Assembly (NCBI GenBank): GCA_036785375.1
Contig: JAWMAR010000305.1
Coordinates: 682,001-746,000 of the forward strand
Reading direction: 5' to 3'
Length of the DNA stretch: 64,000 nt
Origin: Leucoraja ocellata
Lineage: Eukaryota
Shown one piece after another: positions 1-64,000 of this stretch (the stretch's first letter is position 1; every line of letters begins with the position of its first letter). The notes beneath the pieces were generated by a model. That model ran no database searches and was not told the DNA's origin. It was given only the letters and a program-made list of their open reading frames with translations. Both the position numbers and the translations under genes were made by a program.

Positions 1-765
1 TTAAAAACACAAAGCTGGCCCACTTATTAAATGTACAATTTAATCAATAATCTTTTAATGTGAATGATTCTTTGGTGGATTCTTTTTCAGTTCTCAAACT
101 TTGAATTTCAACGTAAAACTGAACACCTATCCACGATCTCCAGAGATGCTGCCTGATCTTCTGTTACTCCCGCACTTTAAAAAAAAAAGTCATTCAGATC
201 TTGTAAGACTATAAAATATTATTGCTATTGTTGGATAGCACATTGCTCTGCTCTAAATCAATTCAAAGATAAAATGTCTGTTGAAGCAGTAAGTTAATTG
301 TTTCAAAATTACTTGAAAACCATTTAATATTATCTTGAATGTCTCAGTGGAACAGATGTTTTAAAAGATTAAAAATATCTGGTTAAAGAATAAAATATAT
401 TTGCAAAGTGTGCAAAATTAATCCTAGAGTAATAAAATATCAAGTCTCAACACAAAGATGACATCAGATTTCCCTGACACTTAACGATATAATAAATTGG
501 AATGCATATTCTATGCTTTTTGTTTTAAATTAGCTGTAATAGTTCACCAGAGCACAGAATGGTACAAAAAGAGCACGAGCCAAATGTTACCAGTGTGTCC
601 ACTCATCCTCAAATGAATAAAAGATATGTCCATAGGCAAGTATAAACCCTAGGCTACGCTTAGCAATGGTAATGAGACATAAACAATGATACCTTGGCAA
701 AGGCTTAAAAATAGATACCATCCTTGAGAGGAATCGCAGCTTTCAAGAATATGTTCCAGACTCAC

Positions 766-841
766 CATCGATTCTGCTGATGAGTTCTTCAAGTGCTTTT
801 ACTTTCTTCTGAATCCCTGGTTGTGCAAAAGTATAATTGTC
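766..841 (-). CDS. TBC1D22B: TBC1D22B coding exon (about exon 10, 76 nt): DNYTFAQPGIQKKVKALEELISRID(E)
   Basis: The minus strand reads ttcttgaag|GAC AAT TAT...ATC GAT G|gtgag. The peptide matches recalled vertebrate TBC1D22 sequence, and its phase-0 start fits the preceding exon. Confidence 0.95.
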
Positions 842-1044
842 CTTCAAGAAACCAAAAAGTGATTTGCTTAAATAATGGAACATCTTTTATTATTAAGATC
901 GATTCTCAACATTTAGCTCATTGTTGATAGGAAAAATTAAGCAGAATATGATGCTGGATTAAAAAGTGTATGCAACTCTGTGAACCGCTGTTAATCCAAT
1001 GTGCCCCCCTCCTCTTCCTACATTTTTCTCATTGTCGATTTCAC

Positions 1045-1245
1045 TCAGTGGGTGGTGGGTATATGGAACAATCTGCCAGAGGTGATAGTTGAGGCAGGTA
1101 CTATAACATAAATTAAAAGACACTTGGATGGGTTCATGGATAGGAAAAGTTTAGACGGATGTGGGCCAACCACGGGTAAATGGGACTAGCTTAGATTGGG
1201 CATCTTATTCGGTAAGGGCAAATTAAACCGAAGAGCCTGTTTATG
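1045..1245 (+). mobile_element. CR1 LINE 3' fragment
   Basis: CR1 ORF2 end (FTQ-VV-WN-LP-VVEA-like) followed by the ccgaagagcctgttt tail motif. Confidence 0.7.
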
Positions 1246-1884
1246 ACCGATTCTTTTTCTTCATTCCCTGTACAGCGGTTAAGATATATCGTCTTAGGCA
1301 CTATCCAATGGCAAGACTTCAAATCAAAGTTTGTTTGTTTCCTCAAATAGACTGTTTAAAAGACATTAGTTTCTAAATGTGTCAATTATCCAAGTTCATC
1401 CAGTTCAGGCAAGTAACCAGAGGAAGGATAGGACAAATGGAATTGCACTTCAAGGAGCTGACATGAAGTCTATTGGCTGAATAGTTATTTCTGGTACTAA
1501 TATAAAATAAAAGGCAATGCTGATGTTAAAAAAACGTTGGGAATATTTTGGGGAAGAGCCTTAGTACTTGCCCATGTCTTAGTAATTGTTCCGACTTTGT
1601 TACCTTGCTGCACCCACCACAGGTAACCACAGCTGACAATTCGGGCTACCCTTTGTCTTTATATCTAACAAATGACAGTGAGCCTGCATGAGTATCCGTC
1701 CAATATTAGAGTTAAATCGTTTCATTGGACAATCTGCAGAATCGGTGCACATGCTAATCACATCAGTCTGTAATTTTGTTGTTTTGGTTTATTTGCAGCG
1801 ATGAAGACTAAAAGATAAAGCAACTTAATAGCTAAAAAATTTCCAACAACTTAAATTGATTGATTTTGCCAACCATATCACTTG

Positions 1885-2755
1885 GATTAGATTAGATTAG
1901 ATTAGATTAGATTAGATTTGTTTATTGTCATTCAGACCTTTCGGTCTGAACGAAATTCTGTTTCCCTGCAGTCATACATATAATTTAAAAAAAATGACAA
2001 AACACATAGTCAACACAAATTTAACATCCACCACAGTGAGTTCACCAAACACCTCCTCACTGTGGTGGAAGGCAAAATCTTAAAGTCTCTGGCTCTTCCC
2101 TCTTTGTTCTCCCTCTGAGCCGAGGCGACGGTTCAAACTCCGCGGGTGGTCGCTGCCTCGCCACAGCTCAGAGGCCGAGTCAGGTCTCCGCTGCTGCTGC
2201 CGCCGCCTCCGCCACAGCTTCGGGGCCGAGTCAGGTCTCCGCTGCTGCTGCCGCTGCTACAGCTTCGGTGCCGAGTCAGGTCTCCGCTGCTGCTGCCGCT
2301 GCCGCCGCCGCTGCTACAGCTTCGGTGCCGGGTCAGGTCTCCGCTGCTGCTGCCGCTGCTGCCGCCACAGCTCCAGGGCCGAGTCAGGCCCCCGCTGCCG
2401 CTGCCACCGCCACAGCTTCGGTGCCGAGTCAGGTCTCCGCCGCTGCTGCCGCTACAGCTTCGGTGCCGAGTCAGGCCCCCGCCGCCGCTACAGCTTCGGT
2501 GCCGGGTCAGGTCTCCGCCGCTGCTGCCGCCGGCACAGCTCCATTGCCGCCAGCTCCGCCATTAGGCCTCGGCGCAGACAGAGACGGGGGATACGACCAA
2601 AGAAAAAGTCGCATCCCCCGAAGGAAGAGGCCAAAGCATGTTTCTCCCACCCCACCCACACACATACACAACTTAATAAAACAAAATTAACTAAAACATG
2701 ACAAGGAACAAAACGAAAGAAAAAAAACAGACGGACTGCAGGTGGGCCGCAGCTG
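1885..2755 (-). mobile_element. GC-rich non-autonomous retroposon (copy A) with Rex1/Babar-type 3' stem-loop and (CTAAT)n tail
   Basis: The minus-strand end is TTTCG-TTCAGACC-GAAA-GGTCTGAA-TGACAATAAA followed by (CTAAT)n. Both ends are homologous to 55073-55905. Confidence 0.75.
2161..2535. repeat. GC-rich minisatellite, 8 units of CYACAGCTTCGGTGCCGAGTCAGGTCTCCG plus a variable (CTG/CCG)n tract
   Basis: The tandem units are directly visible, about 36-57 bp long, and differ by whole triplets. Confidence 0.95.
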
Positions 2756-2967
2756 TTAAAATCTACCTTAGTTTTTAACTTCAATTAAACCAGCTTTTAA
2801 ACAGAGTTCCAGATTTCCACCAGACTTTTTGTGGTATTGTTTTCAGATATCACTTGTTTGTCCTCATTTGAAGTTCAGGATTAACTATGCCAAAATAAGT
2901 TGTTTTATGTATCCGATCAAAAGAGTATGATTTTTTAACTGAAGATAGACACAAAATGCTCGAGTAA

Positions 2968-3463
2968 AGGGCCTGCCCTACTTGGACACGAGTTTAGAAG
3001 ACCCTAGACGAGTTGAAAAAAATGTCAAGATCACCGAAGTAAAAGACCTCCTACGACCATGTCTACAACCTCCTACGACTATGTCTACGACCTCCCACGA
3101 CATGTCTACAACCTCCTACGACCCCTCTCGACCTCAGTCTTCCACACCTAAGACTAACTACAACTAGCTACGAGTGGAAAATGACCACATGATAAAATGT
3201 CAAGTTTGCATTTTTTTTTTCTCGGGCCAGTTACCGACCTACGACTATCTACGACTACCATCACAATCTACTACGACCTACCTACGAGTAAAAAGTATCA
3301 ATTTTTTCCATGCCAACCTTTTTTTTACTCGTGGACATTTTTTATCAGGCTGGAAAAAACGCCTGCGACCTCCTATGACCTTGTGGTGACCATGCTGCGA
3401 GTATGAGTCAAGGACAAACTCGGCAGAGGTCGCCAATTAGGTCATGAAAGTGGGACAGGGGCT
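2968..3463. mobile_element. PIF/Harbinger-type MITE (496 bp) with TAA target-site duplication, inserted into a Penelope pLTR fragment
   Basis: TIRs are AGGGCCTGCCCTACTT and AAGTGGGACAGGGGCT, with TAA at 2965-2967 and 3464-3466. The host repeat gag-taa-ctcag is restored on removal. Internal CTACGAC repeats are present. Confidence 0.85.
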
Positions 3464-4318
3464 TAACTCAGTGGCACAGGCAGCATCTCTAGAGAGAAGG
3501 AATGGGTGGCATAACCCATTTCTTCTCTCTGGAAATGCTGTCTTTTCCGCTGAGTTACTCCAGCATTTTGTGTCTATCTTCGGTTTAAACCAGCATCTGC
3601 TTTTCTTTCCTACACATGATTTTTCAACTTGTTGATTTATTAGAGTAAATAATAATTCAGGAAAGGGAGCACAAATAGGCATTACTTAAGTGATTTCGAT
3701 TAGGCCAACAAAAATTAAAGTGCATGTTTATTTATTGACAGGAATTATTTAAGAGAATACAAAGAAAAAGTGCAAATGATGGCTCATGTGTGCTTTCACT
3801 GACAGAATTATTAGTCTCAGCTTTATGGGAGACACAGTTTTACCTCATTTTTTAAATGCAAGATAACAAGTCAAGTTAGGTGCAGCAATAAACAGTGTAA
3901 AGGGGTTCAGAAGGTTACAAAACGCTTAAGGCGAGTGGGAAATAGTGTGGCATGCAGAGTTCAATAAAGGAATTGATAGAAAGTACTCTAGTTATCTAAA
4001 TGGTTAAAACCTAGGAATAGTGGAGAAGTAGACAGATGGAGCTCATGTAAAGCACCAACTGAACACATGTTGACATGGAATTAAAATTATAAATGGAAGA
4101 TTACCTTTCATCCCCAGGGAAGAAGACGACATAAGGATGGACGTTACATTTAGGTAGCTTGAACTTTAATTAGACTTTATTTAGAGCACTGTGGGCAGTT
4201 AAATGCAAAGGAAGTTATGTTGTTCAGAGAGTACATAGACAAAATTGATTTTGGAACAAGAATGATTAAAATTACTCCCTTCAAACAAATGCAAGATGAA
4301 TAGATTCAATGGGCAAAA

Positions 4319-5676
4319 GAGAAATTTGTAATAGAAAAGATCCCATGTGGTTAAATTTCATAGCGTCAGATTTTAATAAAGGCCATTTTTATACATTTTC
4401 GTTTCACCGTGTAGAAATTTCAGCAGTGTGTTTATACATAGTCCCCCCATTTCAGGGCACGATAATGTTTGGGACACAGCAATGTCATGTAAATGAAAGT
4501 AGTCATGTTTAGTATTTTTGTTGCATATCCTTTGCATGCAATGACTTCTTGAAATCTCCGATTCATAGACATCACTAGTTGCTGGGTGTCTTCTCTGGTG
4601 ATGCTCTGACAGGCCTGTATTGCAGCCATCTTTAGCTTATGCTTGTTTTGGGGGTTTGTCCTCTTCAGTTTTCACTTCAGAATATAAAAGTCATGCTCAA
4701 TTGGGTTCAGGTCAGGTGATTGACTTGGCCACTCAAGAATTGACCATTTTTTAGCTTTGAAATACTCCTTTGTTGCTTTAGCTATGTTTGGGATTATTGT
4801 TTAGAATGAACCACCGGCCAATGCGATTTTAGGTATTTGTTTGAACTTGAGCAGATAGGAAGCGTCTATACACTTCAGAATTCATTATGCTGCAACCACC
4901 AAAATGAAGATAACTGAGCCTGTACCTTCAGCAGCCATACATGCTCAGGTCATAACATCCCCACCACCGTGTTTCACAGATGAGGTGGTATCCTTTGGAT
5001 TTTGCGCAAGTCCTTCTCTCCTCCATACTTTGCTCTTGCCATCACTCTGATATAAGTTAATATTCGTCTCATCTGTCCACAAGACCTTTTTCAGGAACTG
5101 TGGTTGCTCTTTTAAGTACTTCATGGCAAACTGTAACCCAGCCATCTTATTTTTGCGGCTAACCAGTGGTTTGCATCTTGCAGTGTAGCCTCTGTATTTC
5201 TGTTTATGAAGTCTTCTGCAGACAGTGGTTATTGACAAATTAACACCTGAAGAGTGCTTCTGATCTGTCGGACAGGTGTTTGGGGATATTTCTTTATTAT
5301 AGAGAGAATTTTTCTGTCATCAGCTGTGGAGGTCTTCCTTGGCCTGCCAGTCCCGTTGCAATTAATAAGTTCTCTTTCTTCTTAAGTAGTGCTCTCTTTC
5401 TTCTTAATGATGTTCCAAACAGTTCATTTTGGTAAGCCTGTTTGGCTGATATCTCAAATAGTTCTATTCTTGTTTCAGTCTCATATTGGCTTCCTTGACT
5501 TCCATTGGCACAACTTTGGTCCTCATGTTGATAAGCAGCAATAAAAGTTTCCAACGGTGATGGAAAGACTGGAGGATAGATTCTGTGCTGAGAGCTCCTT
5601 TATACCTGCATTAAGGAGGTAATTAAACACACCTAAGCAATTTCAAAGACCTGTGAAGCCATGTGTCCAAAACATT

Positions 5677-5710
<34 letters not shown>

Positions 5711-5898
5711 ACTATGTATAAACACTGCTGTAATTTCTACATGTTGAAACCAAAATGTATAAAAATTGCCGTTAATAAATTCTGACAATGTGCACTTTAG
5801 CCACATTTGATTTTTTCTATTACAAATCTCAAATTGTGGAGTACAGAGGCAAATAAATAAATGATGGGTCTTTGTTCCAAACATCATGGAGGGCACTG
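4319..5898 (-). mobile_element. Tc1/mariner transposon (IR/DR type), copy 1, defective
   Basis: ORF 4945..5238 has VLWTDET...SVKHGGG. The intact end reads GGGCACTG|TA (TA at 5899-5900), and the other TIR is truncated. It is homologous to 30516-32124. Confidence 0.93.
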
Positions 5899-5918
5899 TA
5901 TCAGATAATTAACCTTAC

Positions 5919-6025
5919 CTGTATTCCATCCAATAGCTTGCTCATACACCAGAAACTATCGGCTTCAATGTTCCGCTGGACTGTTTCAGACAAGTTTGTA
6001 ACATCAAAGTTTTCCACATCCTCTT
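5919..6025 (-). CDS. TBC1D22B: TBC1D22B coding exon (about exon 9, 107 nt): (E)EDVENFDVTNLSETVQRNIEADSFWCMSKLLDGIQ
   Basis: Boundaries are ttgcag|AA GAG...ATA CAG|gtaagg, inside ORF 5901..6125. It contains the EAD-x-FWC TBC motif, and its phase-1 start completes the G left by the exon at 32785. Confidence 0.96.
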
Positions 6026-6229
6026 CTGCAACGATAAAAATGAAAAGAACTTCACCATTGAACCCACATTTCAATAAATTAATAACCAGATTAGTACAAC
6101 TAAAACCTTCAGAATTTTCTAACACTCTTTAAACTGTTCATTTGCAATACAGTAAGGAAACAAAAAACGTTACACAAGTTGTGCATCATTTAAAAGTTGA
6201 TTAGCTGCTAGTATCATTATTATCATCAA

Positions 6230-6740
6230 GAGTAGACACTGGACTAGCTGGAATAACTCAGCAGGACAGTTAGCATCTCTGGGTGACATTTCGGGTCGAG
6301 ACTTTTCTTCAGACTGAGCGCAGGGCAGAGGGATACAGAGATAAGGAAGGATAAGGTGTGAAAAAGACATCAAAGGGGAATGGGTTCAAGGAAAATGTAG
6401 AATAGATCATTGTGAGCTCGGGGAAGGTGTCAACGAGGCATACGGGGCTAACATTTAATTAGGGGGACAGTCAGCCTGGTCAGAGAACGAGGATGGGAGA
6501 AAGAGGAAAAACAAGGATTACTTGAAGTTAGAGAAGTCAATATTTATACCACTGAGAGTTAAGCTGCCTAAGTGCAATGTGAGGTGCTGTTCCTCCAATT
6601 TGTGCTGGGCCTCACTCTGACAGTGGTGGATGCCCAGGACAGAATGGTCAGTATGGGAATGGGGAGGGGGGAAGTTAAAGTGTTTAGTAGCCGGGAGATC
6701 AAGTAGGTTTGGGCGAACTGAGTGGAAGTGTTCGATTGAG
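6230..6740 (-). mobile_element. Penelope-like element 3' portion: GIY-YIG endonuclease C-terminus plus pLTR with a degenerate hammerhead motif
   Basis: ORF 6518..6754 (EHFHSV...KHFN...KLEEQHL..LGSL..GINIDFSNFK). The minus strand has CTGAAGA...CCCGAAATGTC at 6285-6312. Confidence 0.85.
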
Positions 6741-7084
6741 AATAAATCCATCACAAAATGTACTAATGCTCTTACAAACGGTCATCACCTCAAACGCAAC
6801 TCTGCAATGAAAAAGTAAAAAAAATCTGCAGATGCTATAAACCTGAAATAAAAACGGGAAGTGCTACTAATACTACAAGAACATGAGAATCATCTGACAA
6901 AGGCTGTCAATTAAAATAGTACTTCTGTTTATTCCCTCCACACATGCTTTCTGACCTGGTGACTATTTCTGGCACTTTTCTTTTATTTCAGATTTTCAGT
7001 TTCTGCAGTATTTTCCTTTTGTAGGCAAAAATAACATTGCTACATCTGTACCTATATCAAAAAAATGTGGAGTTACAGACAGGA

Positions 7085-8230
7085 AAGAAGGCCGTCAAAG
7101 GATGCAACAGTATAGATCAGTTACAGATATGGGTGGAGAAATGAAAGATATGGCTTAATCTGGATAAGTGTGAGGTGCAGTACTTAGGGAGGTCAATTTG
7201 CTTTATGGAAAAACTTGTTAGAGCAGAATTATCTGTGTGATAATCAGGATGTCGTGTTGCATCTTTGCTAAACTTTGGTCAGGCCAAGTTTGGAGTTTTA
7301 TGTGCAGTTTGGGTCACCCTAATACAAGAAGGAATGAGGAAGCCTCAGAGAGTGTGCAGAAGAGATTTAGCAAGATGTAGCCTCAAATAGTGGGTCATAA
7401 GGTCATAAGTGATATAAGCAGAATTAGGTCATTCGGCCCATCGTCCACGCCGCCATTCAATCATGGCTGGTCTATCTCTCCCCCCTAACCCCAATCTCCA
7501 TGCCTTCTCCCCATAACCCTTAACACCCGTACTAATCAAGAAACTACCTATCTCTACCTTAAAAATATCCATTGACCTGGACTCTACAGCCTTCTGTGGC
7601 AAAGAATTCCACAGATTCACAACCTTCTGACTAAAGAAATTCCTCCTCATCTCCTTCCCAAAGGAACACTATTTAATTCTCTAGTCCTAGACTCTCCCAT
7701 TAGTGGAAACATCGTCTCCACACTCACTCTATCCAAGCCTCTCACTATTCGGTACGTCTCAATGAGTTCCCCCCCTCATTCTTCTAAACTCCATCGAGTA
7801 CAGGCTCAGTGCGGTCATATGCTCATTATATGTTAACCCACTCAATCCTGGGTATCAGCCATAAAATTACACTGACTTGGGTTGTTTAGTCTGAAGTGCC
7901 AGAGGTTGAATGGAGACCTGTGGGAAGTTTATGAAATTATGAGAGCAATTTTCCCAGTGAGGAAATGTCAAATGCAAGAAGGTGCAGCTTTAGGTGAGGG
8001 GGAGGAAGTTTAAGGGTAATGAGCAGGGCAAGATTTTTTTTTAAACAGAGAGACTGGTGGGTGCCTGCAATGTGCTTCCAGTGGTGGGGATGGAAGTGAC
8101 GTTTAAGAGACTTTTAGATTGGCATGTGAATTTGGATGGTTCATGTACAGCAGAAGAGATTAGTTTAATCTAGTCTCACGTCTGGCACAGGCATTGTTGG
8201 CTGAAGGGCCTGTTCCTGTGCTGTACTGTT
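7085..8230. mobile_element. Old plus-strand CR1 fragment interrupted by a younger minus-strand CR1 3' end (about 7395-7850)
   Basis: ORF 7429..7650 (FFSQKVVNLWNSLP). The flanks resemble CR1 RT sequence and end in gaagggcctgttcctgtgctgtac. Confidence 0.8.
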
Positions 8231-9069
8231 CGATGTTACATGCCCCTATTCAAAGTAACTTTCTTCCCAATCAAATTGCAAATTAAATCAAGGCAAGCTG
8301 CATGCGAATACCTTATAGTTCAGTTCTGTTGTGAAAATAAATGCATAAGCATTGTAATTGAACAATGACATTTCTTTCCTTGGTTAGAAACATATTTGAA
8401 AAACATTGCAATTTGACTTGAATCAGCTGTTCTTGTGTAGCTTATTCTGGCATCTCATTTAAAAACAGCTACGACAAAGCATACTTTCATTACACAGAGG
8501 GATGCACAAATCTAGCAGGCAAGGATTTTTTCAGTTATTATAAACACTTTCCCCTAAATATTTACTGAATGCCACTCATTACCTCGTACAATAAAGTGGT
8601 AATAAATCACCTAATAGCCTCTGTGGAAAAGTAGTCATTTAACTTAACCTAAAATATTCATTTTTTTCTTATTTTAATTGACACTTTATTATATTAATAA
8701 AATAAATCCTGCACTTTGTCTATCTTGAACTTGAACCCTTTTGGTTGGCTTTCCTCTGTTTATGTCATCACACCCTAACACAAAATTGAATTTCTGAAAC
8801 GTTTGCAAGAGTAATCAATTCCCTTTTGTGCCAGAGATAAGTATATGATGTTTGCACAAACAGAGGTATATACAAACAAGATGCATGGTGATGATTGATA
8901 ACGGGATGCTGGAGTCCCCATTGTTTTGGCAAGCCTAGCATAACTCATTTTAATGAGACACTGCTATATAAAACAAATACGGGTTGAAAGCACGCTCACT
9001 AACTGAAGTGCATATGAAATATTCAGTCAATATTTCAACCAGCAATGAATGCAACAGTGAGATTGCAGA

Positions 9070-9345
9070 TTTAGACTTTAGAGATACAGTGCAGAAACTG
9101 GCCCTTCGGCCCACAGAGTCCAGCGATCTCCCCATACACCAGCACTATCTGACACACTAGGGACAATTTATAACTTTTACCAAAGCCAATTAACCTACAA
9201 ACTCGTACGTCTTTGGAGTGTGGGAGGAAATGGGAGCACCTGGAGAAAACCCACACAGTCGCAGAGAGAACATACAAACTCCATACATGTAGCACCCAGT
9301 CTCTGGCATTGTAATGCAGCAACACTACTGCTACGCCACTGTGCC
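9070..9345 (-). mobile_element. tRNA-derived V-SINE (HE1-like)
   Basis: Minus-strand A-box-like GTGGCGTAGCAG, V-domain, and CR1-type tail GGGCCGAAGGGCC. Confidence 0.85.
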
Positions 9346-9414
9346 TTGTTCAAAACCATCATGTCAGTAATAATATCATATCTCCCAGAAGCACCAAACG
9401 GTCCAAAAAAGTAG

Positions 9415-9690
9415 CCCTATTACACCAGACTTGGGTTTGATCCTGATCTTGGGTGCTTTCTGTGGGGAATTTGCATGTTCTCTGCGTGAATGCCTGGGTT
9501 TCCTCCAGGTGCTCCAGTTATTCCCCACATCCCAAAGATGTCTGGGTTTGTAGATTAATTGGTCTATGTAAATCGCCCCAAATCTATAGGCTGCGAAAGT
9601 GGGTAACGTAGAACCGGTGTGAAGTGACCGATGGTCGGCATGGACTCAGTAGGCCAAAGGGCCTGTTTCAAAGTTGTACATTTAAACTAA
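9415..9690 (+). mobile_element. tRNA-derived V-SINE (HE1-like)
   Basis: B-box-like GGTTTGATCC, V-domain (ttgcatgttctc...gggtttcctccaggtgctcc), and CR1-type tail. Confidence 0.8.
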
Positions 9691-9794
9691 AGAGGAATTC
9701 CTCTACGAGGCAGCTTCAGTTCCTAGTGCTGTCATTTATCCTTTTCCTCCCGACAACTCCACTGAGCTACCATTGAGGAAGAAACAGATTTACT

Positions 9795-9990
9795 ACACAA
9801 AATACAAATTGCTGGAGGAACTCAGCAGGCCAGACATTTGTGGAGGAAACAAGATGTACAATGTTTCATTTCTGGTCCCTTCTTCCCAAAATGACATCTG
9901 TCCATTCCCTCCACAGATGTGGTATGACCTGCTGAGCTCCTCCAGCAATGTGTGTGTTTTGCTCAAGATTCCAACATCTGCAGTTCCTTG
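9795..9990. mobile_element. Palindromic Penelope pLTR derivative
   Basis: Arms gctggaggaactcagcagg and cctgctgagctcctccagc are inverted. It belongs to the same family as the other pLTR pieces. Confidence 0.7.
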
Positions 9991-10316
9991 CAAGTCTTCA
10001 GGTTTATTGAACCTATCTGCATGCAAGATCCTGCCACACTATAACCACCCTACCCTATCCCCCACCCAGGATTCCAGTAACGGTTCCATTACAATATCCC
10101 CAGTCTAAATGCTGGACAACTATTCAGCCCTCAACCTGAACTGCGTGCATTTGAAGTAATGTCAAAGGTCATGGTGAAAAGGCAGGAGAATGGGGTTGGA
10201 AAGGAAAAGTAGATCATCTATGATTGAATGACAGAGTGGACTCGATGGACAGAATAGCCTAATCCTGCTCCATTGTCTTATGGTCATATAATTCAGCACC
10301 CTTTATCTCACTAGAT

Positions 10317-10550
10317 CAAGGGTTCCCAACCTGGGGTAAATTTACCCCCAGGGGGCAAATTTCGCCTACCCAGAGGGTAAATTTGTTGATTCTGGATTTG
10401 TACATATTTTTTCTCATTGACTGACTGTGTTTGATTCTGGTATACTGGTATCTGTTCATCATTAGATGTTCATAAATAAGTGAACTAACATTGTTATGTG
10501 CTATTATAGTTGCCAGGGGTAAATGGGACGAAAAAGGTTGGGGACCTCTG
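10317..10550. mobile_element. hAT (Charlie-like) MITE, 234 bp, with a perfect 8-bp TSD CACTAGAT
   Basis: TIRs are CAAGGGTTCCCAACCT and AGGTTGGGGACCTCTG. CACTAGAT lies at 10309-10316 and 10551-10558, and subterminal GGGGTAAAT repeats are present. Confidence 0.92.
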
Positions 10551-10574
10551 CACTAGATCTTATCACACAATTAG

Positions 10575-10830
10575 AGTCATACAGCATGGAAACATCCCAA
10601 CTTGCCCATGTTGACCACCATGCCCCATCTACACTAGTCCCACCTATTGCGTATGACCAATATCCCTCTAAATCTATCCTATCCATGTACCTGCCTAAAT
10701 GTTTCTTAAACTTTGCGATAGTACCTACCTCAACAACATCGTCCGGCCACCCGTACCATACACTCACCAACTCTTGGTAAAAAAAGTTTAACCTCAGGTA
10801 CCTTCTAAATCTTTTCCTTCCCACACGTTA
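10575..10830 (-). mobile_element. CR1 LINE 3' fragment
   Basis: ORF 10504..10824 (LNFFYQELVSVWYGWPDDVVEVGTIAKFKKHLGRYM). Confidence 0.8.
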
Positions 10831-11284
10831 AAATTGTTGGCATGCAACTCATTTGCTCACAGGAAAAATTAGGCTCTTTTCCACACTCACTCTTCCTGTC
10901 AATCCCATAAGATTTCAGCCATTTCACTGCGATATTCACAAACACCTAACTGCTGGTGAACAAGCCGTACCACTTCCCCAGACTTCCACACCAATGAAGA
11001 TCAATGATCAAGTCTTTCTTCCCAAGGCCCTGCTCAAGAGTGATTTTACCTTGTTTTCCCCAATGAACAATTGTTGCCAAATAGTCCCGGTTGTGCAAGA
11101 TTTATGAACTAGTATTTGGAATGTAAATAATGTTGGCATAATTAACTAACTTCCACGAGATAGCAGTAGGCTTTCTTGAAATACTACAGTCCTTGTAAGT
11201 AAAAAAAAAATCAAACTGTTGGAGCAATTCAGGCAGCATCTGTGAATGGAAAAGGACAGAGGTTTTGTGTCAGGACTCTTTTTG

Positions 11285-12030
11285 TTTAGAGATACAGGGT
11301 GAAAACAGACTCATCGGCCTGCCAAAACACGGCGCACAACGATCACATGTATACTAGTTCTATTCTATACGCTAGGGTCAATTTTACAGACGCCGATTAA
11401 CCTACAAACCTCCATTCTTTGGAATAGACAATAGACAATAGGTGCCGGAGTAGGCCATTCGGCCCTTCGAGCCAGCACCGCCATTCAATGTGATCATGGC
11501 TGATCATCCACAATCAGTAGCCCAATCCTGCCTTCTCCCCATAACCCCTGACTGCTATCTTTAAGAGCCCTATCAAGCTCTCTCTTGAAACTATCCAGTA
11601 AACCGGCCTCCCCCGCCCTCTGAGGCAGAGAATTCCACAGACTCACAACTCTGTGTGAAAAAGTGTTTCTTCATATCGGTTCTAAATGCCTTACCCCATA
11701 TTCTTAAACTGTGGCCCTTGGTTCTGGACTCCCCCAACACCGGGAACATGTTTCCTGCGTCTAGCGTGTCCAAACCCTTAATAATCTTATATGTTTCAAT
11801 AAGATACCCTCTCATCCTTCTAAATTCCAGAGTGTACAAGCCCAGCTGCTCCATTCTCTCAGCATATGACAGTCCCGCCATCCCGGGAGTATGGGAGAAA
11901 ATTGGAGCCACCGGAGAAAAGCCGCCTGGTCACAGGGAGAAGGTACAAACTCCATACAGACGGTAGCCCCAAAGTCAGGATCGAACCCTGGTTCTGGTGC
12001 TGTAAGGCAGCAAACTCTACAGCTGCACCA
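11285..12030 (-). mobile_element. V-SINE split by a nested CR1 3' fragment (about 11425-11888)
   Basis: SINE tail 11285-11425 and head 11889-12030 flank CR1 ORF 11591..11911 (GLYTLEFRRMRGYLIETYKI), which ends in a (TTGTCTA)n-like tail. Confidence 0.85.
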
Positions 12031-12909
12031 CAGCTCCGACTCTTTTTCAGACTGGTGGATAGAGGGGAGATAGCTGGTTGAAAGAGGTGAAGAAAAGGAG
12101 TCCTTCTAGAGCTGGCAAGTAATAGGTGGATACAGGTAAGGAGGGGGTCGATTGGCAGATGTCAGGTGGGAAAAGGAAGGTGATATTAACCGAAAATAGA
12201 CGCGAGAAGTGGAAAAGATAAAGACCCGCACGTCTTTGGAAAGTGTGAAACTGGAGCATGCAGAGTAAACCCATGCGGCGCAGGAAGAATGTGCAAACTG
12301 AAAACAGACAGCGCATGAAGTCAGGATGTAACCGGGTCTTTGGCGCTGTGAGGCAGCGGTTCGACCAGCTGCGCTATTATGAAAATTCCAACAAAAAAAT
12401 ATTTTCCAGGTTCTCTTTCAACTTCAAGTTTATAAATATTATAGCACAATATATAACAAATTCATAGCAGCAATCCGTAATTATATTTTAGATTTAAGTG
12501 ACAACAATGAAACCAGTGATCATTTATAAAGCCTTTTAAAGACCACTGATGCAAAAATGTTGTCAAAACGCTAAATATAGTTTAATTGCCTTTTCATAGC
12601 AACTTGTGAAAATCATGCAGTCTCGGGCTTAATCAACATTTTGGAAATAAAGCAACAAAACAAAAGTTTAATTGGCTGGATTTTGTAGCAGCAATTACAG
12701 CAAAACTCCTGTATATCATCATCACTGTGCAAATTACACCAACTGCGCTTTGTACAGCTAACCAATTACAGCCAATAATTCAGCTACTCTTGACGCAGAG
12801 CTGTTTGCAACCATCTAGTAAAATCATGATAAATTAATTTACTAATGGGAATTTAAGACATTTTAAACAAATCCCCTTGTTAAAGATGTTGACAATGTTT
12901 TGCTTTATC

Positions 12910-13195
12910 AGAGACTTTAGAGATACAGAGTGGGAACAGGCCCTTCAGCCCACCGAGTCCGCTCCGACCAACGATTGACAAGCACTATCCTACACACAAG
13001 GGACAATTTACAATTTTACCAAGGCCAATTAACCCAGAAACATGTATGTGTTTAAAGTGTGGGAGTTGGGAGGAAACTGGAGCACCCGGAGAAAACCCAC
13101 GTGGTCACAGGGAGAATGTACAGGACAATGTGGCTTGCTTTATACGAACACGGGCCTCTGGCGCTGTCAGGCAGCAACTCTACTGCTGTGCCACT
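12910..13195 (-). mobile_element. tRNA-derived V-SINE (HE1-like)
   Basis: Same head, V-domain and tail as the other copies. Confidence 0.85.
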
Positions 13196-13504
13196 GAGGC
13201 TCTCTCAACACATTTTTTGGAACAGCGTACTACTCAATGTTTGCTTAACAAAACCTGATTCTAAAATATTGACTGTTCAATGTGTTTTAATGCCCCAAAT
13301 GTTTCAAGGTATATTCATTTAAAAAATAATTTATATAAAAGATCACATGATATTTCAGCTTCTATCTTAATAGTTTCTCTACCATTATTTATTCTAGTGT
13401 ATCTGGGTGTAGCAGAGAAGTTTTGCATTTATTGCCCATGTCTTATTGCCCTTGAGAAGTTGATCAACAACCACCTTCTTGAATTCATGGAATATAATGT
13501 TGAA

Positions 13505-13770
13505 AAAGGCCTTTCAGCCCTCCAAGTCCATGCCGACCATTGATCACCTATTCACACTGGCTCTATATTATCCCACTTTCTCCCTGCACACTAAGGGCAA
13601 TTTTACAGAGGCCAATTAACCCACAAGTCTTTGGGATATGGAACAAAAACGGAGCACCCAGAGGAAACCCACGCGCTCACAGAATATGCAAACTCCACGC
13701 AGACAACATCTGAGGTCAGGATCGAACCTGCTGTGAGGGGTGGGGGCAGCTCTACCTGTTGTGCCGCCTT
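13505..13770 (-). mobile_element. tRNA-derived V-SINE (HE1-like)
   Basis: B-box GGTTCGATCC on the minus strand near 13720, plus V-domain. Confidence 0.8.
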
Positions 13771-14604
13771 TCTGGTACTCCCACAGTGCTGCTCAGTAGG
13801 GACATTCGAGGCCACAAACCCAGAGACAATGAAGACTGGTGATGTGCTTCAAAATTAAAACATGGAAGGTAACATACAGCTGGAGGCTTTCCTATGTCTA
13901 TTCTCTTTATTCTTCTCTCTGGTGCGATTTGTGAGGTGCTAATGTGCTGGCACATACAGCAACCACTGTCCATCAATGGTACAGAAATGAATGAGGTGGT
14001 TGATAGGGAGCACATAAAGCAAGCCACATTGTCCTGGATAATGTCAATTTTCTAGAGATCTATGGAGATCTTGGCACAAATTGAGATTGTTACATCACAC
14101 TCTCAGCTTGTGCCGTAGAAAAATTGTAAGTTTATGTCATAGGAGCAGAATTAGGCCATTCGGCCCATCGAGTCTACTCAACAATTCAATCATGGATGAT
14201 CTATCTTTCCATCTCAACCCCACTTTCCTGCCTTCTTCCCAGAACAATGGCCACCATTTTAATCAAGAATCTGTAAATCTCTGCCTTAAAAATACCCAAT
14301 GAGTTGGCCTCCACCACCATCTGTGGCAGTAAATTGATAACAATGTTGAAATCCATTAAGATGGCTAGACTAGAGTACAGCTCTTCAGTGCTACCGCTGG
14401 GGCACTGTCTAGTCCTGTATCCTGTGATATGTCCAGTGCAAATTGAATTGGCTGAAGACAGTGATGATGGGATCATCAAAATCAAGAGAGATCACCTGCT
14501 CAGCATATCTGGTTGAAAATGGCTGCAAATGGCTTCCAATTAGCACCACGATCATTGATAATGGAATATTCTGACAGCATGATATCAAAATCTTCTTCCA
14601 CTAG

Positions 14605-14900
14605 TTAGACTTGAGGTATAGCGTGGATACAGGCCCTTCGAGTCCGTGCCAAACAGCGATCACCTCTTACACTAGCTCTATCCTACACACTGGGGACAAT
14701 TTTAGAATTTTACTAAAGCCAATTAACCTACAAACCCGCACGTATCTGGAGCATGGGCGGAATCCGGGGCAGTCGGAGAAAACTCACACGGTCACGGGAA
14801 GAACGTAAATCTCCGGACAGATAACACCCGTAGTGCGGATCAAGCCCAGGTATCTGACGCTGTAAGGCAGCAACTCTACCACTGCACCACCTTGCTGCCC
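14605..14900 (-). mobile_element. tRNA-derived V-SINE (HE1-like), near full length
   Basis: Minus-strand A-box GGTGGTGCAGTGG, degenerate B-box, V-domain and tail. Confidence 0.85.
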
Positions 14901-15959
14901 GACTTAATTATTTAGTTGCCCATCGGCTAACACGACCAGATGTGTTAATAAGAATCCTGATTAATAGTGATCAGGATCTAGTGCATTGATCTTTTGGTAA
15001 GAAATGTACAGATGGGGTGATAGGTCATGTCACAATGAATTATTTCATCATCTATAGGACAGCAACTTCTCACTATATCACTCCGCACCTCAGGTCTTGA
15101 ATTCTTTCAATGACTGCAATGCCTGTACAGTCTCACTGCCTCCTAAGAGTTTGCCGAGAAGACCATCTGCCCATTGGAGGTACAGAATATTTGAACGAGT
15201 TTACACCTTTTCCAACACATTGATGTGCAGTCACTGAAAACTTTGGATGCCTCTCCTTAACTGGGGAATTCATCATCTTTCAGGTCAAATTCAGGAATAA
15301 TAATTGGCAGCATCTGCTCCATTCACATTACACCTATTTTAAAAGCTCCTCTCTGGCTTTAAGGATTGCTGGCTGGCTTCAATTGTGCTATTCACTCACA
15401 ATATTGCCACCCTAATGAGGCGTGCAGCCATTCAAAAGTACATTTAGCACAGGGTTCATACTGCAATCACAGCAATTAGCAGGCAGCAGAGAGTAATTCT
15501 GCATTGAAAGTACCAGGCAATATATTAAATGCTTCACTGTGTTTCACTTTCAATGCTACTAAATTTATTATTTATTTTGGATCACTAACACAAGAACATT
15601 TCTCCAGATTTTAAATACCTCCATTATTTTAAATACCTCCAGATCATCCTTCCAGTTTTCCAAACAAGTGAATACAAGCCACTTTTATGTTGCTTGTTCT
15701 TCAAATATTATTCAAGCAATTCACCACATACATATTCCAAGCCATGTACCATTCCTGAGCGCAGATGCTTATAAGCGCGCAAAATACCTACATCCCAAAG
15801 GCTAACATATAGTATAGAACTGTACAAACAATAGGAAGGATCTGCAGTTTATATTGCAGATAGACAGAAAATGCTGGAGTAACTCAACGGGTCAGGCAGC
15901 ATCTTTGAAGAAAAGGAATAGGTGGCGTTTAGGGGTGTAAACCCTTCTTCAGCACAGGA

Positions 15960-16320
15960 AGGGGTTGGACAGGCTAGATGCAGGAAGATTGTTCCCGATG
16001 TTGGGGAAGTCCAGAACAAGGGGTCACAGTTTAAGGATAAGGGGGAAATCTTTTAGGACCGAGATGAAAACAAACATTTTTCACACAGAGAGTGGTGAAT
16101 CTCTGGAATTCTCTGCCACAGAAGGAAGTTGAGGCCAGTTCATTGGCTATATTTAAGAGGGAGTTAGATGTGGCCCTTGTGGCTAAAGGGATCGGGGGTA
16201 TGGAGAGAAGGCAGGTACAGGATACAGAGTTGGATGATCAGCCATGATCATATTGAATGGCGGTGCAGGCTCGAAGGGCCGAATGGCCTACTCCTGCACC
16301 TAATTTCTATGTTTCTATGA
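15960..16320 (+). mobile_element. Young CR1 3' fragment
   Basis: Highly similar to 61751-62090. It ends in gaagggccgaatggcctactcctgcacc plus (TTTCTATG)n. Confidence 0.9.
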
Positions 16321-16714
16321 ACAGGCACGTCATCCCACAATGTCTGTGCAGAAGCCATGATAAACTTGACATAACTGATTGCATTTGTTATAACTGATCA
16401 CACATCAGAACAGAAATAATTCAAGAAAACTTCAGATGTTTAAAACCTACTGCATTCAGCCCATAGCTGGTTATGCATTACTTCGTGTTTTAAACATTAT
16501 TGTCCATGGTAGGTGTGATAGACAAAATTATTGATATGCTGCTGTTGCTTCCCTTCTGTCTCTGTGCTCATTGACAATCGTTTTCTTGCAAATTTTAGCC
16601 TAAATCATCTCCTTCTGTAGTTTTTCCACCTTCCTTGATCTCTGCAACTCTGGTCGCTGAATAGTTTGAACTGGGTCCAAGTTACAGTAACACCCTCAGC
16701 CTTAATGCAAACAT

Positions 16715-17030
16715 CAGTGGCGCACCTGGCAGAATTGCTGCCTCATGCGCCAGAGACTCAGGATCGATCCTGACCCCGGGTTCTCTCCATGTGGAATTTG
16801 CACGTTCTCTCTACGACCACCTGCATTTCATCTACGTTCTCCGGATTCCACTCACAAACCAAAGACATGTGGGTTTGTAGGTTTATTGGCATCTGTAAAT
16901 TGTCCCCTAGTGTGTAGAAAGTGGATGGGAAAGTGGGATAACATACAACTAGTGTGAATGGGTGATCGATGGGCGGTCGGCGTAGGCTCGGTGGCATGAA
17001 GGGCCTGATTCCATGCTTCATCTCTAAAAG
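16715..17030 (+). mobile_element. tRNA-derived V-SINE (HE1-like)
   Basis: GTGGCGCAC head, GATCGATCC B-box-like motif, V-domain and tail. Confidence 0.8.
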
Positions 17031-17169
17031 ATCTGAATTCCAGAGGCAAGTGGAGAGTGACTGCCCTTGCCTCAAGTTCTCATTTGAAAAATGTGACAAG
17101 GAGCCATGGTTTCAAATGGAACCAAAGGGAACAGTCAATTCTGGTTGAATGCTGAAGGATAATTATCAA

Positions 17170-17515
17170 AAATACATTATATAAAATGAGAGGCATATAT
17201 AGGGTAGGAAGTCAGAATCCTTATCGCAGGGTGGAAATGTCCAACACTAGAGGGCATAGCTCAAACGTGTGAGGGAGAAAGTTTAATGGAGATGTGTGTG
17301 GCAGGTTATTCTTACACAGAGAATGGTGGGGCCTGGAATGCGCTGCCAGGGGTGTGATGGAGGCAAATACGATAGTGGCATTTATTAGGCTTTTAGCTAG
17401 GCACATGGAAGTGCAGGCAATAGAGGGATGTACACACAGATGAGACCCATTTAGCACGATATCATGTATGTCATAATCATTGTGGGCTGAAGGGCCTGTT
17501 CCTGTGCTGTACTGT
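17170..17515 (+). mobile_element. CR1 3' fragment
   Basis: TRGH/FTQR-type CR1 C-terminal remnants and a gaagggcctgttcctgtgctgtac tail. Confidence 0.75.
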
Positions 17516-17829
17516 TATATGTAATAAGACAACCCATGGATATATGAGAAAGCCCAACACAACATTCATGATGAAAAGTAAAAGACGATGTCTCCACCAT
17601 ATAGAAACATAGAAAATAGGTGCAGGAGTAGGTCATTCGGCCCTTCGAGCCTGCACCACCATTCAATATGATCATGGCTGATCATCCAACTCAGTACCAT
17701 ATATACCACGTCCAACATTTTGCTTCTCACATTTAGAAGTGGGCAGTTACAGCAGCCCTCAAAGAGTTCAACACCATCTGGGATAAATAATCTTTTCACC
17801 ACCTGTCACACTTTACATGAGCACAGTGG

Positions 17830-18085
17830 CAGACGGCACAGTGGCGCAGCAGAAGAGTTGCTGCCTTACAGCGCCAGAGACCCGGGTTCCATCCTGACTG
17901 TGGGTGCTGTCTGTCAGGAGTTTGTATGTTCTCCCTGTGAATGCATGGGATTTCTCCGGGTGCTCCGGTTTCCTACCACACTCCAAAGACTGATAGATCT
18001 GCAGGTTAATTGTCCCAAGGGTATAGGATAATGTTAGTTTTTGAAGTGATCACTGTGTCTGTTTCGGTGCTGTATCTCTAAGATA
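17830..18085 (+). mobile_element. tRNA-derived V-SINE (HE1-like)
   Basis: A-box TGGCGCAGCAG, B-box GGTTCCATCC, and V-domain. Confidence 0.85.
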
Positions 18086-18864
18086 AAGTAACGTAAAGCA
18101 AATGCAAAGCAGCCACTTGCCCAAGTTCCTTCAAGAGAACCTCACAAACGTGTTACTTACAAGAATAACAGTGCAAGGATTACTGTACAGGAGTTCTACC
18201 AACAGTAATACCTCACACACTCTAGATCTCAAACACTCCTATTTTTTTAAAAACATATTAACAGTCTGAAGATGGGTCCTGACCCAAAACATTGTCCGTC
18301 CATTCCTTCCAGAGGCTGCCTGACGTGCTGAGTTCGTCCAGCGCTTAGTGTTCTGATCTAGATTTCAGCATTTGCAGTTCCTCATACCTCCATCAACAAT
18401 TCTTAATTGCTGCATGGTATACAGAAAAGTCTTAACCCAGCAGCACCGAAGAGTATCATCATTAGATGCAATGGCTGAAGCCAACAGCCTGTAAGTGGGG
18501 CACTTGTCAGCAATGTGCGCAAATCATGTATGAAAAAATGGTTACCAAAAAATGAAAAGTAATTTGGACATTTCCCAAAGGTTTTTTTTGCCTGCAATTG
18601 CAAACAAACACAATAAACTAAGACAAATTGGTACTTAGAGTAATAGAAAAGCAGCAGAGGTCTGCATTATTAATACTGAGTACCCAGCATAAGTGGTCTT
18701 AGCTATTCATCACATTTTTTGGTTAATATTCCTTTCTATTTTTTAATTATAAAGGAGCACTTCCCATATAAAAGGCATCTATTTATGTGAAGAAAAAGGG
18801 ATATAAATAATAGGAAATATTTGCACTCACACTGCTGCTATTATTTGAAAAGATTAATGTACTC

Positions 18865-19460
18865 CTGTACTTACACTTTCATGTCCTTGTAACCAAAACA
18901 CTTCAAAGCCGATGAATTACCTTTGAAGTGCATATAAAGTTCTATAAAGAACTGCAGCCAATTTGCACAAAGCAAGTTCCTCAAAGTGTAATGAGATAAG
19001 GAGAATAAATAACTCTTTATTTTCCTTGTTCTCCCTCAGAATGTTTACAATTTGCAAACAATAATGTTTTTATCCACCTCATTTGAAATCCTCGGTCTTT
19101 CTTTAATTGGACTTCATTGGACTTTATCTTGCACTAAATGTTACTCCGTTTATCCTGTACCTATACACTTTGGATGGCTTTATTGTAATCACTTATTGTC
19201 TTTCCGCTGACTGGTTAGCATGCCACAAAAGCTTTTCACTGTGCCTCGGTACACGTGACAATAAACTAAACTAACATAAATTTTTGATGTCAATAAATGA
19301 AGAGAGAGCAGGAACCCATTTATGCAGGGAACACAATGCGATTATTATCAGATCATACGAGTTAATTATGTTGGCCAAGAAATAAATATTGAACGATAGA
19401 CTGGGGAAAGTTCCCCAGTCCAAATTCAAGTAGTGGCATGGACTTCCTTATATTCATAGA
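18865..19460 (-). mobile_element. Degenerate Deu-domain SINE (SacSINE-like) remnants, with a plus-strand Rex1-type 3' end at about 19085-19275
   Basis: gcagccaatttgcacaaagcaagttcc and agtagtggcatggacttcctta resemble the reverse complement of the recalled SacSINE/AmnSINE consensus. The Rex-type end is TTTCA-CTGTGCC-TC-GGTACACG-TGACAATAAA(CTAAA)n. Confidence 0.55.
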
Positions 19461-20470
19461 GGTGATTGTAGTTAGCATCAGAACCAGAGAACACAGAGAG
19501 CTTGCACAATATATATAACATAGAATAGTATACCACAGGAACAGGTCCTCTGGACCACAATGCCCTTGCCAAACTAATCTCCTTTGCCTGCACATGATCC
19601 ATATCCCTCCTTCCCCTTTATATTCTTGTGCCTATCTAAAAGCATCTTTAATACCAGTATTATAACTAAGATGATTTTAAGAAATGTAATTTGCCCACAG
19701 ATTAGGGATATCTTTGCGGAAGGACACAGCTATGTAGAAAAGGGGTAAATATGGACGGCACATAGAACTTGGAGCCAGATAATGCAACAGCAGTGTGACT
19801 AAATTTACGGGGTAATTGTTCATCAGCTTGGACTTGGTGGGCTGAAGGGCCTGTTTCCACACTGTATCTCTAAATTAAAACTCTCACAGAAGGAAAGGAA
19901 TATAAATGTTGCAAGTTTTTGAAAACGTGTTAAAACCAAGCTGATGAAGGTATGTTAAAGATCTAAATGTTCTTGAGGTATCCAGCTACAAAGCAATGGG
20001 TCAGTGACTTTCTGATTTATATTCATTGAAAGGAACTCACTAGATTGTATGCATCTTTACTCGACGTGATGACAAATTACTAAGAGTGTGCATGTGCAAT
20101 ATAATATTATTCACATGACATAATACGTTGCGGTTCTACACAGACAACCAAATTGCTTTGTTGCATTACTAAAAAGGCAGTAAATGTCACATTACCAGTC
20201 TTTAAAACAGGTAATATTTCATTAAATCCAAAACAAGATAATTATATAAAATGAGATCAGAATGGAAAAGGAGACATTAAACATCTAATTGATTATCAAA
20301 GAGAGACACAAAAAGCTGGAGTAACTCAGTGGGTCATACAGCATCTCTGAAGTAAAGGGATAGTCAAGTCAAGTCAAGTCACATTTATTTACCTTTTATT
20401 TTAGGTGTCCCTATACCGCCTGTCCCCATACCTCCTTCCTCGAGACAGTTATGGACCCTGCCAGTCCTTT

Positions 20471-20720
20471 CAGGTTAGGTAGAGGTGCTCTTGCACCTCC
20501 TCCAACTTCATCTACTGTATCCATTGTTCAAGATGTGGGCTCTTATACATTGGCGAGACCAAACGTAGACTGGGCGATCGTTTCGCTGAATACCTTTGCT
20601 CAGTCTGCCTGGACCAATCTGATCTCCCAGTTGCCAAACACTTTAATTCTCTTTCCCATTCCCACACTGACCTTTCTGTCCCAGGCCTTCTCCATTTCCG
20701 AGTAAGGCTAAACGCAAACT
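20471..20720 (+). mobile_element. Penelope-like element GIY-YIG endonuclease fragment
   Basis: The frame from 20471 translates ...SSNFIYCIHCSRCGLLYIGETKRRLGDRFAEY...PVAKHFNS, with IYC...YIG and the conserved Arg. A stop lies upstream. Confidence 0.9.
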
Positions 20721-21409
20721 GGCGTGTGCGCGTGTATGTGCATTTGTTTGTGTGTGTGTGCATATGTATACATGCATACATCTATATAAATGTATATATA
20801 TACACAAGTACACACATTTTATCATACACCCATTGCTTCCTTGGAGAATAGGCTTGATAATTAATGAGATGTTATTTGCTTTCTTTTCCATTCTTATCTC
20901 AATGGTTAGAAATGTATTCTTGGTTTGCATTTAATGAAATATTTCTTGTTTTAAAGACCAGTAATTTTACATTTACACACAGACACTATATATGCGTGTA
21001 TATAAAACACCCACGCACAGAAAGTGCAACACATAGATCTTTCATTTGTAACAACTTGATCAGACAGAATTACATTTGGCAAAAACAAACCACATTGTCC
21101 AGAAAGTCCAGTGAAAGTATTTTTTATTAAATAAATTGCGCAGCCATAATGGGAACCATTCATGCAGAGATTATATCTACTGAATATAATTCACTGGGTA
21201 AGAAACTTGTGCCTCAGTCTTTCAAAAATGATGTAAAACATTTAGAGAGGAAACAGCAGGGTAAAAAAAAATCGAACTTGAGTGAAATCCAAATTGAAGG
21301 CAGGATTGAAGAACTTTATCTACTAACAAAGAAAGACAAAGTACAGGTGTAACACAGCAGGTCAGGCAGCATCTCTGGGGGACATACAGAATAAGTGACA
21401 TTTAAGGTT

Positions 21410-22100
21410 GGGACTGAAAGTAAGCATGCAAGTACTGCAGGCAGTGAAGAAAGCAAATGGCATGTACGCCTTCATAGCGAGAGGATTTGAGTATAGAAGC
21501 AAGGAGGTCCTACTGCCGTTGTACAGGGCCCTGGAGAGACCATACCTGGAGTATTGTATGCAATTTTGGCCTCCTAATTTGAGAAAGGACATTCTTGCTA
21601 TTGAGGGAATGCAGCGTAGGTTCATCAGGTTAATTCCTGGGATGGCGGGACTGAAATATGATGATTTAATGGATCAACTGGGCTTTTATTCACTTGAATT
21701 TAGGATGAGAGGGGATATTATAGAAACATATAAAATTGTTAATGGATTGTACAGGCTAGATGCAGGAAAAAAGTTCCCAATGTTGCGGGAGTCCAGAACC
21801 AGGGGGTCACAGTGTAAGAATAAGGGGTAGGCCATTTAGAACTGAGATGAGGAAAAACTTTTTTTACCCAGAGAGTTGTGAATCGGTGAAATTCTCTGCC
21901 ACAAAGGCAGTGGAGGCCAATGTACTGGATGTTTTCAAGAGAGAATTAGAAATAGCTCTTGTGGCTAATGGAATTAAGGGATATGGGGAGAAAGCAGGAA
22001 CAGAGTACTGATTTTGGATGATCAGCCATGGTCATACTGAATGGCGGTGCTGGCTCGAAGGGCCGAATGGCCTACTCCTGCACCTATTTTTCTGTTTTAT
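21410..22100 (+). mobile_element. CR1 LINE 3' portion
   Basis: ORF 21408..21830 (KKANGM..FIARG..LYRAL.RP.LEYC.QFW) and a CR1 3' UTR. Confidence 0.92.
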
Positions 22101-23784
22101 TTTCTATCAAAGATGTATATAGAGACACAGAACTGTCACAGAAAAAGACACAAAGTGCTGGAGTAACTCAGCGGATCAAGCAGCATCTCTGGAGAACATG
22201 GATTGATGACATTTCGGATGGGGCCTTTCTCTGGAATAGCAAAGGTGTGTGCCTATTTAACGGCACGCATTCATCGACCAATATGTCCTTTTAGCAAGTG
22301 GTGCAAGATAAACCTTTTGTGACTAATGCTGTAAATGTGCATTAATAAACAAGGAAATTATGAAAATGCAAAAATGTTCTTAGGAAAATTCATCTTGTAA
22401 TAATAAAATTAAAATTAAGGAAAAATGAGCACTTCTATCGACAAAATACAATTTGACCTAAATTTATTTAAAAATATCATATTTGTCTAACGTAAATCAG
22501 TCAGGAGCCAAGGGGAGAGGATTTTGATGACGCATCAGGTCCCATTACCATGGTATTTTATCTTTGCATCAAATCTCTTTATTGAAGTGAGACTTAGTCC
22601 AGATTTGATTAATTATCTCAAATAATGCAACTCCCTGGTTAACACATCAGAAATCAATGGCAAGAGGTGCCTGCACGTTTCTTCGCAGACAGTAATCAAA
22701 GAATGAAGAGACAATTTGCCCTAAATATATTGACAGATTTGTACAAATGGCAGCAATGGATCGATGTTGCCCGCACACTCCCTTGAAGTACCTAGTTCAA
22801 TAAACTTAGCCTGGTCATTAGCTGGAACCGGAAGTCTGGCCTACGTATTGTCAGGAAGACGACGGCTGGAGGCCTGCAGCAGCCTGGGGCTTGAATAGAA
22901 CAGGCACCGTTTATAACACCTAGAGCATGGACTGGACTCCTAAAATGGTGTCAAAATATGGCCTCTCTTGCACGTGGGATAAGCAGACTATTTCTGTACA
23001 ATTTGTTCATCAGGGATGTGCTTAGGTATGGCAATACTCCATTGGACTGTAAGAAAATAATTTTACTGTGTGTTTGCACTGACAATAAAAGCATCGCTGA
23101 ACCACTGAATAGCGGGCTCCTGAAACACGCAGCCAAGGGTGGGGATGGAAGCAAATACAATAGTGGTGTTTAAAAGGCTTTTAGGTAGGCACATGGATAT
23201 ACAGGGAATGGAGAGATATGGTTCACATGCAGGCAGAGAGGATCAACCTGGCATGTGTAAGAAGGAACTACAGATGCTGGTATAAACTGAAGATAGACAC
23301 AAAAAGCTGGAGTAACTCAGCGGGACAGACAGCATCTGAGAAGGAATGGGTGATGTTTCGGGTCGAGACCCTTCCATTATGGTTGCCACAGAAATATCTG
23401 CTGAAGGGTCTGTTCGTATGCTGTGCCATTCTATTTTCTGTTTATGTTTTTATATTTGTCACTCTGACACGGCTGTTAGAGGTTATGGGGAGAAGGCAAG
23501 AGAATGGGGTAAGGAGGGAGAGGTAGATCAGCCATGATTGAATGGTGGAGTAGACTTGAATGGCCTAATTCTACTTCTATCACTTATGATCTTATGACCT
23601 AATACATACATGCCTAACACAGACAGCTCACTATATTCTCTCGTCTTCAACGGCTAGATATATCACTGTCACGAAAGGCATGATTGTAACCACATAATAG
23701 TTGGGCTGCATTTTTCCACTTAGAAATATGACCTGCAATTTAAGGAGTCAAGTGTATGACACACAAAAAATAACATGACAAGTA

Positions 23785-23945
23785 CAGTGCATTCAGAAGG
23801 TATTCAGACCCCTTAACTTTTTCCACATGTTGTTACATTGCAGCCTTATTGCTGTAATGCATTCAGAAGGTATTCAGACCCTTTCACAAAATGTAACAAA
23901 ATGTGGAAAAAGTGAAAGGGTCTGAATACTTTCTGAATGCATGCA
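23785..23945. mobile_element. Internally deleted Tc1 derivative (second Tc1 family) made only of TIR sequence
   Basis: TA|CAGTGCATTCAGAAGGTATTCAGACCC, a direct partial copy of it, and the inverted GGGTCTGAATACTTTCTGAATGCA. Confidence 0.8.
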
Positions 23946-24659
23946 CCATTTTTGCCTTTCCAAGTTCACCTGTCTATGGAACATAGCTCACTCTCTCTCA
24001 ATCATATGTATGATAACACTTATCTTGGTCCTTTGCAAATTGAAACTGTAAATATTTTCATTTACTCTCTTAACCTCCTGCTCCCTTTCCATTTTTCTCT
24101 AATCAAAAAAACTTTCTTAACTTTTCTATGTTTGCAACTACCCTCAGGTCCATGTCAAAGTCACTGAGTATGTTAGAACACAAAACGTTGGAGTAACTCA
24201 ATGGGTCAGCTAGCATTTCTAGAGGATGTGGATAGGTGATGGTTAAGGTTTCTGAGTATGTTGTTATCTTCATATATGTATACAGATTGGCTGCAATGTG
24301 TCATCTGAATCATTCCACTCAAGTTTCCAAGTCTGCTACTGCATTAAAAGCATGTTAATCAATATAATTAATTAAAACATCTTTGCCTACGACTGAGGGC
24401 ACTAATCGGTACCATCCTGACTGGAAAATATAATGCTGAGTCTTCATCGCTACTTGGCCTGAACCTTGCAACTCCCTGCCAACAGCACTGCAGAAGTACC
24501 TTTATCAGGACGGCAGCAGTTCAATGAGGCAACACTACCATCTTATCATGGGCAATAAATGCTAATCTTGCCAGTAATGCCCAGACTCCAAAAACTAACG
24601 TTAAAAAATATTACTGGAATTTTATAGATTACACAAAATTAACCAATTTTGGAAGAACA

Positions 24660-24850
24660 ATGGACAATGGAGAACCCGGCGTGGGGGGGGGGGGGGGGGG
24701 GGGGGGGGTGAGAACAATGGAGGACTTGGTGTGGGGGCACTTTGTAACTTAGTAAGCACCCTTTATGGGTGTCTATTTGCATACCTTGGGTATATAAGCA
24801 AAGAATTTTACTGTGACCAGTCACATGAGACAATAAAGTATTCATTCAAT
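24660..24850 (+). mobile_element. Non-coding retroposon 3' end with Rex1-type stem-loop and an internal G run
   Basis: TTTTA-CTGTGAC-CA-GTCACATG-AGACAATAAA followed by an (ATTC)n tail. Confidence 0.55.
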
Positions 24851-27094
24851 TATCTGGAGACACAAAGATCTGCTGATACTGGCTTACAAAAAAAGACAAA
24901 GTGCAGGAATAACAGTTTTTCAGACAGCATCTCTGGAGAACATGGATAGGTGACTTTTTGAGTTAGGACCATTCTTCGGACTCTTATGTATCCATTAACT
25001 CCTACTATCCATCCACACTTGGGATAACATAATACTGGGCACCAATTATAATAGCCAACATTGAAACTGCACTTCTTTAGGATGTAGGAGAAAACCAGAT
25101 CACACAGGGGTTGGGGGGTTAGGATCTAACTCAGGTCAGATGAGATCAACACTGACCCCAACAGGCACCAATTATCTATCTTGATTGCTGGTGGACAATT
25201 GGAGGGATGGAAGCATGGAAATAGCTTAGCACAAACCAATTGCACTTACATCTCCCCTTGTTGGATGATAGCTGATTATCATCAAAGCCGATTCTCTTTC
25301 CACAAATGTAATCTCGGCACAAATGACATCCTACAGCACTCATTTCAGTAGGCATCTACAGACAGGCAAAAACTAGATTTGTACTAAACTGCTTCAACAG
25401 TTAATTCCAAACTCGATGGCGAGTGTTACCAAGCTCATTATTCAGGCTATTCTGCAGAATCTTATTATAGAATGCCTCAGAAAAGAAAGCACTCAAGCCT
25501 GTGGAGGAGTAATCCCTTACAAAGATTTGAATCCATGTTCTTAGGCAATGATAATTTTATGTGGCATACATTTTGTTCCTCGAGAACATTGAAAAGTTGA
25601 CGCTCGTAAACCTTTCATGTAGAGAAAGGGGAAATTGTGTGATTTCATACATTTCAAATGCAGCATTAAGGAGATTGCAACACAGTTTCAGATTTTCGGT
25701 GTCTGGACAAACATTGACTGATTTTAGTGAATAGTGTAAGGTGTACTCTGCAAAAGATATAATCCTGCAAATACAGGCAATCAATTCAACACCTTACATA
25801 CAGAGGCTTATACGATAATGGAAAAAAGCAACACATTCAACCATATAATTTCACTGAATCAATTCCTTAGCAGAGTAGACACTGAAATCCATAAATCACC
25901 GACTTCACCAATTGGAGATTGATGCAAATACTCTTTCACGTTCCTTTCAATGAGTAATTAGAAGACTAATTCAGCATTCTATTTTAAATCTCAAGGACTT
26001 TATAGCTTTTTCGTGACTTTGGTCATGCTCAACTTTAAGTAAAAAACTTTGATTGGGATGGCTTCTCCAAACTAAACTGATCTAACATGTACTCAGAAAT
26101 GAAAATTTTAATCTTATAATTATTACCAACAAGGGTCAGTTGGAAAAAAAAATTGGGTTATTTTATCGTCAAAATTAATGATGTTAATAAATGTCCGATC
26201 ATCGGGTTTAATTTTCATTTTAGTCAAATGTCCTGAAATGGAACAATAAAATTCTTACTGCAACGGCACAACAGCAAGTCAAACCTGAGAAAGTAAGCTC
26301 ATGTGGCACAATGCCAATGACCTATAAAGGTCAGATATGGCAGAGGCGTAGTGGAGATCATCTATGGAGAGGAACAAGGTAGACTCAAGGTTGGAAGTCC
26401 ATAAATTGGAAAATTCATAAAATCACTCAATACAGTAATTATACCTTTACTGTATTATAATAAATGGTGTTGATGAGTGCCAATTAACATGAACACGTAT
26501 ATAATGCATTTCCCTCCCTAATTACACTGGCACAAAATCAGTCCCATGCTCAATGGCTAGTTTTGAAGGCCTTTTATCAATAGCCGTTACATTGTTCAAG
26601 AGAGTATCCATAGACACAGATATCAATCAAAGCAATTGTTTGTCAATTTCCAAAGCAAATTTTCTGTTACCAGTTCCAACTTATTGCTAAGTTGATGCAA
26701 CATCCCTTTGATTGGAGATTTTTTTAAACTATCTCTAAGTAGTGATTATTGGTAAATTATTAGAAAATAAAATTGGGGAAAAAGGCTCTGAACTGAATTA
26801 TCGCTAGAAACTGAAAACTTAAAGACGTACTTCCAAAAGTAGAGCAAACTATCTAGTAAACAATGAGATTTCTACATTGTAATAACTATAATATTAGATT
26901 GTGACTGAAATGCAAGTGCAACTATTGTGACTTTACCATTGCCACTTTAACGGTGACTTTAGTAACTGCTCATAAACTTAAACATTATGGGGAGGAAATT
27001 ATTTGTAAATTCATCCATTTACTTACATTCTATTAATAGCACAATAAGACTTAATTTTTTAAGCACAATAAGATTCCGATAATATGGTACTTTC

Positions 27095-27375
27095 AGGGTG
27101 GCACAGTTGCTGCCTTACATCGGCAGAAAACTGAGTTTGATCCTCACTACGGGTGCTGTCTGTACGGAGTTTGTACATTCTCCCTGTAACCACATGGGTT
27201 TTCCCCGGGTGCTCTGGTTTCCTCCCAAATTCCAAAGATGCACAGGTTTGTAGGTTAATTGGCTTCTCTAAATGGTAAATTGTCCCTAGTGTGTAGGATA
27301 GTGCGCGTGATCGGGGTGATCGCTCGTCGGCATGGCCCAAAGGGCCAGTTTCCATGCTGCATCTCTAAAGTCCAA
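27095..27375 (+). mobile_element. tRNA-derived V-SINE (HE1-like)
   Basis: Head GGTGGCACAG, B-box-like GTTTGATCC, V-domain and tail. Confidence 0.85.
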
Positions 27376-27924
27376 ACTTCAGTGGAGCTAAACTAGTCCA
27401 TTTTCTGGACTATTGGATGTTATGCTATAAATATCAACTTTTGATTTCACTGTTTTAAAAAAAATGTTACATGGTAGTATAATAAATCATCAAGTGAACC
27501 TAATCAGTTTAAAAGGAGCAGCGAATGGAGCTCCTGTTTGTATATTTTAGTTTAGCTAAACCAGCCGAAACACACAACCACTGCCGACCCCTGCAAAGAG
27601 CTATACTTGCCGTGTTACTGACCCTTTGTGGCTCCCCCAACCCTGACCCACAATTTGAACCCCCATCACACACCAGATTCCCAGAACTGTCAAGTCATCA
27701 GAAATTCTGAACAATTGGATGTTGGATTATTGAAGTTTTATACGACACTCAACCTCGCTATTTACTCGACATTAAACCAATTAAAAAGCTCTCGATTTTT
27801 TTCTCAAAGACCATTAAGGCGAAGTTAGTCATTGAAAATAATAATTGCAATTTAAAACAGTATTTATTATAAAAGATGGGGAGATATGGGGGAAGAAAAG
27901 AAGTAGTGATGTGGGGAGGAGGGG

Positions 27925-28790
27925 CGGGTGGAGGCTACTTGAAATTCGAGAATTCAATGTTCACACCGTTGGGTTGTAGGCTATCCAAGCGGAATAGGAG
28001 GTGCTGTTCCCCACTTTACATGTGGCCTCACTCTGGCAATGGAGGGGGCCCAGCGCAGAAAGGTCAGTATGGGAATGGGAAGGGGAGTTAAAATGATTAG
28101 AATCCAGGACATCCAGAAGGCCTTGGGGGACCGAGAGTAAGTGTTGAGTGAAACAGTTGCCTGGTCAATAAATAATAGACAATAGGTACAGGATAAGGCC
28201 ATTTGGCCCTTCGAGCCAGCACCGCCATTCACTGTGATCATGGCTGATCATCCACAATCAGTACCCAGTTCCTGCCTTCTCCCCATATCCCTTGATACCA
28301 CTATCTTTAAGAGCTCTATCTAACTCTCTCTTGAAAGCATCCAGGGAATTGGCCTTCACTGCCTTATGAGGAAGAGAATTCCAGATTCACAACTCTGGAT
28401 GAAAAAGTTCCTCGTCTCCATTCTAAATGGCCTACCCCTTATTCTTAAACTGTGGACTCCCCCAACATTGGGAACATGTTTCCTGCCTCTAGCGTGTCTA
28501 ATCCCTTAATAATCTTATATGTATCTATATGAACCCCTCTCATCTTCCTAAATTTCAGTGTACACAAGCCCAGTTGCTCCATTCTCTCAACATTCCGCCA
28601 TCCTGGGAATTAACTTTGTGAACTACGCTGCACTTCCTCAATAGCAAGAATGTCCTTCCTCAAATTTGGAGACCAAAACTGCACACAATACTCTATAAGT
28701 GTGGTCTCACCAGGGCCCTGTACAACTGCAGAAGGACCTCTTCTAGGTCTCGCCAATGTACAGGAGGCCACATCGGGAACACCGGAAGTG
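27925..28790 (-). mobile_element. Penelope endonuclease fragment interrupted by a CR1 3' portion (about 28175-28740)
   Basis: 27925-28170 is homologous to 6518-6740. CR1 sequence with a tail follows, and a YIG-like remnant resumes at about 28745 (reverse complement tacattggcgagacc). Confidence 0.8.
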
Positions 28791-29707
28791 GAAGTTTATC
28801 TTATAACTACAGTTATAAGTTTCCAAGCAATTTGCCTTTCCCTAGTTTTCTCAGTAAAAAACAGAAAACTAAAAATCAACGATATTCAAAGCACTTGAAT
28901 TATCTTCAGAAAAAAAATATTCCTCAATGCTCTAGTGAAATGAGACATGAATATGCACAAGATCTCATTTTCTCTAATGATCACAGACATGGCTAAGATC
29001 AGCAAAAAACAAAATAGATTGGAATGACTCAAGCTCTCTTTCTGCTATGCAGTGTATTCTACGAGTTATTAATAGTAGTAGGGCACCACAAATCAATGCA
29101 ATCAATAGTCAAAAGCTGTTCCTTGCACTGGAAGATTTTAGACTTACTGAAGTATTTTATTAATACACTATTTTAATGAAGTAATTAACCTTACAAGAGC
29201 GACTGGTGTTAGGAAAAAAAGTGGTGTACTTAATGTCTCTTTAACTGAAATTTTGAATAAAGTCGTGCAACTAATCCTGAAAAAGGTCAAGATTATTGAG
29301 ATAGCATCAGCAAATAAGTTTGCTAAGCCAATCTCAAGCACATATTTTAGTATATGTATTCTGCTTGAAAATGTTTAGAGAAATCAAAATCCATTTGCTT
29401 ACAACATTAGAATTTGTCATACATCTTGGGATGTAACTATAAAGGTGTTTTAAAATTATATAATTCAAGAGGTTACACAAACCAACACAGAACCTAATGT
29501 TTAAAAAATAGATGACAAAGCAGCACAGTTTAAAATGTGAAAAACAAATCATTGCAAGTCCAATTTGCTTATGTGATTTCATTATGGCCAACAGTGACAT
29601 GATAAAATCCTCACTTCCAAAGGTGGCAATAAAATGGCCTTTTATCATTTGATATCTTGTCCATACCATACAATATATACCAGGTCTTTGACAAAAGGTG
29701 GTAAATA

Positions 29708-29785
29708 CAGATGCTCCCGGATTTATGCAGGGATCACGTCCTGCGGATTTTTGTGTACATTGGAAAAGGATGCGTAAATTTACTG
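29708..29785 (+). mobile_element. Possible pogo/Tigger-type TIR fragment
   Basis: TA|CAGATGCTCCCGGATTTATG resembles recalled Tigger5/MER47-type termini. No partner TIR was found. Confidence 0.35.
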
Positions 29786-30515
29786 CTCAGTGAAGTGACC
29801 ACGAAGGAGCTCCGACAAGGAGACCACACGGGAGCTCGATGTGGAGACCACCAAGACATCAGCCGCAGGCCTCACTGGACTGATCAGCTATTCACATATT
29901 TGTGGTTTCTTGGAGAACTTCGATGAGAACCACCACTTGGATGGATTCATGAAATAACTAATGTGGATGTGCAATGCCTTGGTTAGTGTTCCTTGCTGAA
30001 TTCAAGATACGATGAGGAGCATGGAGGAATTCACCTTCAGGTTCTCACAGAATGGCCTTCTGATTGATTGAAAGATACAGCATGGAAACAGGCCCTTCGG
30101 TCCACCGAGTCCACACCATCCATCAATCACCCGTTAAACAACATTATTCTATTAATGTTTACTCACAATAAATAAAAAATACTAACTTATTTTCATGTGG
30201 CACACATCACAACCACCTCACTTCTGACGAGCAATTGAGAATCAGCAAACTGTTTCCTGAGATTGAAGGCAAGTCAGCCTGCCCCCCACTCTGTACTTTC
30301 TCAGTCTGTTGCTCTGGTGCACAGATGGATAGATGCCTGGGAGCAAGTAATTTGCTCTGCTTGTCAGGGTGATGCATAACAGCATGCCTCTGGAAGGGGA
30401 TGTTATTGTCACCATGTCAAAGACTGGTTGAAAAATACACTCTGGTCATGGACACAAAGAACATTATATGTGATTTCATTCAGAGTTACTTCAGCACAGA
30501 AACATGGGCAATATA

Positions 30516-32124
30516 CAGTGCCCTCCATAATGTTTAGGACAAAGACCCATCATTTATTATTCTAAATCACATGGTTACAGTGCACATTATCAGATTTTAA
30601 TAAAGGCCATTTTTATACATTTTGTATTGACCATGTAGAAATTACAGCTGTATTTATACATAGCCCCCCCCCCATTTCAAGACACCATAATATTTGGGAT
30701 ACAGCAATGCCATGTAAATGAAAGTAGTCATGTTTAGTGTTTTGTTGCATATCCTTTGCATGCAATGACTGCTTGAAGTCTGTGATTCATGAACATCACC
30801 AGTTGCTTGGTGTCTTCTCTGGTGATGCTCTGCCAGGCCTGTATTGCAGCCATCTTTAGCTTATGCTTGTTTGGGGGGCTAGTCCCTTCAATTTTATCTT
30901 CAGCATATTAAAGCCATGCTCAATAGGGTTCTAATCGGGTAATTTACTTGGCCACTCAAGAATTGACCATTTTCTAGCTTTGAAAACTCCTTTATTGCTT
31001 TAGCAGTACGTTTAGGATCATTGTCTCTCTGTAGAATGAACCACCGGCCAATGAGTTTTGAGGCATTTGGTTGAACTTGAGGAGACAGGATGTGTCTATA
31101 CACTTCAGAATTCATTATGCTACTACCATCAGCAGTTGTATCATCAAAGTAGATAAGTGAGCCAGTACCTTCAGCAGCCATACATGCCCAGGCCATAACA
31201 TCCCCACCACTGTGTTTCACAGATGATGTGGTATGCTTTGGATCTTGGGCAGTTCCTTCTCTCCTCCATACTTTGCTCTTGCCATCACTCTGATATGTTA
31301 ATCTTCGTCTCATCTGTCTACAAGATCTTTTTCCAGAACTGTGGTTGCTCTTTTAGGTACTTCTTGGCAAACTGTAACCTGGCTATCCTATTTTTGCAGC
31401 TAACCAGTGGTTTGCATCTTGCAGTGTAGCCTCTGTATTTCTGTTCATGAAGTCTTCTGCGGACAGTGGTCATTGACAATCCACACCTGACTCCTGAATA
31501 GTGTTTCTGATCCGTCGGACAGGTATTTGGGTATTTTTCTTTATTATAAAGAAAATTCTTCTGTCATCATTTGTGGAGGTCTTCCTTGGCCTGCCAGTCC
31601 ATTTGCGATTAGTAAGCTCCCCAATGCTCTCTTTCTTCTTAATGATGTTCCAAACAGTTCATTTTGGTAGGCCTAAGGTTTGGCTGATGTCTCTAACAGT
31701 TTTATTCTTGTTTCTTCGTCTCATAATGGCTTCTTAGACTTTCATTGGCACAACTTTGATCCTTATGTTGATAAACAGCAATAAACGTTTCCAAAGGTGA
31801 TGGGAAGACTGGAGGAAAGACTAGATGCTGAGAGCTCTCTTATACCTGCATTAAGGAGGCATTTAAATACCCCTGAGCAATTGCAAACACCTGTGAAGCC
31901 ACGTGTTCCAAACATTATGGTGCCCTGAAATGGGGAGACTTATGCATAAACATTGCTGTAATTTCTACATGGTTAAACCAAAATGTATAAAAATTGCCTT
32001 TAATAAAATCTGACAATGTGCACTTTCACTGCATGTGATTTTTTCTATTACAAATCTCAAATTGTGGAGCAGAAGCAAATAAATAAATGATGGGTCTTTG
32101 TCCCAATCATTATGGAAGGCACCG
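30516..32124 (-). mobile_element. Tc1/mariner transposon (IR/DR type), copy 2, near full length (1609 bp) with a frameshifted transposase
   Basis: TA|CAGTGCCCTCCATAATG...CATTATGGAAGGCACCG|TA with TIRs of about 200 bp. ORF 30900..31313 has SVKHSGG..MAWAC...QRDNDPK. Confidence 0.95.
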
Positions 32125-32784
32125 TAGATCAACGTTGAATACAATGTCCCTTTCTTCAAGAAAATAAGATACTTGCCCTCTCGTAAAGATACATCACCAC
32201 CACTCCTCACCATCAAAAATACTCTCTATTTCGCTGTGTACTTACTTAGCTTCCTCTTTAAGACATCGGCCTCAAATGCTCTATGTGAAAGCAAGATCTA
32301 CACTTTAACCATTTTCTGGATAGCATTATTTCTTCTAAATTATTTCTTGGGTGTACGAGTCTATTCGTGCCAAGTTTTGAACACCTCTGCAATATTTTAA
32401 AAACGGCAACTCTGTTTTCTAGAGAGATCAAAGCCTGGTTAGTCTTATCCAAAAATAAATCCTCACGGTTCTGTACCTTATAATTTCCAAGATCTTCTCC
32501 AGTATCTTGAAAGCTTTTGGTCAGTTTGATGACAATGACATGCACATAGCACTAAGTGCCAGAGGAACTCAGCAGGTCAGATAACATCTGTGGGGAGGGG
32601 ATGGACAGGCAATGTTTTCTTTACAGATACAGCCTGACACACAGAGTTCCTCCACTTTATGTTGTGCTCAAGATTTCATCATCTGCAGATCCTTGTGTCA
32701 ACACATATAAAACACTGTGAATGTGATATAACCCCTAGCCTGTTATTCCTGTCATCAGGCCATTTTTGAACAATGTCAACTTAC

Positions 32785-32899
32785 CCACGTGCTCTGAAAG
32801 GAATACCACAAAAAAAGGAGTAACCAGGTCATTAATTCCTTGAACGTAACCACTCGCTGGGTGTCGAATGGCCCATATGAAGAGAATTCTTTCAAAGAT
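32785..32899 (-). CDS. TBC1D22B: TBC1D22B coding exon (about exon 8, 115 nt): IFERILFIWAIRHPASGYVQGINDLVTPFFVVFLSEHV(E); carries the YxQ glutamine finger
   Basis: Boundaries are ttttgcag|ATC TTT...CAC GTG G|gtaag, inside ORF 32735..32917. It contains the GYVQG TBC catalytic motif. Confidence 0.97.
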
Positions 32900-33039
32900 C
32901 TGCAAAATAAAAAGCACAACATAAACTAGATAAACCTGCAGAACACCATTTCAACTATATGAATAAAATAATTAAAAAAGCACACTTCAATAGTATTAGA
33001 CATTTGTCATATATCGATATAGTTTGAGATTTCAAGTGA

Positions 33040-33920
33040 AACATAGAAACATAGAAAATTGGTGGAGTAGGCCATTCGGCCCTTCAAGCCAGCACCGCCA
33101 TTCAATATGATCATGGCTGATCATCAAAAATCAGTACGCCATTCCTGCTTTTTCCACATATTCCTTGATTCCGTAAGCCCCAAGGGATAAATCTAAATCT
33201 CTCTTGAAAACATCCAGCGAATTGGCCTCCACTACCTTCTGTGACAGAGAATTCAACAGATTCACAACTGGGTGAAAAAGATTTTCCTTATCTCAGTCCT
33301 AAATGTCCTAACCCTTGTTCTTACACTGTGACCCCTGGTTCGGGATTCCCCCAACATCGGGAACATTTTTCCTTCATCTACCCTGTCCAATCCTCTAAAA
33401 ATGTTATGTTTCTATAAGATCCCCTCCCATCCTTCTAAATTCCAGCGAATACAAGCCCAGTCGAACCATTCTTTCATCATATGTCAGTCCCACCATCCCA
33501 GGAATTAACCTGGTGAACTATGCTACACTCCCTCAATGGCAATAATGTCCTTCCTCAAATTAAAGGACAAATTGCACACAATACTCCAGGTGCGGTCTCA
33601 CCAGGGCCTTGTGTAACTGCAGGACTTCCTTGCTCCCAAACTTGAATCCTCTCGCAATGAAGGCCAACATGCCATTAGCTTTCTTCACTGCCTGCTGTAC
33701 CTGCATGCTTACTTTCAGTGACTGATGTACAAGCACACCCAGGTCTTGTTGTATCTCCCCTTCTGACACCATTCAGATAATAATCTGCCTTGCTGTTCTT
33801 GCCACCAAAGTGGATAACCTCACATTTACCCACATTATACTGCATCTGCCATGCTTCCGCCCACTCACCCAACCTATCCAAGTCGTCTTGCAACCTCATA
33901 GCATCCTCCTCGCCCATCTT
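33040..33920 (-). mobile_element. CR1 LINE 3' portion
   Basis: ORFs 33560..33772 and 33675..33941 (LQDDLDRLGEWAEAWQMQYNVGKCEVIHFG) with a (TTTCTATG)n tail. Confidence 0.93.
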
Positions 33921-34494
33921 GTTCATGCTGATCGTTAGCATTCTGGGCTAATCCCCTTTGTCTGCTTTTGCCCCATGTCCCTCTAAACTCTTACCAGCTA
34001 TATAGCCTTTTCCAGAAAAAAATTCTGTACTCTTTTAAAATAACAGAAAATGCCGAAAATAGGCCAGGTAGTAGTGAGGATTTTATGATGTAACAGTTGG
34101 ACATAATGAAATCACATCGGTGAATTGGACTTGCAGTGGTTTGCTTTTCACATTTTACACAGAAATCCAGCTACACGTTGCCGACTTTTCATCAGAATGA
34201 AGAAGTTTTGGACAGGTAACAAATATTAAGTTGCAGTGTGGTGTTCCTGTTCCTATACTGTACTGTTCTGTTTAATAAAGCACCCATTGGTAAAGACAGA
34301 AAATCCAACACAACGACTATCTCCTACATTTTGCTTTTTCACATTTACCCATCAGTTGACTATTGAAATGAAACTCCAAAATGGTAGAGTCAGTGTATTT
34401 CAGCACAATGAATTTTCAGTTTGTTAACTCATGATTATTGCCAAATAATCTCTGTAGCACCAACAATATAATTTGACAACCATGGGCACTCAGG

Positions 34495-34780
34495 GCTGCA
34501 TGGTGGCGCAGTGGTACAGTTGACGCCTTACATCGCCAGAGACCTGGATTCGATCCTGACAACAGGTGCTGTCGGTACAGAGTCTGTACGTTCTCCCTGT
34601 GACCGCATGTTTTTTTTCTGGTTGTTCTGGTTGGAATTCCTCACACTTTCCAAAGATGTGCAGGTTTGTGGGCTAATTGGCTTCTGTAAATTGTCACTAG
34701 TGTGTAAGATAGAACTAGTATACAGGTGATCACTGGTCGGCACAGACTCGGTGGGCCTAAGTGCCTGTTTCTCTAAACTA
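34495..34780 (+). mobile_element. tRNA-derived V-SINE (HE1-like)
   Basis: A-box TGGCGCAGTGG, B-box GATTCGATCC, V-domain and tail. Confidence 0.88.
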
Positions 34781-35094
34781 AACGCCTTTGTTTTTCCTAT
34801 CTTATTGTTCTTTCTATCCGTTTCACCTTCTACACGTACAATTTTACAATATCTAATCCAAATACTTAAATCCAATTCAAAACCTGACAAAATGACTGTA
34901 TGCAACTGTCAGCAGGTTGAATGGCAAACATCATTTCTTCACAACTGACCTTAAAATCTGCACCATTGCTTTAGAAGTTTACTACATAAGGTCAACAGGT
35001 CATGTGAAAACTTAAGTTGCCAGTAGGTACAGCAGGCATACACATCACAGAATTGAAGAAAGTCGCTGCAATGTTTTCTATATGGGAGATGGTT

Positions 35095-35350
35095 TAGTTT
35101 AAAGATACAGCATGGAAACAGGCCCTTCGGCTCAGTCCACGCTGCTCATTGATCACCCATTCACACTAGTTCGATGTTATCCCACGTTCTCACCTCTTCC
35201 TTCACACTTGGGGCTCTTAATCTACAAACCCACTTTGGGATGTGGGAGGAAACAGGAGTACATGCAAACGCCACACAGACAGCACCCAAGGTCAGATCGA
35301 ACCCAGTTCTCTGACGCTGTGAGGCAGCAGTTCTATCTGCTGTGCCACTG
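35095..35350 (-). mobile_element. tRNA-derived V-SINE (HE1-like)
   Basis: B-box GGTTCGATC on the minus strand, plus tail. Confidence 0.8.
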
Positions 35351-36279
35351 TCACTTTCCAGTTACAGTACATTAAAAAAAAATCTGAAATACAAAAATGT
35401 TTTAATGTATTTTGTTCAGTCTGCACAAAGAAGCTGGCTTGCTTTGGCACTCAATCCTCTATCCCCAAAATTCAGTTCCTTCATTACTAGTGCACCAAAT
35501 TGCATTGTTGTCTTCAATTACAACTCACATCTCTGCCAGCAGCAGCCTTATGAAATTACACCTGAAACTTCCCTTCACGTTACACACTATCTGGACTGTG
35601 TTGTCATTCCTTTAATGCTTTTGGGCGCAAGTAATAGAACACAGGTTGCTGTGGCTCTAAAAATGCAGCTCATCTTCATTTTCTCAAGAACAATACATTT
35701 TGCCAATTCAGCTTTAAACACATTCAGTAAATAAATCAAACATAGCAGCATGAACAAGGAAAATATGTTCAGTGTATGATTACTAGTCCTATGATATCAT
35801 CTTGCTTACATTGTGGCATTTAAAACAGCAATCACACAGTTTTTAACGCTTGATCGATAACTTTATGCTGCTTTCCCAACATAATAGGCGTCTATATGGA
35901 TAAAAATTGTATTATTGGTCTTTCAGAGCGATAAGAACGCTCAAGGATTGAAAGTTATGCATTTGCCAAATTCCATTTTTCATCCAAAATCCTGAAGGAA
36001 GCCTAACCAAGGCGTTGAAAATCAATGCCTTCCATGTCAAATATTTATCTCAATTTGTCAGAGGACATTGCACTGAATGTTAGCTTAGTAACATAAAGAC
36101 CCTATTCCAGTGATGTTTAATTGTGGTATGTTTGCATGGCCGATATAATTCATGCATCATTTTCTCGGTAGGAACAACAGGTTTCCATATGTGATAATAT
36201 AATTAGTAACATGTTTATGATCTATTTCCCTTCCACAACAGAATAATGGCACATTCTGCACTTAAAATGTGTTTTCATT

Positions 36280-36580
36280 TAGAGATACAGCATGGAAACT
36301 CTCCCTTCCCCTTCAGCATACCGAGACCAACCATCGATCACCTGCTCACACTAATTCTATGCTATCTCACTTTTGCATCCACTCTGTTCACACTAGGCAC
36401 AATTTACAGAGGTCAATTAATCTACAAACCCGCACATATTTGGGACAAGGGAGAAAGCGGAGTATGCTGAGGAAACCTTCCATGTGGTCACTTAGAGAAT
36501 GTGCAGACTCCACACAGACAGCACTTAAAGGTCAGGATCGAACCCAGGTCTCTGGTGTGGAGGCAGCAGCTCTACCAGCT
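36280..36580 (-). mobile_element. tRNA-derived V-SINE (HE1-like)
   Basis: B-box GGTTCGATCC on the minus strand near 36540, plus V-domain. Confidence 0.8.
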
Positions 36581-37114
36581 GTGGTTGTGGTTGTTTTCAT
36601 TAAGCACACAGAATCATTCAACAAATTATTTCAACTAGAGTTCTTCACACAGTGACTGGCTGTACATCTTTGAGTAGTAATCTCCTCAATCACAGCTGGC
36701 TGATGAGTGATAATAAAAAGCCTGAACTCCGTGAGTGCTGTTAAATAGCTCTAATTAGTTCTAAGCCTTGTAGGAAAAGGCAGAAAATGAGCAATAGTCC
36801 CTGGCATGTGGGATAAGGAACAAGTGCTGGTTCCATTTTATAGGATATGCCTAATTATGCTATTAATACTCATAAATCCCTGGAAGGATGAAACAAAGGC
36901 CAAAAGTGATTATCATCAAATATGCTGCAAGTAATTCAGATCCTGTCAGACATGCGACAATGTGCAAAGGTTGCACCACTTTAAAGCCCAAGAGCTTTGG
37001 TTGTTTAATGGATTTTCCTTAAAGACAAGCCAAGTCAGCAATCAAGAAGTGCAGAAGTTACACAAGTTTGCTCCTGCACATGATCCACTGAACAGCATTT
37101 TTATTTGTCATCCC

Positions 37115-37540
37115 AGTGGCACAGCGGTAGAGTTGCTGCCTTACGGTGCCAGAGACCCGGGTTTGGTTATGAATATGGGTGCTGTCTGTATGGAGTTTGC
37201 GCACTCTCCCTGTGATCGCATGGGTTTTCTCCAGGTGCTCCAGTTTCCTCCAACATTCCAAAGACGCACAGGCTTGTAAGTTAATTGGCTTTTGTAAATT
37301 GTCCCTAGTGTGCAGAATAGAAATAGTGTATGGATGATCATTGGTCAACATGGACTCAGTGGGCCAAAGGGCCTGCTTCCACACCCTATCCCTAAACTAA
37401 CATGGTACATGGATAGGAAAGGTTTCGAGGGATATGGGTCAAACATGGGCAGGTGGGATTTGTGTAGATGGGACTTCTTGGTTGGCATGTGCATGTTGGG
37501 CCAAAGGGGCTGTTTCCGTGCTGTATGACTCTATGACTCT
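37115..37540 (+). mobile_element. V-SINE followed directly by a CR1 3' UTR fragment
   Basis: A-box TGGCACAGCGG and V-domain, then a second CR1 tail ending (ATGACTCT)n. Confidence 0.85.
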
Positions 37541-38754
37541 TGCATAACACCATGAAAAACAAATGCTAAAAAAAAATAGATTTTTAAGTGTAGTTTAGTT
37601 TTATAATTTTAACCCTGAACCTCGATAAGTTAAGATTTTCATTAAAATAGCATGTAGTTAATTTAGATTAATTAGTATTCTGGTATCCAATGATATCTTC
37701 AGGCAAACTAACAAAATGCTTCCAAAATCCAAATTGTATTTCCCAATTTGCTAATGGTGTAAGTTTAATGATTTAAAAAATCTGAATGTTGAAGTAAACA
37801 GTGGCTCCAATATGGAAACACGAGGATCTGCAGATGCTGAAATCTTACGTACAGATGCTGAGATCAGTGTTGGAGGAACTCTGCAGGTCATGCAGCAACT
37901 GTGGAAGCAAAGGATCGGCAACATTTTGGATTGTGATTCATTTTGGATTGTGATTCATCTATAACTAGAACATTGCTTGCCTCCATTATCCGAGTCATAA
38001 ACTAGGGAAGTGGGCCCGGGATTGGCTATTGGAATTTAACAGTGTTCAGTGTGGTGACGCCACTGGTGAGGGACGGTGTTCAATCCAAGGTGGGTAGTGT
38101 GCAAGCTTAGCACTGAGTTTCATGGTCAAACCCTAGTAATACATTGAGTGCATGACATTGCTGGGGATCTGCAGCACCTGACAGGCAGTAGCCAGGGGTT
38201 CCGACCCAAAACCTCACCTACTCGTTTTCTCCAGAGATGGTGCCTGACCCTCTGAATTACTCCAGCATTTTGTGTCCATCTTCAGTACAAACCGGTATCT
38301 GCAGTTCCTTCCTACACAGACACTCGCTCCCAGGTTTTCAACCACCAAGAAGTCTCGGAGCTGGCGAGATCTGCAGAGCCTAACAAAGAGGTCCCATCAC
38401 ATCCAACAGGAGGTGAGAAGACAATTGTAAGATCATCGCTTGCATCTGTCAGTGGGACCTTGCAACATGAACCAAGTAGTTGTAGACACATTGTTATGTA
38501 CTGTGTGCTGTACAGTCTTGCCAATAACAGCAGGCAATGCCAAAGGAAGAGGTACTCCAGAGCCCTAGAACTATCAGCAGAGCCTGCCAAACAGCAGGAG
38601 CAGGAGGATGTGGCTATGCAGCAGATGTCCAGGTCAACACCACAGCTTCACATTTGAGTGGAAGGCAGCTGTATTGGCACTCATTAGAATGAAACACTCC
38701 TGAACAAAGAAACATATCTCTTATCGAACTTGCAAAAATATAATCTCCAATTCT

Positions 38755-38995
38755 GCACTGATCCCGAGTTGAGGTGCTGTCTGTGTGGTCTGCGTCCTTG
38801 TCGATTTCCTCCCGGTGCTTCAGTCTCCTCCCACATCCCAGAGATGCACAGATTTGTAGGTTAATCGGCCTCTGTAAATTGCCAATTTTGTGTGTAGGGG
38901 GTGGATGTAAAAGTGGAATAACACAGAACGGGTCATCGATTTTCAGCATGGACTCAGTGGGCCGAAGGGCCTGTTTCCAGCTGTATTTTTCCATT
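38755..38995 (+). mobile_element. V-SINE, 5'-degenerate
   Basis: V-domain and a gggccgaagggcctgtttcc tail. Confidence 0.8.
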
Positions 38996-39239
38996 CAATT
39001 AAAACCGCGTGACCCTATCATATACTGATCATTATCAACATCAAAGTGAAACAATAATCAGACAAAGGCATTCACGTGACATAAACATTTTCTTCTTTGG
39101 ACTTGGGTACTGATTATTACACATCAGTGAATGAAACTCCAATGCAATTATTGGAATAGCCTGCTACACCAAGTGTCCATGCTTTACCAGAGGAAGTGGC
39201 TACGGCAGGCACAATAACACTTGGACAGGTACATATAGT

Positions 39240-39905
39240 AACAAGGGACTGCAGATGCTGGTTTATACAAAAGAATGACACAAAACGCCGGAGTAACTCA
39301 ACAGATCAGGCAGCATCTGTGCAGAAAATGAATGGGTAAATTTTCAGGTCCCAACCTGAAATGTCACCCATCCTTTTTCTCCAGAGGTCAGGCAGCATCT
39401 CTGGAGAACATGGGTCGGTGATGATTTGGTCAGGACCATTCTTGAAACTGAAGACCTGAAACATCACCTATCCATAACTCTCCAGAGATACTGCCTGAAC
39501 CACTTAGTTACTTCAGCAGGTTACACAAAAAAGCTGGAGAAACTCAGCGGGTGCAGCAGCATCTATGGAGCCAGCTTGAAGAAGTTCTCCTCATTCTCCA
39601 GCATCTGCAGTTCCCTCTTAAACACTAGTTACTTCAGCACTTTGTGTCTTTGTCAGGGACATGGATAGAAAAGGTTTAGAGGGATATGGACCAAACATGT
39701 GCACTAGGGTCTATACTATCTTGCTCTGAGAATAGTAGGTAGACAAAATTGCTGGAGCAAATCAGCGGGTGAGCCAGCATCTATGAAATATATAATAATT
39801 ATAATAATATATAATAAAAAATGTAATTGATGCTGCCTCACCCACTGAGTTTCTCCAGCATTTTGGTCTAACTTCGATTTTACCAGCATCTGCAGTTCTT
39901 TCTTA
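39240..39905. mobile_element. Cluster of nested and palindromic Penelope pLTR fragments
   Basis: ggagtaactca...ggcagcatct motifs recur in both orientations. Confidence 0.75.
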
Positions 39906-41209
39906 AACATGCTCTGAGAATAGTGTCACCAAATATGATTGCTTAAGGAAAAATTTACTTCAGATAGAAAACTAGCATGGCACTGGATAGTCAATAGGAG
40001 ATGAAGCAGCCACACTAGGTGCAATGTGAGTACAGATGACCTGACAGAGGAGACACAGAATCCTCCCTTCGCCATGAGTTCCAAGAGGGATAAGGATAGA
40101 AATATCAATGATAAAATGGAATTAGAAGTAAGGATTTAGAAAGCAATGTAAACTATATACATAAATTAGACACGGAACTAAACTCAATGATGACACAGGA
40201 ACTGTAGATACTGGAATCTTGAGCAAAACACAAAGTGCTGGAGTGGCTCAGTGGGTCAGGCAGCATCTGTGAAGGGAATGAACTGATGGCGTTGAGACGG
40301 AGTTTAGTCGGGAGGAGAATGCTGGAAAAGTTGGGGATGAGACAAAGTCTGGTAAGTGATAGGTGGATACAGGTGAGAGGAGTGTGATTGGCAGATGGGT
40401 GGAGTAAGTGACAAAGGCTAGAGGAGAAAAGGAGACAAAAGGGTGTCAGATAAGGAGAGAAGAGGAGTGAAGTATAAAGCCAGTGGGAGGGAGATCAGTG
40501 GAGGACCAATTGCTATTGTCCTGGATACATAACACAAATGGGATATAAACAGATACCTTGCAGTAAATAAGCAGTAGAGATGAAAACAGAGAAAAGCCAG
40601 TTATCTCATATATAATCTGAGGCCTCTGGTGTCTAGAAAATATTTTTTTTTTTGTTTGCTTCACTGTGTTTATAGCTGCAAAATATTTCAGTCCTGTTCA
40701 CATAATATGCCTGTCAAGTTGATAAGTGAAGAATTTTCTCAAACAAAATTGCAAACAGTATTTTGTTTTAAGATCAAACCAATTCCCTCCTCACTTTAAA
40801 TAAAGTCAAGAAATAAATCAGGGTAACTGTTTTACTCATGTGTCCCAGTTGACAATTTTAAATGAATGGTGAGAAGATCAAACCAAAGTGAAAACCTCAA
40901 CGGAGAATAGTGTGACACTGGAGCATGAGGAGAGACAAATGTGTGAATTAGGTTTGTTTTGTGCTATACAGGCACTATAAATCTGGACTGGGAAACACAT
41001 GGATAGGCAGGGATACTTCTGTCATCAAGTTTGCTGTTAAAGCTACAATGCTGGAAGAATCGTCTACAATAAACACACAGATGGCAAGGGCCTTGTTGAC
41101 AAGTGAGCAGAGATTTTGAAAAGAAATACAAAAAGAGGCAGTAATAGATAATCCATTGGTACAACATTCAGAAGGGGTCAGTGGAACGTGAACGCAGCTC
41201 ATGTTCAGA

Positions 41210-41465
41210 AGGCACACTAGCAGAATTTGACCATTCGGCCCATTGAGTGTACTCTGCCATTCAATCATGACTGATCTATCTTTCCCTTCTCCTGCCTCCT
41301 CTCCATAATCGTTAGCGCTTTTACTAATCAAGAACTTGCCAATCTTCTCTTTAAAAATATCCACAGCCTCCTCAGCCGACTGTGGCAATGAATTCCACAG
41401 ATTCACCACCCTCTGACTAAAGAAATTCCTCCTTATTTTCTTTGTGAAGGCATGTCCTTTATTCT
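41210..41465 (-). mobile_element. CR1 3' fragment
   Basis: ORF start MVNLWNSLPQSA and a CR1 tail. Confidence 0.8.
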
Positions 41466-41525
41466 GGGAGGACTTGCTGCCTTAACATATTGGCATCCCA
41501 ATATGTTGCTGACTTAACATATTAA

Positions 41526-41591
41526 CATCCCAAGTAATTAGTCCCAGTCTCTTGCTGATCATCAAGAGACTGGGACTAATTACTTGGGATG
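41526..41591. repeat. 66-bp near-perfect palindrome with 29-bp perfect arms
   Basis: CATCCCAAGTAATTAGTCCCAGTCTCTTG-ctgatcat-CAAGAGACTGGGACTAATTACTTGGGATG. Confidence 0.97.
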
Positions 41592-41983
41592 GAAGTTGGC
41601 AAGGTCAGAGGTGTGTGCTTTAAATGAATACAAAGGATATAAGAGAAATAAAGGAGGAAACTATAGGCTCAACAGTTGAGTCCAAGGTGACAGCATAGGA
41701 AAAACAAAGTAAAGAAATTCTGAAGGACTAGACTGGAATAGGGAATGACAAATAGTTTTGTCCCAGAAAAGATAAATCAATTGGAGCTGATTAATAGGAG
41801 GGTTTCATTAGGTCAAAGAAATAAAAGGCAGGGATGATGGCCTGTGGTGGTTAAAAACTGTAAATCTAATAATCAGTTCAGGGTCTGACGCAGCCGTCAA
41901 AACATACGCTAGGACGGACACAAAGAAAAAACAAATTATTCAAGTCTGCTTATAAAGCAAAATTGGGATTTATATACCAAAAG

Positions 41984-42171
41984 NNNNNNNNNNNNNNNNN
42001 NNNNNNNNNNNNNNNNNNNNNNNNNNNNNNNNNNNNNNNNNNNNNNNNNNNNNNNNNNNNNNNNNNNNNNNNNNNNNNNNNNNNNNNNNNNNNNNNNNNN
42101 NNNNNNNNNNNNNNNNNNNNNNNNNNNNNNNNNNNNNNNNNNNNNNNNNNNNNNNNNNNNNNNNNNNNNNN
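41984..42171. other. Assembly gap (188 N)
   Basis: Run of n. Confidence 1.
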
Positions 42172-43170
42172 AGGAGGCCATTCGGCCCTTCGAGCCAGCA
42201 CCACCATTCATTGTGATCATGGCTGATCATCACAAATCAATAACCCATGCCTGCCTTCTCCCCATATCCCTTGATTCCACTAGCCCCGAGAGCTCTATCT
42301 AACTCTCTCTTAAATCCATCCAGTGACTTGGCCTCCACTGCCCTCTGTGGCACGGAATTCCACAAATTCACAACTCTCTGGGTAAAAAAAGTTTTCTCAA
42401 CTCAGTCTTAAATAGCTTCCCCATTATTTTAAGACTGTGGCCCCTGGTTCTGGACTCGCCCAACATTGGGAACATTTTTCCTTCATCTAGCTTGTCCAGA
42501 CTTTATATGTTTCTATAAGATCCCCCTCATCCTTCTAAACTCCTTTGAAAACAAGCCTAGTCTTATCAATTTTTCCTGATATGACAGTCCCACCATCCCA
42601 GGGATCAATCTCGTGAACCTACCCTGCACTGCCTCAATCACAAGGAGGCCCTTCTTCAAATTAGGAGACTAAAGCTGTACATAATACTCCAGATGTGGTC
42701 TCACCAGAGCCCTATACAACTGCAGAAGAACCTCTTTACTCCTATACTAAAATCCTCTTGTTATGAAGGCCAACATTCCATTAGCTTTCTTCATTGCCTG
42801 CTGTACCTGCACGCCAACTTTCAGTGACTGGTGTACAAGGACGCCCAGGTCTCGCTGCACCTCCCCCTTACCTAACCTTGCCCCATTGAGATAATAAACT
42901 GCCCCCTGGTTTTTGTCACCAAAGTGGATAACCTCACATTTATTTATATTATACTGCATCTGCCACGCACTGCCCACTCACTCAACCTGTCCAGGTCACC
43001 CTGCAACCTCTTAACATCCTCTTCACAGTTCACACTGCCACCCAGCTTTGTGTCATCCAAAATATTGCTAGTGTTGCTCCCAATGCCCTCTTCCAAATAA
43101 TTAATATATATGTTAATCAGATGCTGCCCCAACACTGAACCATTCTGAAAAGGACCCGTTCACTCCCCAT
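42172..43170 (-). mobile_element. CR1 LINE RT C-terminal region and 3' UTR, bounded by gaps
   Basis: ORFs 42944..43135 (DDTKLGG...LQGDLDRLSEWA) and 42747..42977. Confidence 0.93.
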
Positions 43171-43173
43171 CTT

Positions 43174-43302
43174 NNNNNNNNNNNNNNNNNNNNNNNNNNN
43201 NNNNNNNNNNNNNNNNNNNNNNNNNNNNNNNNNNNNNNNNNNNNNNNNNNNNNNNNNNNNNNNNNNNNNNNNNNNNNNNNNNNNNNNNNNNNNNNNNNNN
43301 NN
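43174..43302. other. Assembly gap (129 N)
   Basis: Run of n. Confidence 1.
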
Positions 43303-44184
43303 AACAGAATATTGAAGCAAGGAATTGCAGATCATTGTTTACAAAAAAAAATGCAGTAACTCAGTTTCCCCACCCCCCCATTACGAAAAAAGATGAAAGT
43401 AAAGATTAACATTACAAGATTTGAACTAATACGGGTTTAAGAAGCATGTTATATCCCAATACAAAGATGTACAACTATGAAAATGAAGACAAAATGAGAA
43501 TGCCCGATTGATCTGCATATAAAATTGAGCAACTGTAATAAGTGCAATGATTTATGTTTTTATATTACAAGCAGCACGAGCTTTAATTGCTTATTTTGTG
43601 GGATATTGCAATTTAAGAATTCTTGTAAATGTTGAACACATCTGCAACCACTTTGACTTTAAATTTGTGCATTCAACTTCATTTATTTCACTCATTTAAT
43701 CATATACACATCTTGAGGACATCACTAGATGCACATAAAGTTCTGATGTTTGAAAAAATATTTTACTGCTGTCGCAAAACCATGTAAAAAACCTGGCATT
43801 AAAAACCAGCAAATATCATTAAGTCCTGGCAAAAAATGATTGTGCATGTAAAAGATTAAAAATAAAAATGCAAACCATTTCAATTTGCAGAGGAAAGGAA
43901 GGAATTCTTTATTTTGCATCAGCAGCACAGAAATATTCCTCTGTGAAAATAATTCATTCCTGTGGGACAAGATGAGTCTGGACCCAATCTCCTCCTTGAC
44001 TCCTCTTCCAATCAATCCCTTCGTAGATGAATTCCCCAAACACTTGCCAGCTCCTGTCCCAACTCTTCCCCTCACCTCCCTCGATAAACAATCTCCTCCT
44101 ACTCCGTCTGAAGTAGGGCTTCGATCCAAAATGTTGTCTATCTATTTCCATCCACTGATGCTGCCTGACCCGCCGAGTTCCTTC

Positions 44185-45120
44185 AGCTGGATGACAAAGC
44201 TGGATGGCAGTGTGAGCTGCGAGGAGGATGCTATGAGGCTGTAGGGTGATTTGGATAGGTTGGGCGAGTGGGCAGAAGCATGGCAGATGTAGTATAATGT
44301 GAGGTTGTCCACTCTGGTGGCAAGAACAGGAAAGCAGGTTATTATCTGAATTGTGTCAGATGAGAAGGGGTGGTGCGATGAGACTTGGGTGTGCTTCTAC
44401 ATCAGTCACTGAATGTAAGCATGCAGGTACATCAGGCAGTGAAGAAAGCTAATGGCATGTTAGCCTTCATTGCGAGAGGTTTGAGCTTAGGAGCAAGGAG
44501 GTCCAAGTGCAGTTGTACAGGGCCAAGGTGAGACCGCACCTGGAGTATTGTGTGCAATTTGGGACCCCTAATTTGAGGAAGGACATTATTGCCATTGAGG
44601 GAGTGCAGCGCAGGTTCACCAGGTTAATTCCTGGGATGGCGGGACTGACATATGATGAAATAATGGTTCGACTGGGCTTCCTTGTATTCGCTGGAATTTA
44701 GAAGGATGTGAGGGGATCTTATAGAAACATATAACATTCTTAGAGGATTGGACAGGCTAGATGAAGGAAAAATATTCCCGATGTTGGGGGATTCCAGATG
44801 CAGGGGTCACAGTTTAAAAATAAGGGGTAAGCCATTTAGGACTGAGATGATGAAAATTGTTTTCACCCAGAGAGTTGTGACTCTGTGGAATTCTGTGGAA
44901 TTCTCTGAAGGCAGTAGAGGCCAATTCACTGGATGTTTTCAAGAGAGAGTTAGATTTAGCTCTTGTGGCTAAGGGAATCAAGGGATATGGGAAAAAAGCT
45001 GGAAAGGGGTACTGACTTTGGATGGTCAGCCATAATCATATTGAATGCCGGAGCTGGCTCGAAGCCTGCACATATGGCCTGCACGAATGGCCCAATCCTG
45101 CACATAATTATCTATGTTTC
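44185..45120 (+). mobile_element. CR1 LINE 3' portion, inserted in a Penelope pLTR piece
   Basis: ORF 44507..44701 (RPHLEYCVQF). The pLTR sequence stops at about 44180, and its end motif (ttccagcatctacagtt) appears at about 45137. Confidence 0.9.
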
Positions 45121-45459
45121 TATGTTATTTGCTAGTTTCCAGCATCTACAGTTTCTCTGTTTATCTTTAACATGATAGCAATGTCAGATGCATTCAATCA
45201 CACACTCACACTTGTTCAGTTATCTGCTCCTCACACACCAGCAGCCAATTAAACTACAAATCCGCACATCTTTAGGATGCGGGAGGAAACCGGAGTACCC
45301 GGAGGAAACCAATGCAGTCACAGGGAGAACATGCAAACACCACACAGACAGCACCCTAGATCTGGATCAACAGTGAGTCTGTTGCCTCACAGGACCGGGG
45401 AAACAGGCTCACTGTTAGCTTAGTGAGTCTTTTCATCAAATGAAAATTAGCTATCAACC

Positions 45460-45805
45460 TCATTGAAACTAGATAGAGTGAATGTGGAGTGGATGTTTCC
45501 ACTTGTGTGAGAGTCTAGGATCAGTGGCCGTAGCCTCAGAATAAAAGGACATACCGTTTGAAAAGAGGAGAATAGGAATTTCTTTAATCAGAGGGTGGTG
45601 AATCTGTGGAATTCATTGCCACAGATGGCTGTGAGGGCCAAGTCAATGGATATTTTTAAGGTGGAGATTGACAGCCTTTTGATAAGTAAGGGTGTCAGGG
45701 GTGTATGGGGAGAAGGCAGGAGAATGGGATTCAGATGGAAAGATAGATCAGCCACGATTGAATGGCAGAGTAGACTTGATGGGCCTAATTCTGCTCCTGG
45801 AACAT
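45460..45805 (+). mobile_element. CR1 3' fragment
   Basis: ORF 45595..45807 (MVNLWNSLPQMAV). Confidence 0.85.
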
Positions 45806-46171
45806 GAACTTATTCCAGAAATGAATGAAAAGCCAATAAAACGAAAAGTGGAAATTTTCATATTACAATAAAAGAAATATAGAAAATAGAAAATAGGTGC
45901 AGGAGTAGGCCATTCGGTCCTTCGAGGCAGCACCGCACGAGAAATATTCACAATAATTAGATAGCACTCCAAGGTTCACTTATCAATCCAGTTTCTTTTT
46001 TGAAAATGAAACTATTTACTAAATAAAAAATGGAATGTCATTATCAGGCATGTATAATAACATGAGTTGTCTGAATTATACAGAATTGAAATGATATAAT
46101 TGCAGTTAATCTTGTGGCAAATTCCAGCCTTTTTGTATCAATTGTAATGAAAGAAGAATTTTAACAGCAAA

Positions 46172-46990
46172 CTAGACCAGGTGAGGACCCGTTGGGCCCC
46201 ATTCCTCCAAGGCAATATTCCACCACTGACCCATAGCCCCCAACTGCACAGGCTCGGCTGAGGGGTTTCCATTGTGACGCCAGAGATGCCCGTTGTGACG
46301 CGAGTCACTGCAACCCTCCCCAACTGCGCCTCGCCATCCCTCTTCCTACCCCTATCCGCCCGCATCTCCACTCATTCCATCCCCTACTCTCCCTCCTTAA
46401 TTCCTCCTCATCCCCAGCACCCTCCTCTACTCTCCATCCTCACCTCCCCCACTGGCCTCCTCTCCCTCTATCGCTCACTCCCCCCCTCTTCTCCATCTAC
46501 CCCCCCTCCTCCCCCACTCTCCCCCCCAAACCCCCTCCTCTCCCTCTATCCCCCGGCTCCCCCACTCCTCACCTCCCCCCATTCCACCCCCTCACAATGA
46601 AAATGGTTTTGTTTTTTAAATGAAACCTCCTCCCTATCCCACCACCCCCTCCCATCCACAATAAAAATAGTGATTTAAAAAAAAATGAAATTCTCAAGAA
46701 AATTGCATTTTTTCTTTAAAATAATCTAAACACGATGTTAGCTATCAATCAAAACGGAAGAATTTGATTAAAACAGAGATTTTTTAAAAATGATTTTTAT
46801 GTAAATGAGATTTGGGGTCCCATTGTGACATCAAAGGCGGCTGACGGGCAGGGCAAGTGGAAAAGTGGTTTGTAAAGTGATGTTTGCAAAATTTAAAATG
46901 TCAATAATAACTCGTAAAATAATAACATCAATCCGAACAAAACTTGTTTCATTTACATCCTAGGACAATGGTAAGGTAGGCCAAATTATT
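46172..46990 (-). mobile_element. Helitron-like non-autonomous element (3' terminus clear, 5' end uncertain)
   Basis: The minus-strand end GGGCCC-AAC-GGGTCC-tcacctggt-CTAG|T matches 61445-61473. It also shares actgac(c/g)catagcccccaact with that element. Confidence 0.6.
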
Positions 46991-47099
46991 TCCACGCTAT
47001 TTTCAAAATCATGAAAGTATTCTTATTTAAGCTTCACCATATTTCTGCTTGTCTTTATCTTAATGTCTTATCCATTTCCAATTACTCTGTTTATATTTG

Positions 47100-47385
47100 G
47101 CGGCACACTGGCGCAGTGGTAGAGTTGCTGCCTTACAGCGCCAGAGACCCAGGTTTGATCCTGACTACGGAGATTGGGAGTTTGTACCTTCTTCCTGTGA
47201 CCTCTTGGGTTTTCTAAGGGCGCTCCGGTTTCCTGCCATATTCCAAAGACATACAGGATTGTAGGTTAATTGGTTTCAGTAATATTGTAAATTGACCAGA
47301 GTGTGTCAGATGGTGCTATTGGATGAAGTGATCGCTGCTCGGTGGGACGAAAGGCCTGTTTCCACGCTGTAGCTCTAAAGTCTAT
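47100..47385 (+). mobile_element. tRNA-derived V-SINE (HE1-like)
   Basis: A-box TGGCGCAGTGG, B-box GGTTTGATCC, and tail. Confidence 0.85.
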
Positions 47386-47744
47386 AGTTAGAAATTTGGT
47401 TAAAAGTCTGGGTACTTGGTGTTTGCTAAGTACGGGAACCTTTCAATGTAATTACCTATTAATACTGCACTAAGACATAGCTTTTGCTGCTTGATGGTAA
47501 CACATGTGGGAAGCTCCATGCCAACAGAAACTACTTAATCTTTGTAGACATTATTTTGTGAGGTTGCTTTGTGGTTCATGGAGAAATCCGGTCCTTGCTC
47601 CAGGTTTGATAGAACTGTGCTAGAACAATTCTTCAGCCCAATGAAATTCTTCTCTGATATATAGTCAAAAGCACTGCCTACAAAAATGCATGCAAAATAT
47701 GGCCCACAACCACGTCCTGGACATGAAAGAAACCACTTGCATTG

Positions 47745-48030
47745 AAACAAACACAAATATCAGTGTAAAGACACAAAGTGCTGGAGTAACTCAGTGGGTC
47801 AGGCAGCCTCCTGAGAGAACATGGATATGTGATGTTTTGGGTTGGGACCTTTCTTGAGACTTGAGTTTGAAGAAGAGTCTGGACATGAAAAGTCATCTAT
47901 GAGTCTGAAGAAGGGTCCCGACCGAAACAGCACCTATCCATGTTCTCAGGGATGCTGCCTGACCCGCTGAGTTACTCCAGCGCAGTCATCTTTTTTGTAA
48001 ACCAGCATCTGCAGTTCCTTGTTTCTACAA
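47745..48030. mobile_element. Penelope pLTR palindrome with one inverted and two tandem degenerate hammerhead motifs
   Basis: Inverted arms of about 100 bp. TTGAAGAAGAGTCTGGACATGAAAAGTC starts at 47867 and CTGAAGAAGGGTCCCGACCGAAACAGC at 47905. Confidence 0.85.
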
Positions 48031-50689
48031 GTATCAGTGTGTTTTCTTCTGGATTCTTCAGGTAAAGTGGATTTCAGATCCAAAAAACAAAACAAAGCTT
48101 TGCTCTATGTGTGCATCATGGCAGCAGCACTTTCAACCATCATGAATCCACCCTCCAGATTTTTCAACACCCCTACTTTATTACTGCTAACGAGTCCATT
48201 TTCAAAAACCTAATGAACCAATCTTTTTTCTCATGCATTTGATCAGCAATCTTAATCCTTCTATTACTACTTGCAGTCTGTTTATCTGCTGTGGAGCAGC
48301 ATGGAACATTGACTGTGATAAGGTACCCATATAAATGCAGTTGATGCTGTCCACATTAATGTCTGTAACATTAGGTCCTGCTCAATATGTAACTGAAATG
48401 CACAGCTGGGAAAGCAAATTTATTGTAGTTTTAGTGAATCTATCTCAGAAGGATCCAGCAGAACACAGAAGTTTGAAGATTCTGCATCTACCTACTGATT
48501 TCCTGGATTTTTCATTTAAAGCTATGTCTTAAGTAATATCCAGCTATCTCACTTGACACACCAAGATGCAGCTTTCACTTGCTATTACAGAACTGTTAAA
48601 GTTTACTGAAAAAGAAACCCGTTACCCATTACCAATTATTATGATTCCAAAATATTAAGCTAGTCATGACAAAAGCGCTAGATACTGCTACAATTTGTAA
48701 TGGTGTCTTAGGCAATACAATACAATAAAAATGCATGAAGTAGTGGAACATGGCTAAAAGTCAGCTGAAACAAGCTCTTGAAAAAATGTTTTCAGCGATG
48801 AATTCTAAAAGGGGGCACGAAACAACATGCCATGATCGAAGGTCGGTTGAACTGAAGTGTAGCAACTAAATCGATGGAAAGGCACAAAATGAAATCAGGA
48901 ATACACGTCACAAAATAAGCATGTGGGCAGGCAGGAAAATAAGCTCACATTGAAAGTATCTTATGTCTCTGTTTGAAAGGGTTATATAAAGTGCTTTAAG
49001 CATTTGGGGATAAAATTTATTGGCTACGTTTGTAAAAGAATCGAGGTATGGAATAAAGGAGACAGGAATATTGGAATCTTGAGTAAAACACTAAATGCTG
49101 GAACAATTCAGTTGGTCAGGCAGCATCTGTGGAAGGAGTGACTATGTGATATCAGGGGTCTTGACCCTTCTTCAGATTGATTATAGTAGGGGAAAAGTAG
49201 AGGGTATGGATTATATCTGGAAAGGTACACATTAACATCAAGGGATTGACTCTCCTTGTTACCACTTCAAAGAATTCAGTGAGGGAAGCGTATCCGTTTT
49301 GGTTTACATGAATTTTAGCGAGGGTTTTGAACAGTTATGAAGATCTTGCAAGGACTGGAAAAAGTAACTATTAAAAAAAGCTTAGAATAATTCGGAACAT
49401 TTTTATTGGAACAGAGAAGGCCATGGGAAAATGTAATTAAACAAGTTTTGCAAGACTAAATAGAAAGGATTGATTTCCCTTACCAGGTGGAAAGGATCAA
49501 AACCAAAGGGCAGAGATATAAAGTAATAGGCGGAAGGATCAGATTGAAGTTGAAGAAAACTGATTTCATATTGAAGATCGAAACACAGTGTTTGAGTAAC
49601 TCTGCGGGTCAGGCAGTATCGATGAAGGGAATAGCTGGATGGCGATTCGGGTCAGAACCTTTCCTCAGATTTAACAAACGTCATCTGTCCATTTCCTCCA
49701 CAGATGCTGCCTGTCCTTCCAGCACTGTGTCTTGCTCAAGATTCCAGTACAAGCAGTTCCTTGTGTCTCCATATTGAGATGATTGGCATTAGCATCCCAC
49801 TCCCCTGTAAGGTTAATGGAGACAGAAATTCTTCCCTAAAATAAAAAAATTGAAGACCATCAAGGAAAATCTGAAATTAGTTATTCCATTTGTTCATTTT
49901 CTGGCAACCGTTAGCTTCAGACTAACTGCATTAACAATTCATATTTGACTAGATAATAGAACAACCAAGTTCTCTCGACTAATACTGCTACGCTTTCCAA
50001 CCTCATCAATATGTTTTACTTTTTATTATAAAGTGGCTCTTGATAACTACCTTGATTATATCCAGTACACATTAAAGCAAAATATGATGAACTTAACAGT
50101 GATCAATTTAGACCATCAGGATAATGCCACAAACCTTTGATATGTGCAGCACTGCAAGGTGTGCCATGCACTACTATAAATTAAATGCACAGATGTCAAA
50201 GATAACGTTTGCAATTGGGTTGCACAACTAAGAATCATAACGTGATATGTGATAAATATATAACATTTAAGATTGCAACAAAATGAGAAATGTAACAATT
50301 TAACTTTCATGCACAAACTATCCACCCCGTGCCTGATGGAATAAAGACTACACCTATCTGATATTTATTATTCACAAGCAATTTAATCTTGATTACTGTC
50401 AATGAACATTTGGGATCTGAAGGTTTATTTTAAAACTAAAATGTCAAGAACAGTTATTTCACATCAAGAGCTCATTACTTTCCACAGCCGCTATACACTT
50501 GAATCGCCCAAATGCAGGTGCAAAAGATTGTGTGTCAGGATGTGTGCCGCAACTCAAGTGAAGAAACTAAGGACTCCAGCCAGCTGCTTAATCCATTCCT
50601 CCTCCCTGCGTCACATGGCTTCCAGCGCTAAATAGGTTCATGGCCAAAAATAGACCATTTGAGGATGGCATCTAGATATGAATGGCCCA

Positions 50690-51125
50690 TCAAAAGATTT
50701 AGGTTTATTATTGTCGAATGCACCGTGTGTGCTATCCAATTAAATCAAACAATACTCTATGTGAATACATTCAAACCAATGTCAAGTTCAATAGATATAG
50801 TGAAGGGAAAGATACAGAGTGCAGAATATAGTTCTCAATATTGTAGTGTAACAAGATAGACACAAAATGCCAGAGTAACTCAGCGGGTCAGGTAGTTCCT
50901 CTGGAGAAAAAGGATGGGTGACGCTTTGGGTCAGGATCCTTTTTCATAACAGTTCCAGACATAAGGTCCAATGTCCGCAATGGGGTAGAGGCGAGTCAGA
51001 CAGTACCCTATCTTATGGAAGAATAGTTCAGAAACCTGAAAAAAGAGGGAAGAAGCTGTTCAGAGTCTGGTGGTGCGTGCCTTCAAGCTTCTGCATTTTC
51101 TGCCAGAAGGGAGCGGGAAGAGGAG
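50690..51125 (-). mobile_element. Rex1/Babar LINE 3' fragment interrupted by a Penelope pLTR piece (about 50850-50945)
   Basis: The minus strand encodes an LLPSGRKCRSLKARTTRL-like C-terminus and ends in GACAATAATAAA. Confidence 0.75.
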
Positions 51126-52959
51126 GAAGAGTGCGAAAAGTCTTCGAAGTTGGTTGTTTCCCCAAAAGATTGGGAATATAGAAAATAAGCAAAATCAAAC
51201 TCATTTGAGTTGTAAGTATCAATTAAGTGAAAAAAACCACTATTCTCATGTTAAATACTGGTGTTTTACCAACTACCTGCAGAAAAATGTTGCCTCACTC
51301 ATTAATTTTAAAACTGAACCCCATTACAAAATGCAAGCCATCTTATTAACTATATTTATTTGCAATAGTTTTCTTGTTGATAAATTTTAAATATCATTAT
51401 ATGTCAATGCAATGGCAAAATGTGAAAAATTGTCAACTTTTCTGCCCTTGACAGATTGATCAGGCTAATATCAGCTGGTGGCCCAACTGACTGCTAGTGT
51501 AAACCATCATTAATAAGAGTGTGAATATAAGAATTTGGTCAGGATGAACTATTCTGGTTAATGGCCAAGTCTCAAACAGAAATTTAACATTTGGTATTTC
51601 ATCTCGAACTTTTAAAACGTTTACATGGTAATTTCAAAACAATTGATAAAAATACTTCACTTTCCCTTCACCTCATGCTGTGAATTAAAATATATCTGTA
51701 TGATATTCATTTTCCATTTCTACTTTAAATGGATATTAATTAGATGTAATCATTTTCTTCCCTGCAGCCTTGCGGAGTAGATCTAAACAAATTACTCTTC
51801 AAGCACAGCAATTTTTATTTGGTCTGACACTATGACAAGTGAAATTAGAATAATTCTAACATAATTTGAGAAGACTTCCAATATTACTGAAACAATTTTG
51901 ACCAACCTTGGTGTATATTAATCAAATCAATCCAGACCGGACTGTCTCCTCAGTAACAGAACATTATCCCATGATTTAATAGCATTTCTAATTACCCTCT
52001 TGGCATATTCTTCTGTGTAAATACACTATAAGAATCATGTATTTTGATTTATTTACCTCCCTTCGTGCAAGGAAGATATCAACATTTTTCTAATTTGAAT
52101 TTAAAGCACTCTGTTGGACATTGCCTGAGGGGAGGGACAGATTCCACCAACTCCATAATTCGTCTCAAAGTAACATCGCTATTACAACACTCCTTTCATT
52201 AAAATTCAACACATCATGATTTTCAGCAGGATGTCAGGTTATATGTTAGGGATGGTAGACAAAAGTGCTGGAGAAACTCTGCGGGTGCAGCAGCATCTGT
52301 GGAGCGAAGGAAGTGTTAGGGATGTCATTTTGAAACAATTTACAAAGAAGCCACTATTATATCAAATTCACGGGATTTCAAACTTTGATGTGTCGGAAAG
52401 ATCTGCAGATGCTGGTTTCTACTAAAGATAGACTAAAATGCTGGAGTAGCTCAGCAGGTCAGGCTGCATCTTTGAAGAAAAGTAATAGGTGATGTTTCAG
52501 ACCCCTTCTTCAGACATCAAACATTGGAATTGCTCAGTTTATAAAAGGGTGACAAAAATGAAAGACTGCAGACAATGTCATGCACATTTTATTATCGAGG
52601 TGCAGAATTTCATGCAAAATTATTAACCAGCTTTAGAGTTTGAAAGTTTAATCACTTTTCTTGTAAATTACTCTTGTCATCAACACAATCTCTTAATCTT
52701 CCCAACACAGTACACCACTTAATCATCATTTCCCTTTATGGATCTTCCCATCTCAGGGAAGAGGTGAGAGATAAATATACAAACATGCAAGCTCACGGAC
52801 TCTAAATACTATCTTCATGTGTGTATATATTTATATTATGGTATATGGACACACTTATCTGTTTTGTAGTAAATGCCTACTATGTTCTGTGTGCTAAAGC
52901 AAAGCAAGAATTTCATTGTCCTATACAGGGACATATGACAGTAAACTCATTTGAACTTG

Positions 52960-53960
52960 AACTTCCTCCCACCTTGCTTCCCGTAAAAAACACATTCCAT
53001 TCTCATATCCCCCTCCATCTCCCTCATATCAGGGGCCTCTGAGATTACTTCCTTCTACCACTACTGTGGCAATCTATCGACCACTGTTAACAGAACCCTT
53101 GAAAAGCAACTTAGATATTCCATGCACCTTTGATTCAGATTCAGATTCAATTTTAATTGTCATTGTCAGTGTACAGTACAGAGACAACGAAATGCATTTA
53201 GCATCTCCCTGGAAGAGCGACATAGCAAACGATTTGAATAAATAATAATAAGTGTCCGGGGGGGGGTGGTGATTGGCAGTCACCGAGGTACGTTGTTGAG
53301 TAGAGTGACAGCCGCCGGAAAGAAGCTGTTCCTCGACCTGCTGGTTCGGCAACGGAGAGACCTGTAGCGCCTCCCGGATGGTAGGAGGGTAAACAGTCCA
53401 TGGTTGGGGTGAGAGCAGTCCTTGGCGATGCTGAGCGCCCTCCGCAGACAGCGCTTGCTTTGGACAGACTCAATGGGGGGGAGCGAGGAACCGGTCACAG
53501 TCTGAACAAGGGTAGAGTTCTTCTGTTCCCGATTTCCACCCCACCAGACTCTGCATTCAATGGATTATCCTTACCAAGTTCCAGTACCTTCAATACAAAT
53601 CTAGCACCCGACATCTCCTCCCCTTCCAGTATTCCAAAAGGACTGTTCCTGTTCTCCCATCTCTGTCAGATACTCCCTTTCACATGGCACCTTACCAGGA
53701 ACTTTACCAAAGTACTGCAGGAAATGCACCATTTGTCATTGCACCTCATCCTTTCCCACCATCTAGGGACCCAAAAGGTTTTTACAGATGAAGCAGCAAT
53801 TTGCTTGCAGTTCTTCCATTACACTGTACTCTCAATAAGGTTTCATTTTCATTGAAGAAACGAAACACAGACTGGGTGACAGCTTAGCATAAGGAACATC
53901 ACCTTCTGCCCAAGATCGCTGCAGTCCTCCAGGCACAATATCAGATTCAAGTAACTCCTT
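52960..53960 (+). mobile_element. Degenerate Penelope-like RT thumb/linker/EN fragment hosting a Rex1 insertion
   Basis: Frameshifted remnants resemble RVPLV.TFHPTSL.IQ.II and a Cys-rich linker. Confidence 0.55.
53132..53499 (-). mobile_element. Young Rex1/Babar LINE 3' end
   Basis: ORF 53280..53498 (SHPNHGLFTLLPSGRRYRSLRCRTSRSRNSFFPAAV), a 3' stem-loop and a (GAATCT)n tail. CpGs are retained. Confidence 0.9.
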
Positions 53961-54264
53961 TCCTCAAGAATCGGGCAGTTCTGCTGCGAGTTATCTATTT
54001 GTAATGGTAGCCGAGTAGGTGTTTCTTCTCCCACTTCACTCACAAAACGTGACCAGCCAGGCATTTCTCACATCTCTTCATCGCACAGCTTTTATGTTCC
54101 TTTTCTGTCCGTCTTTTACTGTTCTTGTTAACCCATCAACTAGAAAACTTCAAGTTTACCCAAGGCAAGCATGGCCTCAAGCTATCAGAAATATTTATTT
54201 TTGACAGACTCTTCAGCCCACCAAGACCATACTGATCACCCATTCACACTATGTGCAGGAATGA

Positions 54265-54408
54265 AATCGCTGAACACATTCGCTCAGTCCACCTTAACCT
54301 ACCTGATCTCTCGGCTGCTCAGCACTTTCACTCCCCTCTCTCATTCCCAATCTGACCTTTCTGTCCTGGGCCTCCTCCATTGTCAGAGTGAGGCCCAGCA
54401 CAAATTGT
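54265..54408 (+). mobile_element. Penelope endonuclease fragment
   Basis: Homologous to 20580-20720 (AEHIRSV...DLSVLGLLHCQSEAQHKL). Confidence 0.8.
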
Positions 54409-55072
54409 CCCACCAGTGGAAACATCCTATACATGTCGACCATCTAAGCCTTTGACCATTCTGTATGTATCAATGAGGTCTCCACTCATCTTCTCAACTC
54501 CAGTGAGTACAGGCCCAGTGCTGACAAATGCTCATCATAGGTTAACCTACTAATTCCTGGGATCATTCTTGTAAACCTCCTCTGGACCCTCTCCAGAGCC
54601 AGCACATCCTTTCTCAGATATGGTGCCCAAAATAGCTCACAATATTCCAAATGCGATCTTACCAACACTTTATGGAGCCTCAATATTACGTCCCTGTTTT
54701 TGTATACAAGCCTTCTTGAAATAAATGCTAGCATTGAATTTGCTTTCTTTACTACCGATTCGACTTGCAGATTAACTTTTTGGGAATCCTGTACCAGAAC
54801 TCCCAAGTCCCTTTGCATCTCCAATTTCTGGATACTCACCCCATTTAGAAAATATTTGATACCTTTATTCCTACTACCAAAATGCATGACTCCACACTTT
54901 GCTATACTATATTCCATCTGCCACTTCTCTACCCACTCTCCCAACCTGTCCAAGTCATTCTGCAGAGTCCCTGCTTTCTTGGCACTACCTGCCCCTCTCC
55001 ACCTATTTTCGTATAATCCGCAAACTTTGCTACAGAGCCTTCCACCCCCTTGGCCAAATCATTAATATGCAA

Positions 55073-55905
55073 TACAATACAATACAATTTATTTGTCATT
55101 TGAACCCCATTGAGGTTCAAACGAAACGTTGTTTCTGCAGTCATACACACAAAAAAGAACCAAGCCACAACACAATTTACACAAACATCCATCACAGCGC
55201 ATCTCCTCCTCGCTGTGATGAAAGGCAAAGACTTATCTCTCCCCTGCACTTCCCATTCCCCTCCCGATGTCAGAGTCAAAGTCAAAGCCCCCGGCGGGCG
55301 ATGGTAATTGCCCCGCGGCCATTAACGCCGCGCAGGGTGATGCAAGGCCACGCTCCGGGTCTTGTTGTTGGAGCCCCCGGCGGGCACTAGCAAAGTCCCA
55401 CAGCCATTCCAAGCCACGCCAGGCGATGATGTAAGGCCCCGCTCCAGGTACTATTCAACCCCGCAACTCGGGCGGGTGAAGTCGCCGTTGTGGAAGCCCC
55501 GAAAAGCGGTCTCCCAGCAGGGACCCGCGGGCTCCCGGTGTCACTATCCACCGGACCTGCGGTAAGCCTCCGAATCCCTGGGGTCGGGTCGCAGCAGCGC
55601 GCCACCACCGCTCCTCCCGCTCCGAACTTGGCCAGCTCCACGATGGTGAGTAGGTCCGCAGGCTCCGCGACTGGAGCCCCAGGTCGTTCCTGCTGGAGGC
55701 CGCTCCACGGTGCTAGGCCCCAACGACAATGGAGACCGGACAGAGTTCTCCGTGCAGGGGATAGATTTTAAAAGTTTCCCCCACCCCCCGCCCCCCACAC
55801 ACATACACAAAAAAATAAAATAAAAACTACATTCAACGAGACAAAAAATAATAAAAAGACGGACGGACTGCAGAGGCCGCTGCGACGCGAGTCGCACCAC
55901 CCACC
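55073..55905 (-). mobile_element. GC-rich non-autonomous retroposon (copy B) with Rex1-type 3' stem-loop and (GTATT)n tail, nested in CR1
   Basis: The ends are homologous to 1885-2755. The CR1 host rejoins at tgcaa (55068) and tacaa (55906), an imperfect TSD. Confidence 0.8.
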
Positions 55906-56061
55906 TACAACGTGACGAGTAGCAGCCCCAGCACCTATCCTTGCGGAACTCCACTAGTCACTGGCAGCCAACCAGAAAAAAGCCCCCTTTGTCTTCTGCC
56001 ATCCAGCCAACCTGCTATCCATGCTAGTATTTCCCCATTGATAACATGTGGCACCTTATCA

Positions 56062-56205
56062 CCTGACACCCTCTGAGTGAGGGCTACATGTATATATGTA
56101 TGTAGTTTGTTTTGTTGTGCTATTCTTATAACAAATGTAAATCACTTTGGCCAACGAGAGTTGTTTTTTTAAATGTGCTATATAAATAAATGTGACTTGA
56201 CTTGA
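56062..56205 (+). mobile_element. L2-clade-type 3' end with (GACTT)n tail and 7-bp TSD CTTATCA
   Basis: tgtaaatcactttgg...aaatgtgctatataaataaa followed by (gactt)n. CTTATCA lies at 56055-56061 and 56206-56212. Confidence 0.7.
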
Positions 56206-56901
56206 CTTATCAAAGGCTTTCTGAAAATCTAAGTAAATAACATCTTCTGACTCCTTTGTCTGTCCTGTTATTTACTTCTTCAAAGAATTCCAGCAAATTT
56301 GTAAAGCAAGACCTCCCCTTCACAAAGTCATGCTAACTTCGGCCTATTTTATCGTGAACTTCAAAGTACTCTGTAACCTCATCCTTTATAACAATGGACT
56401 AAAATCTTACCAACCATCGAAGTCAAACTAATCAGCCTATAGTTCCCACTATTCTGCCTTACTCCATTTTTGTGCAGCGGGGTTATAGTGGCAATTTTCC
56501 AATCATCTGGGACCACTCCTGACTCTAGTGATTCCTGAAATATCACTATCAATGCCTCCACAATCTCTAATGCCACCTCTTTCAGAACCCTAGGGTGCAG
56601 TCCACCCGGATGAGGTGACTTATCCACTTTCAGCCCTTTCAGCTTCCCAAGCACCTTTTCCCTGGTAATAGCCACTCCACAAACTTCCACCCCGACTCCC
56701 TTGAATTTCAGGCTTGTTGCTGGTGTATTCCACTGTGAAGACCGATGCAAAAAAGTTATTCAATTCTTCTGCCATTTCTTTATTCCCCATTATCACTTCT
56801 TCTGCATCATTCTCCAGCGATCCAACGTCCACTCTTGCTTCTTTCTTGCTCTTTATATAACTGAAGAAACTCTTGCTAGCCTCATATTATTGACTAGCTT
56901 A

Positions 56902-57041
56902 AGGGCCTGTCCCATTTGTCACGGGGTGACGCCTGTTTGGTCATGAGTAGCGGCCCAAAGAGTCGTACCTTTTTCTGATCGCTGCTGGATTTTCAACATT
57001 TTGAACATTTTCGGCGACCTGCTGCAACTATGATCGGTGCC
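56902..57041. mobile_element. Truncated PIF/Harbinger MITE with one TIR, related to 2968-3463
   Basis: TTA|AGGGCCTGTCCCATTT. The CR1 host resumes at about 57042. Confidence 0.7.
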
Positions 57042-58959
57042 ACCTTCGTATTTCATCTTTTCTCCTCGTATTTTCTTTTTCGTTACTCTCCGTTGTTCTT
57101 TAAAAGCTTCCCAATCCTCTGGCTTCCTACAAATCTTTGCTATGTTATACGCCTTCTCTTTTCGCTTTATACTGTCCTTGACTTCCCTTCTCAGCCACGG
57201 TCGCCTCTTTCTCTCCCTAGAATCTTTCTTCCACTTTGGAAAGAAAAGATCCTGCATCTTCCAGATTATTCCCAGAAATTCCTGCCATTGCTGTTCCACC
57301 TGTTAAGGTCCCTTTGGGACCAGCTCCCCCCTCAGGCCTCTGTAGTTCCCTTTGCCCAGCTTCAATACCGACACATCCGATTTTACCTTCTCCCTCTCAA
57401 ATTGCAGATTAAAACTTATCATGTTGTGGTCACTATCTCCTAATGGTTTCTTTACCTTGGGTTCCCTATCAAATCTGGTTCATTACATAACACTAATTCC
57501 AAAATTGCCTTTTACCTGGAATTGTTTATGCGAAAGTCAGGAACACTTTCTAAAAATCTAAAAGTCTAAGAATCTAAAAGTTTTTTTTTTCTTGATGTGG
57601 CATCTGCTGCTTATATGAGGGGGGGGGGGGGGGGGGGGAGAAGCACTTTCGTAACCAATGTAATAATCTGATCAAGTATGTTTTTAAGGTTTTTGCAGTG
57701 TACTTGTTTCAAAAAGAAAGAAAGTAACTTCAACTCCTATTGAGGACCGTATCTGAATGTTATAGCCGTGCTGATTACAGAATGAAATTGGACAATTAGC
57801 TTCAGGACAGCATCTTCAGAAATTGGTGTGATGTTGACTGCCTCGGAAAGAAAAGCAGTGTCTTGCCTGAGGAGCCAGTAGAATCAGGAATGCAGCAATA
57901 ATGGGAACAAAAGCATTTAATAGGCGGTACATCAGCAGATGATGTAGCCATTGCAAACTAGAAGATTGCTTTTCCAAATTAAGAAGGTAGGAAGCAACAG
58001 TTTAACTGCTTTAACAAATAACAAAAGTGCATATATCTTTTTTGTTACACCGCACACATAACAATAAATGAAGTTACAGTGACATATGCGTGTGCTTGAC
58101 AATGTGCGAAAATGGAGAATAGAATAATCCAAACTTCTCTGGTGTTCTCACACTCCATGCACAACCCCCTTACTATTTGGTTTTTGTTTTTTTATGTCAG
58201 TTATGCCATGATGCGATGAAAAGCATTTATTTGTGTACTATTTCAGTTAAATCAGATGATACTATAAATTACTACAATCAAGCCACAGACACTGACAACA
58301 GTTAGAGCAAAGAGAGAAATACCAGAGTGTAAAATATAGTGTTCCAGCATTGTAGCATTGCAGTTACAGAGAGAAAAGTTATTTTACGTTTGGGGAAAAA
58401 AAATTGAATCTCGTTAAACAATTTTACAACCAAAAAATGTTGGAAATACTCAGGTCAGGCAGCATCTATGAAGGGGGAAACAGAACTCATGTTTCAGGTT
58501 GATTACCTTTTATCACCTGAAACATCACCAACCTGTAAAATTAACTTTGCTTCCTTCCCCCCAGATGTTGTCTGATCTGATGAGAATTTATGTACACACA
58601 AAAGTCTCAATAGAGATGAATCGACTAACATACAATATATGCCTGTTTTACTGAATTTTCATGAAAATGTAATATTCAAATGCAAGAATGTTCTGAGGCA
58701 AAGCCTTGATAGCTTTTAAGTACATAATGGCAAAGGTACACACATCTCATTTTCCTCCCGTATTGACCCACAAAGGACCAACCAACATGATCCCAACACA
58801 ATAGCATATTTCTCAATATTTAAAGAAAAAATCATGCTATTTAAATATACTCTGCGAAATATATAATGAGGTTATATCTCAAATCTATTACTACTGGGGT
58901 TCAGTTTTAACCCTGACCCAGTAATATTAAATGTACAGTACATGTATTGACATGCTCAC

Positions 58960-59025
58960 CTCTTGAACAGCTGGTTGTTGAAAGAGGGGAATGAGTGGAT
59001 TCGTTCTAGGAATGTCAATGTGAAT
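58960..59025 (-). CDS. TBC1D22B: TBC1D22B coding exon (about exon 7, 66 nt): IHIDIPRTNPLIPLFQQPAVQE; carries the IxxDxxR arginine finger
   Basis: Boundaries are ctgttcacag|ATT CAC...CAA GAG|gtgagc. RTNPLIPLFQQP matches the B paralogue as recalled, not TBC1D22A. Confidence 0.95.
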
Positions 59026-59191
59026 CTGTGAACAGAAAGGTAAAGTTAGATTATATCAGTAGTTGAGCAAAACAATTACTACTTGTGTTTCATGAAGGTA
59101 GAATGTCTTGACAAATCTTTAACAACTTGTAGGTTTTTTTAAAATCTAGCTAAATCTTGATGCACTGCATCAAGCATGAATTTGCTACACC

Positions 59192-59391
59192 NNNNNNNNN
59201 NNNNNNNNNNNNNNNNNNNNNNNNNNNNNNNNNNNNNNNNNNNNNNNNNNNNNNNNNNNNNNNNNNNNNNNNNNNNNNNNNNNNNNNNNNNNNNNNNNNN
59301 NNNNNNNNNNNNNNNNNNNNNNNNNNNNNNNNNNNNNNNNNNNNNNNNNNNNNNNNNNNNNNNNNNNNNNNNNNNNNNNNNNNNNNNNNNN
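59192..59391. other. Assembly gap (exactly 200 N, probably an arbitrary scaffolding gap)
   Basis: Run of n. Confidence 1.
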
Positions 59392-59454
59392 CTGAAGTCA
59401 TGTCCTCTTGTTTGAATCTTCCCTATTCTCAAAGGGAAAAGCTTGTCCACATCC

Positions 59455-60261
59455 ATAATTTATTCATTTATCACAAATGGGGGATATATTTGGATAAAAT
59501 TTGTTCAATCTTGTTTTTGAATAATATAATCTATGTAAATTTTAAATTGAATTAGATTATGTCTTGCATTAATCAAACATTTGTGAATATATACAAGTAC
59601 TTTTCCCATGTAACCTTCGTAAGTTTTTATCATTAGTTCCCGTTCCCACTCTTCTCTAAGTACCTCTGTCGATGGTAGGTCTATATTTAGATTATTATTA
59701 CATAAATATGATATTAATTTTTGTGAGTCAGCTTTAATATTCATTGCTTCTTCCAATAATTCAGGAGTTATTTTTTGATATCCTTGTATATATTTTTTCA
59801 TGAAATCGCAAATCTGAAGATATTTAAAATATTGGTTGTTTTTCAGTTTTAAATTTTAATTGTAATTGTTGGAATTGATAGTAGATTTTCCATTTCGTAC
59901 ATATCCCCGATCCTTCTAATTCCGAAACTTTCCCATTGGTTATATGTTTTATCAATAAGAGATGGTTTAAATAAAGGGTTATTCGCAATTGGCATTAACA
60001 ATGATAAATTCTTAATTTTAAAGATAATTTTATTAGTTTCCAAATTCTTATTGTACCATATATAATTTGGTTCTTCTTATATATTGTGTTATTCCGTTTT
60101 TTCGGGCGGGGGGGGGGGGGGGGGGGGGGGGGGAAGAGGGATCGTTCCTATATTACAAGGACGACAATTCCCTCTTTCTCCATTTTCATCCATTCTGTCC
60201 TGTTGGGTTAGAACTATCCAGCCAATAAATTATATTCTTAATATTGCAACCTGCCCAATAA
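59455..60261 (-). mobile_element. L1-clade LINE ORF2 C-terminal fragment (continues at 61473-61492)
   Basis: ORFs 59849..60043 (PIANNPLFKPSLID..YNQW...GI..IGDMY) and 59505..59801 (LIQFKI). An LPN...YYYWA motif spans the Helitron insertion. Confidence 0.8.
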
Positions 60262-61472
60262 TCTTTCTATATTACTAAAAGTCTGTTCTTGACCGGTTTT
60301 GTCCATCTGTGCTGCGATTTCTGAGAGAACGCCGCCACCTACGGCCCGTCATTTTTGGCCACTTTGCTCAGAGCCCCCCCTCCCGCCGTATGTGTGCCCG
60401 AGGATTTTTCCCGTCGATGAAAAATGACAGAGATATTAATGATTTTACAAAATTCCCCCCATTCTCTCTGCTCGCCCCTGCTGGCGGCAGGGGGGGAGGG
60501 ACTATAAAACCAAGAAGTGGTGTGCCTCAATCAGTGTCTGCAAGCTGGAGGAAGGCAGAGGGTCACGTTTCTCTGAGCTGTGAATAACACTGAACACATG
60601 TCTACTCAAATGTAAGTGTCCTTAGTGGTTCTAAAACGCTTGCAGAATGTGTCTATTGGTTCTAAAATGTTTGCAAAAAGTGTCTCTTTTGGTTCTACAA
60701 TGCTTGCAGAATGTGTCTTTTTTGGTTCTAAAATGTTTTTTTAGGTTCTCCCCGCCCCCCGCCCCTCGTCCTCTTCCCCCCCCCCTCTCCTCTTCACCTC
60801 CCTCTCCTCCTCCCCTCCCTCCCCCTCCCCTCCCTCTCCCCTCCCTCACCTCTTCCCCCCCTCCCCTCTCCTCCTCTTTCCCCCCCCTCCCCCTCTCCTC
60901 CTCTTCCCCCCTCCCCCTCTCCTCTTCCCCCCTCCCCTCCTCCTCTTCCCCCCTCCCCTCTCCTCTTCCCCCACCCTCTCCTCTTCCCCCCTCTCCTCTT
61001 CCCCCCCCTCTCCTCTTCCCCCCCTCTTTTTCTCCCCCCTCCACTCCATCCCCTCCCCCACCATTCCTCCCTTAAAACCCCTCCCCTCCACACACCCCTA
61101 CCCCCTTCCCTCCACCCTCTCTTCCCCCTCCCCTCTCATCCCCCCCTCCCTCTCCCCCCCCCCCCCCCCCTTATCCCTCTTGCCCCTCTCTCTGTGTCTC
61201 TGTCTCTCTCTCTCTGCTCCCACTCTCTACCCCCCCCCCCCTCTCTAGATTGTGACTGCAAGTTGGGGGCTATGCGTCAGTAGATAGGGTGGTTATGGGG
61301 TAAAAGGAGCAAATTAATAATATTAATATAATATCAAGGGGGTAATTAGCGTGAGTGCGGGGGGGGAGATAGTTAGTATATGTGACGCTGCGTGCCGCCT
61401 CCCCCCCCCCCCCCCCCCCCCCCCACAACCGCACGTTGAGGGAACAGACCCAACGGGTCTGCACTGGTCTAG
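60262..61472 (+). mobile_element. Non-autonomous Helitron (1211 bp)
   Basis: The 5' end is A|TCTTTCTATATTACTAAAAG. The 3' end has hairpin CAGACCC-AAC-GGGTCTG, 7 nt, then CTAG|T. There is no TSD, and the host L1 rejoins at the AT dinucleotide. Confidence 0.85.
60748..61245. repeat. Polypyrimidine/polypurine low-complexity tract
   Basis: About 500 bp of almost pure C/T on the plus strand. Confidence 0.95.
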
Positions 61473-61703
61473 TAATACATAAATTCGGAAGGGTACAAAG
61501 TTAACAGTTGAAATCAGTGGAAGACTAAGCTATGGGGCATTTTGTTCACTGTCAACTTGGATCCTTTTCAACTCGCACTCAATAATCCATCAGAACTTTA
61601 TTCTTAAGATAAAAAAATGATTAGTTAAAATAAAACAAGTTAAGATAAAAATAGAAAGATAAAAAAAATAGAAAAATAACCTAGACAGTAAAACAGCAAA
61701 GTT

Positions 61704-61731
61704 CTGAAGAAGGGTCTCGACCCGAAACGTC
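61704..61731 (+). ncRNA. Minimal hammerhead ribozyme motif in a Penelope pLTR (core intact)
   Basis: CTGAAGA-A-GGGTC-TC-GACCC-GAAA-C-GTC has the CUGANGA box, stem II, the GAAA box, palindromic ACGT and a GUC triplet. Stem I is weak in this truncated copy. Confidence 0.7.
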
Positions 61732-61750
61732 ACCTATTCCTTCGCTCCAT

Positions 61751-62090
61751 AGATGCAGGAAGATTGCTCCTGATGTTGGGGAAGTCCAGGACAAGGGGTC
61801 ACAGCTTAAGGATAAGGGGGAAATCCTTTAAACCGAGATGAGAAGAACTTTTTTCACACAGAGAGTGGTGAATCTCTGGAACTCTCTGCCACAGAGGGTA
61901 GTTGAGGCCAGTTCATTGGCTATATTTAAGAGGGAGTTAGATGTGGCCCTTGTGGCTAAGGGGATCAGAGGGTATGGAGAGAAGGCAGGTACGGGATACT
62001 GAGTTGGATGATCAGCCATGATCATATTGAATGGCGGTGCAGGCTCGAAGGGCCGAATGGCCTACTCCTGCACCTAATTTCTATGTTTCT
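61751..62090 (+). mobile_element. Young CR1 3' fragment inserted in the Penelope pLTR
   Basis: The pLTR sequence atagatgc|tgcctc is split by it. It is near-identical to 15975-16320. Confidence 0.9.
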
Positions 62091-62384
62091 ATGCTGCCTC
62101 GCCTGCTCAGTTTCTCCAGCATTTATGTCTACTTTTTTTTTTTTTTTTTTTTTAATAGTAGTTGATTAAATAACTGAAGATTCAAATATCCTGATTAATT
62201 ATCCAAATATAAAATCCCTTGCGGCACCATTTTTCAAATAAATCTTTTTTTGCAAAGTGTATTTTCATTATATCACAAACAGGCTAAATCTAGTTATGTA
62301 AATGAGGTGGTCAAAGAGCATACATTTCTTATTAATAGTACTCTCTTTAAAAGCTTAAACTAATATTAGAATTATCGCATCAGA

Positions 62385-62720
62385 GTTCAGGGTCCATGTT
62401 TAACTCCTCCTGCAACATTGGAGCATCATTAATCAGACTGACACTGTGAAGCAGTTACAAGTGCTCAGAGATTGAATGATGCCATCTTGCAGATTAAGGT
62501 AAACAAGGACCTTACCTGCTCTTTCAAGTGGAAGAAAGAGGTGTTATGACAGTATTGGAACCAGAGCAGATTAGTTTTTCTAAGGACCTATTCAATATCT
62601 GCCAACATATATTGACTGGTCACTTATTTCAAAGCTTTGAGCTCACAAAGTGTAGCCATTTTTGCCTACATAAGAGCAGTGACACCTCTTCAATTTGCTT
62701 TAGGTATATGAAAAGCACAC
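62385..62720 (+). mobile_element. Degenerate Deu-domain SINE (SacSINE-like)
   Basis: ctgacactgtgaagcag...tgccatcttgcagattaaggtaaacaaggacc...tcaagtgga resembles the recalled Deu core. Confidence 0.6.
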
Positions 62721-62863
62721 TCTTTAAGAGAATAGTTCTTTTTTTTTTAATGTTTCTATATTAAGCACATCTACTTTAAAGAAGCCTCTTTTAAAATCTT
62801 TAGTACAATGGCAATTTGGTGCACTAGCAGTTTGAAAAAGCAGCTTAAATTTCATTCAAGTAC

Positions 62864-62995
62864 CTGGCCGATAGGTATCTTGGTGATGTTCCTCATTTCT
62901 GGAATCATAATATTGTTTCAATAAAACCCAAAATATTCTTCCCGCTTTCGCTGTAAGGTGATTTCCCTTCTTTCCATATTTGCAGGTAGATAACC
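62864..62995 (-). CDS. TBC1D22B: TBC1D22B coding exon (about exon 6): GYLPANMERREITLQRKREEYFGF[IEQYYDSRNEEHHQDTYRQ]; 132 nt as assembled, with three 1-nt insertions and an in-frame TGA
   Basis: Boundaries are tttatttag|GGT TAT CTA...CGGCCAG|gtac. Removing one base at each of about 62925, 62917 and 62867 restores a 129-nt, 43-aa exon. Confidence 0.9.
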
Positions 62996-63091
62996 CTAAA
63001 TAAAAAGAATGATACATTATACAATGTCATTAAAAACATGCAGTGGAAGGCGAATGGTGAAAATAACAGTACATTTTGAAGAATGTGCTGT

Positions 63092-63385
63092 AGGGCAGCA
63101 CAGTGGCACAGTGGTAGAATTGGCTGCCTTGCAGCGCCAGAGACCCTGGTTCGATCCTAACTCTGGGTGCTGTCTGTACGGAGTTTGCATGTTCTCCTGT
63201 GACCATGTGGGGTTTCGCTGGATGCTCTGGTTGCCTCCCACATTCCAAAGATGCACAGGTTTGGAGATTAATTGATTTCTGCAAATTATAAATTATCCCA
63301 TATATGTTGGATACTGCTCGTGTAAGGGGTGATCACTGGTTGGCATGGACTGGAATGGCCCGTTTCCAATGCTGTATCTCTAAAT
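63092..63385 (+). mobile_element. tRNA-derived V-SINE (HE1-like), full length
   Basis: A-box TGGCACAGTGG, B-box GGTTCGATCC, V-domain and tail. Confidence 0.9.
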
Positions 63386-63539
63386 TCTCCAAGGCTAGAC
63401 CATAGTTACACAATTAGAAATTGTTATTCCAAATTGAAACAAAAAAAAAAATTGGTGTGGGGGGAGGGAAATTGTAATCTCATGTATATCTCTGACAAGT
63501 GGCAGGTAACCCCCACCCCACCCTCCCACACTTTGAGTT

Positions 63540-63795
63540 TAGTTCAGTTTAGAAATGCAGCACAGAAACAGGCCTTTCAGCCCACCAAGTCCATTGATCA
63601 CCCGTTCACACTGATTCTATGTTATCCCACTTTCTCATCCACTCCCTGCACATTAGGGGCAATTTACAGATGCCAATTGACCTACCTTGCAGGTCTTTGG
63701 GATGTAGGAGGAAACCTGAGCATTCAAAGGGAACCCACATGGTCACAGAGAGAATGTGCAAGCTCCACAAAGATCGAACCTGGGTCTCTGGCACT
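63540..63795 (-). mobile_element. tRNA-derived V-SINE (HE1-like)
   Basis: B-box GGTTCGATC on the minus strand, plus tail. Confidence 0.82.
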
Positions 63796-64000
63796 CTGAG
63801 CCTTCATAATGGTGTATGTTAAAGCCACTGGACAGTGGTCATTAAGCTTAAATTACAATTTATCAGTGTAGCCTTGCTTGAATCCTCGTATCTGGTACTG
63901 GTGTGGGCTTAAATCAGGAATAGCACCTTCGACCCTACCCATTTGGACTGATGTTTGCCCCCGTGCTATATCAGCAGACAGCTCTTGGAGTCCAACAAGA

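Follow-up and report, generated by a model that had tools for sequence, protein, structure and literature searches.

Two protein-less elements of approximately 0.85 kb, referred to here as copies A and B, lie on the minus strand of the 64-kb window (the whole stretch of DNA that was analyzed). They probably represent two subfamilies of one retroposon with Rex1-type ends, three hairpins, a GC-rich repeat middle, a likely promoter of its own at the 5′ end, and likely copying in trans by the Rex1 reverse transcriptase (RT). An earlier interpretation made from the letters alone (the sequence-only reading) had proposed a retroposon that is possibly not yet characterized. Its account of the element as non-autonomous, non-tRNA, retroposed through minus-strand RNA, multi-copy (for B), and equipped with hairpins kept through two-sided changes stands, but both termini are of Rex1 type, and the element is thus a Rex1 derivative and no orphan class. 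That reading had also allowed for a match to a described Rex1; the match is found at both ends, while words from the interior have none in the first 400 nt of the Rex1 sequences listed. The features are collected in Table 1.

Table 1. Features of copies A and B and of the related sequences in the 64-kb window
Feature	Position	Strand	Basis
Copy A, whole element; lacks approximately the first 20-25 nt present in B	1885..2755	-	alignment
A, pentamer microsatellite tail, (GATTA)6.8 on the plus strand	1885..1918	-	TRF
A, Rex1-type 3′ terminal motif with predicted hairpin 1 (stem 1928-1953, GAAA loop)	1921..1955	-	folding and pattern
A, predicted hairpin 2	2027..2069	-	folding and alignment
A, GC-rich tandem repeat, period ~45 nt, 7.7 units	2174..2530	-	TRF
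A, predicted hairpin 3: 13-bp stem and one further pair, G-U pairs on the minus strand	2585..2620	-	folding
A, 5′ block: end of Rex1-like motif, T-rich tract, GT-rich motif	2640..2755	-	alignment
5′-truncated Rex1 copy (ORF C-terminus and 3′ UTR), in-window reference for the Rex1 3′ end	53130..53549	-	protein matches
Host RT gene, presumably CR1 type, part downstream of the insertion (continues upstream from 55906)	54486..55067	-	RT motifs
Copy B, whole element, 838 nt	55068..55905	-	ends set by empty-site joint 55067 to 55906, 1-2 nt ambiguity
B, pentamer microsatellite tail, (CAATA)3.8 on the plus strand	55070..55088	-	TRF
B, Rex1-type 3′ terminal motif with predicted hairpin 1 (stem 55096-55124)	55088..55126	-	folding and pattern
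B, predicted hairpin 2	55188..55222	-	folding and alignment
B, two diverged ~86-nt units	55285..55455	-	0/1000 shuffles; skip and go-back read joints
B, predicted hairpin 3, damaged by a ~11-nt deletion, intact in family reads	55730..55756	-	reads
B, 5′ block, with Rex1 5′-terminal motif at 55901-55876	55774..55905	-	motif scan and alignment

The two copies share a 5′ block, which matches at 73% over 120 columns (A 2640-2753 versus B 55774-55883), and a 3′ end of about 200 nt, which matches at 64% over 230 columns, as the sequence-only reading had noticed. The scores of the two blocks (100 and 106) exceeded those of all 300 dinucleotide shuffles (means of ∼25), and no third copy of either block occurs within the 64-kb window. 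The middles had been described as non-aligning. The remaining ∼400 nt indeed align weakly and with many gaps (3 of 300 shuffles reach the score), but homology between A and B extends ∼100 nt into this supposed middle and takes in hairpin 3. Tandem repeats are present in both middles, with units of ∼45 nt in A and ∼86 nt in B, and by alignment the GC-rich middles themselves are unrelated. The CpG observed/expected ratio is 0.87 in A and 0.89 in B versus 0.37 in the whole window, which is repeat-rich animal DNA, presumably of a skate or ray judging from its repeats, and has a GC content of 41%. No flanking duplication of more than 5 nt was found around copy A. A derivation of the A repeat unit from the 5′ motif was considered and rejected (score reached by 242 of 1,000 shuffles). 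Other repeats in the window include a degenerate tandem repeat with a short CTACGAC-type unit, which lies immediately 3′ of copy A (plus strand, 3040-3150), and a short repeat of 50 to 130 nt (families D3-D5 and D13) with 14 to 19 copies over 15860-58474, often beside an inverted partner (e.g., 2919-2967 and 3555-3604).

Copy B is a clean insertion, free of target-site duplication, into an RT gene that we take to be of the CR1 type from its RT motifs. On one side of B the host RT is translated as ...GVPQG*VLGLLLVTL and on the other as (Y)INDL...KFAD. Contigs and reads of four public runs were mapped at 80% likeness to copy B only, with its flanks (54900-56060). The empty-site joint, which skips 55068-55905 with an ambiguity of 1 to 2 letters, was recovered in 2 contigs of run X2 and 27 reads of run X23. 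The flanks at 55905 and 55070 are mixed (agreement of 0.35 and 0.42), and B is covered over its whole length. The contigs placed on B and its flanks numbered 24,360 in X1 and 23,234 in X2, counts that include the CR1 flanks, and bear out for the B family the multi-copy nature claimed for the retroposon. Summed depth in X1 ranges from ∼2e5 to 1.5e6 over most element bins and from 1.5e4 to 3e4 over the T-rich tract; the element depth is on par with the CR1 flank peak of 6e5 to 8e5, depth not being equal to copy number. Among the 24 runs listed, 20 contain B wholly or partly and eight contain half or more of its words; the runs with B represent four organism codes and ten studies, and no RNA run is on record as carrying B among those listed. 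Among the difference rows listed, 22 of 40 fall in B, so this copy differs from the majority of its family by at least ∼2.6%. In the reads, skip and go-back joints spanning 55214-55448 suggest that the number of ∼86-nt units varies among B-family copies. The surroundings of B hold two further LINE-related features. One is another type of tail (AATAAAT followed by GACTT repeats; 56150-56215, plus strand) in the CR1 host upstream of B, which we presume to be an L2-type end. The other is a frameshifted RT fragment (56385-56784, minus strand) that matches a Rex1-type protein with an E value of 4e-11 and 25 to 35% identity and probably belongs to another LINE clade.

The 3′ termini of A and B were compared with the Rex1 fragment at 53130-53549, in which their 3′ stem-loop, GACAATAAA-type motif, and pentamer tail are seen again. 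The fragment encodes a LINE ORF C-terminus (53283-53495, minus strand) that matches 104 of 172 candidate proteins, mostly with RT and PF09004 and with a best match of 97%; the matched proteins are fish APE-RT-PF09004 ORFs. None of the papers searched links DUF1891/PF09004 to Rex1, so the Rex1 label was tied through the protein N-termini. The matched protein P0082 begins with MAARMDAAA and contains PPLPSIFLTNARSITHKMDEL, in agreement with by-eye translations of the published Rex1 rows HypSab_Rex1-5 and LeuEri_Rex1-9. The 3′ UTR of the Rex1 piece ends, as in A and B, with TTTCGTT, a stem-loop, AATGACAA..TAAA, and a pentamer repeat. Two versions of a TTTCRYT-gap-GACAA(W)TAAA type pattern found 2 and 3 sites in the window versus 0.01 and 0.00 expected, and these five sites belong to A, to B, to the Rex1 piece (at 53152-53192), and to two other tails. 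All five tails keep the four basal pairs of the stem-loop, and the upper stems differ. In alignments with the UTR of the Rex1 piece, the score of the A 3′ end was reached by none of 300 shuffles and that of the B 3′ end, a weak alignment, by 13 of 300; seven of eight comparisons of A and B with the other four tails in the window were reached by at least 20 of 300 shuffles. Judged by these patterns, hairpin 1 is the generic Rex1 3′ stem-loop. The Rex1 end has been described as a conserved 3′ UTR followed by a variable oligonucleotide repeat (PMC6274825), and 3′-end stem-loops have been described for stringent-type LINE/SINE pairs (PMC3747384). Further Rex1-type 3′ tails with other stems and repeats match the strict pattern at 19040-19275 and 52760-52960, and decayed ones lie at 24790-24845 and 23040-23100 (all on the plus strand). 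A scan for the pattern gave no match in viral contigs, none in prokaryote genomes, and one in metagenome contigs (L001, 1-5917), which has no homology beyond the motif and was rejected as a relative, being a chance match in eukaryote-like, GC-rich, microsatellite-laden DNA.

The 5′ end was compared with the first 400 nt of ∼1,000 CR1-group consensus rows (PMC13343379, supplementary table 2), about a third or fewer of which are Rex1, judging from row numbers. Within these 400-nt starts, the word TCGCAGCGGC occurs seven times, always near the start of a Rex1 row; GGCGGCGCG occurs 26 times, and all 22 among the matches listed are Rex1 5′ termini; both occurrences of GCAGCGGCCT are in stingray Rex1. 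Copy B carries the two-part motif within its first 30 nt, 4 nt inside the 5′ end, and this is the sole such site in the window. The combined pattern, which was designed with B known, was found in none of 100 window shuffles and none of 5,000 shuffles of B; the 5′ match to Rex1 covers ∼30 nt and a T-rich tract. At 55896 and 55899 most reads have a G, so that their minus strand contains GGCGGCGCG. In Rex1 the motif codes for M-A-A-R-x-x-A-A-A and is followed by a T-rich tract. The B motif has no ATG, its spacer is 2 nt longer than in Rex1-9, and it is not preceded by AAGATGG, as it is in most Rex1 rows. The missing ATG and the longer spacer suggest that the motif no longer has a coding role and has likely been retained as a signal at the nucleotide level. 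A variant B 5′ end in reads of run X22 (loose end behind 55883, 1,928 reads) is even closer to stingray Rex1-11, and the extreme 5′ end of B (55868-55905, minus strand) folds into a small GC-rich hairpin of -18.2 kcal/mol.

Rex1-like sequence at both ends would also be expected from a plain internal deletion, the leading alternative, which we regard as unlikely but deserving of weight. A and B would then consist of a long 5′ region and the 3′ UTR of some Rex1 family, and the middle and hairpins 2 and 3 would be ordinary Rex1 sequence, with nothing acquired or swapped; the mechanism would be the one preferred here and the origin different. Such an origin would fit the tandem subunits reported close to the 5′ UTR in certain elements that lack ORF1 (PMC13343379) and the GC-rich tandem repeat in the first 400 nt of LeuEri_Rex1-7. 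The interior of the element argues against it. Among 12 exact words from the rest of A and B, 11 have no match in the first 400 nt of the ∼1,000 CR1-group rows and the twelfth matches once, in an unrelated L2, so that no Rex1 row is matched. The GT-rich motif and hairpin 3 are not visible by eye in the first 400 nt of the Rex1 starts of little skate, stingray, and sawfish (19, 13, and 5 rows, respectively). In addition, the ORF of the Rex1 rows begins in or just past the motif, which leaves no room for a 600-nt UTR, and the middles hold no coding remnant. No autonomous partner with long, high-identity ends was found among the first 400 nt of the consensus rows.

The arms of hairpin 1 (A 1931-1938/1943-1950; B 55099-55106/55114-55121) and hairpin 2 (A 2029-2038/2058-2067; B 55190-55199/55211-55220) fold where the sequence-only reading had placed them. 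Its three two-sided changes between A and B in hairpin 1 were recovered by reading them off the arms, since MAFFT misaligned this hairpin, and its two in hairpin 2 were recovered from the MAFFT alignment. The UCG/UGA extension with its G-U pair forms on the minus strand only, as had been claimed, and the GAAA loop is found in A but is absent from B. A third hairpin, which had gone unreported, is intact in A and damaged in B. Its region in A has a folding energy of -49.3 kcal/mol on the minus strand versus -33 on the plus strand (z = -4.08, 0 of 200 shuffles), and the sequence of B keeps only a remnant. The mapped reads carry loose ends behind 55743 (1,375 reads in X22, 450 in X23, and 47 contigs in X2), an 11-letter insertion behind 55744 (510 of 2,562 X22 reads), and majority changes at 55730 and 55738. 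Pieced together by eye from reads, the family hairpin 3 has an 11-bp stem of GGAGACCCGAC with GTCGGGTCTCC; the counterpart in A at the same place is GGGGGATACGAC with GTCGCATCCCCC, and three pairs are changed on both sides. Sequence homology alone is not significant between A and B in this region (73 of 300 shuffles), which reflects the deletion in B. Hairpins 1 to 3 together show eight two-sided changes and no broken stem pair, which is suggestive of maintained structure in what is a comparison of two subfamilies, with stems picked for pairing in both and no significance test. Shuffle z-scores favor the minus strand for hairpins 1 and 3 and do not favor it for hairpin 2 (A, -4.93 versus -5.71 on the plus strand; B, -2.37 versus -3.56). 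As a guess, hairpin 2 could extend the protein-binding site or stabilize the RNA; a role of hairpin 3 in limiting scanning or in protecting the 5′ region is likewise guesswork.

Paired changes of this kind could also be produced at the DNA level by template switching at quasi-palindromes, with no selection on RNA structure. In hairpin 1 the three changes adjoin one another, the comparison covers two subfamilies only, and the z-scores of hairpin 2 do not favor the RNA strand, all of which would fit such an origin. We consider it improbable because G-U pairs that can form on the minus strand alone persist at the hairpin 1 base (G-U in three of five tails, A-U in two) and are found as well in hairpin 3, both in A and in the X2 variant, and because the changes in hairpins 2 and 3 are scattered along the stems with no stem pair broken.

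That the partner was an L2 without ORF1 or an RTEX/RTE element instead of Rex1 is very improbable. LeuEri_L2-1 and L2-3 do open with a AAGATGGCG-type start and a T-rich tract, and bipartite elements usually come from RTE (PMC5786205), but the two motif words fall in Rex1 rows only, among the rows listed, and at its 3′ terminus the element agrees with the in-window Rex1 piece.

Searches for coding capacity and small-RNA ancestry agree with the earlier claim that neither tRNA A/B boxes nor protein homology is visible. A tblastn search with 16 long Rex1-type proteins, which recovers the Rex1 piece at 3e-28, finds nothing in A and only matches with E values of 0.22 or higher in B. Pfam returned nothing for any of the four long frames tested, and the single APE-RT ORF of an autonomous Rex1/Babar LINE is absent. 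A short ORF from an ATG common to both GT-rich motifs was rejected, since the frames agree only over MCVGG. ARAGORN found no tRNA in the element, and Rfam gave no match at the gathering score (5 and 5 sub-threshold matches were taken as chance) and none to a self-cleaving HDV-like ribozyme at the 5′ end. The 7SL-, tRNA-, or 5S-derived Pol III head of SINE1, SINE2, or SINE3 elements was not found, and no A-box-like match lies near the 5′ end except for one two-mismatch site in B. In both copies the first 100 nt contain five T-runs of at least 4 (run lengths of 4 to 8), and such runs would stop Pol III transcription. A Pol III SINE whose small-RNA head has decayed and whose tail comes from Rex1 is extremely improbable, for although Rex1-tailed tRNA SINEs are known (SINE2-5_NV with Rex1-24_NV; PMC3747384), these null results, the early T-runs, and the Rex1-like head all speak against it.

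In the poly(A) run X22, first mates map to the plus strand at 8.4:1 over the element versus 2.2:1 over the CR1 flanks, and the bias reaches 16-18:1 in the 5′ part of the element. Assuming a library of the usual stranded type, the RNA of the element corresponds to the minus strand. At the 5′ boundary the depth drops from ∼1,950 to 33, and the 5′ third of the element is covered several times more deeply than the 3′ third. Passengers of host transcripts would be expected near 1:1, which makes an internal promoter likely. Given the assumed strandedness, the element is likely transcribed by Pol II from a promoter of its own. Of the X22 reads, 80% run on into sequence unlike B, possibly due to diverged subfamilies or to read-through or splicing into other sequence. 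The single-cell reads of X23 switch strand along the element, which we read as oligo-dT priming at A-rich tracts, and were set aside for strand inference. The middle of B (55546-55655, plus strand) contains antisense splice-donor-like words (GGTAAG near 55561 and GGTGAGT near 55646), which would be relevant if antisense intronic copies were exonized.

The life cycle that we propose for this Rex1 derivative would begin with Pol II starting at the CpG-rich 5′ end, as early T-runs would stop Pol III and the poly(A) reads are strand-biased. The RNA is predicted to fold hairpins 1 to 3, and the Rex1 APE-RT protein would bind the 3′ stem-loop, as the shared end implies. The pentamer tail would then prime reverse transcription at the nick through a microhomology of 1 to 2 nt, leaving no target-site duplication, as is observed at the B junction. 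The middle is likely dispensable cargo, and slippage at its repeats or switching between templates would bring about its expansion and turnover. Mechanistically, the cycle is of a kind already known.

The closest parallels are the bipartite LINEs (RIME from Ingi, NARTc, Bov-A, RTE-N, Vingi, and R2 derivatives), which likewise join a LINE 5′ end to a LINE 3′ end, have no ORF, and are expected to use Pol II and mobilization in trans (PMC5786205). The 2018 survey names only RTE, Ingi, Vingi, and R2 as sources of such ORF-less elements (PMC5786205), and further cases from RTE have been reported (PMC7245038). In contrast, the ends of A and B are of Rex1 type, a clade outside that list of four, and enclose a GC-rich middle of 500 to 600 nt that differs between the subfamilies. 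Their 5′ terminus is LINE-derived at the level of a motif only, their 3′ terminus comes from the same LINE clade (significant for A, 0/300; weak for B, 13/300), and they hold no protein-coding remnant; A and B are not counted as members of the bipartite class because no single parent LINE is established. With autonomous Rex1/Babar LINEs they share the 5′-terminal motif with its T-rich tract, the 3′ stem-loop of the in-window Rex1 piece, and a conserved 3′ end with a variable oligonucleotide repeat behind it (PMC6274825). They differ from these LINEs in their length (0.85 kb, not ∼3.2 kb), in having neither an APE-RT ORF nor the start codon context, and in hairpins 2 and 3, which are absent from the Rex1 sequences examined (mostly their first 400 nt). 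Rex1-tailed tRNA SINEs such as SINE2-5_NV also carry a borrowed Rex1-type 3′ tail, but A and B have no tRNA or 5S head, contain early T-runs, and are about three times longer. SlmI, HpaI, and OS-SINE1 carry RSg-1 tails, and RSg-1 is placed in Rex1. The SVA/LAVA elements of apes are non-coding, with a GC-rich VNTR core between conserved modules, and SVA depends on L1, ends in a poly(A) tail, and is flanked by target-site duplications. A and B are similarly non-coding with a GC-rich VNTR core (two diverged units with variable joints in B), but they have a Rex1 tail, a microsatellite end, and no duplication, and the L1 signature of poly(A) and target-site duplication is absent.

A non-autonomous Rex1 form of this kind was not found in the literature searched, which took in few subscription papers. 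The words "non-autonomous" and "hairpin" are absent from the portions of PMC13343379 covered, and those of the Squalomix preprint and PMC3381678 contain nothing on this element. A family so abundant may well be catalogued in Dfam or Repbase under an automatic label. A broader reading, which we put forward tentatively and with more doubt than confidence, is that the element belongs to a composite class of skates and rays in which Rex1 termini surround a conserved RNA scaffold (hairpins 2 and 3 not being derived from Rex1) and an exchangeable GC-rich VNTR core. Such a class would be abundant, expressed, and Rex1-driven. It would parallel SVA through independent evolution, would be the first Rex1 parasite that lacks an ORF and has a Pol II promoter of its own, and would have supplied these genomes with CpG-island promoters by the thousands.

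If true, the finding would add Rex1 to the LINE clades that yield ORF-less non-autonomous elements. It would define in less than 1 kb the cis signals that Rex1 needs, the 5′ motif and the 3′ stem-loop, and make RNA recognition by Rex1 testable. Rays are among the animals with the highest Rex1 coverage (PMC13343379), and non-coding copies of this kind might account for part of it. Another possible effect of the family is the spread of CpG-rich promoters across the genome.
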